A DNA stretch of 60,470 bases, filler included, from Sphacelaria rigidula (taxonomy: Eukaryota): NCBI GenBank assembly GCA_964200075.2. It is 6 parts of 6 records of this genome, joined end to end, with 100 filler letters (N's around TTAATTAATTAA, not from the genome) between each part and the next. Parts side by side here need not be neighbours in the genome. Positions count along the whole stretch, not along the records: positions 50,478 to 60,470 come from CAXNAA020007348.1; 5 more parts are not named here. One strand, 5' to 3'. The notes beneath the pieces are model-generated. The model was not told where the DNA came from and made no database searches. It was given only the letters and a program-made list of their open reading frames with translations. The position numbers and the translations under genes were made by a program. This document shows, piece by piece, positions 1 through 60,470 of this stretch. Every line of letters begins with the position of its first letter. Within the stretch, counting starts at the first letter, position 1.

Positions 1-25
1 AACAAAAAAAAAAAAAAACCCCCCC

Positions 26-56
<31 letters not shown>

Positions 57-80
57 ACACAAACACACGCACACACACAC
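1..80. repeat. Poly-A / poly-C / (CA)n simple repeats at contig start
   Basis: An A run, then C19-42, then (CA)n, read directly. Confidence 0.9.
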
Positions 81-1270
81 AACCGTAGGAGTGCTGCAGG
101 TTGCTGCACGCACGATGTGAAGCTACGCACAGTGTTTGGTGCCAGAACCGTGAACTGCAGACAGTGGTTTTTCTTGTTTCTGGAAAATATGGCATGAATT
201 GGCGAATGGTCGTCGAAGCATTTATTCAAATATGAGATCTAGGCCAACAACATAGAATTGTTCCCGCTTCCAACGAACCCACACAAACCAAGGGAATCCA
301 CTTCTAGCGTTTTGGAGTATGACATGAATTCAGTAAAATCAATCCGAGATGGAGCTCTGACACCTTTATGTCGTTTCCACCCCGGACCAGCATTCGAGTC
401 CTGGCTTGAAATTTTGCACGTGTCCAGGATGGTAATGCCGAGATCATGACTTTTCCAACAAATCAACCAAAACCTCTTTTTTCAAGTTATTCGGCGTTAG
501 GGAATGTTCCGATATGGCTTCATTGCCTCTTTTCTCGAATATCTTGAAAGATCTACATCAATTTCCTGCCAAAAATCTACTTGTTAGTATACCTTTGGAC
601 ATAAGGGTGGAATTTCAAGTCAAAACTCCAAAGTCAACCCGGGCAAATGTTTTGGTGAAGGTGCCGCGTTTTTGCTGGCAGAATCAGCCTGTACATTTCA
701 CGTGGTGGTCGTCCACTGAATCTGAATACCGCGCCAGAAACTCCGCCCTCACAACATCTGGTTTTCCACACCTTGGCAGAAAATGGGCTAGAGTAACAGT
801 CGTCGATGTGTCCAGGGTCACGCTCCATCCCTTGGAACTCGCTGCGGAAACTTCGGCTGGTGGCCTGAACACCTTACTTCTCACTCAATGTCGTTGTCTC
901 GAGCACACTAGAGTTTACACCTTGGGTGGGATCAGACAGGGGAGGAGATGAGCTAGCTCTCTAGGGATACCATCGTGCTTTCCCATCGTGCTCTGTGCAG
1001 CGTAAATCTATGATGCTGCCATCTAACATCTGAGGTTTGTTGTCAGAAAATCTAATATTGAATCAAGACAACGGCCACTGACCCACACGCAGCTGGTCTA
1101 CACACGCAATTTGTGGTCAGTTTCACTTTGTCGACGAGTGTAGCCATCTCCAAATGGTGGTGGGACGAACACTTGGCGTCATGACCGTCCTAGGGATATA
1201 TACCATCAGCTTTGTCCCTCATTCGGTGTATGGCGAACAATCTATGATCAAGCAACTCAATGATGCACGT

Positions 1271-1414
1271 CAGGGTTTTCCACGGGAAAACGAGACGGGA
1301 CAGGGCGGGGAATATGTCACGACGGGACGGAGCCGGACGGGACGGGAAGCAGGTTATCTAGACGGAACGGAAGTCTCCGTCCCGTCCACATGGGAACTGC
1401 GTAGGAACACCCTG
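1271..1414. mobile_element. Small MITE-like element with GACGG subterminal repeats
   Basis: Starts CAGGGTTTTCC and ends GGAACACCCTG (reverse complement CAGGGTGTTCC). Internal GACGG/CCGTC repeats. No TSD seen. Confidence 0.5.
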
Positions 1415-4400
1415 AGATACATGCGCCAGGCGGAGATTTTTGTGCCAACGACGTTCCCATACATGAACAAGAAGCAACGACCGGTTGTCACGGACAACAG
1501 GTGGCAACAACGGTAAAGTTGAAGCATAACAAGAACAACCAGCGACACACCGGCTTCCAATGATTCGATGTAACACAGAAACTGACACCCAATGCGTACT
1601 GTAGTGAATGCAAACAAGGACGAGCACCTGAGCAGCGCCCAAAATGAGAGCAACACAACACGCACCACTTACTGGTCTATGCTGCAGGTGATTGACACGT
1701 GCACGACCACAGACCGGCACTGTGCCGGATAGGTTTTTTGGCATCTACTGTCATCATCCATGCGTCTGAAAGTGCTGAATATTAATCAACATGACCGCCG
1801 CTCCCACGTGGTTTAAGTGGTCCAAAAGTGTGAGGGCGAACGAATGCGGCTCCGCTTCGAATCCCGGCAGATGCGTCCGTTTTTCGTTGAGGAAGTGAAG
1901 TATCTCAGAAGTAGAGTGTCTCATTTCCATCGTTGAAAGCGCGAGAACGTACGTGAATGGCAAATAAGATTTATGTGACTGAGAGAGTCGACGCGGTGCA
2001 TGGGTGCTGATCCAACCCGCGATGACAAAATGCAAGGCGTGTACTGTATCGGGGGAGAGATGAGCTGCTCCCTTGATACCGTTTACTCGTCCCGCCGAAG
2101 GGGGGGGGGGGGTTAGAAGTCTGATGAACAAAAGAAGAAAAGATCACGCACCTGTACATCGATTGATTTATCGATTGTCGGGCGTTCAACAGCCGATAAT
2201 GGAAATCAAGTTCCCGTTTTGAAATGGGGTTCATGGACTTATTTTTCTGCAAAATATCTTGCCCCCCGAAAGTGCTTTCGTCCCAACTCCCAACCCTGAA
2301 TTTTTGAAAACTTGAAAATGTTGAGTGTTGCGAAAAAAATTGAGTGCTTGTCTTACCGAGATAAGGCTATGAAATTTTGGGAACTCCAATTCGCAAGTCC
2401 GGATGGTTGGCCAAAAGCGCTTTCGCTAAACTATCTGGAAGAAAACGAACGGAGCTCGTAGAGTACATGGAATTTATTTCCAATCTGAAACTCATTTTCC
2501 TGTTGAGGCTGTTGTTACCTGATACCTCAGGCAAGGATCCATCCGTCATAAAAAAAAAAAATCGTACCCAAGACTGCAGTCCTGAAAATATAAAGCGAGC
2601 CTTCGTCTTGAGCGTGACCACACGAAATTATTGCTCTGTACTGACTGTACCTACTGTTTTGTACGGCATGTTACATACAGTAAGGCCACAGTGTGACCCA
2701 GGGATTGACAAAGGAAGCGTAGAAATTGGATGAAACTTTTGCTTTCAACCATTTTTCGTGAAGTTATGTTCCACGTCATCTAGGAATATTCTAATGCCAT
2801 AATCCCCGGGGTCGTAGCACCACCCTCGCTTGTGGTACCCCCGTCTGCCGTGGCACCGCGCGATCTGTCACGGCCAAGTTCGTTTGTTTGGGACCCCCAC
2901 TCACGGTTGTGGCACCGGGTACGATAGTTAACAGGGGTGCGAGCTGGTGATGCTACTTCTGGCGATCTTCATAGACATCCGTTTTGGTACAGTACTGTCT
3001 TCTCCAAAAGGAGAGGGGCGACTCTCCCCGTCCGTGCTTCATGTGTCGTGATGCACTGCCGGCAACCTCCAACTATATGTAGACGTCCATATAGTATTGC
3101 TACGTGAATTTCTCGTGCACACCGCCTATGGTTGCACCCCTTTCCAAATCTGTCACGAGTTCCTTGGTGGTCGCACCAAGTGCGTCATCATCGCCCCGGT
3201 GGCGGCGAAGTTATTCAACTGTCAGTCAATCTATGTCTCCTGCACGGCGTAATGCAGTGCAGCGAATTATAGTATGGCAGCACATGCCCCCCGAGTAGCA
3301 CTGGTTACACGCGTAAATTTTTACCGTGAAAAGCTGTGATTCAGACCGATGATAGATTGTTTTTGTCGATTCTGGACTGTGTGACAGGTGCGTGCGATCG
3401 GGTACCGACGAGCGGAGAACTGCGTCTCTGGTGCATATGGCGAAAGAGGAGCTCTCGAGAAATTTGGGCTCTGTCAGCGCTGTGCTCCTGCTGGTTCTAG
3501 GATACGCGTTGAGCAGCGATCGCCGGGTGATCATCTTTATGCCGTAAATAGCGCGTTCATCTCGACATGATTCAGCACTCCAGTACTACCACACGGTACC
3601 TAGACCTGCGCGATGTGTACCTACGAATATTTGAAAGTACTTCCTTATATTGAAGACATGTACGATCGTTTCTCGATGATAACCTATGTTCTGTAGAACA
3701 TTTTAAGGATCCTTCTACCTGTTGTCTTCATGTCGTCCCTCTGCAGGCGACGACATTGGTTCTTGCTGTGCTGGCGCTCTGTTCCTTGCTTGTTGGTGTC
3801 CTCATCAAGGTGCTGTCCCGGAGGTGCGTATACATCAAGCCCAATCATCGTGTGTACGCCCCAAAAATCGTATCATTGCGGCTTTACCCGTGTACAATGT
3901 ATGCTTGCGTACAAGGGATGAAACACAATCATCGTTGCCTCCGGTAGTTCAACTGTGCGCCGAACACGAAGCTTGCACAGGCGGGTAATGACGTCGGATG
4001 TTGTAGACCAGTGTACAGAGTGAACTTTGGAACCCTCACGGAGTAAGCCTCTACTTTCACCAGAGTTCGGTGCTTGCGCGTTTCCCCGTTGGGGCTGTGC
4101 TCAAAGGTGCGAATCGTTTGAGCTGCTGGATCGGGTATCTACTGCATGTGAGGAATTTGAGCAGGGGTTGCCCAGAGCGGAAAGCAAGTTCGAAGGTATG
4201 GAATCGAAATGCGCGCGAGCTTGTGAACCTGGGGCTGGATATTTATTATGCCAGCTAGTTGCAGAGGTCGTGGACGGTGACCATACGTCGCCGTTGTTGT
4301 ATATTACGCGGTAGTGATGCTTAACCTTGCGCAGTGGATCTCGCAGGCACGTCATGCTCACGCAATGTTCATGTAAGCTTCCGTGGTTGCATTTTTTGGT

Positions 4401-4689
4401 ACCGTCAATCAAGCTGTGTGGACGCAAAATTTTGTTGACTAAGCCATGGCTTTGTCGCTCTAGCCGCGTTTCCGATGTTACTTGAGTGTACTGTCGTTGT
4501 CCCTCTAGCACCTTGTAGGTACAAGTAAGTGGGCGTGGTTGCGGTTTATTGATCCGGGTGGAATATTTGCTCCATACACAAAATCGTATCAGGAAGTCCG
4601 TCCCGGACAAGCCAGTAGTTTGGTATTGGTGTCATTAAACACAAGATGTGGCTGGCTTTTTTTTTCCGTTTTTTTTTCTTCTCCTTTTT

Positions 4690-4792
4690 CCCTCAGAGCG
4701 TGTTTCAGTTTCGTTTTTGTTGGGAATGTCTATCATGAGACCACGGCTGGACCCCTGGGGGATCAGATAAAGTGCGATAATCAATCAATCAA
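4690..4792 (+). mobile_element. 3' end of a retroposon with an (AATC)n tail
   Basis: CCACGGCTGGA...ATCAG...GTGCGATAATCAATCAATCAA. A related end occurs at about 18983-19035 on another contig. Confidence 0.55.
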
Positions 4793-7559
4793 TTGATTGA
4801 CCTCTTGTCATAAACGCGTGAGATACGAGAAACATGTTTTCCCAATATCACAGTAAGATCTCGCTGTTTTTTGCGGCGTGTTTAATGCCACCCTAGGAAG
4901 GCAATGTTACGCGTATCCTGCTTCTCCTGATGCTGCAAAAGCTCTGTCGGCGGTGGTCACCTTGTTGAGTGGACGACAGGAATGGGTAGCGCATAATGAT
5001 TTAATTTCGCACCCGACAGCGCTTCCATTTGGTAATGGAACCCTTCAAATTTCCAGAGAAGCTTGTGACTCCGCTAAAATCCAAAATACCGAAGCCATTT
5101 TTCCAGATTTCGTTTCATCCCAAAAGGCGAGGGACACCAAGCTCTTGCATCACCGAATCTCGTAGTAGTCGCCTCTCTGGAGGTCATGTAGTTTGAGTCG
5201 GATGATGTTGTGGACAACACAGTGAGGGAACCAGCAATTATTTTGAGCGACACCTTTCGGATCATCGTTTTCCTCCTCACCGACCGTTTGTAACCAAGGG
5301 GTGAATATGCCCCGTGTGTATGGAGAGTGATTGTCACACCAAGCAAGAATTAACAGATTGAAAGATTCCTGTGCGCTCGTGCAACTGTGCGCTTTATTTC
5401 GATTCGTCGCTTAGTCTGCACGTTGCCCTGCGCGAACCGCGACTCTTTCGCCTAGAGATCGGCGATATCCCAATTCGAAAATCGTGGAGCACTTGGGCTG
5501 GTCTACAGCAGGGGAGTGCGCTGGCATCTGTCGTCTCGGTGTGCAGAAACGACTTGTGGCAACGTGTGCCTGTTCTACTGCTGGTGAAGGTACGCGTGGG
5601 TTTGTTTGCAAACATGTTTTTGCATGCGGACTTGAAAAATTCATTCAATCCATCGTCGCCGTCATCCTTGCGCGCGATACAAGTCCCCCCCCGTCGGTGG
5701 TGTGCTGCATCATGCGTAGCTGCTGTTACGAGCTTTCTCCGGATTCACCCCACGGGGTGACACGTGCAGTTTCAAAGTAAACAACGAGTGCGGCTGACGT
5801 TCGCTTCGTCGAGCCAACAAGATAGTGGGTCTCCACGGTTGTCAAAATTCCAGTTTCCCGGCGATCGAGACGATTTTCCTCAATGTCTCCCCGAATCATC
5901 GGTGCGCAGGGAGATGTTGTGGCGCTTATGGCAGGCGACAGGGCCCCTTGCAGAATGGAGTTGCTTCGCGTCGAAGAAAGTGCGACGGGGGAACACGTGA
6001 AACACGGTACCGCAGGTGAGTACAAAGAAACGAACGAACAATGTGAATTACACGGAATTACAGCTAACCGGGGATATACTTGATGCTTGGCCACCGGGCA
6101 TACTGTCGCACTGTACTTTTACATAACCTCCGCGGTGGTGTTGATCCTTGCCGTGCTACGTACCACTTTGGACGCGAGTCCAAGTTTTGTAGTGATCCAA
6201 TAGCTCACAGTCCCGACAGCCTAAAGCTATGTTGATCAATGATCCATCGCCAGGCGTATCTTGTGAGCACCGATCGCTAAGGTCTGATACGGCTGTGTCA
6301 TATGGCAGCTGATCCTCGAGATATTCCCTCGGTGTTGACAGGTGCACAAGGAGGACAAAGCCTCGAACCCATGGTTGGGGCCCCGAAAGCAGTCTCTTTG
6401 GTGTTCCATGAAACGGGAATTCAGGTAATTTGTATTCTTGACAAATTGCTCGTCTTGAGAGTCCATTATATCTTCCTGATCGCCAGGGTGTATAATCTGA
6501 ATGTTGCAGTCATTTTTCAAGTGACAGTGATGTCAATTCGACAGATTGTCCACCCTGGCTGTCAAAAGGTTTGAGCAACTGCTCCGTCTGATGGGTTTTG
6601 AGCTGTTGTGCTCCTGTATACCCGGCGGTCTCACGTGCTATTCGATGTTGGTCACATTTATGTTCAAATGCTCGCACGAGATGTGCACCCAGTATAAGTA
6701 CTCATATGACGCATATGACGAGTATCTTTCGTGCGGCAGCACATGCATATTCAGGCTCCGACATACTGCAATGAAAGTTCCCGATCAGAGGCAGCCTCTC
6801 GCTTCAGATCTGTCCTTCGCTGCTCTTGGAAGTACAGGTGGTAAATTTTTTTCTCTCCAACGTTCATAACCCTATGAATTTCATTTACTCCAGGTTCATG
6901 CGGGTCAGTATATTGAATGGCGGCCGGAGACCGGCGAGCAGTTGAGGAGGAAAACCATGATAGCGGCAACATCGCCTGCGCTACTGATGCTATGCGGCGA
7001 CATGAGGTGCTTTCGTCTCCTCGAAACTCCCTTGGAAGACCATTTGAAGGTATGGGCACATAACTCGAAGTCCCGTTCAGCATAGCCGTCATCGAGGCGC
7101 TGATGTTGTGTCCAAGACATGTCATGATTCGAAATTAACTCTGGACCTGTGTGTGTGTGTGTGCAAGTTGAACAGGGGCTGGTCATATATCTTATGTATA
7201 CTCACCTGCATCCACTTGTGCCTCGCCTGTTTGACAGATGTCCTTATCGCGTGCGGTGTCAAGTCGTCGGCGGTCTCTCTTACGTGAGCGAATACGAGCA
7301 GCGGCCAGGCGATGCTATCGCAGTGTTCTCATCGTAGTATGTTTGGCTGCCCTGGCCGGTGGAGTCCGCTTAGTGCTCGCAGAGGGATCGCGAAAATCAT
7401 GGGCGCTGTTTCTACTAGTCATCCCGGGTCAGGCAAGTACTAGGCTGGAATGTACGTCGGGTCATAGTGACTCTTTGAAATGTTGGCAAGATATCGTATG
7501 TGGGCCTTCCTTCAGATTGCATCAATGATCAAAGCAGTTATCTGCATTGTCCAAGACGT

Positions 7560-9936
7560 TATGCAACCGTACGAAAACAGGTGAAAAAATGGTTAAAGAA
7601 AAACTAGAAGGGGATATGGAAAGATTTCGTTAATAGAGACAGAGACTGATGGCGGTATGAAGCAAACGTGGGTAGGAGTAAAAGGGATATTGGATAAACG
7701 GGCAGGGCAGGGAAGACAATGCAATAGCCACGCCGAGAGCACAAAACGGTAAAATGGTTAGTACTTCGAACCGGAAGAGAAAAGTATTAGTAGAGCACTA
7801 CCGATATCTGGGAATACCAGTAACTAAAAAGAGGTTTGACGAGGAATTCGAGGAGAGCAACGCGTGCGCAGAGGCAAATATAGAAGCATCAAAACGGGAT
7901 GATGGTGGTTTAAAAGAGTTGCAGCGAGAGATTACAAGAGAGGAAGTAAAAGGGTGTGTAGCTAAACTCAAAAATAGAAAGGCAGCAGGGGCAGACGAAG
8001 TGGTGAACGCATTCATGAAGTACGGGGGGAAGGAATGATTACCATGATGGTTGTATTGTTTAATTGGATCGGGAGAAGGAGTACACACCGAACAGGTGGA
8101 GAGAAGGAGTAGTAGTGAACCTGTTCAAGAAAAAAGACCAGGGCGACCCGGGGAATTATGGGGGGATAGCGCTACTAGGCACCGTAGGGAAACATTCTGT
8201 AAGATTCTAAATGATAAACGGGGAAAGATGCCGGAAAAAAAATCAGAGGGAGGCAAGCAGGGTTTAGACCAAATCGTATCTGCGTAGACCATGCGTATAC
8301 ATTAGGGATAATTGATCGAAGTGGGAACGTACAGAAGGCCTATGACACACTATTACACACCACGGAAAAATGGGCCCTAAAAAAAGATGTGGGAAGCAGG
8401 ATCAGAGGAAAGATGTGAAGAATGTGAAACATATGACAATATGTGCGATAAGAGCTATGATGCTAGATGGCGAAATATCGACATATGTTGATATCTTACA
8501 AGGAGTTTCACAAGGATGTGCGTTATCCCCCACCTTATTCCAGGTATCTATTAATAGCATGATGAATCAAGGTGGGGATAAATACGGATAAGGTGTCGGG
8601 ATTGTGTTCGCGGATGATTTCGTGGGGATATTAGAAACACCAGAAGGATTGCAGAAATAGAGGAGACTCTAGAATACACGAGGGAATGGAGAGTGACAGC
8701 GAAGGCGAACAAATGCGTGCTAGTTGTATGTAACGAAGAAAACGAGAACCCAGTACAGTTCAAATTGAAGTGGCGAGAATCGGAACTACCGGTCGTAGAC
8801 CAGTATTCATACCTTAGAGTGGAGATATCGAAAAAGGGTTGTTGGGATGCACACGCAGATAAATTAATAGAGGAAAGGGTAAGGCACAGATAGGCAAGAT
8901 GGATGTGATCCTGAGAGATTCGCACGTCGATACTAGGATAAAGACATGAATTCTGATTAATGTAATTCTACCGAAGCTACAATATATAGGTAATGGAAAG
9001 GAAACGCGAAGGTCGTGAAGCAGTTGGAAACAGTACAGATGAGCAGCTGAGAAAATACTTGGATGCTCAAAAACGACGAGCAGTACGGTACTGAGAGCAG
9101 AACTGGAAATGTACCCACTTGAAACAAATAGAGACCCAACAAAATTGAAATGACAACTTAACGCAAGGAACATGCCAGGGAAGAGGTTGCCAGCCATAGT
9201 GAACAGGGCTGTATGGAAGAAACTAACAAAATGGCAGGCTGGAATAAGGTGGAATAACGTAGTCGAGAAAGTATGAAAGCATATAAGAGGAAACCAAGAT
9301 TAGATAATGTTCATGGGTGAATGCGGGGGGTACAAAACAAAAGTAAACGAGATAGAAATAAGGGGGAAACAAGCGCTAAGGGAGACCGTGGACGGGGAAA
9401 AGCACTTGAAGATATACGGGGGGCTGAGAGAAGGGATAGGGATGAAGACATATCTGCACGGCCCAATGACCTACGGCAAAAAGTTGACTGTGTGATTTCG
9501 GGTGGGGGACCTGGACCTTCCAGAAAGGAGAAAGAGGTATACCAGTACTGTAGTCGGGTGGAGGAGAAAGTCGAGTCACAGAACTGCCCCTGCGTCAAAG
9601 CAAATTAGTAAAAGTCATGAAGTGGGAAAGTGGGAATTATAAAATGAGAAATGGGACGTGTTAAAGGGGAAACGTCACAAGTATATGAACGTGGGATGAA
9701 ATCGTTTGGTACGTGAGACAGTGGCGAGGAAACGATTGCTACACTATTAATACGAGATAGGTGCTGGCCACAGACGGCGAAACAGGAAGGGGACACAATT
9801 TTTGTGGTATGTATGGAGAAAACGTAATGAGCGCCCAAATGTTGGGAGTGTCTCTACTAGGAGTAGGAATGGTCCTCCGTCTTGAAAGGGATGCGTGGTC
9901 AGTCGTCAATGAGTAAGGTAAGCAACAACTGAGTAC
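7560..9936 (+). mobile_element. Degenerate 5'-truncated non-LTR retrotransposon (LINE), RT region plus 3' end
   Basis: Frameshifted RT motifs: EITREEVKGCVAKLKNRKAAGADEV, QGVSQGCALSPTLF and FADDF (about 8606). Purine-rich strand. The 3' end ...GGATGCGTGGTC...AAGCAACAACTGAGTAC is shared with short copies elsewhere in the window. Confidence 0.9.
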
Positions 9937-9997
9937 TGACATGGCCACACCCAGCTCACACACCACTGCGAAGCTCGCAGACAGAAACTCTACCACC

Positions 9998-10097
9998 NNN
10001 NNNNNNNNNNNNNNNNNNNNNNNNNNNNNNNNNNNNNNNNNTTAATTAATTAANNNNNNNNNNNNNNNNNNNNNNNNNNNNNNNNNNNNNNNNNNNN
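9998..10097. other. Artificial contig linker
   Basis: N44-TTAATTAATTAA-N44, with stops in all six frames. Confidence 0.98.
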
Positions 10098-10384
10098 GAA
10101 GGGATTCGACGAAAATGAACTTATGGCTATGGCATGCATGATCATGAGTACACCCCCCAAAACCAGCTCAAAACTGTCACGAGAAAACGGTCATACAGCG
10201 CCTGATGTTTGGGTTCAGGCTGCATGAAGTGCCTCATATGGGCGACATTGGTGAAAACGAGCCCAAGCGCGGGAACCACCAGCTGCTCGTTGTGCTCGGC
10301 TTTTTCTATCTCGATTGACTTGTAGATTTTGCATCCCCAAACCAGCCACTCTTCAGGGCGGGGCTATCTTAGAAAGTGTCATGT

Positions 10385-12933
10385 TTCCCTGGAAAGAGGA
10401 TCTCAGCAACACGCGTATGGTGAAATGAAACTGTACATTCGGGAACTAGGGGCAATTGCAGGCGCTGGCAATGCGAGAGATCTCATTGCATGTGAGCGTT
10501 CAGGGAAAGGAGGCTCCGGAAAGGTAACACAGGAGGGCGCACTTTGGCTCCCTGGACTACCTCGCCGGCTGCTGAGTACCGGAACGACTCGGCGTGACGG
10601 AGGAAAATTCGTGGACTTCGGCAGGAAGGAGATCTACGTTCGGTTCAAACATGATGAGCCGACGATCCCCCTGGCCTGGAGTAGAGGCTTACTGACCCTG
10701 TCGGCATCACTGCGGGGAAATGGTAAACATGCGGCGTCGGCGCACGCTTCGTTCGCAAACAAGAAGCGCCTCACACTGAAGCAGTGGCACGACACCCTAG
10801 GGCACATCAATTCGGCTGCTTTAACACCTCGATAATCGTGGGTTGATCGATGTCACTGATGCCACGGTGGCGTCCGAGATTGTTTGCAGCGTTTGCATGA
10901 AATGCAAGCCCGAGGCGCTCAGCTACGGCGGCGGCGGCGGCAGGAGTCCCAAAACACCAGGAGAAGTTGTGCACACTGATTTTGAAGGGCTGTTCCACGC
11001 CGATGTCACGGGCGTGAAATACTTCCAGGTTTTCGTGGTCGAGGCCAGTCGAGACAAGCACGTTGTTGCACTCGAGACACGAGATGCTGCCCCTGCGCCA
11101 CGGGAGCCAACATCGACGAAATGGCCCTTGAGAGAATGACCATCAAATGCATCAGCGGAGACGGCGCTGGGAAACTAGGATGGTCAGTCAAATATCAACG
11201 CATGCTGGCCAACCGCGGCATCAAGTGGCGCTGCTCACCGCCAAGGACATCACAAAGTTATGGAATCGTTGAACATGCAATTCAGCGACTGATGAGGAAA
11301 GCACGCAGCCAACTGGTGAAAGCGGGACGCGGAGAGGACTCCTGGTTCTTCGCTGTGACGGACGCGGCATTCGAGACCGCAAGGATGCCACACGAGTACC
11401 TCGGGGGCGAGACCCCATGTGAGAGGCTGACAGGAAAGCCTTATAACTATGATCGGTGTCGTACTTGGGAATCCGAGTGTTTCGTGCACCAGCACACACA
11501 GAAGCGCGACGCCGCTGCAATGTTTTACCCATATGCGATAGCGGGGCATCATGGTGGGGCACGATCAGCACTTTCTCCGTTGGCATTAAAGGTTGATACA
11601 GTAGTCCAAGCTCGTCGAGTCTTCACACGTCACGTTTGAATGAGAGGCCAAGATCCCAGACATCGTAGGGGAGCTGAAGGCTGTCGAATCGAGTGACGAC
11701 AAGGACGAACCATCGGAAGAAGAGAACGCAACACCAATCGACGGCGATGATGAACCGGGTGGACAACCACTACAGGATCCGACATCATCGAAGCGCTCTT
11801 CCGCGGACAGTGGACTGCGCAGGTTCAGTCGACTGGCGCGACGGCATCGAGGGGACAACGCAGAGGAACGCTTTAGAAGTTCTGACGGCATTCGTTCTGA
11901 GGACAGCAATTTCCTTGCCACCCGTCGGCAAGATCAGGACAAAGGCGTATTCTGCATGCTCTGGGGTCGAGTCTTCACTGGACCACAGATGGAAAGTAGC
12001 CACGGAAGAGGAAATCCAGCGGAAGGACGACGAGCCTCCGAGATAAGAGGCCGGTGAACCGCTGGGATCACGGGTGCCGCCGGCGGCGTCTGTAACCTAC
12101 GCGACTCCAAGTGCGGACGAGCGCTCCGAAGGTTCAAAGACGGAGGCACCGCGGACAAGAAATCAGCAACAGATCGGGCAAGAGGATTGCGCCTTCTCGA
12201 GCGGAGATGGCCGTGATCAGGGTCGGATCATCGAACCAACGGAGACGCTGGGCGATAACGAAGGGGCGAAGCTCGAGAAAAAATGCGTGCCGAACGCGGA
12301 CGATTTTACCCTTGGCCAAGAACCAGAGGAGAAGCCTGCGGCAAAGGAAGCGACAAAGGCGGTGGAGGGACCCCCGGAAGGTGCGGGATGCCTGCCACTA
12401 AATGGCACCCTCGCACAAAAGCAGCAAACGTTGAAGTCGCTGTTCTCGACCAAGGATGTCAACACGCAAAATACGGCGGAAGTCGGGTCGAGTCCGGAGG
12501 GTCCAGGTCCAGCAAGTGACTTGATGGCAATCGATGGAAATATTCATTTGTCTCGTCTCTAGCACGTTAGGTGTGATCGTATCAGCTTTCTGGTGTTACT
12601 GCTATACGATCATGGGGGAGTATGCAGATTATGTATCGGACATGGATCTCATACGTAGATTCTCGGACATGTAGTCAACTAGCGTGGTAGCCGCCAGTAC
12701 GGTTCAGTACAAAGTACCAACACGAATGGTCCGGGAACCAGTACTGTAGGCGGTGCTCAGTCGAGCCAGAACGGCTCCGCGGCTCTATTTTGTACGCTCT
12801 GTAGTTGGTGCTTAGGGCTGGGATTTAGAGAGAGAAGGTTCAGATGAAGTTGTACACAAGCGGGTGACATTTGAATAAATAATGAAAAGCACGGTGATGC
12901 AGCGCCCCACTCGCGTACGTCCTCCACCCATCA
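10385..12933 (+). mobile_element. Defective Ty1/Copia LTR retrotransposon (integrase kept, RT/RNase H missing)
   Basis: GAG-pre-integrase WHDTLGH...CSVCMKCK. Integrase core VVHTDFEG, ISGDGAG and SPPRTSQSYGIVEHAIQRL. RT-start-like HRWKVATEEEIQ at about 11984-12019 with no RT body after it. Polypurine tract GGGGGAG at 12614-12620. Confidence 0.85.
12621..12933 (+). repeat. Putative 3' LTR of the Copia element
   Basis: Follows the polypurine tract, contains AATAAA at 12874 and ends in CA. The right boundary is approximate because no 5' LTR is available for comparison. Confidence 0.5.
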
Positions 12934-13649
12934 AGACCTCTCGTGACAAATTCCTTGCTCTGCTATAAAACGGTGCACTGCAAGGAAGCGCGCCACGGCC
13001 ACATCAAGCACCTCACAAGTGTACAGGCTTGACACCGTGTAGGGTAAAAACAGTTCTTCCTACTTGTAGATGCCTCTAGTGATGACTTTCAGCACTTGTG
13101 CTATGAGTGCGGAGTAAAGTGGTATCGAATTCGTTGAAAGGATCTCTACAAAGCGCAAGACGTGGAGGCTGGAGGCAAAGCAAGGCCGTGCATGCAAGTA
13201 TGCGTAAAATACTCACGATACGAGGGGAGGGAGGGTAGGAACGTGGAATGTGGAGGGCACAGAAACACGGAGAGAAAAACTGAGTAGTTCACATGCAGGA
13301 GTGAGTTACGATTTTGGAACCCTTGCCTCTTGTCTAGCAGACGTCATGATTGATTTTTCACGGCCGGGTGACACGTATGGTCTTGCTGAACACAGTGCTA
13401 GAGCTCAGGAGGATGCTCGGCACATATATTATGAAGAAACATATGATACTTTGCTCTCACTTCGCAAAATCCGTCTTTACCGCACTTGCATCATAGTGGA
13501 CATCAATCATTTTTCCCGACAATAGTCATGGCCTCTCCACAGCACAAGACGAAAGGCGAGTCACGAGTGGTTCCATGGCTTGCTACCAAAATGTAAGAAA
13601 TACATGGGCGAGATTTACTCTATCCGAGTGTAAGTGAAATTTTGTGGAT

Positions 13650-13803
13650 CTTTAGGGGGTTACAGTCCCGAGTGGCCCTAAGGTGTGCAGAGTACGTTTC
13701 TGCCCAAATCGGAGCCGCTGCAGGCGCCGATTCGAGGTCTGCCAATGCACACTTTACCCTGGGCACCCTTGGATCGGGGTCGAGGTTGGGGTTGGGATTA
13801 GGA
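13650..13803 (+). repeat. Interspersed repeat ending in degenerate telomere-like hexamers
   Basis: Shares CAGGCGCC...TCGAGGTCTGCCAATGCACACTTT with about 55167-55200. Ends GGGGTCGAGGTTGGGGTTGGGATTAGG. Confidence 0.65.
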
Positions 13804-14875
13804 CTAGCGCTGTTCCAGAGTTGTGTCAACGATGAATAATTTGGAGGCGCATCGAGACAAACGCACCTCGAGAATAAGCGAAAGGGGCATACTTCCGACG
13901 GTGATGAAAAATTTTACCAAGACAAACGAATACCCCCGTCCTTCCTCCCATCTTGACGAAGGCCTTTCGCGGGATGCCCGGTGTCCTGTTCTTGCGTGCT
14001 TGTAGGGCGTCACCGCTGGGTCCGAGCGTCGTGATGGTGGGGCTGCAGCGGAAAATACGTGGCCAATAGGCAGGGCGCAGGTGTGTATGTGGGACGCTGA
14101 TTCCACAGTCCATCCATGGTGCATTGGAACTAGTGTGTACGGATATGCTTGCTGCCGAATGCGATGAATCCCTAGCAAGGTCAAGTGCTGAATGTTGCAC
14201 AAGTGCTCTGAAGTTGTGCTCCTCCCGAAAGTCTCTAGAAAATGTATGCACCGTAATTGTCCGAACAGAAGCACTAGTTGGAAGAAGCATGGCCCATGAT
14301 GAGTACTGGCCGACGGGGAGTATCATAGCGAATCCGGGACAGCGGGGTTACCTGTGCCGAGGATGCTCCTGCTCTCCTTCCATATTCGTACCAAAAATCG
14401 TGCTTTCATGAGGTATACTCCATACCGGCCTGTACTGTAGTGACGTGCACGGTACTCGAGCAGCTCTCGTTCCCAGTAATCTACGTGTCAAAGCCCCCAG
14501 TTGATCTGGTGGCATTGCTACTTACTTATGCATAAAGTTTGAAGCTGTGGTGCCTACTGGCTCGTCGCTGTCTTCCCCCCCGCCCGCCATGTATGGTCTT
14601 CTCCCCGTCATATATGGTGAGATACCTATGAGGCAGTGTGTAACCGTTGTCCGTCTCTGGAAGTGGCGATACCAGAAAATGAAGCAACACTCATAGTAGC
14701 ATGCCATCCATATGCAAGATAATATGTACACTGCGGGCCGGACATCTTCAAGCAGGATACGGCTTATCGTTCATGCACTCACCGACCACATCACGGGGCT
14801 CCGCGCTTGTTGATTGCGAGCCTGGTCCGGCGGAAACCCGGCGTGCTCTGTCCTGGCTTTGTAGGAATGAGAGTT

Positions 14876-14953
14876 CAATGACCATATGACTACGGCATGC
14901 AAAACCATGAGTACCCCCCCCCCCCCCCCTCCCCGTCATCCCCCCCCCCCCCC
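14876..14953 (+). mobile_element. Short LINE 3'-end fragment with poly(C) tail
   Basis: CAATGACCATATGACTACGGCATGCAAAACCATGAGTAC followed by a C run. Matches the LINE terminus at about 9900-9936. Confidence 0.7.
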
Positions 14954-16238
14954 TCGTTTCCCCCTTAGAAGACAAGTCAGAGGCCTCAACAGATTAACCG
15001 GTATCTGCCTGGCGGTTTGTGTTGTAAATTGAATCAACCATCCCGCACTGCATCGACTACACATGTCATCGAATATTTTATGCTACTTGCGTCCTCACAG
15101 TCGATATGGACATGATCAGATTGTGCTGCTCAAGTGTCCGCGGTATCTGGCGGAAGTCGAATCCTCAACATCCGTCGTTATCGGCTTTATTTGTGTACCA
15201 ATTAAATCGTCGGGGCGCGGTGGATACAGTTGGTCTGAGTATTAGCTTGGTTGATTAAAACGAGAATTAACTCAATGCAAAAGGAAGAAAGAATCGTCGA
15301 TTGTCTAACAGTACCGATATATACTACTCTTATTCATTATATTTGTCCGCATTCCGCGTCTCTGGACGCAGGTGCAACAATCACGGGGCCTAAGAGCGCA
15401 CCATTCCTCCGAAGTCCGACGCACCAGCGGCCAGTATTTGATTCTTCCGTTTCTCTGTGATCAACAGCGTTTCCAGCTTCTTCTTGGAAATTTGCGCTTT
15501 CGTCGGTTTATTTATTCAAAATTTCACAATTTTTCGCGACTTCGCCACCACTGGCTACTCTACCCCTCTTCAGGAATTTCACAATTTTTTCGGTCACTTC
15601 GACCATTGACAGCTCTACCTCTCCCGGATTATGATACCCTTTTCTCTTGCCGCTTCGGCACCACCTCACCAGTGACTTCGCCAGCCGTTTGCGCGAAGTT
15701 TACTCTAGAACCAGTGACGTTTCCAGCCGTTTGACCCCCTTTCGCGCCCAGTGACGCTCCCGAACCTTTGACTACCGTTTCGCGATGAATAATTATTTCG
15801 TTTCTCTGTGACCACTACAGGTTTTTCTTCCGTTTCCTTTCTACGGACTTGGAAGTAATTTTTTCATTTTGTCATCAGCCCATTTCGAGTCTCCTCCCCG
15901 GCCGTCCGCACCTCTCTCGCTGTTGGCGACACCTACTTCTCTACTTCTCCACCCCTACCCAACTTGCCTCCTTTCTGCAGCAGTTTGTTTTGTTGGAGCT
16001 CCCCGCGTGCCGCGCCTGGCGCGAAGGTGCGCCGTACACCCTAGGGTAGTGTATATAGATACATTTCGCTATGACTGCGACCTTCTTCTCGCTGAGCGGT
16101 GCGGTGTCAGTCGCACTATCATCACGTACTTGAATATCGCCGCGAGTAAATATGCCTTGCCTGAGATCGCTCCGGTCGAGCGCTCAAACGCAGGCCTTGA
16201 TATCTTGAAAACGATGTCGATTTCACAAATTAGGTTTT

Positions 16239-17290
16239 TGATGCCGTCAGCAAATGGACACTTGCGGCGGTCCAAGGCTTTACTTTGTTATCAGCCCCTT
16301 TCTTCACAATATCCGCGTCTTCTATTGACTGACCCAACTGCACTTCAACACTAACCCAGTCGAATCCCGAGAAAGGTAGACCTCGAACNNNNNNNNNNCT
16401 CGGGCAGCGATGGTGCTCTATCGCTCCGTGGCCAGAGAGTGCTTCGTCCGACGGCGTAGATAGAAACCCTTCGACCCAGTTAAAGTGTTCATTCAGTGGT
16501 AGAATCGGCATCATTTTCAGGCCCTTTTCGAGTAAAAATGATGCCGATTCCACAAGTGAACACCTCCGACGCTTTGATGAAAATGATGCCGATTTCACTA
16601 ATTAATTAATTGATGCCGTCAACAAATGGACACCTCCGGCGGTACAAGGCTTTATCCTCAATATTTACAGTCTGACCCAAATGCACTTCAACACTAACCC
16701 CAGTCGTACCCCGAGAAAGGTAGACCTCGAACACTCGGGCAGCAAGGGTGTTTGCTCTATCGCTCCGTAGCCAGAGAGTGCTTTGTTCTACGGCGTAAAG
16801 AGAAACCTTCGACCCAGTGGAGGTGTTCATTTATTTGTGGAGTCGGCATCATTTTCAGGCCCTTTTCGAGTAAAAATGATGCCGATTCCACAAGTGAACA
16901 CCTCCGACGCTTTGATGAAAATTATGCCGATTTCACTAATTAATTAACTGATGCCGTCAACAAATGGACACCTCCGGCGGTACAAGGCTTTATCCTCAAT
17001 ACTTACAATCCGACCCAAATGCACTTCAACACTAACCCCAGTCGTACCCCGAGAAAGGCAGACCTCGAACACTCGGGCAGCAAGGAGGGTGTTTGCTCTA
17101 TCGCTCCGTAGCTAGAGAGTGCTTTGTTCTACGGCGTAAAATGAAACCTTCGACCCAGTGGAGGTGTTCATTTATTTGTGGAGTCGGCATCATTTTCAGG
17201 CCCTTTTCGAGTGAAATGATGCCGATTCCGCACATGAACACCTGCGGCGCTAGAGGGATTTACCGGAAGACCGCGATCTATTGAGTCGGC
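16239..17290. repeat. Tandem repeat, about 3 copies of a ~340-bp unit
   Basis: TGATGCCGTCA(A/G)CAAATGGACAC at 16239, 16611 and 16949 (last period 338 bp). Rich in GATGCCGAT/TCGGCATC motifs. Confidence 0.9.
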
Positions 17291-17624
17291 ATCATTTTTA
17301 CTCGAAAAAAGAGTGCATAATCCAGCTGGGCTACCATCACGTTGTGGGAGTTAACCTTAGACCGCGAGGGTCAACCCTCAGCGACCCCGCAGGCGAACTG
17401 AGATGGACTATGCCACATCTGGGGTTCAGAACAGCTCTTTTCTCGTCACACAAAAACGCATTTTCTCATGATCACGTGGATGCTGGGCATCTATATAGAA
17501 AATAGTTCCGGGGAACTCTTGACTCGTTTTGACCGTGTAGTCAATAGCGTACACAGTCAGTATGCGTGCGGTATGTCTCCGCTGGATGCAACCGCAAGTA
17601 TGAGTCAGCGTGCCATTGCCTTCC

Positions 17625-17882
17625 ACCGGGTCGTGGGTTCAAATCTCGAAGCGATCTCGATTTTTTTCTCACACAATGCCCAATAGTGGAGAGAGACGAT
17701 GTCGTGGGTACACAAAACTCGACTTGAGGATCGACGAGGGAACGGGACTGCTGAACCCCTCTCGCCATGAAAAATAAAAGGAAGGTGGAGAACCAGCACA
17801 AATAAAGAAGAAATACCTCCTGTGTTGTCCTTTCTCCTGTGTGACACACACACACACGCACACAGTGTCGATGCTGGGGTAG
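17625..17882 (+). mobile_element. tRNA-derived-type SINE with (CA)n tail
   Basis: B-box-like GGTTCAAATC at about 17636. Body TGGAGAG.GAC.ATGTCGTGGGTACAC is shared with 31933-32198 and 33858-34148. Ends in CA repeats. Confidence 0.7.
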
Positions 17883-17889
17883 TCCTTGA

Positions 17890-18675
17890 CCCTTACATGG
17901 CGAGAATAGGTCATCTGTTGAATCGGCATCAATGTCACTTGAAATAAGAATTATGCATGATCCAGATGGACTACCCTTCAACCGCGAGAATAGGTCACCA
18001 GCTGAATCGGCATCAGTATTCACTTAAAAAAAGCATGCATGATGCAGATGGACTACCTGCACCGCGATCCTTTGACCGCGCGGGTAGGTCACCTGCTGAA
18101 TCGGCATCACTTGAAAAAGTATGCGTGATCCAGGTGGACTCCCGCATCGCGGTCCAAGGGTTAACCCTTAGACCGCGAGATTAGTCTTTCTGGATCATGC
18201 ATACTTTTTTTTCACTTGAAGTTGATGCCGATTCAACAGAAGACTAACCGCGCGGTCTAAGGGTAACCCTTAGACCGCGGTGTGGGTAGTCCCTCCGGAT
18301 CATGCATACTTTTTTCAAGTGATGCCGATTCAGCAGGTGACCTACCCTCGCGGTCTCAGGGTTGGCCCTTAGAGGGCAAGAGTAGGTCACAATTTGAATC
18401 GGCATCAATTCCACTTGAAAACGTATGCGTGATCCAGATGGACTATCCTCCTCGCGGTCTGAGGGTCAACCCTTTTGGGACCGTCTACCTCACAACAATC
18501 GTGTGTTAGCGGCAGGTAGCAATGGTTTCGTGGGATTGAGAGTAGGGCGTTGATTGCGGTCCAAGGCAAGAGTATAGGTCACCTGTTGAATCGGCATTGA
18601 TTCCAATTGAAAAAGTAAGCGGATCCAGATGAACTACCTTCCTTGCGGTCTAAGGGTTAATCCTTTTGGGACCTT
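17890..18675. mobile_element. Array of ~100-bp piggyBac-like MITEs
   Basis: Units bounded by CCCTTAGACCGCG...CGCGGTCTAAGGG (e.g. 18165-18263, 18267-18361, 18366-18465), joined by TTAA/TAA/TTGG/TCAA. Confidence 0.75.
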
Positions 18676-18869
18676 CTACCTCACAATCGTGTGTTAGCGG
18701 CAGGTAGCAATGGTTTCGTGAGATTGAGAGTAGGGCGTTGATAGAGAGTGGGTTCTATCATTTGCTTCAAGTCTGCCAATTATTCATTCCACGTTTCTTT
18801 TGTTTGCCTACATCACTGGCGTGTGCTTACAGCTACACGTCGATATCCCACTGAGGAATATCAAGGGTT

Positions 18870-19035
18870 TCAGACCATCGCTGCTCTTTTTTTTTTTTCC
18901 TTTCTGAGGTCGTTGCTTTGTCTTTTTCTGTTCCTCCCCTTCTTTTTTCTTTCATCACTCTGGGGTTTTTTTGCTGCTCCTGACCACGGGCTGGATTGTT
19001 GCAATCAGCTAATCTAATGTGAGATAATCAATCAA

Positions 19036-19068
<33 letters not shown>
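18870..19068 (+). mobile_element. (AATC)n-tailed retroposon 3' end followed by an (AT)n microsatellite
   Basis: CCACGGGCTGGA...GTGAGATAATCAATCAA, then about 15 AT units. Confidence 0.55.
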
Positions 19069-19071
<3 letters not shown>

Positions 19072-19340
19072 TTATGGCGGTCACCAATGTCAATTTGTTT
19101 CACATCGGGGGAAACAAATCGGGGAGCGCATTTCATGGACCAAATCGGGGGCCCGAAAATATCGGGGTGTTGCCATCTCAAAACGATTTCTCCCGATTTG
19201 TTCTTCAAAGATCGGGAGATCAGTCCGAGATCGTGACTCCCCCCGATTTTGAGGAGATGGCGTACGTGCATTGACGTACAATGGTAGGGTAGGAGACGTT
19301 TGATACTTTCGCAATCCCAGCAGAAGCCAGCCTCAACAAT

Positions 19341-19629
19341 GATTTCGTGAGATTGAGAGTAAAGGATACGAGTGAGAGTGCGAAAAGCGGTCGATTAGTG
19401 AATGGATCGTTTCAGTTCCGAAATGCCCCTCCACGAGGTCCAATCTGTTTCTGTGGTAGCTTGCCACTGAGACCTTTGATATCCCTGAGTAGGATATCGA
19501 TATGTATCTGTAAGCACACGCCAATGATGGAGGCAAAGAGAAGCACACACGGAATGAAAGAATGTGTAAGTTACAGCGAATAATCAAAGTCACTCTCAAT
19601 CAGCGCTCTACTCTCAATCTCAGGAAAAC
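19341..19629. mobile_element. MITE with TGAGATTGAGAGTA terminal inverted repeats (TIRs)
   Basis: TIRs at both ends. A copy in the opposite orientation lies at 38148-38434, with partial copies at about 18525 and 18715. Confidence 0.75.
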
Positions 19630-20093
19630 GGTGTTTCTCGTTGCAGCGCAGGGCGTGCCTGCCCGCGCCAGCTGCTGAAGCAGCTTCGCACGGGGTTTGA
19701 CAAACGGATAATGAGTGCTGACGCCGTACCCTGCGGCGATGGTAATATTTGATGCTGCGCTGCGCTGCCACATGTATCACTACTATAACAAACGGTACTG
19801 TACTCTCCTCGTCTGTTGTCGCTGTACTTGAGGGGTGGTGTATGGCACTGCACTGCTGAACTCTTCTCGCGCGCTGACTGTTCCCTTTTCTCGCGATACC
19901 GACGGTGCCGTCATCATGCACTATACCACACGGCATGATTGTGCACAGTATTTAATGGGGTGTCATGCATTGTATTACCCTAGGGAACCAAGGTACGGCA
20001 CTGTACTCGAAGGATTATTCTGTTGGAATAATTCGTGGTCGTGGCACTGTCCTTACGACAGACCTACTACTGTTCAGCGAACAGTAGTGTACA

Positions 20094-20193
20094 NNNNNNN
20101 NNNNNNNNNNNNNNNNNNNNNNNNNNNNNNNNNNNNNTTAATTAATTAANNNNNNNNNNNNNNNNNNNNNNNNNNNNNNNNNNNNNNNNNNNN
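20094..20193. other. Artificial contig linker
   Basis: N44-TTAATTAATTAA-N44. Confidence 0.98.
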
Positions 20194-20869
20194 AGATGGC
20201 TTCGCTAGGTCGCTAGTGTTTCGCGTCTTTCCTGCAAAAGGGAAATGCAACTTCAACCCCATATTATGTATCAACCCCATTTTCTAGGATATACTGTTAA
20301 TACTCGAGTATAAAGTGCCCCTTGGGTATGGTGAGTACCTCTGACAGTCAGCGACTTCGTGACGTCACTTCACAGACTACGTTGAATGCATGGGCGAACG
20401 ATGACTAACAGTTAGATGGGCGGCGTTACATCACAGCCAACAAGAGGTATGAGCGAATGATGGCCATAAAAGGAAAAGCGTGGAGGTGGACGAACCTACC
20501 TGCCCCAGCGCCCCATGTCACCAGCCCCCACCCACAGCAGTTCATACTCGATACCTCGCAACGCCTTCGATATCACTTTCAGTACAGAGCGCTACCCATC
20601 ATCATCGAGTACCCGAGTAGACGAGGAGTCGAGTAGGTGTTATCAAAATGAGCGACTCTGCTGGCCACAGATGTGACTCCTCCATGCGGAAGAGTCAACG
20701 GTGGAAGCAGTGCAAGACTGTTTGACAAGACAGTTTGACCTTGAATCAAGACTCATCACGGGTGGGCAACTCTAGGAATACCTCGGTATTTCCTCTACCC
20801 GAGTTTGAGTGTCTTGCGTAGGAACTTGAATATCGAGGTTGAAGTTATAGGTTTTCGGTACGGGATCCG

Positions 20870-21425
20870 ACCTCAGATACTCTACTCAAAATTTGAGTAG
20901 GTCGAGTTCGGCCTCCAATATGCTACTCAAATTTTGAGTATAGGTCGAGTACGGCCTCAAATACTCTACTCGAATTTTGGGTATGTTGAGTACGGCCTCA
21001 ATTACTCTACTCAAATTTTGAGTAGATCGAGAACGACCTCGAATACTATAGCCAAATATTGAGTAAGCACTCTCAGTAACACTTGAGAATAGAGTATCAC
21101 TTCAGTATGGCTTCAGTTCTCCGGTCAAATTTCGAGTAGGTCGAGTACGACCTCAAATACTCTACTCAGATTTCGGGTAGATCGATTATGACCTCAAATA
21201 CTCTACTCAAATATTGAGTGAGCACTCTCAGTGATACTTGAGAATAGAGTATCACTTGAGTATGACCTCAATACTCGACTCAAATTTCGAGTAGACTGAG
21301 TACGATCGAAAATACTCTACTCGAATAATAGAGTAGGTTGAGCACGACCTTAAATACTCTACTCAAACTTCGAGTACTAAATATGACTCTTCAAAAATAC
21401 TGAGTATTAAGTATACTCTACTCGA
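20870..21425. repeat. Minisatellite of ~41-bp units, each with an internal palindrome
   Basis: Approximate unit TACTCTACTCAAATTTTGAGTAGGTCGAGTACGGCCTCAAA. The core TACTCAAA-T-TTTGAGTA is self-complementary. Confidence 0.8.
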
Positions 21426-21435
21426 CCTCCCCTTG

Positions 21436-21720
21436 CAATGATATCATCCAAAGCCACAAGTGGCGGGCGGCCCGCCGGTCGCCGCATCCTGTTGGAAGCT
21501 CTCTACCGCGACCCATACTACTTGCTACATCAGATGTACACTACCTAATGCGCACCCTGCTCCTGAAAATAGAATGGATGAAACTTTTGGTCTTCATTAT
21601 AACCCTGCGGTTACATACGCGAATTTTCAGTAACACGTCACTGTTACGTGCAGACGCCAGACACGTCATTCCTAACCAGCCTCATTGGTCGTTCTGGAGG
21701 CCCGGTCCCAAAAGGGTTAA
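21436..21720 (-). mobile_element. Partial piggyBac-like non-autonomous element (one end)
   Basis: Reverse complement of 23178-23397 joined to 27769-27835. Ends CGGTCCCAAAAGGG followed by TTAA. Confidence 0.75.
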
Positions 21721-21801
21721 TAGGGCGAGCACTCGAGTCATTGCTCGTTGTGGAAACAAATTAACACGGCGAGCACTCGAGTCATTGCTCATCGTGGAAA
21801 C

Positions 21802-23156
21802 TAGGATTTTACTTATTGTGCTAGCATAATTTCTGGCATAATTCCACCTTGGTAGCATAAATAGCATAGCCTTTCAGCAAGTAGCATAAATAGCACAGCG
21901 TTTCAGCAAATAGCACAATCGAGCACAATTTCCACATCAGGAACATAATAGAGTATAATTTTTCACCGTTGGGGTGGGATTACGGGTCTAAATGCTTGCC
22001 TGCTGTGATATTTTGGGCAAACAACTCTGATATCGTCAACCACGGGTCTGAGATATGTGTATGCTCTGGAACTAGTCATTCAAACTGCCAGTCTGATCGA
22101 TCGCAGGTCTGAAAACCGTTTTTTTTATGAAAGCGCACAACACAAAACATGAACACCTACAATGTAGTGAACAATCTGTAGTCTGTAGTTCATGGCGTAC
22201 AGCGCACAGCACGCAGCAGATCTTAGCTTCCCATTTTTTTGTGTGTTTCGGTTTTTTACTTTCTCTGGCTACTTCATTTTTCTTGTCTACTCTAGTATTT
22301 TTCCCAATTTCTACCCCTATGTGTGTTTATTTTTTTTCACCTTGTTTCTTAGGTCACACCCATCTCACGACCTCCGCTGGATTCGAAGCGGCATCGGCTC
22401 ATGCGAAACAATCAATCTAACAGTCACTCATCAAGTAAATGTCAGTTTTTCGTTTTTCGTTGTCCTTGGACACGAGTTCCTCGACATGGGACAGGAAACG
22501 AGTGAATGCATCATGTGATTTCGTGACTTGTCATTTTGAGTGTGGTGACGAGATGCGTAGAACGTACACTCATTGTGCCAAATTGTGATGGATATTCGAA
22601 TCAGAAGGTTGCCTGCCATATGTCTTGTCTATACGGCAGGTGGGGGGCGGCATATAGCACAACATGTAGTACAGAGAGTACGCGATCATATATAATGATG
22701 AATCGTGTACGACAACAGGAAAATACGGTATTCAATCGAACTATTGCAGGTAGGTAGAAGTACTTCGTATATATAAAACATGTCTTTACAGGAGTATGCC
22801 CTTTTTTGTGTAGATGTTTTGTTTGCCTTCCTCAGCAGGAAGCTTGATTATGGGCATGGGTGGTACGCTCCTTGCACTCTGTGACCACGGGTTCAAGAGA
22901 TCGAGCTAACGTGGCGAACATGATAATAGGAACAATAGATAGTGATCGGTCGGTCTGTATCCGGTCGAAAATGGCATCCTTGTTGGATATTACGAGCATG
23001 ATCAAGCATAATTTCCACGTTGCGACCATGAATCGAGCATAGTTTTCTTTTAATGCGAGCATATTATCGAACATAAATTCCATTTTACGAGCATAATTTT
23101 TGGTGAGATTACTAGCATAAAAAAATGTCATTACTAGCATAATAAGTAAAAGCCTA
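21802..23156. mobile_element. Non-autonomous TIR element, hAT-like
   Basis: 23-bp TIR TAGGATTTTACTTATTGTGCTAG versus reverse complement TAGGCTTTTACTTATTATGCTAG (2 mismatches). Subterminal AGCATAA repeats. Possible 8-bp TSD GTGGAAAC/GTGGGAAC, offset by 6 nt on the right. Confidence 0.7.
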
Positions 23157-23397
23157 AATTTAGTGGGAACGTATCAACCCCTTTGCGACCGGGCCTCCAG
23201 AACGACCAATGAGACTGGTGATGAATGACATGTCTGGCGTCTGCACGAAACATTGGCATGTTGCTGAAAATCCGCGTATGTAAGCCCAGGGTTATGAGGA
23301 AGACCGAAAGTTCCATCCAATCTATTTTCAGGTGCAAGGGTGCGCATTAGGTAATTTACATCCGATGTAGCGAGCACTATGTGTCGCCGTAGATAAC

Positions 23398-23655
23398 TGT
23401 AGCCAAATGATACCAAGCCGTAGGTTGCAGTATGATCGCATGCATGGTCGGAGTAACGGCAGGGGACAGGGGATCCTGGGTTGATGACCCTTTCCTGTGC
23501 GACCCCTTGCTGTCTGGCTCGTGATGTGATATGTTGAGGATCACTCCGTGATAATAAAAAGTTAGAAGAAAGGACTTGTCGAGCACGAGGCCAGTGCTAC
23601 TGGAGGAGTCCCTCGTTGATTGTCCTCTTGTCCAGATCGTCTGGCAGAGGCTACA
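23398..23655 (+). repeat. Gypsy 5' LTR
   Basis: TGTAGCC...GGCTACA with 7-bp inverted termini. About 27 substitutions versus the 3' LTR by manual count. Confidence 0.95.
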
Positions 23656-24047
23656 ATATCTAGATATTCTTCTCGGCACTCTGTTGGAGGAGTTTGGCTC
23701 ACGAAATGGGCCGCAGCTGGAAGCCAGCTTGCCTACAGTCGAAGAGACCAACTTGAAGCACAAATCAGTGAGGGACGTTCCGTGGGCGGGAGGACGCGTA
23801 AATCAGGCAAGAGTCTCTCCGTGAAGTGTTTGAATTCTAGACGACATAGCTCAAGCGGCGGCAGCGCCGCTGGTGTTAGGTGAACCACTAGAACCGCCAA
23901 AGTATGGCGAAGTGTGGACTGAGAGAGTCTCAATAGTGTTTGGGGTCAAATATCTTGACTATTTCGAGAGGTTGCATTCTGCCAACGCACAAGGAGTAAG
24001 TTAGAAGTGTACTAACGTATTTCGACGGCTGGAAAAAGAACCCGACG

Positions 24048-27000
24048 GTGGTGTTCAACAAGATATTTCATGCCGCCTACCAGTGGAAATTCATTGAGGC
24101 ACATGGCCGGCGCAATTCTGCGGCAAGTGCAAGTAGTGCGCGCCGCAAACAGCAACAGCAACAGCAGCCGTCTTCGCGAGCGTCGTCCACTCGCGCGTGT
24201 TACAACTGCGGCGACACCGGACATCTGATCAAGGACTGCCCCAAGCCTCGCTTTAAGGCAATGCATAAATAAATGCGCGAGATTCTCCAGGGTCTCGAAG
24301 CGGTCGTCACGGTGGACGGGGCCATGCCAACCAGGGACGCGGGCGCGGCGGCCGCGGTAGAAAACAATCGGCGGCGGATGGTGGTCCCTCCGCTGCTGTT
24401 TCTTCTACTACGCCATCAGGTGGTGACTCTGGATCTTATGGTTCGTCCGTGTCGGGGCGGACAGTGCACGTGGGAAATGCAAATACTTCGGTGGGGAGTG
24501 CTGGAGCGAATAGTTCGTAACCCCTCGGCCAGGCAGGATGATCCGTGTCTGGTGCATTTCCAACTGCTGCGACGGCTGTTACAGCGCCGTCTGCATATTC
24601 GGCGACTTGGTCTTGTGGGACCGACGATTCGAAGCTATCGATGTCAAGTGCTGAAGCGCAGCCCTGGCGTCTGGTGACTATTGATACCAACCAGGGTCCT
24701 CCGGCAGGCGTGGTACCTGTCGATCGCAAGGCTGAATGTTTACGCGCAGATCTTTCCTTGCCTGGTTCTGTAGCTTCAATCATGGCCCGCGTTATTCTGA
24801 ATTCTGGGTCCGCGCTCACGTCGATCGGTGTGGGGTTGCGTGAGCAAATGTCTTCGCAGTTTGGCGGCGCTCAGCTTCAGATTCCGTTCGAAAACGGACC
24901 GCAAACGGCACAGACCGCCACGGGTGCTCTCGTGACGGTTACACATAAAACTGTGCCGATTACTACTGTTAGCGTGCGTACGCCGTGGGGGGCTGTGGAG
25001 TTGCAGCCCATTACTTTCGCTGTCATGCCCGGTAGGGACAACGTGGTTCTTTTCGGGATGGCGACGAGGAAGGAGCTCGGGATTGATTTGTATCCGCTGG
25101 CGTTGGTTACGTTACGCCCGCATGCTGTGCCGGTGCAAACCGGCGTGGAAAATCCCAGCCATCTTACTGCAAGGCGTGTGATGGTATCCATACGGCCATT
25201 CCAGAGCGCCAATGAGGAAGAGGCTCCTGCGGATGAAGCGGTGGGGCGCTTGGTCAATAAGGGGCCCTACATGTTCGTGGACCCAGCGGAGGAGAGTGGT
25301 GCAAGAGAACGTGCGCTTGAGGATAGCGTGCAGCAGGCCGAGCAGAAGGGCCTGAGCGCCGATGGCGCACATCGTCTACGTGATATTTTGGCTCGTCGCG
25401 TAGATACATTTTGCCGTGCGCTGCGTGGTGATCCGCCAGCGCGCGTAGAGCCCATGAGGGTGCAGCTTAAGCCCCAGGCAAACGCGGTGAAGGCCAAGCC
25501 CAGACCTCGCGATCCGGTGAAGGTCGGGTGGCTTGCCTCATGCATCGCAGCTTTGGTGGCGTTTGGTTTAATGGTGGGGAACATCCAGGCTGTGCGGTCG
25601 AGTGCGGCGACGGCGGTGCCAAAGAGGGACACATTCCGTTTGGTCAGCGACTATCAGGCGGTGAACGCGCAAGTGGAACAGTCGACGGGGGTGATGCCAA
25701 GCAAAGAGGACATGCGGGAGTTGCTGGGAGCCCAATGCTTCGGCAAGTTGGACCTGCTACAGGGGTATTGGCAGATGGCTCTGGCGGCGGAAGCTCAGGG
25801 GATCTTCACGATCGCCACGCCTGACGGTTTGTTTACCCCAGGTGAAGCCCGCTTGGTGAAGGTTTCTACCGTGCCTGTTCGTTCTGCTGCCGTGTACAGA
25901 CCGTGTGATGCCGATGATTCGCTGCCCTCGTTACATGTCATTCGTACCGCGCAGCGCAAAACAGTCGGCGATGGTGTTCATTTTTTCCGTACGGCTTTCG
26001 GTCAAGCTGCTTCGGCTGACGATGGTTTGTTTCGCGTGCGTGTTAGCAGTAGTGATGTTTTGTAGATTCCGTCGGATGATGAAGATCTACAAACTCGCTT
26101 GATGGTGTGCGCTCACATGCGGTCGGCTGGACATCGTGGTGTGGCGCCGACTCTGTTTCATTCGAAAGAATACTGTGTGTGGCCTCACATGGATTCCCAC
26201 GTTCGCGAGTTCGTTCGCCAGTGTTTGCATTGTGTAGACACTCGTGGTGATGCGATTGTACCTCGTCCGTATGGCGATACTGTGCATGGTACTGCGCCAG
26301 GTGAAGTTGTTTACTTTGGTTTTCTGTACGTCGGAAGTAGCGGACCTGAAGGTGCTAACGGTTTGCCTGAGGAGGATGGTTCTCGGTACGTTTTGGTTAT
26401 AATGGATGGAGCCGACCGAGGCTTGCACCGCCGAGGTTACGGCTAAGCACTTGCTCCATTGGTGCAAGACTTTGAGGGTGCCGCGTGTGTAGGTTAGTGA
26501 TACCGCCACGCACTTCAAGAAGCGAGTGCTCGCGCAGCTGAGCGACGCGCTCAAGGTACAACACCAATTTGCTGTTGCGTACATTCCATCAATCAATCAA
26601 CATTCCTTGATCGAATGATGCTCGTGGACGCATGGTGCAAAAGGCTATTCGTGCGTTGCGGTCCATTTTGTCGGAACAGAAACGGCCGTTGTCTGAATGG
26701 GCTGATGTTTCGCTTGCCGCCCAGTGGGCGTTGAATTCTTCTTTCCTTGAACGCTACCGTAACACTCCGTATTGTGTGATGTTTGGGCGTGCGCCGCGTA
26801 CAGCATTTTCCGCGCTGGTTTCTGTCACTGGCGGCGAGTGGAACGTCGATGTCATGGATGCTGATTCATTGCGTGACAAGATTTGAGGCGTGGTTGACGA
26901 GCAAGTGCGGTTTTGTAGCGAAGTGCAAGCTGCTGTCGCGGTGTCTCGCGAAACCAAACGCAAGCTTGCTCAGGACCAGGCTGTGCTGCCGAACTTTTAA

Positions 27001-27405
27001 GTTGGCGATTTCGTATTGTATGCCCGTGTTCGTAGGCAAGNNNNNNNNNGAGTGGTCGGAGACGATCACGCTCACGTGTATTTGGTGCAGAACACTATCT
27101 CTGGCGCCGTGCACTCGATCGATGTCGCTTGTTTGCGTTTTTATGCTGACTCGCAGTTGCACATCACTGCGGAACTAAAAGATGTATTTCAGCATTCGTA
27201 TGCTCAAGGTAAATGTCGCATGGATGCTTTGTTGCACGTCGCTGAGGATGACAATGGTGATGCCATTGTTTTGGTCGATTGGGATGGGTTCGATGCTGAA
27301 GAACGTGCGTGGGAATCTATTTCCAAGATTAATTCTTCTACGCCTGAATATGTTTTGAAGGAACTGCGTAAAATGCGGTTAACTCGGGCGCTGACCAAGA
27401 TATGA
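24048..27405 (+). pseudogene. Gypsy gag-pol pseudogene
   Basis: CYNCGDTGHLIKDC (24198-24239). ILNSGS, a degenerate LDSG protease site. FRLVSDYQAVN...GKLDLLQGYWQ...GLFTP (RT N-half). HMRSAGHRG...CLHC integrase zinc finger. LVDWDGFDAEERAWE chromodomain. Multiple stops and frameshifts. Confidence 0.9.
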
Positions 27406-27510
27406 GCGTCGGAGTGTGGTATTTCTTTGTGATCTGGCGCATGCGATTTCGCCTTGGTTTTTGTTGGTTGTCAAGCTCGTTCGTTTGTTTTGAACTCGCT
27501 TTGAGGGTGC

Positions 27511-27768
27511 TGTAGCCAACTGATACCAAGCCGTATGTTGCAGTATAATCGCATGCATTGTTGGAGCAGCGGCAGGGGACAGGGGATCCTGGATTGCTGG
27601 CTCTTATCTGTGTGACCCCTTGCTGTCTGGCTCTCGATGTGATCTGTTGAGGATCACTTCGTGATGATAACAAGTTAGAAGAAAGGGCTTGTCGAGCACG
27701 AGGCTAGTGCTACTGGAGGAGTCCCTCGTTGATAGTCCTCTTGACCAGATTGGCTGGCAGAGGCTATA
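27511..27768 (+). repeat. Gypsy 3' LTR
   Basis: TGTAGCC...GGCTATA, same length as the 5' LTR, preceded by a weak purine tract GAGGG. Confidence 0.95.
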
Positions 27769-29274
27769 GAGCTTCCAACAGGATGCGGTGACGGGCGGGC
27801 CGCCCGCCCCTTGTGGCTTTGGATGATATTATTGTCCCCATCACCTTGCCACACAACCCTTTGCGGTCGGGGTGGGCCGCCATTTCCCTCGTTGTGGCAT
27901 GCGACAAGTTCTCTTCGAAGGGTATGGGCGTCGCAGCGCACATACATAAATTTCAGTACAGTGTAGTACGCCTCTCCGGCTGCAGAAGCAGCGCCCGCTG
28001 CATACTCCCTTGTATGTTCTGGGCAGTTCTCAGCGACGGAGATCAGTTGCCTAGACAGCTTGTTCATCCCCGCCCACTACGTACATGTTCAGAGTGTTCT
28101 GCAAGTCATCGGCGGAGGGATGAGCAGAATTCATGACGGTCGCTCCTTTTGTCTTTCCACGGCCCATCTGGGTTCAGTGCCTCGTGAAAATGACCACATT
28201 GTGGCATGTACACTCCTTCTCCGTTTTTCCCACTCCACCCTGCGCTAGTGTAATTACTACGTTTTAGTAAAGGCTGGCGATCCAAAAACCTCCCGGGAAA
28301 TCCCGGGAACGCTATACTGAATGCAAGTAATACCATAAGCCATGCCCCGAGCATCCTGGCTTTGAAAACCTGGGAAGGCTTACCTGGGCCAGGAGTAGAG
28401 CCCCCACAAGATCTTTGCAGAGACATCACACTCGGCAGCAGTCCCCGCGCTCGTTGTTCGGGTCTGATCGATACATGTCGCCTCGTCGTGATTGGGCAGG
28501 TCGCTCCCTGACTTTTTATTATTATTTCAGACACATGGTCAACCCCGTGTTAATGGGGGGTCGGTCCCCAAAAGGTCAATAGGGCGAGCACTCGTGTCAT
28601 TGCTCGTTGTGGAAAACAATAATAGGGCGAGCACTCGAGTCATTGTCAAGTGATTAGATTGTCACCGTAGCCGCTAGGTGCAAAGGGGATGATAACAACC
28701 TAGAATCAAAACTTCTCGATTGATTGTGCTTGCTACAGTTGATGTATTTTTAAGCAGGCGGCGTACTATTTACCAAGATTGTACGAGTGAAAAATGAGTA
28801 AAGCGACGGAGTAAGTATGGTACACCCAGGGAAGACTCACTTACTCTCCTTGTTCCTGAGGCTCAGTCACCGAAGAAGGGTACAGCTGGAGCCTATCAGA
28901 CGCTGGACGAAGTGTTGATTAATCCTCTGCTGAACTGTTGAATCCCGAAGACGATGATCGAGTGAAATCGAGGGGGTTCGTGCGGGGTACTCGGCATCCC
29001 CTATCTCAAAACATATCTTCACTCAAGTCATAACTCAATTCAAATCCAATCGAGCCAACTTCAAGCCTGAATACGCATACATCTGTCGTTGAACTCTTAT
29101 ACATCCAAGTCATTCAACGCGATAGCGACCAGCGACGCACGTGTAAAACGAACGGGTTGCTAGTGGTTGATCCACATTTCACTGAAATATTCACCCAAGA
29201 TATACCACTCTAGTACCCGCCGGTCTGTATCCAGAAACAGCAGCTCGGCAGCTGCAAATCCGCATCGAATAACA

Positions 29275-29510
29275 TCATTGCTCGTTGTGTATAACAAGCA
29301 ATAGGGCGAGCACTCGAGTCATTGCTCGTTGTGGCAAAAATAATAGAGCGAGCACACGAGTCACTACTCGTTGTACAAAAGGTGATGACTCGAGCACACG
29401 AATCATTACTCGTTGTGAAAAAAAGTAATGACTCGAGCACACGAGTCATGCTCGTTGTGTTTTCAAAAAACATCCACGAGTGCACTCGTTTCGACCAGTA
29501 ATGACTCGTA
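29275..29510. repeat. Minisatellite of GAGCACTCGAGTCATTGCTCGTTGTG-type units
   Basis: Units of about 42-44 bp. The same unit occurs at 21721-21800 and 28580-28645. Confidence 0.75.
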
Positions 29511-30188
29511 CGACGTGTGCAGTTTTGTACAGATTAAAACCCAGATCTGCACGCAGGTTCATAAATGCGGAGGATCTGGAAGTGGTCGTTAGTTCAAGGT
29601 ATTTGCAATGCTGCAGACTAGATGCAACAAGGCAACGCAGCACCTACACACCCAGCCCTGAAAAAACCACGCACAGACACCCCCCACTCACGTGCATTAG
29701 TTTCGCTATCAGCCCTTGCAACTCTACCCACAGCAGTCTTTGTTTGACGAGTATCCGTTCTGTGTTGGACGAATGGCGGCCGCGTGCGTGTCAAAAACAA
29801 CCGGAAACGTGTCCTTGGTGACCGTTTTGTACGCGTGTGCTGTGCGCGCGTCTCACACGAATCATCTTTTTTCAATGAGTTCTGAACAGATTTGAGCAAA
29901 GTCACGCACAACGTACACAGATGATGATCAGCTACGGCTCGAGCAGTGTGTTTTTGGTTTTCGGGGCCACCAAGTTCCTCAGGTTCAGCTCTGATTGTGT
30001 TGGATTGTGTGGTAAGCCTTTGCGTGTGCCCCTGTCAACGAGACATACAGTACACGTTCCCCTTCGAGAAGCACAGAAATCCCCTCTGCGAAGGGGGATT
30101 TCAGAAAGTGTTTTTGCACTCCCCGATTTCTGAAATCCCCTCTGGGATTTCTGTGTACGTTGAGGGGATTTGTTTTCGGGGGGGGGGA

Positions 30189-30288
30189 NNNNNNNNNNNN
30201 NNNNNNNNNNNNNNNNNNNNNNNNNNNNNNNNTTAATTAATTAANNNNNNNNNNNNNNNNNNNNNNNNNNNNNNNNNNNNNNNNNNNN
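30189..30288. other. Artificial contig linker
   Basis: N44-TTAATTAATTAA-N44. Confidence 0.98.
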
Positions 30289-30475
30289 AAACGTCATAAA
30301 AGTGAACAATCCGTGGGTAAAAAATCTGTTGCCATAACATCCGGCCTCAGAATCACTACTTCGTGCACGGCCGAAAGTGTTAAATGACCTCGTGAACATT
30401 AGCCCCAGACTGAGTCCTCGACCGTGCTGGCCCTCGTTGCTATTATCGATGCTGTTGTTTTCGCTCGAAATTCAG

Positions 30476-30584
30476 GCATGAAGACAGGGAGTACGCGCTG
30501 GTGAAGCACTTGGATCCTGCGTTCATTATCGCTAGGCAGAGGAAAGATGGATATCATCTGCTCGGTCCGCAAGAAGCCTCAATG
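30476..30584 (+). CDS. Penultimate exon of a DUF3727-like protein (5' exons are off the contig)
   Basis: TTCAG|G...ATG|GTGAGT. Translates as HEDREYALVKHLDPAFIIARQRKDGYHLLGPQEASM and splices in phase 0 to 34522. Resembles the C-terminal E-Y-x-x-x-x-x-L-D-P region of cyanobacterial DUF3727 proteins (recognised from memory, not searched). Confidence 0.7.
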
Positions 30585-31932
30585 GTGAGTATCTATCTAG
30601 CGACGATTGATGTCGGTCTCGGCTTTGACTTGTACCTCGTTGCGTCGAATTTGGGAGCGGATGGATGAATAAGACAAGAGTCAGATATTTCGTGTACAAT
30701 ATACGACATCCCCCTGAAAATTTGATTTGGTCCCGACCGTTCCTTTTTGCCATATCGTTACTATTCCGTTCTTATTCGTGCACATGCCACGCTCTATGTT
30801 GCCGTCTGTTTGCGTGTTCTTGTGTTGACCTGAAAATTAACTTGATCCAGTGTCACACTTGATGTTGCACAGTGTCTCGATTGACAAGGCGAACATTGAC
30901 AGTAGCTCGCGTGTTTTTGTATTCGACTGTTCAGACGAAGAATGGCTCACATGTATAAATTCAATTCTTGATTCGATCGGTCAGTCGGCAGTTCTCCTGC
31001 TCCCACATAGCACATGCTCTCTCCCTTGGGAGTAAGTCGCTCTGCGCGATCAAAAATACAATGTAGTGTACAGTTTATTATACCAGCAGTATTCACCCGG
31101 ATACAACCCGTACTCAATGATAGTTCAAGATCTGCACGAAATGTTCACCCTCACTCGGGGTACGGTTATACATTTGTAGAAAACATTCGTATAAGTACCC
31201 GGTTGTAGGTGGGAGTTCCTGTCCAAGCTCAACATATACCATATCCGACATATTGTACAAGTTCGGAGAGACTTCCGCACCGGTACCCGACGCCTCTTCA
31301 ACCCTTCGACAGCGAACTGTCCTCAGATGGATGATGCCACATTTTGGGTTCAGAACCGTTCTTTTCTCCCTACTCAAAAACGCCTTTTTCATGAAAATGT
31401 GGATGTTGGGCATCTATATAGAAAATAATCCCCGAGAACTTCTGACCGGTTTTGACCCTGCAGTTAATTACGTGCAGAGTCAGTACGTTTACTGGATGTT
31501 TTCACTGGATACAACGGCAAGAAACAGTCAGTTTGCCATCGCTCTCTACTGAACACAGGCTACTGCATGCTGTTGATGTATCTGCTCAGTTTTCCACAGC
31601 AACACTAGAGACAGTGTGAAGCTATGCTGGCAACACATGAGAGGTCAAGTAGGTGGCATAGACGACGAGCATACATGACTTGCATGTTGGTCACCGTTTA
31701 GACATATCGGTAATCCTTTCACCGTAGGGTATGGATTGGATTAGAGTCTACAGTAGATGTCGTTTTGTTTTGTTTTGGTGACATCATTTTTTTTTTCACA
31801 CCCTGGACAACGACATAAGATGACATTGTCAAAAAGTGTACTGCATACAGTATAGCATCTATTGTCGATTGCAATGCAGGCAATAGTCGATGCTGTACGC
31901 AGTACACTTTTCGACGATGTAATCCATTGTCC

Positions 31933-32198
31933 AGTGTGTGTGTGTGTGTGTGTGTTGTCGTCCTATCTATTCTGGGCGCCGGTCTGGACCTATATGTGGG
32001 CGCACCAGCCGGGGTCACACAGGAGGAAGGTCAACACAGGAGCTTTTTGCTTTTTCTCTTTTATTTGTTTCTAGTGCCCCACCTTCCTTCTGCGGAATTT
32101 GCCTCTATTTTTATCGCGAGAAGGGTTTAGCAGTCCCTTTCCCTCGTCGACCGTCAAGTCGAATTCCGTGTACCCACGACATAGTCGCTCTCCATTGT
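31933..32198 (-). mobile_element. SINE, (CA)n-tailed family
   Basis: (TG)n followed by the reverse complement of the body seen at 17625-17882. Confidence 0.75.
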
Positions 32199-32499
32199 TA
32201 GACATGAGGGTATGTTCTGTTTTTGGTGCGAAAGTTGAAATCGATTATCTCTCTTCGTGGCTGGTGATCCATCGTGAACAGGCAGCCCACCAAGACAAGG
32301 TTTTTGCGGCAGTTTTGTGCCGTTCGTCTCTACTCTAGTTTTCTCCCCTCCGGTTAGAGGAGGACATGCAACGAACTGTAGAGCGTCTATCTGTAGCATA
32401 GATCGTGATAGTTTTCCGTCTACATGCATGTGCGCCGCTCTGTTCTTCACATCTGGTTGACGAGCGTCGCATATGACGTTGTCAGCATATTTCGCTACA

Positions 32500-33130
32500 A
32501 TTCCCCGGGGCGCACACGCATACGCTGACCTGCTCAACATTCTGATTCGTGGATGAAACCTGGTATTACGCCACCACGCAGTCACACCGCATACATTCAC
32601 CTTTCTTTTATAGTCTCTTCCCAGTGAAAGGTGCTGCAACATTTCACCTGTGTTGGGTATCACAATATATCCGTATTCTAAAGCACACGCCGAACGCGTA
32701 CATCGGGGTATCGTCTGTCTACTCCGCATGGATTCGGAACGCTATATAGAAACGAATGTTCCGACATCCCGAGTCATCATCTATTCGGCCACCGGAGTAT
32801 CGTCATACTCAATGGATGGGTACGGCTCACCCAAGCGGTATCTCCCGTGCGCTTCCGTCCTCCTCGACCTTCACACACGGTATGAAGGTCCAGCCTCGTC
32901 CGTGACTCACGAGACTGTCGCCCGCACATGAGAGGGAGTCATCTCTTGGAATGAGAAGAGGGCAGTGAAATGGTTCTCGGAGAACCGGTCTCCATGGTTG
33001 TGGTGTTTGATGTACACCGAAGCCGGGACACATTTTCAGGTGGGGTATGTAAATAAAAGTGTGCAGGTCGCGAACGCCTCCAGAACCAAATCCATGAGAA
33101 ACCCAATCTCAAACAAAGAAATACTGGACA
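32500..33130 (+). mobile_element. Possible highly decayed Tc1/mariner transposase remnant
   Basis: YADLLNI / FVDETWYY resembles the VHxDEKWFY first-Asp motif. Later motifs are not clear. Confidence 0.3.
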
Positions 33131-33857
33131 CACGAAACATCTCTCCTCAGCAGTGTACAGCGGGGCAGTAATGACAGGATTTTGTCGGAGGGCGGCCTCA
33201 CATGTCGGCGGCCGTGAGCTCCCTGCTCGATACTGACGGGTCAACAGTCGCACTGTGTTGTTGGCCAGTCATGTACCGCGCATGCTCGATTGTATGGATG
33301 CTCTGTGGATAGTGAATGTGCAGCAGTTGCATGCTATCGAGACTAGCGCCATATCATACTGCTGCACTGTTTTACAAGACACCACGCTGTCGGTACACCG
33401 CTGTGAAGGCTATGACACCATGACAGCACGAGTAGTAGTAGTGTTCCTCTAGTGTTCCTGCACCATTTGTCAACTGCACAGGGCACTGCAAGCCCTGTGC
33501 AGTCGGTAGTACCACTGTACTTCGGTTGTCTGGTGTCCGCTGTTTAGAGTGCACAATCCGCACAGACAACAGTCGTACGATGCTGCAATTTCACATGCCC
33601 CTCCCCCTCCTTGTGTGTATACGGCCATGTCGAGTAGGCAGTCTACAAGAGTATCCATCAACTCGTCGTGATCTGCCCAGATACACTGTCTTCTCGCGCA
33701 TAGGCTGCGGCGGGTGTGGACGGTTATCATCGCGCACACACATTACAAGATCACATTTAAACACTAGATTGACAGACCTGTTGTCTATGAAGCCTTCGCA
33801 CCTATCAGTATGCTTTTGTTTCTGAGAAATTGTTTCAAGAAGTGCTCCTCGGTGAGC

Positions 33858-34148
33858 CTCGGTGAGGTCACGCGATCTGTTTTTTGTTTCTTACACCACG
33901 CCCAACAGTGGAGAGCGACCATGTCGTGGGTACACATATTTCCACTTCACGGTCAACACGGGAAAGGTACCGCTGAAGCCTCCTCGCGATAAAGTCAAGG
34001 CAAGCGCTGCAGCAGGAGGATGGAGCATAAGCTGAGCATCCTCCTGTGTGAACCTGGCTGAGACGTTCACATATTATGCTGAAAGGCTGAACTAGCGTCC
34101 AGAATAAATAGGATGACAGATGACAACACACGCACACACACATACACG
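33858..34148 (+). mobile_element. SINE, (CA)n-tailed family
   Basis: CCCAACAGTGGAGAGCGACCATGTCGTGGGTACAC body and an AGAATAAATAGGATGAC...(CA)n end. Confidence 0.75.
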
Positions 34149-34521
34149 TGCACATGGACCCCCCCCCCCCCACGGAGCCAAGACAAGATGGACAGGAGGG
34201 CGGAGTGTCCTGTCAAAGTGCTTCCGTCGATCATTTTACTCGTCCCCGTGACACCCTTCACACTCATCCCGAGTGTACATGCAAGGTGAAATAACTTCCA
34301 GCGCATTCCACTGACTCGGTACTTGTACCCCAGTGCATGCACGCACCGCCGTGTGAATATTCCAGTTGGTGGGAGCGAGCCATGTGGGAAGATGAAGGCA
34401 TCGGGGAAACAAAACATGAAGAAAAAATAATGAGAAAAAAAAGGAATCAAGGAGAGACATGTTCGTTCATGCATTTGAATTGCTTCGCGATGTGTTCCGT
34501 CTTGTTTGTCTGTTTTGCCAG

Positions 34522-34827
34522 GTAAAACCCAAGGTTGAGCAGCTCATGTATGAAGAGCTCAAGCTCAAAGAGGCAGTGGAAGACGCGCTCGGCAAGGAGA
34601 ACGTAGAGAGAGAGCTCGACAAGGCCTTTGAAGCGGCGGGTGGAGAGAACGCTGACTTATCCAAGGTGTTCCCAGAGCCCACGGGTGGCAACAAGCCAGT
34701 CAACGTCGACGTGTCTGCGTTCCTCGACCCGCAAAGTGTGTCCCAAAATTTGAAGAAGACAAAGGACCCTCGGCCAAGCCAGGAAGAAGTACCAGAAGTT
34801 CCCGCGGATTCTGCCGCTGCACCATGA
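34522..34827 (+). CDS. Terminal exon of the DUF3727-like protein
   Basis: Polypyrimidine acceptor TGTTTTGCCAG, then VKPKVEQLMYEELKLKEAVEDALG...AAAP-stop. GC3-rich codons. Confidence 0.8.
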   Translation, partial: VKPKVEQLMYEELKLKEAVEDALGKENVERELDKAFEAAGGENADLSKVFPEPTGGNKPVNVDVSAFLDPQSVSQNLKKTKDPRPSQEEVPEVPADSAAAP

Positions 34828-35615
34828 GGGGGTAGCTGCGGGACCTAGAGTTGATTTGCGTTTAGCTAACCCTAAGCGGACGGGTAGGACACCACGTTGA
34901 GAGTGAGGCCTCTGGATGAGGTTGGCTGTGGGTAAACCTGTCACGTGTCACGACTTGTAAAAGTCACGTGCGTGAATGCATGCGATTTCGTTTTCCTTGT
35001 TTGTCCGATTTCGTCTCTCTCTCGTGCAGAGTGTGCACGTGAAAAATGGAACATCTACTTCGTCAGTGTGCTTACTGTCTGGCATGCTTCTTTCTTTCTT
35101 TTTTGTGGAGGGGGGCACGAGGGAATGTTGCAAGTTGAAACCTCGAAGCACCACGATTTCCTTCAAGCTTTGTCATGAAGTCGTATTGAAGTAGCAGTCA
35201 CATCAATCAACTTTCCTCCACTTTTTGGAGTCGTTGTAGAGTGCTCTAGGTGGAGTGTGCGTTGGCGGACCTCGGATCGGCGCCTGCGGCAGCGATATGG
35301 AAAAGAATGCGTTCTGGGCACGCTAAACCGTCAGTCCCTGCTACAGATTCCGCCCATCGGTTTTCCCTCTAAAATCGAGTAATCAACCATTTTCACGGCG
35401 CTGTTGTACTGTCTGTGCAAGCTCTGCTGACTTCTTCAACGGTCTCGATCCGTTGGTGATCATGGAACTACCCTGTAGACAAAACACGATGCAGTCCGGA
35501 TGGCACGTGGTTGGTCTCATCTTTTTTTGTGGTTTTTTGTTCCCTTCTCCATCAAGGTGCGGTTGGTCAAAGTGTTGGTACCTACTGAATGAAGCCACCT
35601 TCGACCTCCCTCCTC

Positions 35616-35683
35616 CGGTGCTCCGTCCCAAAAGAGTGCGTGGTTGATGGTCAAACGACTAAGGCAAGCAACAAATGAGTACG

Positions 35684-35718
<35 letters not shown>
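35616..35718 (+). mobile_element. 5'-truncated LINE end with a C35 tail
   Basis: CGGTGCTCCGTC...GACTAAGGCAAGCAACAAATGAGTACG followed by C35684-35718. Homologous to 9871-9936. Confidence 0.85.
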
Positions 35719-35719
<1 letters not shown>

Positions 35720-37794
35720 CCGCCCCCGCCCTCGCCGCCCAGCTCCCCGGAGCCAGCAACGCGCGNNNNNNNNNNCCCCCCCCCCCGCCCCCCACGCCCA
35801 CAATAGGGGTGGTCCAAGCAAACAGCGAAAAGAAAAACAACAAGCGCCACCCCCCCCCCCCCCCCCCTCCCCCCTCCCCGAGGGACACAGCTGTGGCCAT
35901 CATGGTCATGTGATGAACGCATTGGAGATGACGCACAACGGGAAGACACGGTGAAGGACAGTAGTGAAGAAAGCAAAGGGATGGAACAGACACGAACAAC
36001 AGACTAAAGAAAACAAACACGATAATTTATGTGTGTATAGTAGTCGAAGTATATACTTGATATATATATATAGAGAGAGAAAAATGGTCGGTTGTCCTCT
36101 GCAACATGACTTCAGGTGGAGAAGTTCTTGCGCAACATCACACGCATGCATACTCGCTCGAGAAATCAAAGAGCCGTGGGGACAAATTACGGCTACTCCA
36201 TGTATGTCACGACTATTTTTTGCTCGTTTCATTCGTCCCGGCGATTCTATCGCTCCAAAGACAGATCCACGGCATTCTTCGAAAGCTTTGTATGCGCAAC
36301 CATAGTTCTTGATCCTATATAACCTTTTCTTGTGGTGGCCGCCTGCTGTGTGCTCGATGATGATGTGGAGTGGTTGGGTTTTCCCCAGGTCAAGACGCAG
36401 AAAATTCATGGAGATGATTATATTTCTCCAGTGTACGATACTACGGTGTAACATCATTCAAGATACATATTTTTTTGCGGTGGTCAGGGCAATAGTGGTG
36501 CCCATCCTCGAGGCCGTTCTCGTTTGCGTCTCTCCTCTAGGCGACGGTTTCCAAGCTGCAGCTTTGCAGCACATGGCTGGGTCTGTTTTGACGTGGACCG
36601 TCGTTTCAAGTCGCGTTATTCTGCCACACAAAACGTCGTCGAAGTGCCCTGAAAATTCTGCAAATGTATGCTCTCGGCCAACAAATTGTATAAGGTATAC
36701 AGTTCCACTACTATTATGGGGTACAAAGATGGACAAAATTGTGTGGGGCAGGCGCGGAGGGGGTGAGTAAGACGCGATGCATCACCACCCCTTCCTCTCC
36801 AAATTGCCTGATTTTTTTGTTTAGCAAGCACTCCTGTACGAAAACCGATTCAGTCTCATACAGGGTTGACCCTTCGACCGCGTGCTTGGGTCATCTGCAG
36901 AATCAGTACCAACTTTACTTGGAAAAAGATTGCATCGCCAGATGACCTGCCCTCGCGGTAAGAGGGAGCGGGACCCTTTTTTCCTGTACTGTTGTACCAC
37001 GACCGCACCCATCATCATCTGTTGGATACAGATACATAATCACCGAAACGAGGTGGGCTTGTCGCAGTTCGGGGGCACTACATTCTTCATGGTTGACATA
37101 TTCTTGGAATAATGGTAACCCTAAGTTCAATATACCGAGAACCCTCGGGCAAAGAGGGTGCAAAGGACGCCCTAGGCAGAGGATACGCTCGCAGACTCGA
37201 TATCAGCGCCTGTACCGATCCGGACAAGAGCGCGTTCTGCGCACGGTCGAGGAAGCACATAGGACTATACTGTGACCCCCACTGCAGATCCGAATCGCTG
37301 CCTTGGAACTCAATTCAAGTAATGGCAACCATGAATACAATGGCTTCGAAGTGGCAATAACTTTACGAAAATACCGAGACACGAAATGAATGCGGAGCAC
37401 GACCCACAGGCAGGCAGGTGCTACCGAAGAAATTTGTCGAAACTTCTCATAATTCGAAATTCAGCAGGTAAGTTTCGAAACTAGCGAAGAAGGCGAGACA
37501 AGTGCCCCTGTAGAACAGTCTCCGCGGTTGGAACACACGAACATATTTTTTTCTGTAGGACTTCTATTATTATTAGATAAATACCTTGAGATATTGAAAG
37601 GCCTGACACTTTCCCAAGTGTTCACGGCGTGCGGTGTGTGCAGCAGCCAGCACGCGTTTTGCTCTAATCGTCGGGCTTGAGTCTGCTAACGTACACTGCG
37701 CCCAGAACACCATAATTAGGCACACTTCCTTTCACGAGATTTTTTGGTACACCTTGGGTTAGGGTTTGTAGGGTCATGGGTTTGAAAAACCCAA

Positions 37795-38790
37795 AAATTC
37801 ATGCAGCATTCATTTGAGCGATGCCGCGATGATACCCCCCCCTCCCCCCAACCAGCCCCAAAAGTATCACAACGAAAATTGCCATACAGCACATGATACC
37901 TGGTTTCAGACCGTGTGAAGCGCCTCATCAAATGGGTGACCTTGGCGAAAATGATCCCAGGTGTGGGAGTTCCCGAGTGCTCAATATGCTGGGCTTTTGT
38001 CATTTGGATTCAGCATTTTGCCTCCCCAGGCCAACCACTTTTCTGGGGGATACTATCGTATCGCGGCATCATCAGCCGTTGATGTATCCCACCACTACTG
38101 CTACTTTTCAAGTTTCTCACATCAAGTAAATAACAACAAATAACAACGTCTTCTGAGATTGAGAGTAGAGCGGTGATTGAGAGTGGCTTCGATCATTCGC
38201 TTTAACTTAACCAATCTTTCATTCCGTGTGTGCTGTTATTTGCCTCCGCCACTGGCGTGTGCTTACAGCTCCATGTCGATATCCTACTCGGGGATATCAA
38301 GGGCCCCAGTGGCGAGCTACTACAGAAAGTATATCGGGCCTCGTAGAGGGGTATTTCGGACCTGAAACGATTCATTTACTAAACGGCCGAGTTTCACTCT
38401 CAATCGTATCCTCTACTCTCAATCTCAGGAAAACATGAGTAAATATGTTATACAAGTAATAACATCTGAATGTTAAACCGAAATATACGAAAATACGGAA
38501 AGGGTGGTGCTGCGATAACCTCCCCCCAGAAAAAAATGGCTGGTTTGAGGAGGAGGAGGTAAAATCTACCTGGAAACCGACATGACAAAGGCCGAGCACA
38601 CGGAGCACCTGGGAAATCGCATATTTGGGATCATTTTCGTCAGGGTTGCCCATATGAGGGGCTTCATGAAGTCTGAAACTAGCCATCATGCGCTGTATCG
38701 CCACTTTCTTCGGGAAAGTTTTAGGGCTGGTTTGGGGAGGGGCTATCGCGTCATCATCACTCTGAAGAGCATGGCACGACATGACAAAAC
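37795..38790. mobile_element. Foldback element with long diverged inverted arms and a nested MITE (38148-38434)
   Basis: 37830-38005 is inversely homologous to 38580-38760. Another copy of the arm lies at about 10150-10310. Confidence 0.7.
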
Positions 38791-39379
38791 CCACATTATA
38801 CATGTATGTACCATTGTACTGTTGTTGTAGGCGCTACGCAGTACCGAGGAGGAACTCCTCCAAATTCAAAATCCAGAATGCGTCAAGAAAAAAAGAGGCA
38901 ATAAAACGAGTGTGAAAACCTTGTGCATGCATGCATACAGAGAGAATGCGATCGGTCGCCAGACTCACGCCTTGGTATTCAGTAAACGCCGCAGGCCTGA
39001 GGATACGTCTTGTGTAGAGAAAAAAAATGTTGAAACGTGCATTTTTGGCCCTTCTCCGTCGTTTTGCCCCCGAAAAGGGGACTAGAAGAATAACAGACAA
39101 TGATAGTTCTTCTACAACATGAGGTTGCGAATGCTAAAATGAGGTTCAAGCCCAAACGAATGATTTCCCTACAGTACACTTAATACTACAGTGACGGTGC
39201 CCAATAATTACTTTTTTGTCGGCCTAATGCCCTTGGATCGCGTAGGTACTTGTTCAGCGCACGTGTTATCAGGGACAAGGGGGTTTTGCTCGGTGTTTGA
39301 AGCTCACGTAGTCGGTAAAATGCGCTAAACTAAACAAGTCATTTTAGCATACAACACCTCATCACTTTCTATGTTCGTC

Positions 39380-40200
39380 TGTTGGATGTTGACACCTTGG
39401 AATGGCTTGCTCTACTCGGCGAGACCGTTCCAGAGCACCTTCGCGTTTTTCATAGGTCACAGTTTCGTTCTCGGTCAAACTTGCATCTTACGTGACAAAA
39501 AACAGCCAAGTTATACAAAAACAACAGGGGGAAACTACCATTTTTTAAAAAACGTGACCGTTTGTTATTGAAAATGCGAATTTGGCAATAAACGAAACTG
39601 TGACCTACGGAAAACGCAAACTTGATCTGGAACGGTCTCAGCGAATGATTAAGTCATTCCAAGGTGTTGATATCTGCCTAGCCCTCTGATCGAGGGAAAA
39701 ACGACGGAGAAGGGCCAAAGATGATGCACTCTTCAGTAGTAAGATTTATTTTTGATGCATCAGGAGTGGTAGCCTGACACTAATTATCGGTCGATTTTCA
39801 CGGCGTTCCTGATCGATTTTCACCACCGAATATTTAGAATCCCGTGCTCCGATGATAACTCCAGATTTCAGCCGTAACAATGTTTCGTGAGATTAACAAT
39901 CTTGCGTCGATTGAGGCTGCTTCTTATGTATCAAAATAAAAGCTGTTGAAAAGTGTATTTTTGGCCCTGTTCTGTCGTTTTCGCCCGAAATGAGGGCTAG
40001 ACGGATGTTGACACCTGGGAATGACTTGCTCTACTCGCTGAGACCGTTCCAGAGCACCTTTGCGTTTCCCGTGGGTCACAGTGTCGTTGTTGGCCAAACT
40101 TGCATGTTCAGTAACAAAAAACGGTCAAGTAATAAAATAAAATGGCAGTTTCCCCCTGTTTTTTGACAACTTGATCGTTTTTTGTTACTACATTAAATAA
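39380..40200. repeat. Foldback/MITE cluster
   Basis: 39393-39470 is inverted at 39590-39675 and directly repeated at 40003-40100. Confidence 0.7.
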
Positions 40201-40283
40201 CAACAAATTGTGCGAATTGAGGCTTAACTCCGAGATGAGGTTCAAGCCTAAAACAGTGTTTTCCCTACACTTTCAGCGATGGT

Positions 40284-40383
40284 NNNNNNNNNNNNNNNNN
40301 NNNNNNNNNNNNNNNNNNNNNNNNNNNTTAATTAATTAANNNNNNNNNNNNNNNNNNNNNNNNNNNNNNNNNNNNNNNNNNNN
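40284..40383. other. Artificial contig linker
   Basis: N44-TTAATTAATTAA-N44. Confidence 0.98.
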
Positions 40384-41862
40384 CGTACCTTTCTTGGGCA
40401 AAAAACGAGAAGGTATACATTTTCTAGTCCATTGCTCTAATTTCAATATTTTGGGGTGCGCGAGAGAAAGATAGCACTCTGCTGTTGTGTCCTGGTGTAC
40501 GGTCTATACTGTCTGTATTACTGTGATATGATGACTGAGCAATACATGGTGAGCGGCATGACGCAAGACGATAAAGAAGCGCACCGCCTTGCTGTCCCCA
40601 TTAAGTGTAGAACTGATAGTTGTGCTTTTTCGCTGCACGGTAGCACTTCACAAAAGACTGTAGGTACAGCACGGACAGCAATAGGTCAGACAGTGCTGTA
40701 CTGTATGCATTGACTCTAGTTCTACAGTAGTAGCACTACGTACAGTCTTCGTGTGTGCAGCACGGTCCCATCTCCACAAGACTTGGGGCGCATGCACAGT
40801 TTGTACTGCATTGCGACTGCTCTTGGCAGCACGCTGCATGCACAGAGCTGAACTGTGCTACAAATACTGACTGTACGTACGGATTACATACAGACTCTAC
40901 TCGTCATCGACCGCGCCTGTGCTGTTCTCGTGGGGAAAGGGCCACCACGCTACTGGCGAGCGAGGACGGTGACGTAACACGCTGAGTACCTGCGAGCAGA
41001 AGCAGCAGCGACAGTGGTGGCAGCCAAGCCAGCATGGGTGCTGTTATGGGGTGTAAGAGCTGTAGGATTGATAAGCGGCGGGAGTTCAAACGCTCTTTCA
41101 ACAACTTTGGGCTATCGCAAAAAGTTATCAGAAAAAGTCTTCTTCAAAAATATTTTTTTCCGATCACATAAGGTGAATTTTGGGTCGATTTTCGGCAAAC
41201 GGCTCTGTTGATAATGATTTTTTGATATATAACAAGTGGCCTAACAAGTAACATTTTCGTAGTTCATGAGCTGTCCGACGTGTGAACTGTTTGTGAGATA
41301 GGGAATGGATTTTTTTCGGAACGCGAGCTTTTAGGCGATTTACACCAAGACTGTACTGTCGAATCGTCCGAAACGTTCGTCACCCTTCTGAAAGCCCGTG
41401 GTACAACAGGAGTTTTGGGGTAACTATTTTTTTTCTTCTTTTCTGACATCGATATGCGGTGCAACGTGCGGAAAAACAATCATGTCCACCAAATTGCCAA
41501 TATTACGCCCGGTTATTGTCAAGAGTTCAGACCCCGGACATGCGATCACTCGTAATTATTCATCACATCCTTCAGCACGTGACCTAGTTCGACTGGCGGC
41601 GCACATGCAAAATATGTGCCTGGATCAACACTTGTGTTTTCGTCAGGGTCGTTGCGGGGAAAAGAAAGATCACGGATGATACGGATTTGTCTTCCACGAC
41701 TCCGACAGGACAGATTCGTATCCGGTGGACGAGAATTATGACCAGGACCGCAGGAAGCGAAATGTACCGGCTGCCAGTCGGAGTGGGCCAAGAAAAAAAG
41801 CGGCGACTACACCCGCAGCAAAGAGGGAACTCACTTGCTTCAAGTGGTTGGACGGGAAGTGC

Positions 41863-42800
41863 GAGCACGCTGAGAGAGTGGTAGGCAGACGTAGTAGCAG
41901 GCGTGCAGAATTGCGGCCTGAACATCCAGCCAGCTTACTGTTCGATTGCAGGCAGTGTGAGTGTTGAAGGTGGCACAACCGGAACACTGTACTCGAGTGC
42001 TGTAAGGATTCTTCGAAAGTCGCATGGTTGATACAGGCGAAGCGAATCTGTGAATTGGAGCTCTGAGGATAATTAAAATGACGAGAAGAATATAGATTCG
42101 CAGAGGATATCCGGGCTCAGAGAGAAACCGGCAAGCTGTTGACGTCCTCCCCCTGCGAAGTAGCCCGCTGCCCCGACGAAGTAGCCCGCTGCCCCGGTAT
42201 ACTGGTTAAAAGATTGCGGCCGCTCATCTGGAGTCGGGGGGAATTGAGCCGCGACGTGAACACCGTGCGGGACGAGAACGAACAAGCGCTTGCAAGGACC
42301 TTTGAGCAGCTGCCCGACTCGAAGAACAACATATTGAAGCGACGCACTATGTGAACACCATGGGGGGCGAGAACGGACAAGCGTTTGCAAGGATCTTTGA
42401 ACAGTTGGCCGACGTGAAGAACGACAGCTGTTCAAAGATCCTTGCAAACGCGTGTCCGTTTTCGTCCCGCATGGTGTTCACGTCGCGGCTCAGTTCCCTA
42501 TCTGACGTCGGGCGACTGCGTTCACAGGCGACTGTAATTGTGCGCGTATTCCTTGTGATCCGCGATGTCATCAAGGGCACTGTCGTTGGCGCTCGGGGCA
42601 TCAGCAGGTTCATCCATGAGTATGCAGAATCCACAACGATGCGACCCCTCACAGAATCCTCACAGTACTACAGACGTGTTCCAGTTGTATCACCTTCAAC
42701 ATTCGCACTGCCTGCAACCGAACATAAAACTGGTTGGATGTTCAGGCCACCGTTCTGCACGCCTGCTATTACGTCTGCCTACCGCTCTATCAGCGTGCTG
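41863..42800. repeat. Nested long inverted repeat
   Basis: Outer arms at about 41863-42030 and 42630-42800. Inner 57-bp stem at 42351-42407/42425-42481 with a 17-nt loop. Confidence 0.8.
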
Positions 42801-43041
42801 AATGACAACCGCTTCGATCTTAGGTATCAGCGGCATAGACGTTCCAAGCGCTGAGCCTTCCAGGTTCTGTTCGGCGTTCGTCATCTCCTATGTATTATGA
42901 TTTTATGATTTATGTACAGTATGAATTCAATTTAATTCAATTGGGTGACTAGAAATTATTTCGCTCCCACGAAACACATTTCCCCCGATTGGGGATATTT
43001 CGTTTTTTTTTCTTTCTGTTTTCAGACATATTTTTCCTTAA

Positions 43042-43143
43042 CCCTTAGACAACGGTGCGGGTAGTCCATCTGGATCACGCATATTTTTTTCAAGTGAAAA
43101 TTGATGCCGACTCAGCAGGTAAACTACCCTCGCGGTCTAAGGG
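43042..43143. mobile_element. Solo 102-bp piggyBac-like MITE
   Basis: TTAA|CCCTTAGAC...CGCGGTCTAAGGG|TCAA. Same family as the 17890-18675 array. Confidence 0.8.
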
Positions 43144-44010
43144 TCAACCAATCTTTCAAAGATATCTTGTTGCACCAAAATTCCGTCACATCACGGGCTT
43201 TCAGGGCTATGACGGCCGGTTCGGGCGATTCGATCGTGTTGGCGTAAATCACGAAAAAAGTTCCGTCCCGAAAAAGAAATCCGTTCGTAACGTCACGAAC
43301 AGGTTGTTAGTCGTATCGACTGTTCGTACAAGTACGTCGTACAGCGTGAGAAATCCTTGATCCTTCGGGCATCAGACCTCTTTTCGGAATAGTATCACCG
43401 ATTGACCTTCAAAACGGTCAACAACCACGCCACTGCAATGAGAATAAGCTCTCTCTTCCGCGAGCGCACTCCCCTCCCAGTGGCGATATCTCGTGTATTT
43501 CGTGGTTCCAAACCCTCAACTTGTGCATATCGTTCGACCACAGCTGATCTTCACCTATTTCCACTTCGGGTCCCTTTCGGTATTTGACGTCCAAGGTGTT
43601 GACCTCAACGACTGTATCGGACAGACACGAGTTCCCAACGTCATGTACTGAAACTACTCGTCCTCCCTTCACCTTGATGACGTTTTTGTGGGTCACAACC
43701 GGTAGCAGGTCCTCCATTATTCATGCCCTGTCAGTGCTTCTCACCGCCACTCCTGTAGACTGTTTGTAGTACTGTCTACAGAGCGATATTGTTTGAAGAG
43801 TCCGTCTTACACAAGAACCTGACTCGAGGTATTGGGCAGAGTTAGCCCGCACAATCACCACGATCAACGGGTACGTATGTGTTCAAGTGAGCGAGTACAC
43901 CTCCGGTATTGTCACGACTATGAGTGTGTCATACTCTATCACATTGGTGGATGGATGTGGGACTCAGCTCCCTCAGAGGCCAACCCTGCGGCTACCATCC
44001 GGCGTACATC

Positions 44011-47000
44011 ATGGTAAAGTTGCTTTCCTCCGTGTACGTGTGCAAGTGTGTATATGCGTGTCTGTATTTATGTGTGCTGGCGCTTTGCCCTTTTTTCAGC
44101 ACACAGTATGATGCCTTGTTTTGCGGGAGCTGGTCGGGTGGAGTAGAGGGTTGATGCATAGTTTGCCATGTGGACACACGGTCATGAAGCCGTCCCGTGG
44201 ATAGTCCACAATTCTTACAATACCACACGAGAGCAGAAATATGGCACTGGCGAGGCCAGTCTTCTGCGTTGGCTTGGGTATCTAGACTACAGTTCTCACA
44301 TTTATATCGTCAATTTGCACGCTTGTCCTGTTGAAATCGCAGGGTGTTCGTACGAAGACCGTCAAAAAATCGGCGCGAGCCATCATCGAGAAGTACTACT
44401 CTCGCCTCACGATGGACTTCCACACCAACAAGCGTGTGTGCGACGAGGTAGCCATCATCCCCTCCAAGCGTATGCGCAACAAGATTGCTGGGTTCGTGAC
44501 GCACTTGATGAAGCGAATCCAGAGGGGCCCTGTGCGAGGAATTTCGCTCAAGCTGCAGGAGGAGGAGCGGGAGAGGCGCATGGACTTCGTGCCGGAGGTA
44601 GGGGTGTCCCTATTGTCGAGTCATTTACTCGGGTTTCGGCATTTCCTCAGATTGAGTGATTCGTGATGGTTCGGCAGCACCTCTTGGTCCCACGTGCTGT
44701 TACTAACGATGGGTAGCTCCCGGTCACTTTGCACCGTTGGTCAGCGCGGTAGCCCGGGCCGGGACACTGACTGTCAATTAACCTGTAGTTTCGAAGTCAG
44801 GACATCCGGTCACCCAATCTACGAGATGTTTTCACGTCAACATAAACCGCATGATGTTTAACACACTCCAGCCGTTACCCTGGTCACCAATTGATAGTTC
44901 ACCGTCACTGAGGTAGTGAGCGCAGACAAATAAGCTCGACTGTGGGAAAGCACCTCAATATTGGGATTGACGTTTGAAGATGGTCAAGGTGAGGTGCACG
45001 CGAAATGAAAACGGTATCGTCTCCGTAGTTGCCGAATACGCTGATTTCCCTTGTACTCCGGGCTTGAGGCTCATCTTGGACGAGAAGAATGGCGAGAAGT
45101 GGATCAAGTATCCAACGGTAGTATTTGAATTGATCGCTGCGGCGACCTAATGTGGCGAGATGACCCATCAACATGCTGCTTCTGGACGCTCGCTTTCGCT
45201 CTTGGCTCTTAATTTCAAGATCGAGAGAACATGGCCTGACCCGCTGAATCTTACAGGTGGAGGTCGTGTGTGACCTCAACCCCCACAAAAAGCACGGGAT
45301 CGGCTCTCCGACAAGAAGTGCTCATGACCATCCAGCCAAAACTATTACATCCTAAAATTAGCCAAATCCCCGAACGGCGAGCATCGGCTCGGAACAGTTT
45401 CACAGGCCGACAGTCTCGGCAAATCCGCGGGTTTCCAGTGGGCGGGCGGGGGGCGGAGGTATCTGTCCGCAAAGCAGCCGAGAAGCTCAACAAGGCAACC
45501 ATGTGTGTTCGAAAGTTTCTTGCGGAAGATTATAAGCCACGAATGAGGCCGAGAGGCGCGGAATGACCATTCCGACCAATCACACCCGCCGAAGTGACCA
45601 CGTAGTTACCCTACCAGTGGCCTACGGGTGTACTACTTCGCTATCTTTTGGTATTTCTCATTTTGGTCACAGCGATTCAACCATAGATATGAACGCAGAA
45701 GAGATTTTGTATCTCCTCGGCGTTTCTGCCACCTGTCTGACACATCATGTGCTGCCCGTATAGGTGAACATTGTGTGCAGGGTTGGTTGTGTGTGGAACA
45801 CTAGGCACAAGCATCAGCAGCATCCAGTAAATTACAAGGTCGTGTTCTGCACGGTACGGGTATGTTTTGAACGGTACTAGATTCCTGATGAAACTTACCG
45901 AACTGTCGGGTACCGGTGAAGAAGTCTTGAAAGTCACAGATCTTGTCGGGTACGGTACGGGATGCTCACAGAGAACCGGTACCGGCAATCGGGTAACTTT
46001 TTAGGGTATACCCGCCCCTCACTTTCCGGTGATGCGGGTGGTGTAATGTTTTTGCACAGGGCTTACAAAACTGTCGGGTGAGGGCTAGGCTTGAAAAACT
46101 CACGGAAACCTTCGGGTAGGGTATGAAAGTTGCATAGAAAACCGTACCCGCAACCGGGTATATTATCGAGAGCATACCGTGCCCCCCGGTAACGGATTGG
46201 GAGGTTAACAAAACTCGCAGAACTATCGAGTGCGAGTATCGAAATCTTCCAGAGTTCACAGAGCCGTCGGGTATGGTAAACATCGGGTAAAATACCCCGG
46301 GTGAGCGAGAAACCGTACCCTACAAAATACGACCTTGGTATTATTATCACCCCTGTGGTGGGACCTACGCCACTACAGCAGGGGTGAAATACAGTAAGCA
46401 GTTCAGGGGCTTGATCCACAAGACGAAGCGAACAGTTACAGTAGTACATATGCACGTGACCGTCGACATCTGTCGGCTTAACGTACACTTGCAGACGATT
46501 GATGAAAGAGCAATCACGGCTGCTCGTTTTCTGGAGGCCCGTCGGCACGCGAAGCCACCGACGGCCTTGGTGTGGTGAACATGACACAACCACAATCAAC
46601 CTCAATGACGTGCGTCTTGTTACTTGATCCTGTGGTGATGCAGATGAACCGTCGCCGCTCGAGCCACCACTCGAGTCTGGGGGTAATACATCCTGACAGT
46701 CTGCAGGGCTGCTCATGTTTCGTGTTTCCACTTCGCGACACCTTGTACCCCGTCAGATTATAAATAATGAAACTTTTCAACGCTGAAAGATTGGTGTGCA
46801 GTTATGAATGGAAAAGTTGGGGAGGTTAATGGATAAGAGGTACATGTTTGAATTTAACCCATGTCCGTACCTCCCGAAGTATATGATCCTGTGGTCACAC
46901 CTGCAATCGGGCATATCTAGAACGGTATACCTCAACCCCGGGTAGGGGTAGGGGTATGGGAGCCTTACAGAGCTCCACAACTAGTCGGGTACGGTATGGG

Positions 47001-49548
47001 ACGCTTGCAGGAAACTGGTACCGGCAATCGGGTACTACTCGAGAGCAAACCTGCGCTCCGGGTGCAGGAAAACGTTTCGTACCAAACTCACGGAGCTGTC
47101 GGGTAACGGTATAAGGGGCTCACAGAACTGACGGAAACTATCGGGTGGGGTATGAAGGTTTCAAAAAAGACTGTACCCGCAATCAGGTGTCTCATCAAGG
47201 GCGTACCCGCGCCCCGCGGTAACGGTACGGGAGATAACAGAGATGACAGAACTGTCGGGTAAGGGTACGAAGGTCTCACGCATATTACAGAACTGTCAGG
47301 TACGGTATGAACGTCTCACACAAGTCACGAAACTGTCGGGTACCGTAAATACCCGGCGGAAAACCCCAAACATACAGAGAACCGTACCCTACAGAGCACA
47401 ACCTCGATAAATTATGTCCCGTGATGGTGTCGGCACGTTGATTTTTCCTGCCTACTTGCTGTATCTCTTCTCTGCCGGATTCGTACTCGGAGGCTGTGTT
47501 GATACTGTTGTCGCGTATTCCACAGTTCGTGACAGCACAGACAAGTATAGTCATGCTGCGATACGACGGGGGGCATTTTGAGCCATTGCTTCCACGGAAT
47601 TCAACTTCGAATCATCGATGTAAGCAGCAACGATTGTTCGAGTGCGCGAGTCATAGACAAACAGCGCGTCGATCATCACGCTTGGAGCCGTTTTTACCGA
47701 AATAGAAGCGCACACCGAGTGTGTCGGGTTGTCTGAAACACCCGAGTCCTTTTCCCCTGAAATCAAAAATCCAACCTATCGTGGCACGTCTCTGCACACG
47801 CTCTTTCGCGCTGTACGGGTAGCACCGTGTGGGGAGAAAAGCACAAGAGCAAAACAGCACGGTGCGACTGTCAACCTGTTCAACTCAGGACACCGATAGC
47901 GTGGCATTCGGAACAAAATACCAAACGCTAAAAAGTTGGCCACATGACACATCTACCTGGCGAGACATGAATACGTTGAGGTTCTTTTAACAATACATCC
48001 GTTTTTCGCTTATCCCCGAGTTCAGATTTTTCTATACTCATATTACCGCTGATTCTTTGCGCTAATATGGCCCTTGTGACGTCGGCCAATGTGCTGTATG
48101 CTCGAGCGTCAATTCCAACAGAGCCCTACATTCGCCGCCGTGAGGCTAAAGGCACACGGGAAGGGGAGCTCCCGAAACTATTTGGCAGCACGGCGTTTTG
48201 TACTTGACTTCGCATGCATCAGACTGGCCGATACGTATTCCCATATTTTCAAACACTTGCACAAGACGAGTGCAGTATACCTGAAACTCATGGCGGGTGA
48301 TCAATTGCAGCTTACACCATAAAGTGGCTCACTTTTTAGTTGAAAAGGCACCACTCTTCCCGCCGCCTCCCCCTCCCATGCCCCCCCAGAATTTCACAGC
48401 AGAAGCGGTATGAAGACGCGTTTGAATCACTTCACCAACAGCAGGAGTGACTTGACGTTAAAAGACAAATTGTTGGGTGGACTGATATTTTCCTACACCC
48501 TCGAAATAATGCAGCGAAAACTCCCATTCTTGATCCTTCGTATATCCAATTTATCTTGTGTGAATCCTGTTGTACACGGTTGAACTTCCACTCGTGTTTT
48601 ACCGCTGACGACAATGGAGTCATTCATGACTGCCCTCGAAGCAACTCGGATACAGCACAGAATTGCTGTATATAATACTGATGATTAATCGCAGATTCGT
48701 CGCGACCATTTCGGCAATGAGAAAGCGACACAAACAGGTCACGGCGGGATGGCCATCTCAGCTAGTAACGAACATGAGCTTGTTCATTGCTATTTCGAAG
48801 TGTGACGTGCGTTGTAAATCAACGACACTGCGTTTCCCTCCTCTTGTTCCACTCATGTGTTGCGAAAAATCAATTTCACCCACATGCTCTCATGTGTTGT
48901 CAATTGAGAACTCATTCATCATACTCTCTTCACGAAGTGCCCCCGTCTCCCTTCCCTCGCTCGCCGAGAGTTGTTGCTGCCGAATCCTCCTGTGGGAAGA
49001 TGAACACCTTTAGGCATGCACACCGTTTTCCGAAACTCCGTGGTGATGAAACCGATGACACCCCTCTTAAACTTGAATCGAGTAGCTACGGTCAAGGTGG
49101 CGTGTATTTCAGTAAATCAACATTTGAGCAACGAGGACAGCTTGGGGTAGTTTACTCCAGCAGACCTTGGGTCTCTAGCTGATATTGCAACAGTCGAACA
49201 CTCGTCGAGCATTCTCTCGACACGTCTGCAGGGACTCTTCAGCGCGTGAGCATCACCACTAGTTGAAATATTTGGTCTGTTGTTGAATTGAGTACCCAAA
49301 CTTGATATGCACTTGGTCGTGGGGTAGATTGAATTTGCGGTGGCACTCTGTATATGATTGAAAAGGCTTGCCGTAAAACTAACGATTGTGTCCGTCTTCT
49401 TCTGTGCACGCTTCCCCAATAAAATCAGGTGTCCGCCATCGAGCAAGAATCGATCGACATCGACCCTGACACCAAGGAACTTCTTGATGCACTGGACTTC
49501 AAGGACTTGGCGGGAATTGCTGTGTCAGCTACTCCTGCCCGTATTTGA
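44011..49548 (+). CDS. RPS17: 40S ribosomal protein S17 (eS17), spliced: join(44011-44013, 44343-44597, 49429-49548), 125 aa
   Basis: ATG|GTAAAG donor. Exon 2 [19 protein letters not shown]...[43 protein letters not shown]. Exon 3 [25 protein letters not shown]...ARI-stop. All junctions phase 0. The ATG exon is the least certain part. Confidence 0.93.
44343..44597 (+). CDS. RPS17: RPS17 main coding exon
   Basis: Characteristic eS17 signature. AG/GT borders, 85 codons. Confidence 0.97.
44660..44769 (+). ncRNA. Candidate intronic box H/ACA snoRNA
   Basis: Two hairpins. The 3' hairpin has stem CCCGGTC/GGCCGGG, pocket ACTTTGC + AGCCCG, then ACA at 44764-44766. The pocket fits conserved LSU rRNA CGGGCU-U-G-GCA. 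No canonical ANANNA H box. Confidence 0.6.
44846..44914 (+). ncRNA. Candidate intronic box C/D snoRNA
   Basis: C-like ATGATGT (44851), D box CTGA (44908) and ACC/GGT terminal stem. The 13-nt guide ATAGTTCACCGTC is complementary to LSU rRNA GAUGGUGAACUAU with one G-U pair. Confidence 0.65.
45835..46337. mobile_element. MITE with GGGTA/TACCG subterminal repeats (RPS17 intron 2)
   Basis: TIR CAAGGTCGTGTTCTGCACGGTACGG versus reverse complement CAAGGTCGTATTTTGTAGGGTACGG. A second partial copy lies at about 46925-47406. Confidence 0.75.
49429..49548 (+). CDS. RPS17: RPS17 terminal exon
   Basis: [19 protein letters not shown] matches the eS17 C-terminal VS.L....I.VDPDTKEML region. Ends in TGA. Confidence 0.9.
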   Translation: MSAIEQESIDIDPDTKELLDALDFKDLAGIAVSATPARI

Positions 49549-50377
49549 TTTCTCGTACAGTACCGGAGTTTCGTGGTAGCAAGTATGGGTTGAGAAAAAA
49601 ATAAAGCCTCTGGGAGAAAAGCTTCTCTGGTTGTCCTTCCTGGGAGGATCATTCTGTTGAACGGGCCATCCGGCTGTCTGTACATGATGAAGGGCTCGTA
49701 CTTTCGTTTCTGCGTGATTGTAATGCACGACTAGTCTGGTGTGAGTACTCACGGTGCTGAGAAGTCGTGACACCTGCCAATAACGAATGTGTTGCCCACC
49801 TTGGCTGTGGATGGACATACATGTGCAGACCATGGCCCAGCTCAGGAGCTGGTTCTACAAGGGAACGAGACCGATCCCTCATGACAGTATCTCCACGAAT
49901 ACCCAGAGGGTAGACAACGAGCGTTATGGATATTTACTAGATGTCAACGTCAATCATCAAACACATATATTTGAGATTCACCCATGAAATACCCCTCCCT
50001 TCCCTTCCCGGGCCCGAAGCTTGAATGAAATCAGATGGAGACCGACGGTAATCATTTTAACGGCGGAAGGCCACGGAATAATCCACCAGCATACATGATG
50101 CGCGCACCAAAAATGTCAATCTTGTGCGGTCGGATTAGTTTTCTTCGAAGTGGACGCAACGGGTCGAGTAGTTTCAACCCTCTACACACAGCCGAAATTA
50201 GCTCTCGCGTCGCCAAACTCCACCCTTCTCCACTTTTTCAACTTGTTTCGGGTTCTCGAGGCGGCTACGAGGAGAAATGAACGCTGTTCTTCGGTATTAC
50301 TCAATCTTTTCGACCAATTGTTGCACGTTTAGAACAAATCATCACGACTCAAAATCACCAAATTCACGACTTCTTCC

Positions 50378-50477
50378 NNNNNNNNNNNNNNNNNNNNNNN
50401 NNNNNNNNNNNNNNNNNNNNNTTAATTAATTAANNNNNNNNNNNNNNNNNNNNNNNNNNNNNNNNNNNNNNNNNNNN
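50378..50477. other. Artificial contig linker
   Basis: N44-TTAATTAATTAA-N44. Confidence 0.98.
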
Positions 50478-50585
50478 AGCACGCCGGGTTCACGCCGGAC
50501 CAGGCTGATGGGGGGGGGGGGGGGATAAGACATTGGCGCCTGATATAATGCCACATAGATTTTGCTGTGGGAATCCTCCACACAT

Positions 50586-50979
50586 GAGACCGTTTCTTAC
50601 GATTGGAATTATTTTGAAACGGTAGTTCTCACTTTTAGGGCATTTGGCACTGTTTTTTGCCCTCAAACAGGAAATATCGTCATCTCACGTCTTGAACACT
50701 TTGCATCACCCCACCGAGAGGAGACTAGCCCACTTTTCCGTTGCGCTTGGCTCCGAGGTTTCGAGAATGGCCTCTGAACAAAAGTACAGCTGGACAAAAA
50801 CACCTTTTTTGTTTTGTCCAGTTGTATTTTCGCCCAGAGGCCATTCTTAGTGGGGTGATGCAAAATTTCACACACGTGAGATGACGATATTTCCTGTTTA
50901 GGGTCCAAAAACAGTGTCAAATGTCCTGAAAGTGGAAAATATCGCCCGAAAAAACATCAACCGTAGAAAACGGTCTAAG

Positions 50980-51023
<44 letters not shown>
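50586..51023. mobile_element. Foldback MITE followed by (TG)n
   Basis: Arms of about 130 bp (AAACAGGAAATATCGTCATCTCACGT / ACGTGAGATGACGATATTTCCTGTTT). (TG)n at 50981-51023. Confidence 0.75.
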
Positions 51024-51024
<1 letters not shown>

Positions 51025-51562
51025 CGTATATGTGAGTATCCTCCCGTACACTTATCGTATGCGCATGGTCGCGAGTTGTGTTGCTCTCTAATTTTGCGGA
51101 TCATCAGTTGTCTTTGTCAAGAAGCCTGCTGAGTGTATCTCACTGGTTAGTCAAACCGTGTATGTGCTTTTTTCTGATTGGCCGAAACGTACTTAAACAT
51201 GTGATCGACCAAATAGATTCGATGGATGGATTGATCACATCCGCCCGCTCGACCAAGGTGTTCATTGTCGATTCTATAAGTTGGGCAACCTCGTGCATCC
51301 CTGATCAGTCACTCCCCCCCCCCCAAAAAAAAAAAAAGACCAAGCACATATGCCGTGCTGTGTGCGTGTGGCCGTCCCTGAAATCTCGGAGCCTTACGAA
51401 TCGGGAAGAAGTGGGGGTAGACTCCCCTCAGCGAGGTGCCGGTATCGTATGTGTTTGAAGACCAGCAATTGTGTTGAATTTTCAAAAGCTGAAGAATCCC
51501 GTGGTGGAACAAAGTCCCGTAATATCGCTGTGTTGCGTGATCTGTTGCATTCTCTCTTGCAG

Positions 51563-54500
51563 GTGGGTCTGTTGCTCGCTCTGAAGATGTTGCTCCTGCC
51601 GCTACTCCTGGGCGTGTGTCTGGACGCCACCACCCTTCAAGTATTTGGGTGCACGGGGGAGGCCAGGGCTCGCTTCATGGCGGAACATCTCGTCGGCTCT
51701 TTGCTTCTCCACTGGGTGCGTTCATGGGTGTGTTTGTGTGTGTTGGTGTGTGTTTTGGTGCAACAAGGGGAGGTGGTCTGTTTCTTTGGCTCCTGAAATC
51801 CGGAACCCCCTGTTGAGCCCAAGTCTTTTTTGTCCGCTGTGCGTTTCATCGTATGGGCGCTCTTCCTCTTCAGTATTCAGCTTTCAATTTTCCCTCCTGA
51901 TGGTAACGACTGTTGTTTGTCGTTTCTGCATGTTGTTTAGATATCACCCCCTTTCCCCCCCCCCCCCCCCCCCCCCTCACCTACTTTTACACCTTTTTCT
52001 TCATTCCCCACCCCACTAATATCTTCTATCGNNNNNNNNNNTTTTGCTTTTTTTTTTCCCTCCTTTTTGTTAGCTCTTTTGTTTTTTGTTTCTTCATTTT
52101 TTTTTAATTTCACCCCCTTTCCCCCCCCCCCCCCTCTTCAGATACATTTTAGCATATTACCGCATCCTGGGCAACGATTAATTACTTTGGCAAGGAGCGT
52201 ACGGCGTGTAGTATCAAATATATTGTCTAATCCAATAGGGAATAGATTCGATACTGTATGCAGTGCACTTTTTGCGAATGTTGTCTGGTGTTCAGGGTGT
52301 GAATGTCACGAAAGAGCCATCCAAGGGTCGGACGAATTGATGATTCGTCTGGAAAATACTTGATTTTAGTGTGATCGATTTGTACTGTACGAATCAATCC
52401 TTGGGCTTTGTTCACAGAGTTGCACTCGAGGTACGCGCACCCCAGGCACGTGGAATGGCGCAAAAATTACGTGGAGGCCTTAATGACCAGAGGTCGATTT
52501 TTTTCTCTCTTTCGAGCAATCAGGCCTGAAAAATCGTGAATGTAGTGATTCGAACCGGCGATGATTCGTTCGAACCGTGGAACCATCCTACCAACGGTTG
52601 GTGGTGGAAGTGTTGACACGTCAGACAGCTCATGAACTACCGACTTATTACTTATTACTTCCTGTGTCCCATAAGTAAAGGTACGTACATTTGTACGGGC
52701 CCTTAACGATGTCCGATCGTTTTTTTTTTTAAATGAACTCTACGGTGTTTTTTGGGTCAAAATAATGTGTTTAAAATTTGCAGCTTGTGCTTGAACCATG
52801 CCGCCGAACGGCTGCAAAAATAGTAGTCGGTCCAAAAATGGTCGTTTTTTGCCCCTTTCCGAGGGGAAAAAAATGTCGAATACATATTTTATATTTTTTT
52901 AATTGCGTGGGACCTCCTGGCAGCAAGCCCCAGTGAAGGCGGAGGCGATTAAAAAAATATTAGAAAAAACATTCGATACTTTTTTTCCCCTCGGAAAGGG
53001 GCAAAAAAAACGGCCATTTTTGGACCGGCTACTTTTTTCGCAGCCGTCCGGCGGCATGGTTCAAGCACGAGCTACAAATTTTAAACACATTATTTTGACC
53101 CAAAAAACACCGGAGAGTTCATTGAAAAAAAAAAAAACGATTGGACATCGTTAAGGGCCCGTACAAATGTAGGTACCTTTACCTATTGGACAGAGGAAGC
53201 GTTAGTGTACTGATCTAGATCATGAGCTAGCTCGTTTGGGCCCTTTTGTCCGCAGTTGCTTCCTATAGCGCTGGACGCCGGATATCAGGGTAGCGCAAAG
53301 GTAGCGCTTCGATTTCTCAGACCCCACTGTCACGTATTTCGTGTTCTCGGGCAACGGATATAAGAGTCCTCATCGATCGTTTTTTTTAGGTAGCTCATGA
53401 GCTGTCGGACGTGTGAAAATTTTGAACAGGACAAGAGGGGTCCACTGGTATGATCCACAACAAAACTCACGTGTACGTGTATTTTCGCCAGGGCAAAGCT
53501 TCGTCGAGCTACCGAAATGCCATACCAACACAAAACGCTCTTGGCGCTGTTTTCCTGCCTCGAGTAGCCGAGGGAGAGATAGGTTGATCATATGAGACCA
53601 CAGACCCGTCCCGAGTCAATGGAAGAGTTGAAAGTCTGACGCAAAAAAGAGGAAAAAAAATGATGTGTCGTAGTGGTCGTGCTCGGGCAACGATATGGGC
53701 AAACCTCCCCCGCCCCCTACCCCGCGTATGAAGAGTATGTATATCATTGGGGATACTCGTGCCCGAGACATATGTAGGTCGCAAGGGTCGGGCAAATCGA
53801 TGATTCGTCTGGAAATTACTTGGTTTTAGTGTAATTGATTTGAATCGTTCGAATCAATCCCTAGGCTTTGTTTTCAGCGTTGCAACCCAGGTGCACACAG
53901 CCCAGAAACGTAGAATGGCGCAAAAGTTGCGTGAATATTCCTTGGACCAGCGTTCAACTTTTTTCTCCCTTTGGGGCAATCAGGCCGAAGAAATCGTGGA
54001 GTTGGTGATTCGTAGTCATGATGATTCGTCCTAACCGTGGTAACTTGTCATCTTATACCTTGAAGCTCCATTCAAGTATTGAAAAAAGTACCCTGCGCAC
54101 ACGGCAATGCTGCGTGGACAGCGTTGACAAAATTCCGTGCCCGATTTTCGTTTCCCTTTGCTAGGGTCATGTACCTTACTTACTCCGGATCCCTCCTTCC
54201 CCCCCGCCCCCGCTTCTCTGATGCCGTACCTAACCGCACCATCCTCTCAGGTACTCGGCATCACGTTCATGCTGTTCGTAACCGTGTCTGTATTGCAGCT
54301 GCGCGAGGTAGTGCACCCGGATCTGCTGTCGTTGATCATCCGGCCGCAAGAACCGCACCCGGGCCTTCTCGGATCACTGCTGCAGGAATCCGGCCGGACA
54401 CACGCCCGCCGTATGACCATGAGTCTGGTGCGTCTGTTGGGTCGGAGGGGGGCGAGATGGGAAGGGGGGGGAATGTGGGGCTGCCCACTTGGCGCGCGCT

Positions 54501-57500
54501 CGCGCGAGGCTGATGTGCAGTATGCATTGATGTGTATTCGATCCTCGTGCGTGCAAATTTCAACATCACCGTTTGGATGTGTACTTGCCAAAATCTCACA
54601 CCGAGCAATATTTCACATACCACAGAGATCGACAACTGCTTGCCCCGCCTCCTGTCTGTCGTCTCCCTTGGATAATAATCGAGGGTACACCATTTTCAGT
54701 GTTGACCTATGCCATGTTCCATTTTCACGATCCGTTTTCCAAAAGACAAGCGGGTGCAATGCCACAGAATCAATATCCTGTCACTGCTATTAAAAGTCAC
54801 ACAGCCCTGTGTAAAGCTACAATTGGACTGTGTCTTATAAGGACTTCTTGTCTGCGTGTGTCCCGTTCACGCTTCTCTGCTCGCGTCTACTTCCTTTCCA
54901 CTAGGCGATATACCTGGCTCTCGTGGCCATGTTTGTTTGGGCGCCGACAAAGCTTGTTGGCCGCATGTTCCCGGGGGTCATGCCCGTCCAGGTAAATGAT
55001 ACTGTACTCTTACGTCGTTTCTTCGCAGCACCTGCGGTGGTCAACAATCTGGCACCCCGAGTTGCTGCAGAGTTCACCAAAAATGGTCGGAAACAGTGAT
55101 TGTTACTTGCTTGTAGAGGGACTGAGAGTCCCGAAGTGCTCCTAGGTCGCCCAGATCCTTTTTTGTCAGGCGCCAACTCGAGGTCTGCCAATGCACACTT
55201 TGCCTAGGACTCCCCACGTGACCGAGGGTTCTCTTGTGCCTTTGTCAGGTTAGGGTTAGGGTTAGGGTTGGCGGCACCTTATTCACAATCCCGAATATAT
55301 TATCCGACCATTTGGTGAACAACCCTCAGTTGTTACAAAAACTCTCGGTGGTGGACTCAAGTCTTTCCTATCGTAGCACGCTCCGTCACTTATCCCAGGA
55401 GAATGAGTGTGTGCATGTTCCAGGCTACATACATTTTCGTACGTTGGTTGGTTGGTTGGTTGGTTGGTTGGAAAAAAATATTTTTGAGGCGTTTTTTATT
55501 CCGAGGGTGCTTCTGGCTCTCGTTCACGCTTCCCTTTTATTAGTCTTTCGTCTTCCGCTGTCGATTGTGCATTGCGCTGCTTTTCCCTCCTCTGGTATAG
55601 TCCCTCCTCCCCATGAACTGTGCTCCGTCTCGAAAAGGATGCGTGGTCATTGGTCAAAAGACTACGGCAAGCAACAAATGAGTACGCCCCCCCCCCCCCC
55701 CCCCCCACACACTCCCCCGCTCCTCGGTTTTTCGGGGGGGCGGGGGGGGNNNNNNNNNNCCGCAAAAAAGGAGGTGGGTTATTAGTCAAAAACGAACGGG
55801 AAGCAACAAAAGAGGCCGCCCCCCCCCCCCCCCCCCCATGAACTTACCCTGCTATCGGTTATTTCGAGGGGCATGGGTGGGTGGGGGTACTCATCTGTGG
55901 CTTACCTTGGTCATATGACCATTGACCACGTATCCTTTTCGAGATGACGGGAGGGGGGACTCATTTTGTGCCTCACACAGGTTAAGTAGCTTCATTCCGC
56001 CATGTTCAAGTTTTAATGCCTTTTCTTGTTATATTCGTTGTCGTCGTCATCGCTGACTGCACGCATTGCTATTCTTCGCTCATGCCTCCGCTCATGGTTT
56101 TCTCTGAAAGTTTTTGTTCCTCCTCTTCCGCTTTTCTGCATCCGTTTTTTTTCGCTCTTTTGTTTGTGTTGTGTTATGGGGTCAAAAATTGTGCTACTAC
56201 TGCAAACGGTTACATCCACAACTTTAACAACAACCAATAACAGCTGGAACTACGTTACGGCATACCGCAGCTGCAGATCCCAGTGGAGCTGGTGATCCTG
56301 CATTTGGCCATGCTGGCGTTTCTGGAGAAGTATCAGGTACTAAAGAGGTTTGGAAAGTTATATTTTTTCACGATCTATTTGAGGATCAGGACGTGAAAGC
56401 TTCAGGATGGATGCTGTCAAAAACCTCAGGATGGAAGCTAAATACTTCAGGACGGAAGCTGAGAACTCCAGCACGGAAGCTGACGTTACGTGGCTTGACG
56501 TTACTTCATTGTCCGTCCTACTGCCCACCCTCTCGCCCTCCCTGGATTGGGCATACTCAACCGTTTTTTTTTTTCGCGCCTCGTTTTTCCCTCATGCTTC
56601 CTTTACAACGAATTTGTGTACACTGTGTCTCTTTTTACTACTCGAAAAAAACCGAACAAAATCGCTTCTACTCTTTTTTTTTTTTCTTGTTGCGGTTGCG
56701 TATTTGTTTCCTCTCTTCCCGGGACACAAATTTCTAATCTAAACCTCTTTTGTTGGTGCTAAACCTCTTTTGTTGGTGCCGCCTTGTTTCCCGTCCCCCC
56801 CTGCCCTTTTTTAATATGTTTAATCAATCAACAATTGAAACGCAAAAAATAAAAAAAGAATCGCATCGGCGAGATGCAGCATGCTTGGCTTGTGGCGGCG
56901 TGCGGCGAGCTGGGACTCACGCGCTACGTTCTGCCGCAGCCGATCATCGCGAGAAAGCCGCCGATTGGAGCCCCCCCGCGCGACGATGGAGCTCGCGCGA
57001 AGTGGCCGTCTCGGATGGCGTCGGCCGTGAAGGCGTGGTGGGATGGCGGCGAGCAGGGGAAAGACGATGAGGTGCGACACTAGGAGATGGAGGCGGTCAG
57101 ACATGCTGGCGGTGCAGAATTATCTACTCTGATGAGGGAGAGATCTGAAAAATGTACATATTATTTTTCATTTCATCCTTGTTTATGTTTTTTTTTCCTT
57201 TCCATTTCTTGCTGATAGCGATACTTGCGGGCTCGGCTCCTCCCTCTCCTTTTTTTTTATTCAGAGCGCGCGCGTACGTGTGTATGTAAGTGTGTTCTGT
57301 CCCCCTTACCGACATTCGGCGTTTCCTTCTTTATACCTGCGTTGAACACACACATGTGACGAATGACATGGCAGGAAGGGATAGTGGTTGGACCTCCGCT
57401 GCGCCGCCCCCCGCCCGGATGGGATGATCCGGGCGGCGTGGCGGAGGGTAGATGGGCGTGGGGTATGGAGCCCCCGGGAGAAGTCCAGCTCAACCTGGCG

Positions 57501-59333
57501 CCAAGGTGTGTACTGTTACAGCTCATCACCAATCGACCAATCGTGTTGACAATTGTTCAGACTTGTGGAGTCATCTTGGAAGCTCTCTTGTATGTACCGT
57601 GCTGTACAGCGGTCGTAGTGGTGAACACTACCGGCGGGCAGAGAACATACTTGTCGGCGTAGCTCGATCGCTGTGTCTCTCTTCTCGCCCACCATACTCT
57701 TGAGGGGTGGCCCCACTAAAGTTTTGTTCCCCATACCTTCGCCAAAGTTGCTACACGGTTGGGAAGTACTTGACTTGTCGTCTAGACATCACTTTCGGGT
57801 CTCACGGGAACTGGCGGTCCCAAGTGCTCGCCCACGTGCTCAGTGCCCTGTTTTTGTTGTTTGTAAGACATAGATCTGAGCTCTTCCATCCCCGCCACTA
57901 TCCTCAGGGGATGATGTCTGTCCCCTGCGCTCGCCTTGCCCGAGGGTTCTCGTTTTGCCTTGGGTTGAGGCACAGAGTTTTGAGATGAAACCTAACCAGC
58001 CTCCCTCCTGTACCAACTCTGCGAGTTTCTTCTCAAAAATACCAAGCGATGTGTGCTGGACTTTTCCGTCCGTCCGTCCGTCCCCCCCCTCTCCTTTTTT
58101 TCTCGTTGATTTTCATTTGATCGTGTGTTTTATGTTCGCTTCCCCAGGCGGCGCCACGGGGCGAGAACCGTACCTCTCCTAGCCCTCCTGCTTGCTATGG
58201 GGTGGACAACCATCTTGGCCGTGGTGGTGTCGCTCGTCCTGCTGCCCTTCTTGATGGGCCGTGCCGTCTTCGCGCTGCTGCACCTGCCGGCGGACTGGAC
58301 CCACGACACGGCCAGTTTCAGCGTCGGACTCGTCGTACTCAAGGTACCTTAAACGGCCTTTCACGCAGTACTCGCGCTGTCCTTGCAGCCGTTTTCACGG
58401 TGACGGGCAAAAATGGTCCCACATTCCCCCCTTTCACCCCCCCCCGTGCTCCCAGTACTTTTTCCCCTGCCGACGATTGTCTCCCATGAACGATGCTGTC
58501 CCCATCGCCTCCTTCCACCCTGCCTCACATATCTTTCGTACATATTTCCCGTATCGCACGTGTTCCATGTTTCGTTTGCGCACGTGCAGATTGCCATGCC
58601 GCTTCTTTACCGCGTGTGGTGCTCTGCACGCCTCCAGCTTTCCAGGCCGTCGCCGCCGCCGCCGCCGCCGACTCCAATCCCCGACGCCGATCACCAACCG
58701 GTGGCCGCCGGCGATTTGATAGCCAATGCCGATGCCGCAGCCGCGGGCATCCCCCGCCCCCATGGCGATGTCGGCGTAGCAGGAGGGAGTCACGTGGCCC
58801 CGCTACGGCAGCACGGACCGCAAGGGAAGAGGCCAGCGCTCGCCACAATGGAGCAGAGACAAGCGCGGAAGCGCGGTGCGCAGACTCTGGTAGCTGGCGC
58901 CGCTCTGTGGCTCGTGGTTGCGCCGCTGCTGGCTGCGTGGCTCTTCGAGCTCACGTTTGTCGTGACCCCGGAGATGTGGGAGCGGGCGGCTGCGGAGTGG
59001 GGTGGTGACAGTGGCGGGTGGCGCGCACTCGGAGGGAGGGTTTTGTCGTGGTTAGCGGCAATGCCGTCTGCGAAGCGACCGCTGCGGGCGCTGCCGCTGG
59101 GGTGGTTTCTGCTGCATGCGTGGGCGTATGTATGTCAAGCCGGTATGCCGAGGTGGCTTCACGCCGCGATCAGAGCTGTTGGGGTGGGGCTACAACAGCA
59201 GCAGGAGCAGCAGGAGCGACGACGGCCGGAGGAGGAGAGGAGGGGCGGGTTGAGAGCGGCGGGCGGTGTCGGCGGCGGGGGTGATGAGCAGGGAGGAGCA
59301 GACAGGCTGCGGTGTTGGAGAAGTCGTATCGAG
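51563..59333 (+). CDS. Partial MARCH6/Doa10/SUD1-family ER membrane E3 ubiquitin ligase: join(51563-51715, 54251-54427, 54905-54991, 56244-56336, 56859-57071, 57375-57505, 58148-58343, 58590-59333)
   Basis: All eight exons have AG/GT borders with consistent phases and no stops. TEB4-Doa10 (TD) domain motif LLLHW|VLGITFMLFV...LREVVHPDLL...RPQEP...HARR, plus W...C..LGLTRYVLP and several hydrophobic helices. The RING domain and C-terminus are off the contig. Confidence 0.88.
52322..52579 (+). mobile_element. hAT-type MITE
   Basis: CAAGGGTCGGACGAA...TTCGTTCGAACCGTG. 8-bp TSD GAGCCATC/GAACCATC. Confidence 0.8.
52657..53199. mobile_element. Near-perfect foldback element with ~250-bp arms
   Basis: 52657-52907 is the reverse complement of 52945-53199 with few mismatches. 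Confidence 0.9.
53782..54039 (+). mobile_element. hAT-type MITE, second copy
   Basis: Direct homolog of 52322-52579. The TSD is decayed. Confidence 0.75.
55115..55270 (+). repeat. Interspersed repeat ending in (TTAGGG)3
   Basis: Three perfect TTAGGG units at 55250-55267. The body is homologous to 13650-13803. Confidence 0.7.
55620..55837 (+). mobile_element. Poly(C)-tailed LINE 3' fragment with apparent TSD
   Basis: TGCTCCGTCTCGAAAAGGATGCGTGGTC...ATGAGTACG followed by C20. Flanked by CCCCATGAACT at 55609-55619 and 55834-55844. Spans a 10-N gap. Confidence 0.8.
55883..55950 (-). mobile_element. Reverse-strand LINE 3' fragment
   Basis: Reverse complement reads TCTCGAAAAGGATACGTGGTCAATGGTCATATGACCAAGGTAAGCCACAGATGAGTACCCCC. 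Confidence 0.75.
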
Positions 59334-59456
59334 GTGTGCAGTCGGAAGAAGGAGTAGTGGGGGAGGGGCCTGGGGGGGGGGGTGTACTCGCGATTTGACT
59401 GATTCAGTTGTTCATACTGTCGTTTGGCAAGTCCACGGTCGAAGAGTTGAAGATAT

Positions 59457-59723
59457 CACGGTTAGGACGAATCATCACGACTACGAATCACCAAATCCAC
59501 GGTTTCTTCGGCCTGATTGCCCAAAAGGGAGANNNNNNNNNNAAAGTTGACCGCTGGTCCAAGGTGTATCCACGCAACTTTTGCACCATTCCACGTGTCT
59601 GGGCTGCGTGTACCTGGGTTGCAACGCTGAAAACAAAGCCTAAGGATTGATTCGTGCGATTCGAATCAAATATATACTAGAATAAAGTAATTTCCAGACG
59701 AGTCATTTTTTGTCCGACCCTTG
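59457..59723 (-). mobile_element. hAT-type MITE, third copy
   Basis: Reverse complement of the 52322 family, with a perfect 8-bp TSD GAAGATAT on both sides. Confidence 0.85.
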
Positions 59724-60470
59724 GAAGATATCACGGCGCATAACACGCCACGTATAATTAAGGTTATTCTGTGACTTGTACAGTGTGACAGTAACAGGGA
59801 ATTCTGGAAATTGGGAACGATATTCTTCCGGCGGTGTTTAGAATTGTGGGAAATGATACCCCCTTCGAAGGCACCTTCCCCTTCGAAGGCACCTCCGAGG
59901 CAACTGGGGGCACCTCGAAGGCGCCTTCGTGCGTCCCCATTTTCCGCAATTCTGGACACCATCGAAAGATCCACGTTCCCATTTTTCAGAGTCCCGTCAC
60001 GTGTTGATCAAGTTGACGCCTGATCCTTGAATTTCGAGCTGCGTTTCGTGGGTGTTGATGTTATAGCAACGAAAATGAACCTGAATGTCATTGTCTCGGC
60101 TGGTCGGGCTGTTCAAATATTTTGAAGTTTGGTAGTTGTGTACGAGTTCCGTGCGTCTGATCATTCCTCCTCTTGCCATTTCGTCTTTTCGCCGGTGGTA
60201 CTTTTTGTCTTGCGTGCTGCAAATCCACCTTTAATTTTCAGCGGGCGCTTACCGCGGCAGAAGTGGGTCTGGTGCAGGGGAAAATAGACGAGGTGAGGGG
60301 TTGGAGAGGAAGGATGTGCATGCCCTAGCAGAGGGAATAGCCGGTGGGGTTAGTTTTTGCGAGACTGCTGCTACAATGGTTGTAACTTTGAGGATGGGAG
60401 GGGGGGGGGGGGGGGGGGTACTCTTTTTTTTCTTTCCTTTGTTTTTTACCCATTAACCCCGAGAAGGGGA

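Follow-up and report, generated by a model that had tools for sequence, protein, structure and literature searches.

A LINE family with poly(C) tails and C-starting target duplications in Sphacelaria rigidula

Repeat copies in the window and the 55609 locus

The window analyzed here is a stretch of 60,470 nucleotides from the Sphacelaria rigidula assembly GCA_964200075.2 (27,214 contigs, 244 Mb). It consists of six contigs of about 10 kb each, the first being G000:C7343, which are separated by spacers of the form N44-TTAATTAATTAA-N44, and repeat copies on different contigs are therefore not neighbors in the genome. TTAGGG repeats in the sequence, a sequencing-run label, and the element's nearest named relatives all fit a brown-algal host. 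The window holds an old, 5′-truncated copy of a LINE, short copies of the LINE's 3′ end, and copies of a noncoding partner family (Table 1). The old copy covers the linker, the reverse transcriptase (RT), and the C-terminal CCHC region, all interrupted by many stop codons and frameshifts; as the initial annotation had stated, it ends at 9936 without a C tail, and no target site duplication (TSD) was seen around it.

Table 1. Copies of the LINE and its partner family in the window, with the parts of the 55609 locus
Feature	Position	Strand	Basis
Old LINE copy, 5′-truncated	7572..9936	+	tblastn to P0001, E 7e-149; 75% over 2,435 nt to intact relative L192
Partner-family end (10101-10152) plus C6, at contig start	10101..10158	+	Profile match; overlooked by the initial annotation
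Partner-family copy of ~304 nt (14611-14914) plus C16 tail	14611..14929	+	66 bits with partner profile versus 26 with LINE profile; 77% over 312 nt
LINE end of 66 nt (35618-35683) plus C35; 5′ flank C-rich	35618..35718	+	Profile, 60 bits; 90%
Left TSD copy, 11 bp, begins with C4	55609..55619	+	Sequence; junction to element contiguous in 4/4 runs
Minimal LINE copy, 67 nt	55620..55686	+	Sequence, predicted fold, profile match
C20 tail (the C19 at 55819-55837 is the same tail from the opposite side)	55687..55706	+	
Assembly artifact: garbled read-through past the C run from either side, plus 10 N	55707..55818	.	Shuffles, zero depth
Right TSD copy	55834..55844	+	Sequence
Second LINE end, older, ~60 nt; C tail eroded, 5′ flank C-rich	55875..55946	-	Profile, 55 bits; 88%
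Probable LINE end, garbled, plus C19 at contig end	60400..60461	-	blastn, 78-80% including the C run; no profile match

The initial annotation had listed recurrences of the LINE's 3′ end at 14876, 35616, 55620, and 55883 and, with less assurance, at 59372 and 60400. Three of these stand, at 35618, 55620, and 55887 on the minus strand (where the LINE end proper is 55946-55887), and the C-rich 5′ flanks described for the 35616 and 55883 copies were seen at both. The site at 60400 is probably a LINE end as well; its sequence gives the impression of a garbled read where the contig stops, and it gave no profile match at 9 bits. The sequence at 14876 is not a fragment of the RT-coding LINE and instead forms the end of the nonautonomous partner copy at 14611-14914. 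At 59372, only GAGTACA precedes the C run and no profile match was obtained, leaving that site unsupported.

The most informative copy lies on contig C7348. Its 67 nt comprise the final 20 codons of the open reading frame (ORF), the stop codon TGA at 55679-55681, and a 3′ untranslated region of 5 nt; a closing helix and two hairpins are predicted for it, and blastn places it at 83% identity to the end of the long RT-coding copy. The copy was reported to be bracketed by CCCCATGAACT, and this sequence is indeed present at 55609-55619 and again at 55834-55844. A caveat attached to that report, namely, that the duplication spans an N gap, proved to be justified for part of the locus: the CCCCATGAACT duplication is real, whereas the 112 bp around the gap are an assembly artifact. 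Positions 55707 to 55749 repeat the right flank (55838-55890) in garbled form, and positions 55760 to 55818 do so for the element end, with 0 of 500 shuffles scoring as well in either case, and sequencing depth is zero at 55696-55759 in all four runs. The garbled sequence and the zero depth together mean that the insertion consists of 67 nt plus about C19-20 within an 11-bp duplication and not of 236 bp. The finding that 14 of 19 mismatches in 55760-55818 repeat the earlier base, a phasing signature, comes without a control and is suggestive only.

The left junction was recovered as one contig in each of the four runs, reaching from 55279 to 55647-55649. Neither a contig spanning the C run nor an empty site was seen in these four DNA-type runs, in which contigs show presence only. 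Because this is a short-read assembly, lengths of C runs above about 15 are unreliable throughout. Another 10-N gap adjoins the 35618 copy; at 35766 it resembles the same artifact, which we do not claim there, as 161 of 500 and 1 of 500 shuffles scored as well in what is a weak test.

C tails and target sites across the genome

The family is abundant. A 19-mer ending just before the tail has at least 4,388 exact matches in the genome (its reversed control has 0), and we estimate the number of LINE family ends at roughly ten thousand. The observation that these ends run into poly(C), up to C35 in the window, holds genome-wide: CCCCC begins within 1 to 4 nt of the end at 1,611 of 2,206 forward-strand ends, and five non-C bases follow at 18 of the same 2,206 (reverse-strand rows were left out of these counts because one site was counted several times). 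At 85 ends taken from the first-listed contigs, the first base past the end is C in 78 and the fifth is C in 76. Conserved sequence beyond the C tract, which would make the tract internal, had been named as an outcome that would speak against poly(C) tails; sequences past the run are unrelated between copies, and since copies diverge there, the run is terminal. Tails of 20 delimited copies contain 197 C in 209 nt (with 8 T, 3 A, and 1 G), and no poly(A) lies behind them. Their length ranges from 5 to 24 in the 20 copies with a called duplication.

Duplications starting with C, the other part of the initial proposal, were found in 17 of the 70 usable copies under a strict exact-match rule, compared with 2 of 829 mismatched pairs (15 of the 85 copies had been dropped at contig ends or gaps), and in 20 of 126 versus 1 of 751 under a relaxed rule applied to a larger set. 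Since both rules need or favor a duplication that begins with C, C-rich targets are supported independently by a different count: a C run of at least 4 occurs in the 22 nt 5′ of the element in 50 of the 70 copies, compared with 96 of 1,398 random stretches. Runs of A, G, or T precede the element in 3 to 4 of 70 copies each and are not enriched. No duplication could be called in 53 of 70 copies (strict) or 106 of 126 (relaxed), which we tentatively put down to age and to slippage in C runs. The duplications vary in length and have the geometry known from L1, with the C run at the left end of the duplication and the tail merging into the right copy. We conclude that the family is a LINE with C tails and C-starting target duplications.

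Comparison of the tail with the C run of the target in 20 copies bears on the source of the C residues. In 13 copies the tail exceeds the target run, in 2 the two match in length, and in 5 the tail falls short; the medians are 8 for the tail and 5.5 for the target run, with no correlation between the two lengths (rho, -0.11). Targets of three or four C receive tails of 5 to 14, and the 55609 target, with only four C, carries a tail of about 20. Because the tail exceeds the target run in 13 of the 20, the element side supplies C, and three C in the target suffice; the five tails shorter than the target run could derive from the target only. New copies also land in old tails: a family copy on the same strand stands right behind the tail in 12 of 81 cases and one on the opposite strand in 2 of 81, compared with 5 of 800 random stretches.

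The initial annotation further held that the family would explain many poly(C)/poly(G) tracts and contig breaks, which is overstated. Across the window and 40 unselected contigs (459,584 bases in all), 62 C runs have a length of at least 10, and 8 of these are tails of recognizable ends, as against 0 of 47 A runs; a few further C runs are, by eye, garbled tails or left-hand targets. A C or G run of at least 8 is found at 20 of 80 contig ends versus 70 of 2,000 random 210-nt stretches, and an element end is found at 8 of the 80. The family thus contributes to poly(C) tracts and explains a minority of them. The suggestion that it seeds G-quadruplex-forming DNA is borne out as far as the pattern goes and only so far, G-quadruplex-type sequence being found behind 24 of 85 ends and in 4 of 800 random stretches.

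Coding capacity, relatives, and the 3′ fold

Comparison with relatives shows that the LINE has a single ORF encoding an APE endonuclease, an RT, and a C-terminal CCHC motif, with the stop codon 5 nt before the tail. The classification of RT and endonuclease that the initial annotation had called for places the element among APE-type LINEs. RVT_1 was matched by Pfam in an own-genome copy (L035, E 9e-15), and the window copy matches the RT region of P0001, a protein of 1,360 amino acids that is 72% identical to an own-genome piece and has a CCHC motif near its end. Exo_endo_phos lies N-terminal to RVT_1 in the same ORF in the intact relatives P0001, P0004, and P0146. Own copies L144 and L033 hold broken pieces matching the endonuclease part, although Pfam gave no endonuclease match for the L033 piece alone, and no intact ORF was seen among the long own-genome copies that were fetched. 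Intact ORFs of 1,253 and 1,426 codons are present in the C-tailed metagenome elements L192 and L194, respectively. The copies themselves have a fixed 3′ end, variable 5′ truncation, and duplications of variable length, as APE-type LINEs do.

The nearest named relatives are from Ectocarpus. The relatives' ORFs and the 67-mer in the window encode one and the same terminal peptide, and the proteins of two clusters that include Ectocarpus members share it at their C termini. An RT tree of 34 rows (midpoint rooted, built without named clade references) groups the own copy, L192, L194, the further C-tailed metagenome element L196, P0001, and both Ectocarpus clusters in one clade with support of 100/99. 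From these sequence comparisons, the family very probably belongs to the Ectocarpus lineage labeled RTE-X, a label that rests in Dinatale et al. 2025 (PMC12477816) on best blastp hits and is taken here by description only. In the supplementary table of that paper (MOESM3), RTEX-1_Ec32 is entered as "single EN-RT ORF; (C)n 3′" and RTEX-2_Ec32 as "(C)n termini/TSD," and the TSDs of all these RTEX entries are given as "C-rich." The table also describes a nonautonomous element, RTEX-N1, of ~605 bp that has 60 bp of its 3′ end in common with the LINE. The single EN-RT ORF, (C)n end, C-rich TSD, and partner of ~600 bp are all features of the family in S. rigidula, the comparison being made by description and protein clusters. 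RTE-X elements elsewhere have been described with a separate ORF1, in some members with an esterase (PMC3905857).

The partner family is about 570 nt long and noncoding, shares its last ~50 to 60 nt with the LINE, and accounts for 425 exact 26-mer matches at its ends. Its copies carry C tails and C-rich flanks and occur in tandem arrangement, as is also described for RTEX-N1_Ec32 and RTEX-N2_Ec32 in the same table. Set beside those entries by description, the partner is distinguished by a repeat of its first ~46 nt just before the 3′ domain and by copy lengths that cluster near 92 to 101 and 293 to 305 nt (30 copies).

In more distant relatives, (TC)n, (T)n, (TTTA)n, or (TACA)n closes the element a few bases past the stop codon, so poly(C) is one value of a family-specific tail. 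The (TC)n tail occurs in L205 to L207, of which L205 and L207 also have (TC)n near the 5′ side of the contig. Common to most full-ended loci is a short motif about 30 to 37 nt before the stop codon, found by a strict pattern in 9 of 15 full-ended loci and by eye in variant form in 3; it is absent from the remaining 3 of the 15 (L200, L201, and L223). The 24 nt before the motif are predicted to form a hairpin ending within one base of it in 8 of 9 cases, for which single tests are mostly not significant. For the hairpin after the motif, 95% of cells are paired in an alignment of eight rows, with changes on both sides at three pairs, a covariation score that 0 of 500 shuffles reach and slid controls that pair in 28 to 53% of cells. 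These eight rows were hand-cut around the expected hairpin, with L205 and L207, which MAFFT had misaligned, left out. MAFFT also misaligned the first hairpin across families, and that result was not counted. RNAalifold applied to nine ungapped ends found the inner hairpin alone, the closing helix never covaries, and single 67-mers fold no better than shuffles (z, -1.07 to +0.76 for four true ends). Covariation modeling thus points to a conserved 3′ hairpin common to relatives with different tails. By analogy, such a fold fits the "stringent" 3′ recognition described for LINE-partner pairs (PMC3747384).

Short copies, priming, and the origin of the tail

Half of the sampled copies are very short: 62 of 125, in a sample that was not selected for length, measure 64 to 70 nt, and since the profile search behind this set required 40 bits, still shorter copies were removed from it. 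A 14-mer just inside the step in copy length occurs 4,513 times genome-wide and one just outside it 1,147 times, while the two match exactly in 32 and 23, respectively, of 70 long copies; from these counts and rates, about two-thirds of the copies that reach the step stop there. An unselected 460-kb sample contained 11 short and 9 longer copies by eye. The 5′ edge of the short copies is the first base of the predicted helix that closes one base before the tail. Most simply, the ~67-nt copies would represent the part of the RNA protected in a particle or an RT stop at the fold.

The reading that we favor from the sequence data, and consider probable, is that reverse transcription is primed by a nicked G run paired to a C run transcribed as part of the element RNA. 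ORF2p would grip the folded last ~67 nt of the RNA, and the endonuclease would nick the G-rich strand at a run of at least three G, either inside the run or where it ends. The freed 3′ end of the G run would then pair with the C run that directly follows the fold, itself a transcript of the donor's tail, and would prime reverse transcription, with slippage leaving about 5 to 16 C; a second nick some 5 to 15 nt past the run would produce the duplication. Because every insertion leaves a C run, each would be a new target.

It is unlikely, in our estimate, that the tail is instead made at insertion, with RT beginning at the fold's terminal bases where a G run has been nicked, C added by slippage or without a template, and the endonuclease alone providing specificity. 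This would suit the match between tail and flanking repeat in the relatives with (TC)n on both sides and the variation in tail length, and the Drosophila I factor, to go by the title of the paper on it, makes 3′ tandem repeats during retrotransposition. On the other hand, slippage on three paired bases would need to be highly efficient, targets of three or four C receive tails of 5 to 14, and tail length shows no correlation with the target run.

The sharp 5′ edge of the short copies at the closing helix, the 5 nt from stop codon to tail, and the lack of poly(A) behind the C tails of the delimited copies would all be accommodated if C were added after transcription, which we nevertheless regard as improbable. 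We judge no differently the more specific form in which the last ~67 nt are cut out and C-tailed after transcription, this small RNA templating about half of the insertions; that the RNA is cut at the fold and receives its C from a host nucleotidyltransferase, with the released ~67-nt RNA retroposed as the short copies, is more doubtful still. The candidate enzyme would presumably be the CCA-adding nucleotidyltransferase or a relative. However, an Rfam search of seven loci returned no ribozyme or tRNA-like match (four weak, unrelated matches had E values of 0.19 to 0.96), no T-arm was found, and A is not enriched in the tails as CCA repeats would predict. The partner has the same helix as the LINE, yet 0 of 30 of its copies start there, and relatives with the same hairpin end in other repeats. 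If C addition were true, it would give a retrotransposon whose priming relies on a homopolymer other than poly(A), attached by an enzyme of the host or the element, and a clade in which one 3′ RNA fold persists through exchanges of tail and target among (C)n, (TC)n, (T)n, (TTTA)n, and (TACA)n.

The least likely possibility, to which we give very little credence, is that the 64- to 70-nt copies are an independent, very short nonautonomous family whose C targeting is only apparent, the C runs having expanded later by replication slippage: the distance to the intact relative is smaller for short copies (4.7%) than for long copies (8.2%), a comparison biased by exact-match selection, and the sample has more C runs (62) than A runs (47) of at least 10. 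Against this, 72 short and 67 long copies have no diagnostic base between them, differing in two frequency shifts only, and later slippage cannot yield C-starting duplications with a 3-C run on the left and a 14-C run on the right.

The family has counterparts among known systems. Mammalian L1 likewise has a mononucleotide tail, a duplication that starts with the run, and an APE endonuclease with RT (PDB match, E 7e-21); its tail comes from poly(A) polymerase and is used on a T-rich nick with relaxed recognition, whereas here a conserved folded end lies inside the ORF. We know of no source for poly(C) at the end of this family. In RTE-type LINEs the tail repeat matches the start of the duplication, and pairing between the tail and the nicked strand has been proposed (PMC6007223), so the tail-target pairing put forward in the initial annotation is a standing model and its novelty was overstated. 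Green-algal RTEX elements end in (CA)n, (CAA)n, (CCAT)n, and others (Table 3 of PMC3747384) and, like RTE-clade elements and the present family, combine a tail repeat that matches the TSD start with a stringently recognized 3′ stem-loop common to LINE and partner; the family in S. rigidula differs in that the unit is a single C and the overlap with the target is 3 to more than 10 bases rather than 1 or 2. Penelope-like Chlamys elements are also reported to insert into (C)n repeats (PMC8557442), so that (C)n targeting by retroelements is not new, although these carry a GIY-YIG endonuclease and belong to an unrelated class.

Nor is a C-tailed LINE as such the novelty it had been taken for, given the tabulated RTEX-1 and RTEX-2 entries. 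For Ectocarpus, both the C tail and the C-rich target have been documented before, solely through lines of a supplementary table: keyword passages of the main text of PMC12477816 gave nothing on C-rich targets, the tail, or quadruplexes, and its Figure 1C, which displays terminal motifs, may show the C tail. The 64- to 70-nt peak, the position of the stop codon, and the 3′ fold are not mentioned for Ectocarpus in these parts of the paper. In 25 of the 44 rows for RTEX-1 in its table S10, the copies are at least 132 bp long and form a selected set, so these rows are no test of a short-copy peak there. The long copies in S. rigidula are old (70 to 85% pairwise identity, no intact ORF seen), whereas Ectocarpus has intact copies. 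A literature search found no paper dealing with how the C tail arises, with the short-copy peak, or with the hairpin common to relatives, a weak negative given that most subscription journals and the Repbase reports fell outside its scope. What is added here is the supply of C by the element side, the stop codon 5 nt before the tail, the 64- to 70-nt copies, and the covarying hairpin shared among relatives.

Close relatives with a common 3′ hairpin and different tails and targets provide a naturally occurring test of whether tail and target pair, and an RT that primes from G/C runs would be of interest beside those of L1 and R2. For the genome itself, the ends of this family, half of them shorter than 70 nt, are easily missed in repeat annotation, and the C/G runs that they add break short-read assemblies and create false duplications such as the one at 55707-55818.

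Relatives of the LINE with other tails

Among the metagenome relatives of the C-tailed, RTE-X-type LINE, the open reading frame of loci L205-L207, L208, L210, L211, L202, L195, L197, and L204 stops a few bases before a tail of (TC)n, (T)n, (TACA)n, or (TTTA)n, and these relatives with non-C tails contain the 3' RNA hairpin motif found in the LINE. At the protein level, a similar "VVNG" peptide forms the end of several unnamed proteins. An Ectocarpus gene model (protein representative P0016) encodes LTR-type domains fused to the C-terminal end of the LINE, an arrangement that probably reflects a nested insertion.

Composition and other features of the window

The six contigs of about 10 kb in the window are apparently sorted by size, and adjoining contigs are therefore unrelated. 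Besides the LINE, the contigs contain a ribosomal protein exon and several repeat structures (see the table). The short repeated sequence preceding the TTAGGG-type repeats (positions 55167-55204) matches positions 13721-13758, and the same combination of the two is also present in loci L067 and L112. Degraded reading frames at 24542-26450 (+) and 10986-11639 (+) resemble, by eye, a Gypsy-type pol as well as an integrase region; Pfam searches returned no matches to these frames.

Further features of the window, by position
Feature	Position	Strand	Details
Ribosomal protein S17e exon	44286-44666	+	Pfam E value, 6e-50
Inverted repeat	52658-53199		540 nt, near-perfect (87%)
Array of ~90-nt repeats	17889-18665		both orientations
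TTAGGG-type repeats	55240-55270		five repeats, after a short repeated sequence
Spacer blocks	9998-10097, 20094-20193, 30189-30288, 40284-40383, 50378-50477		each N44 + TTAATTAATTAA + N44, between the six contigs

Internal repeat of the partner family

The non-autonomous partner family, which has its last nucleotides in common with the LINE, begins with about 46 nt that recur directly before its own 3' domain (L177, L187, and L188; window positions 14819-14865). Copy sizes in this family cluster at approximately 95, 300, and 570 nt. At window positions 50478-50524 (minus strand), a C15 run at the start of a contig is followed by four bases and then by the partner-family start motif; this run is probably a left-hand target.

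C/G runs at gaps and in other repeats

Further 10-N gaps lie between C runs at 51880-52134 and 35719-35867, each with near-duplicate sequence on either side, and are probably the same read-through artefact as that at 55707-55818, where the sequence around a C run and gap is garbled. In two further repeats (L266-L305, at 28 places; L019, L125, and L136), CTACGATAG adjoins a run of C or of G, a combination apparently placed at the repeat ends. The C run of one of these repeats served as the LINE insertion site in three independent loci. The two repeats with CTACGATAG account for further poly-C/G tracts.
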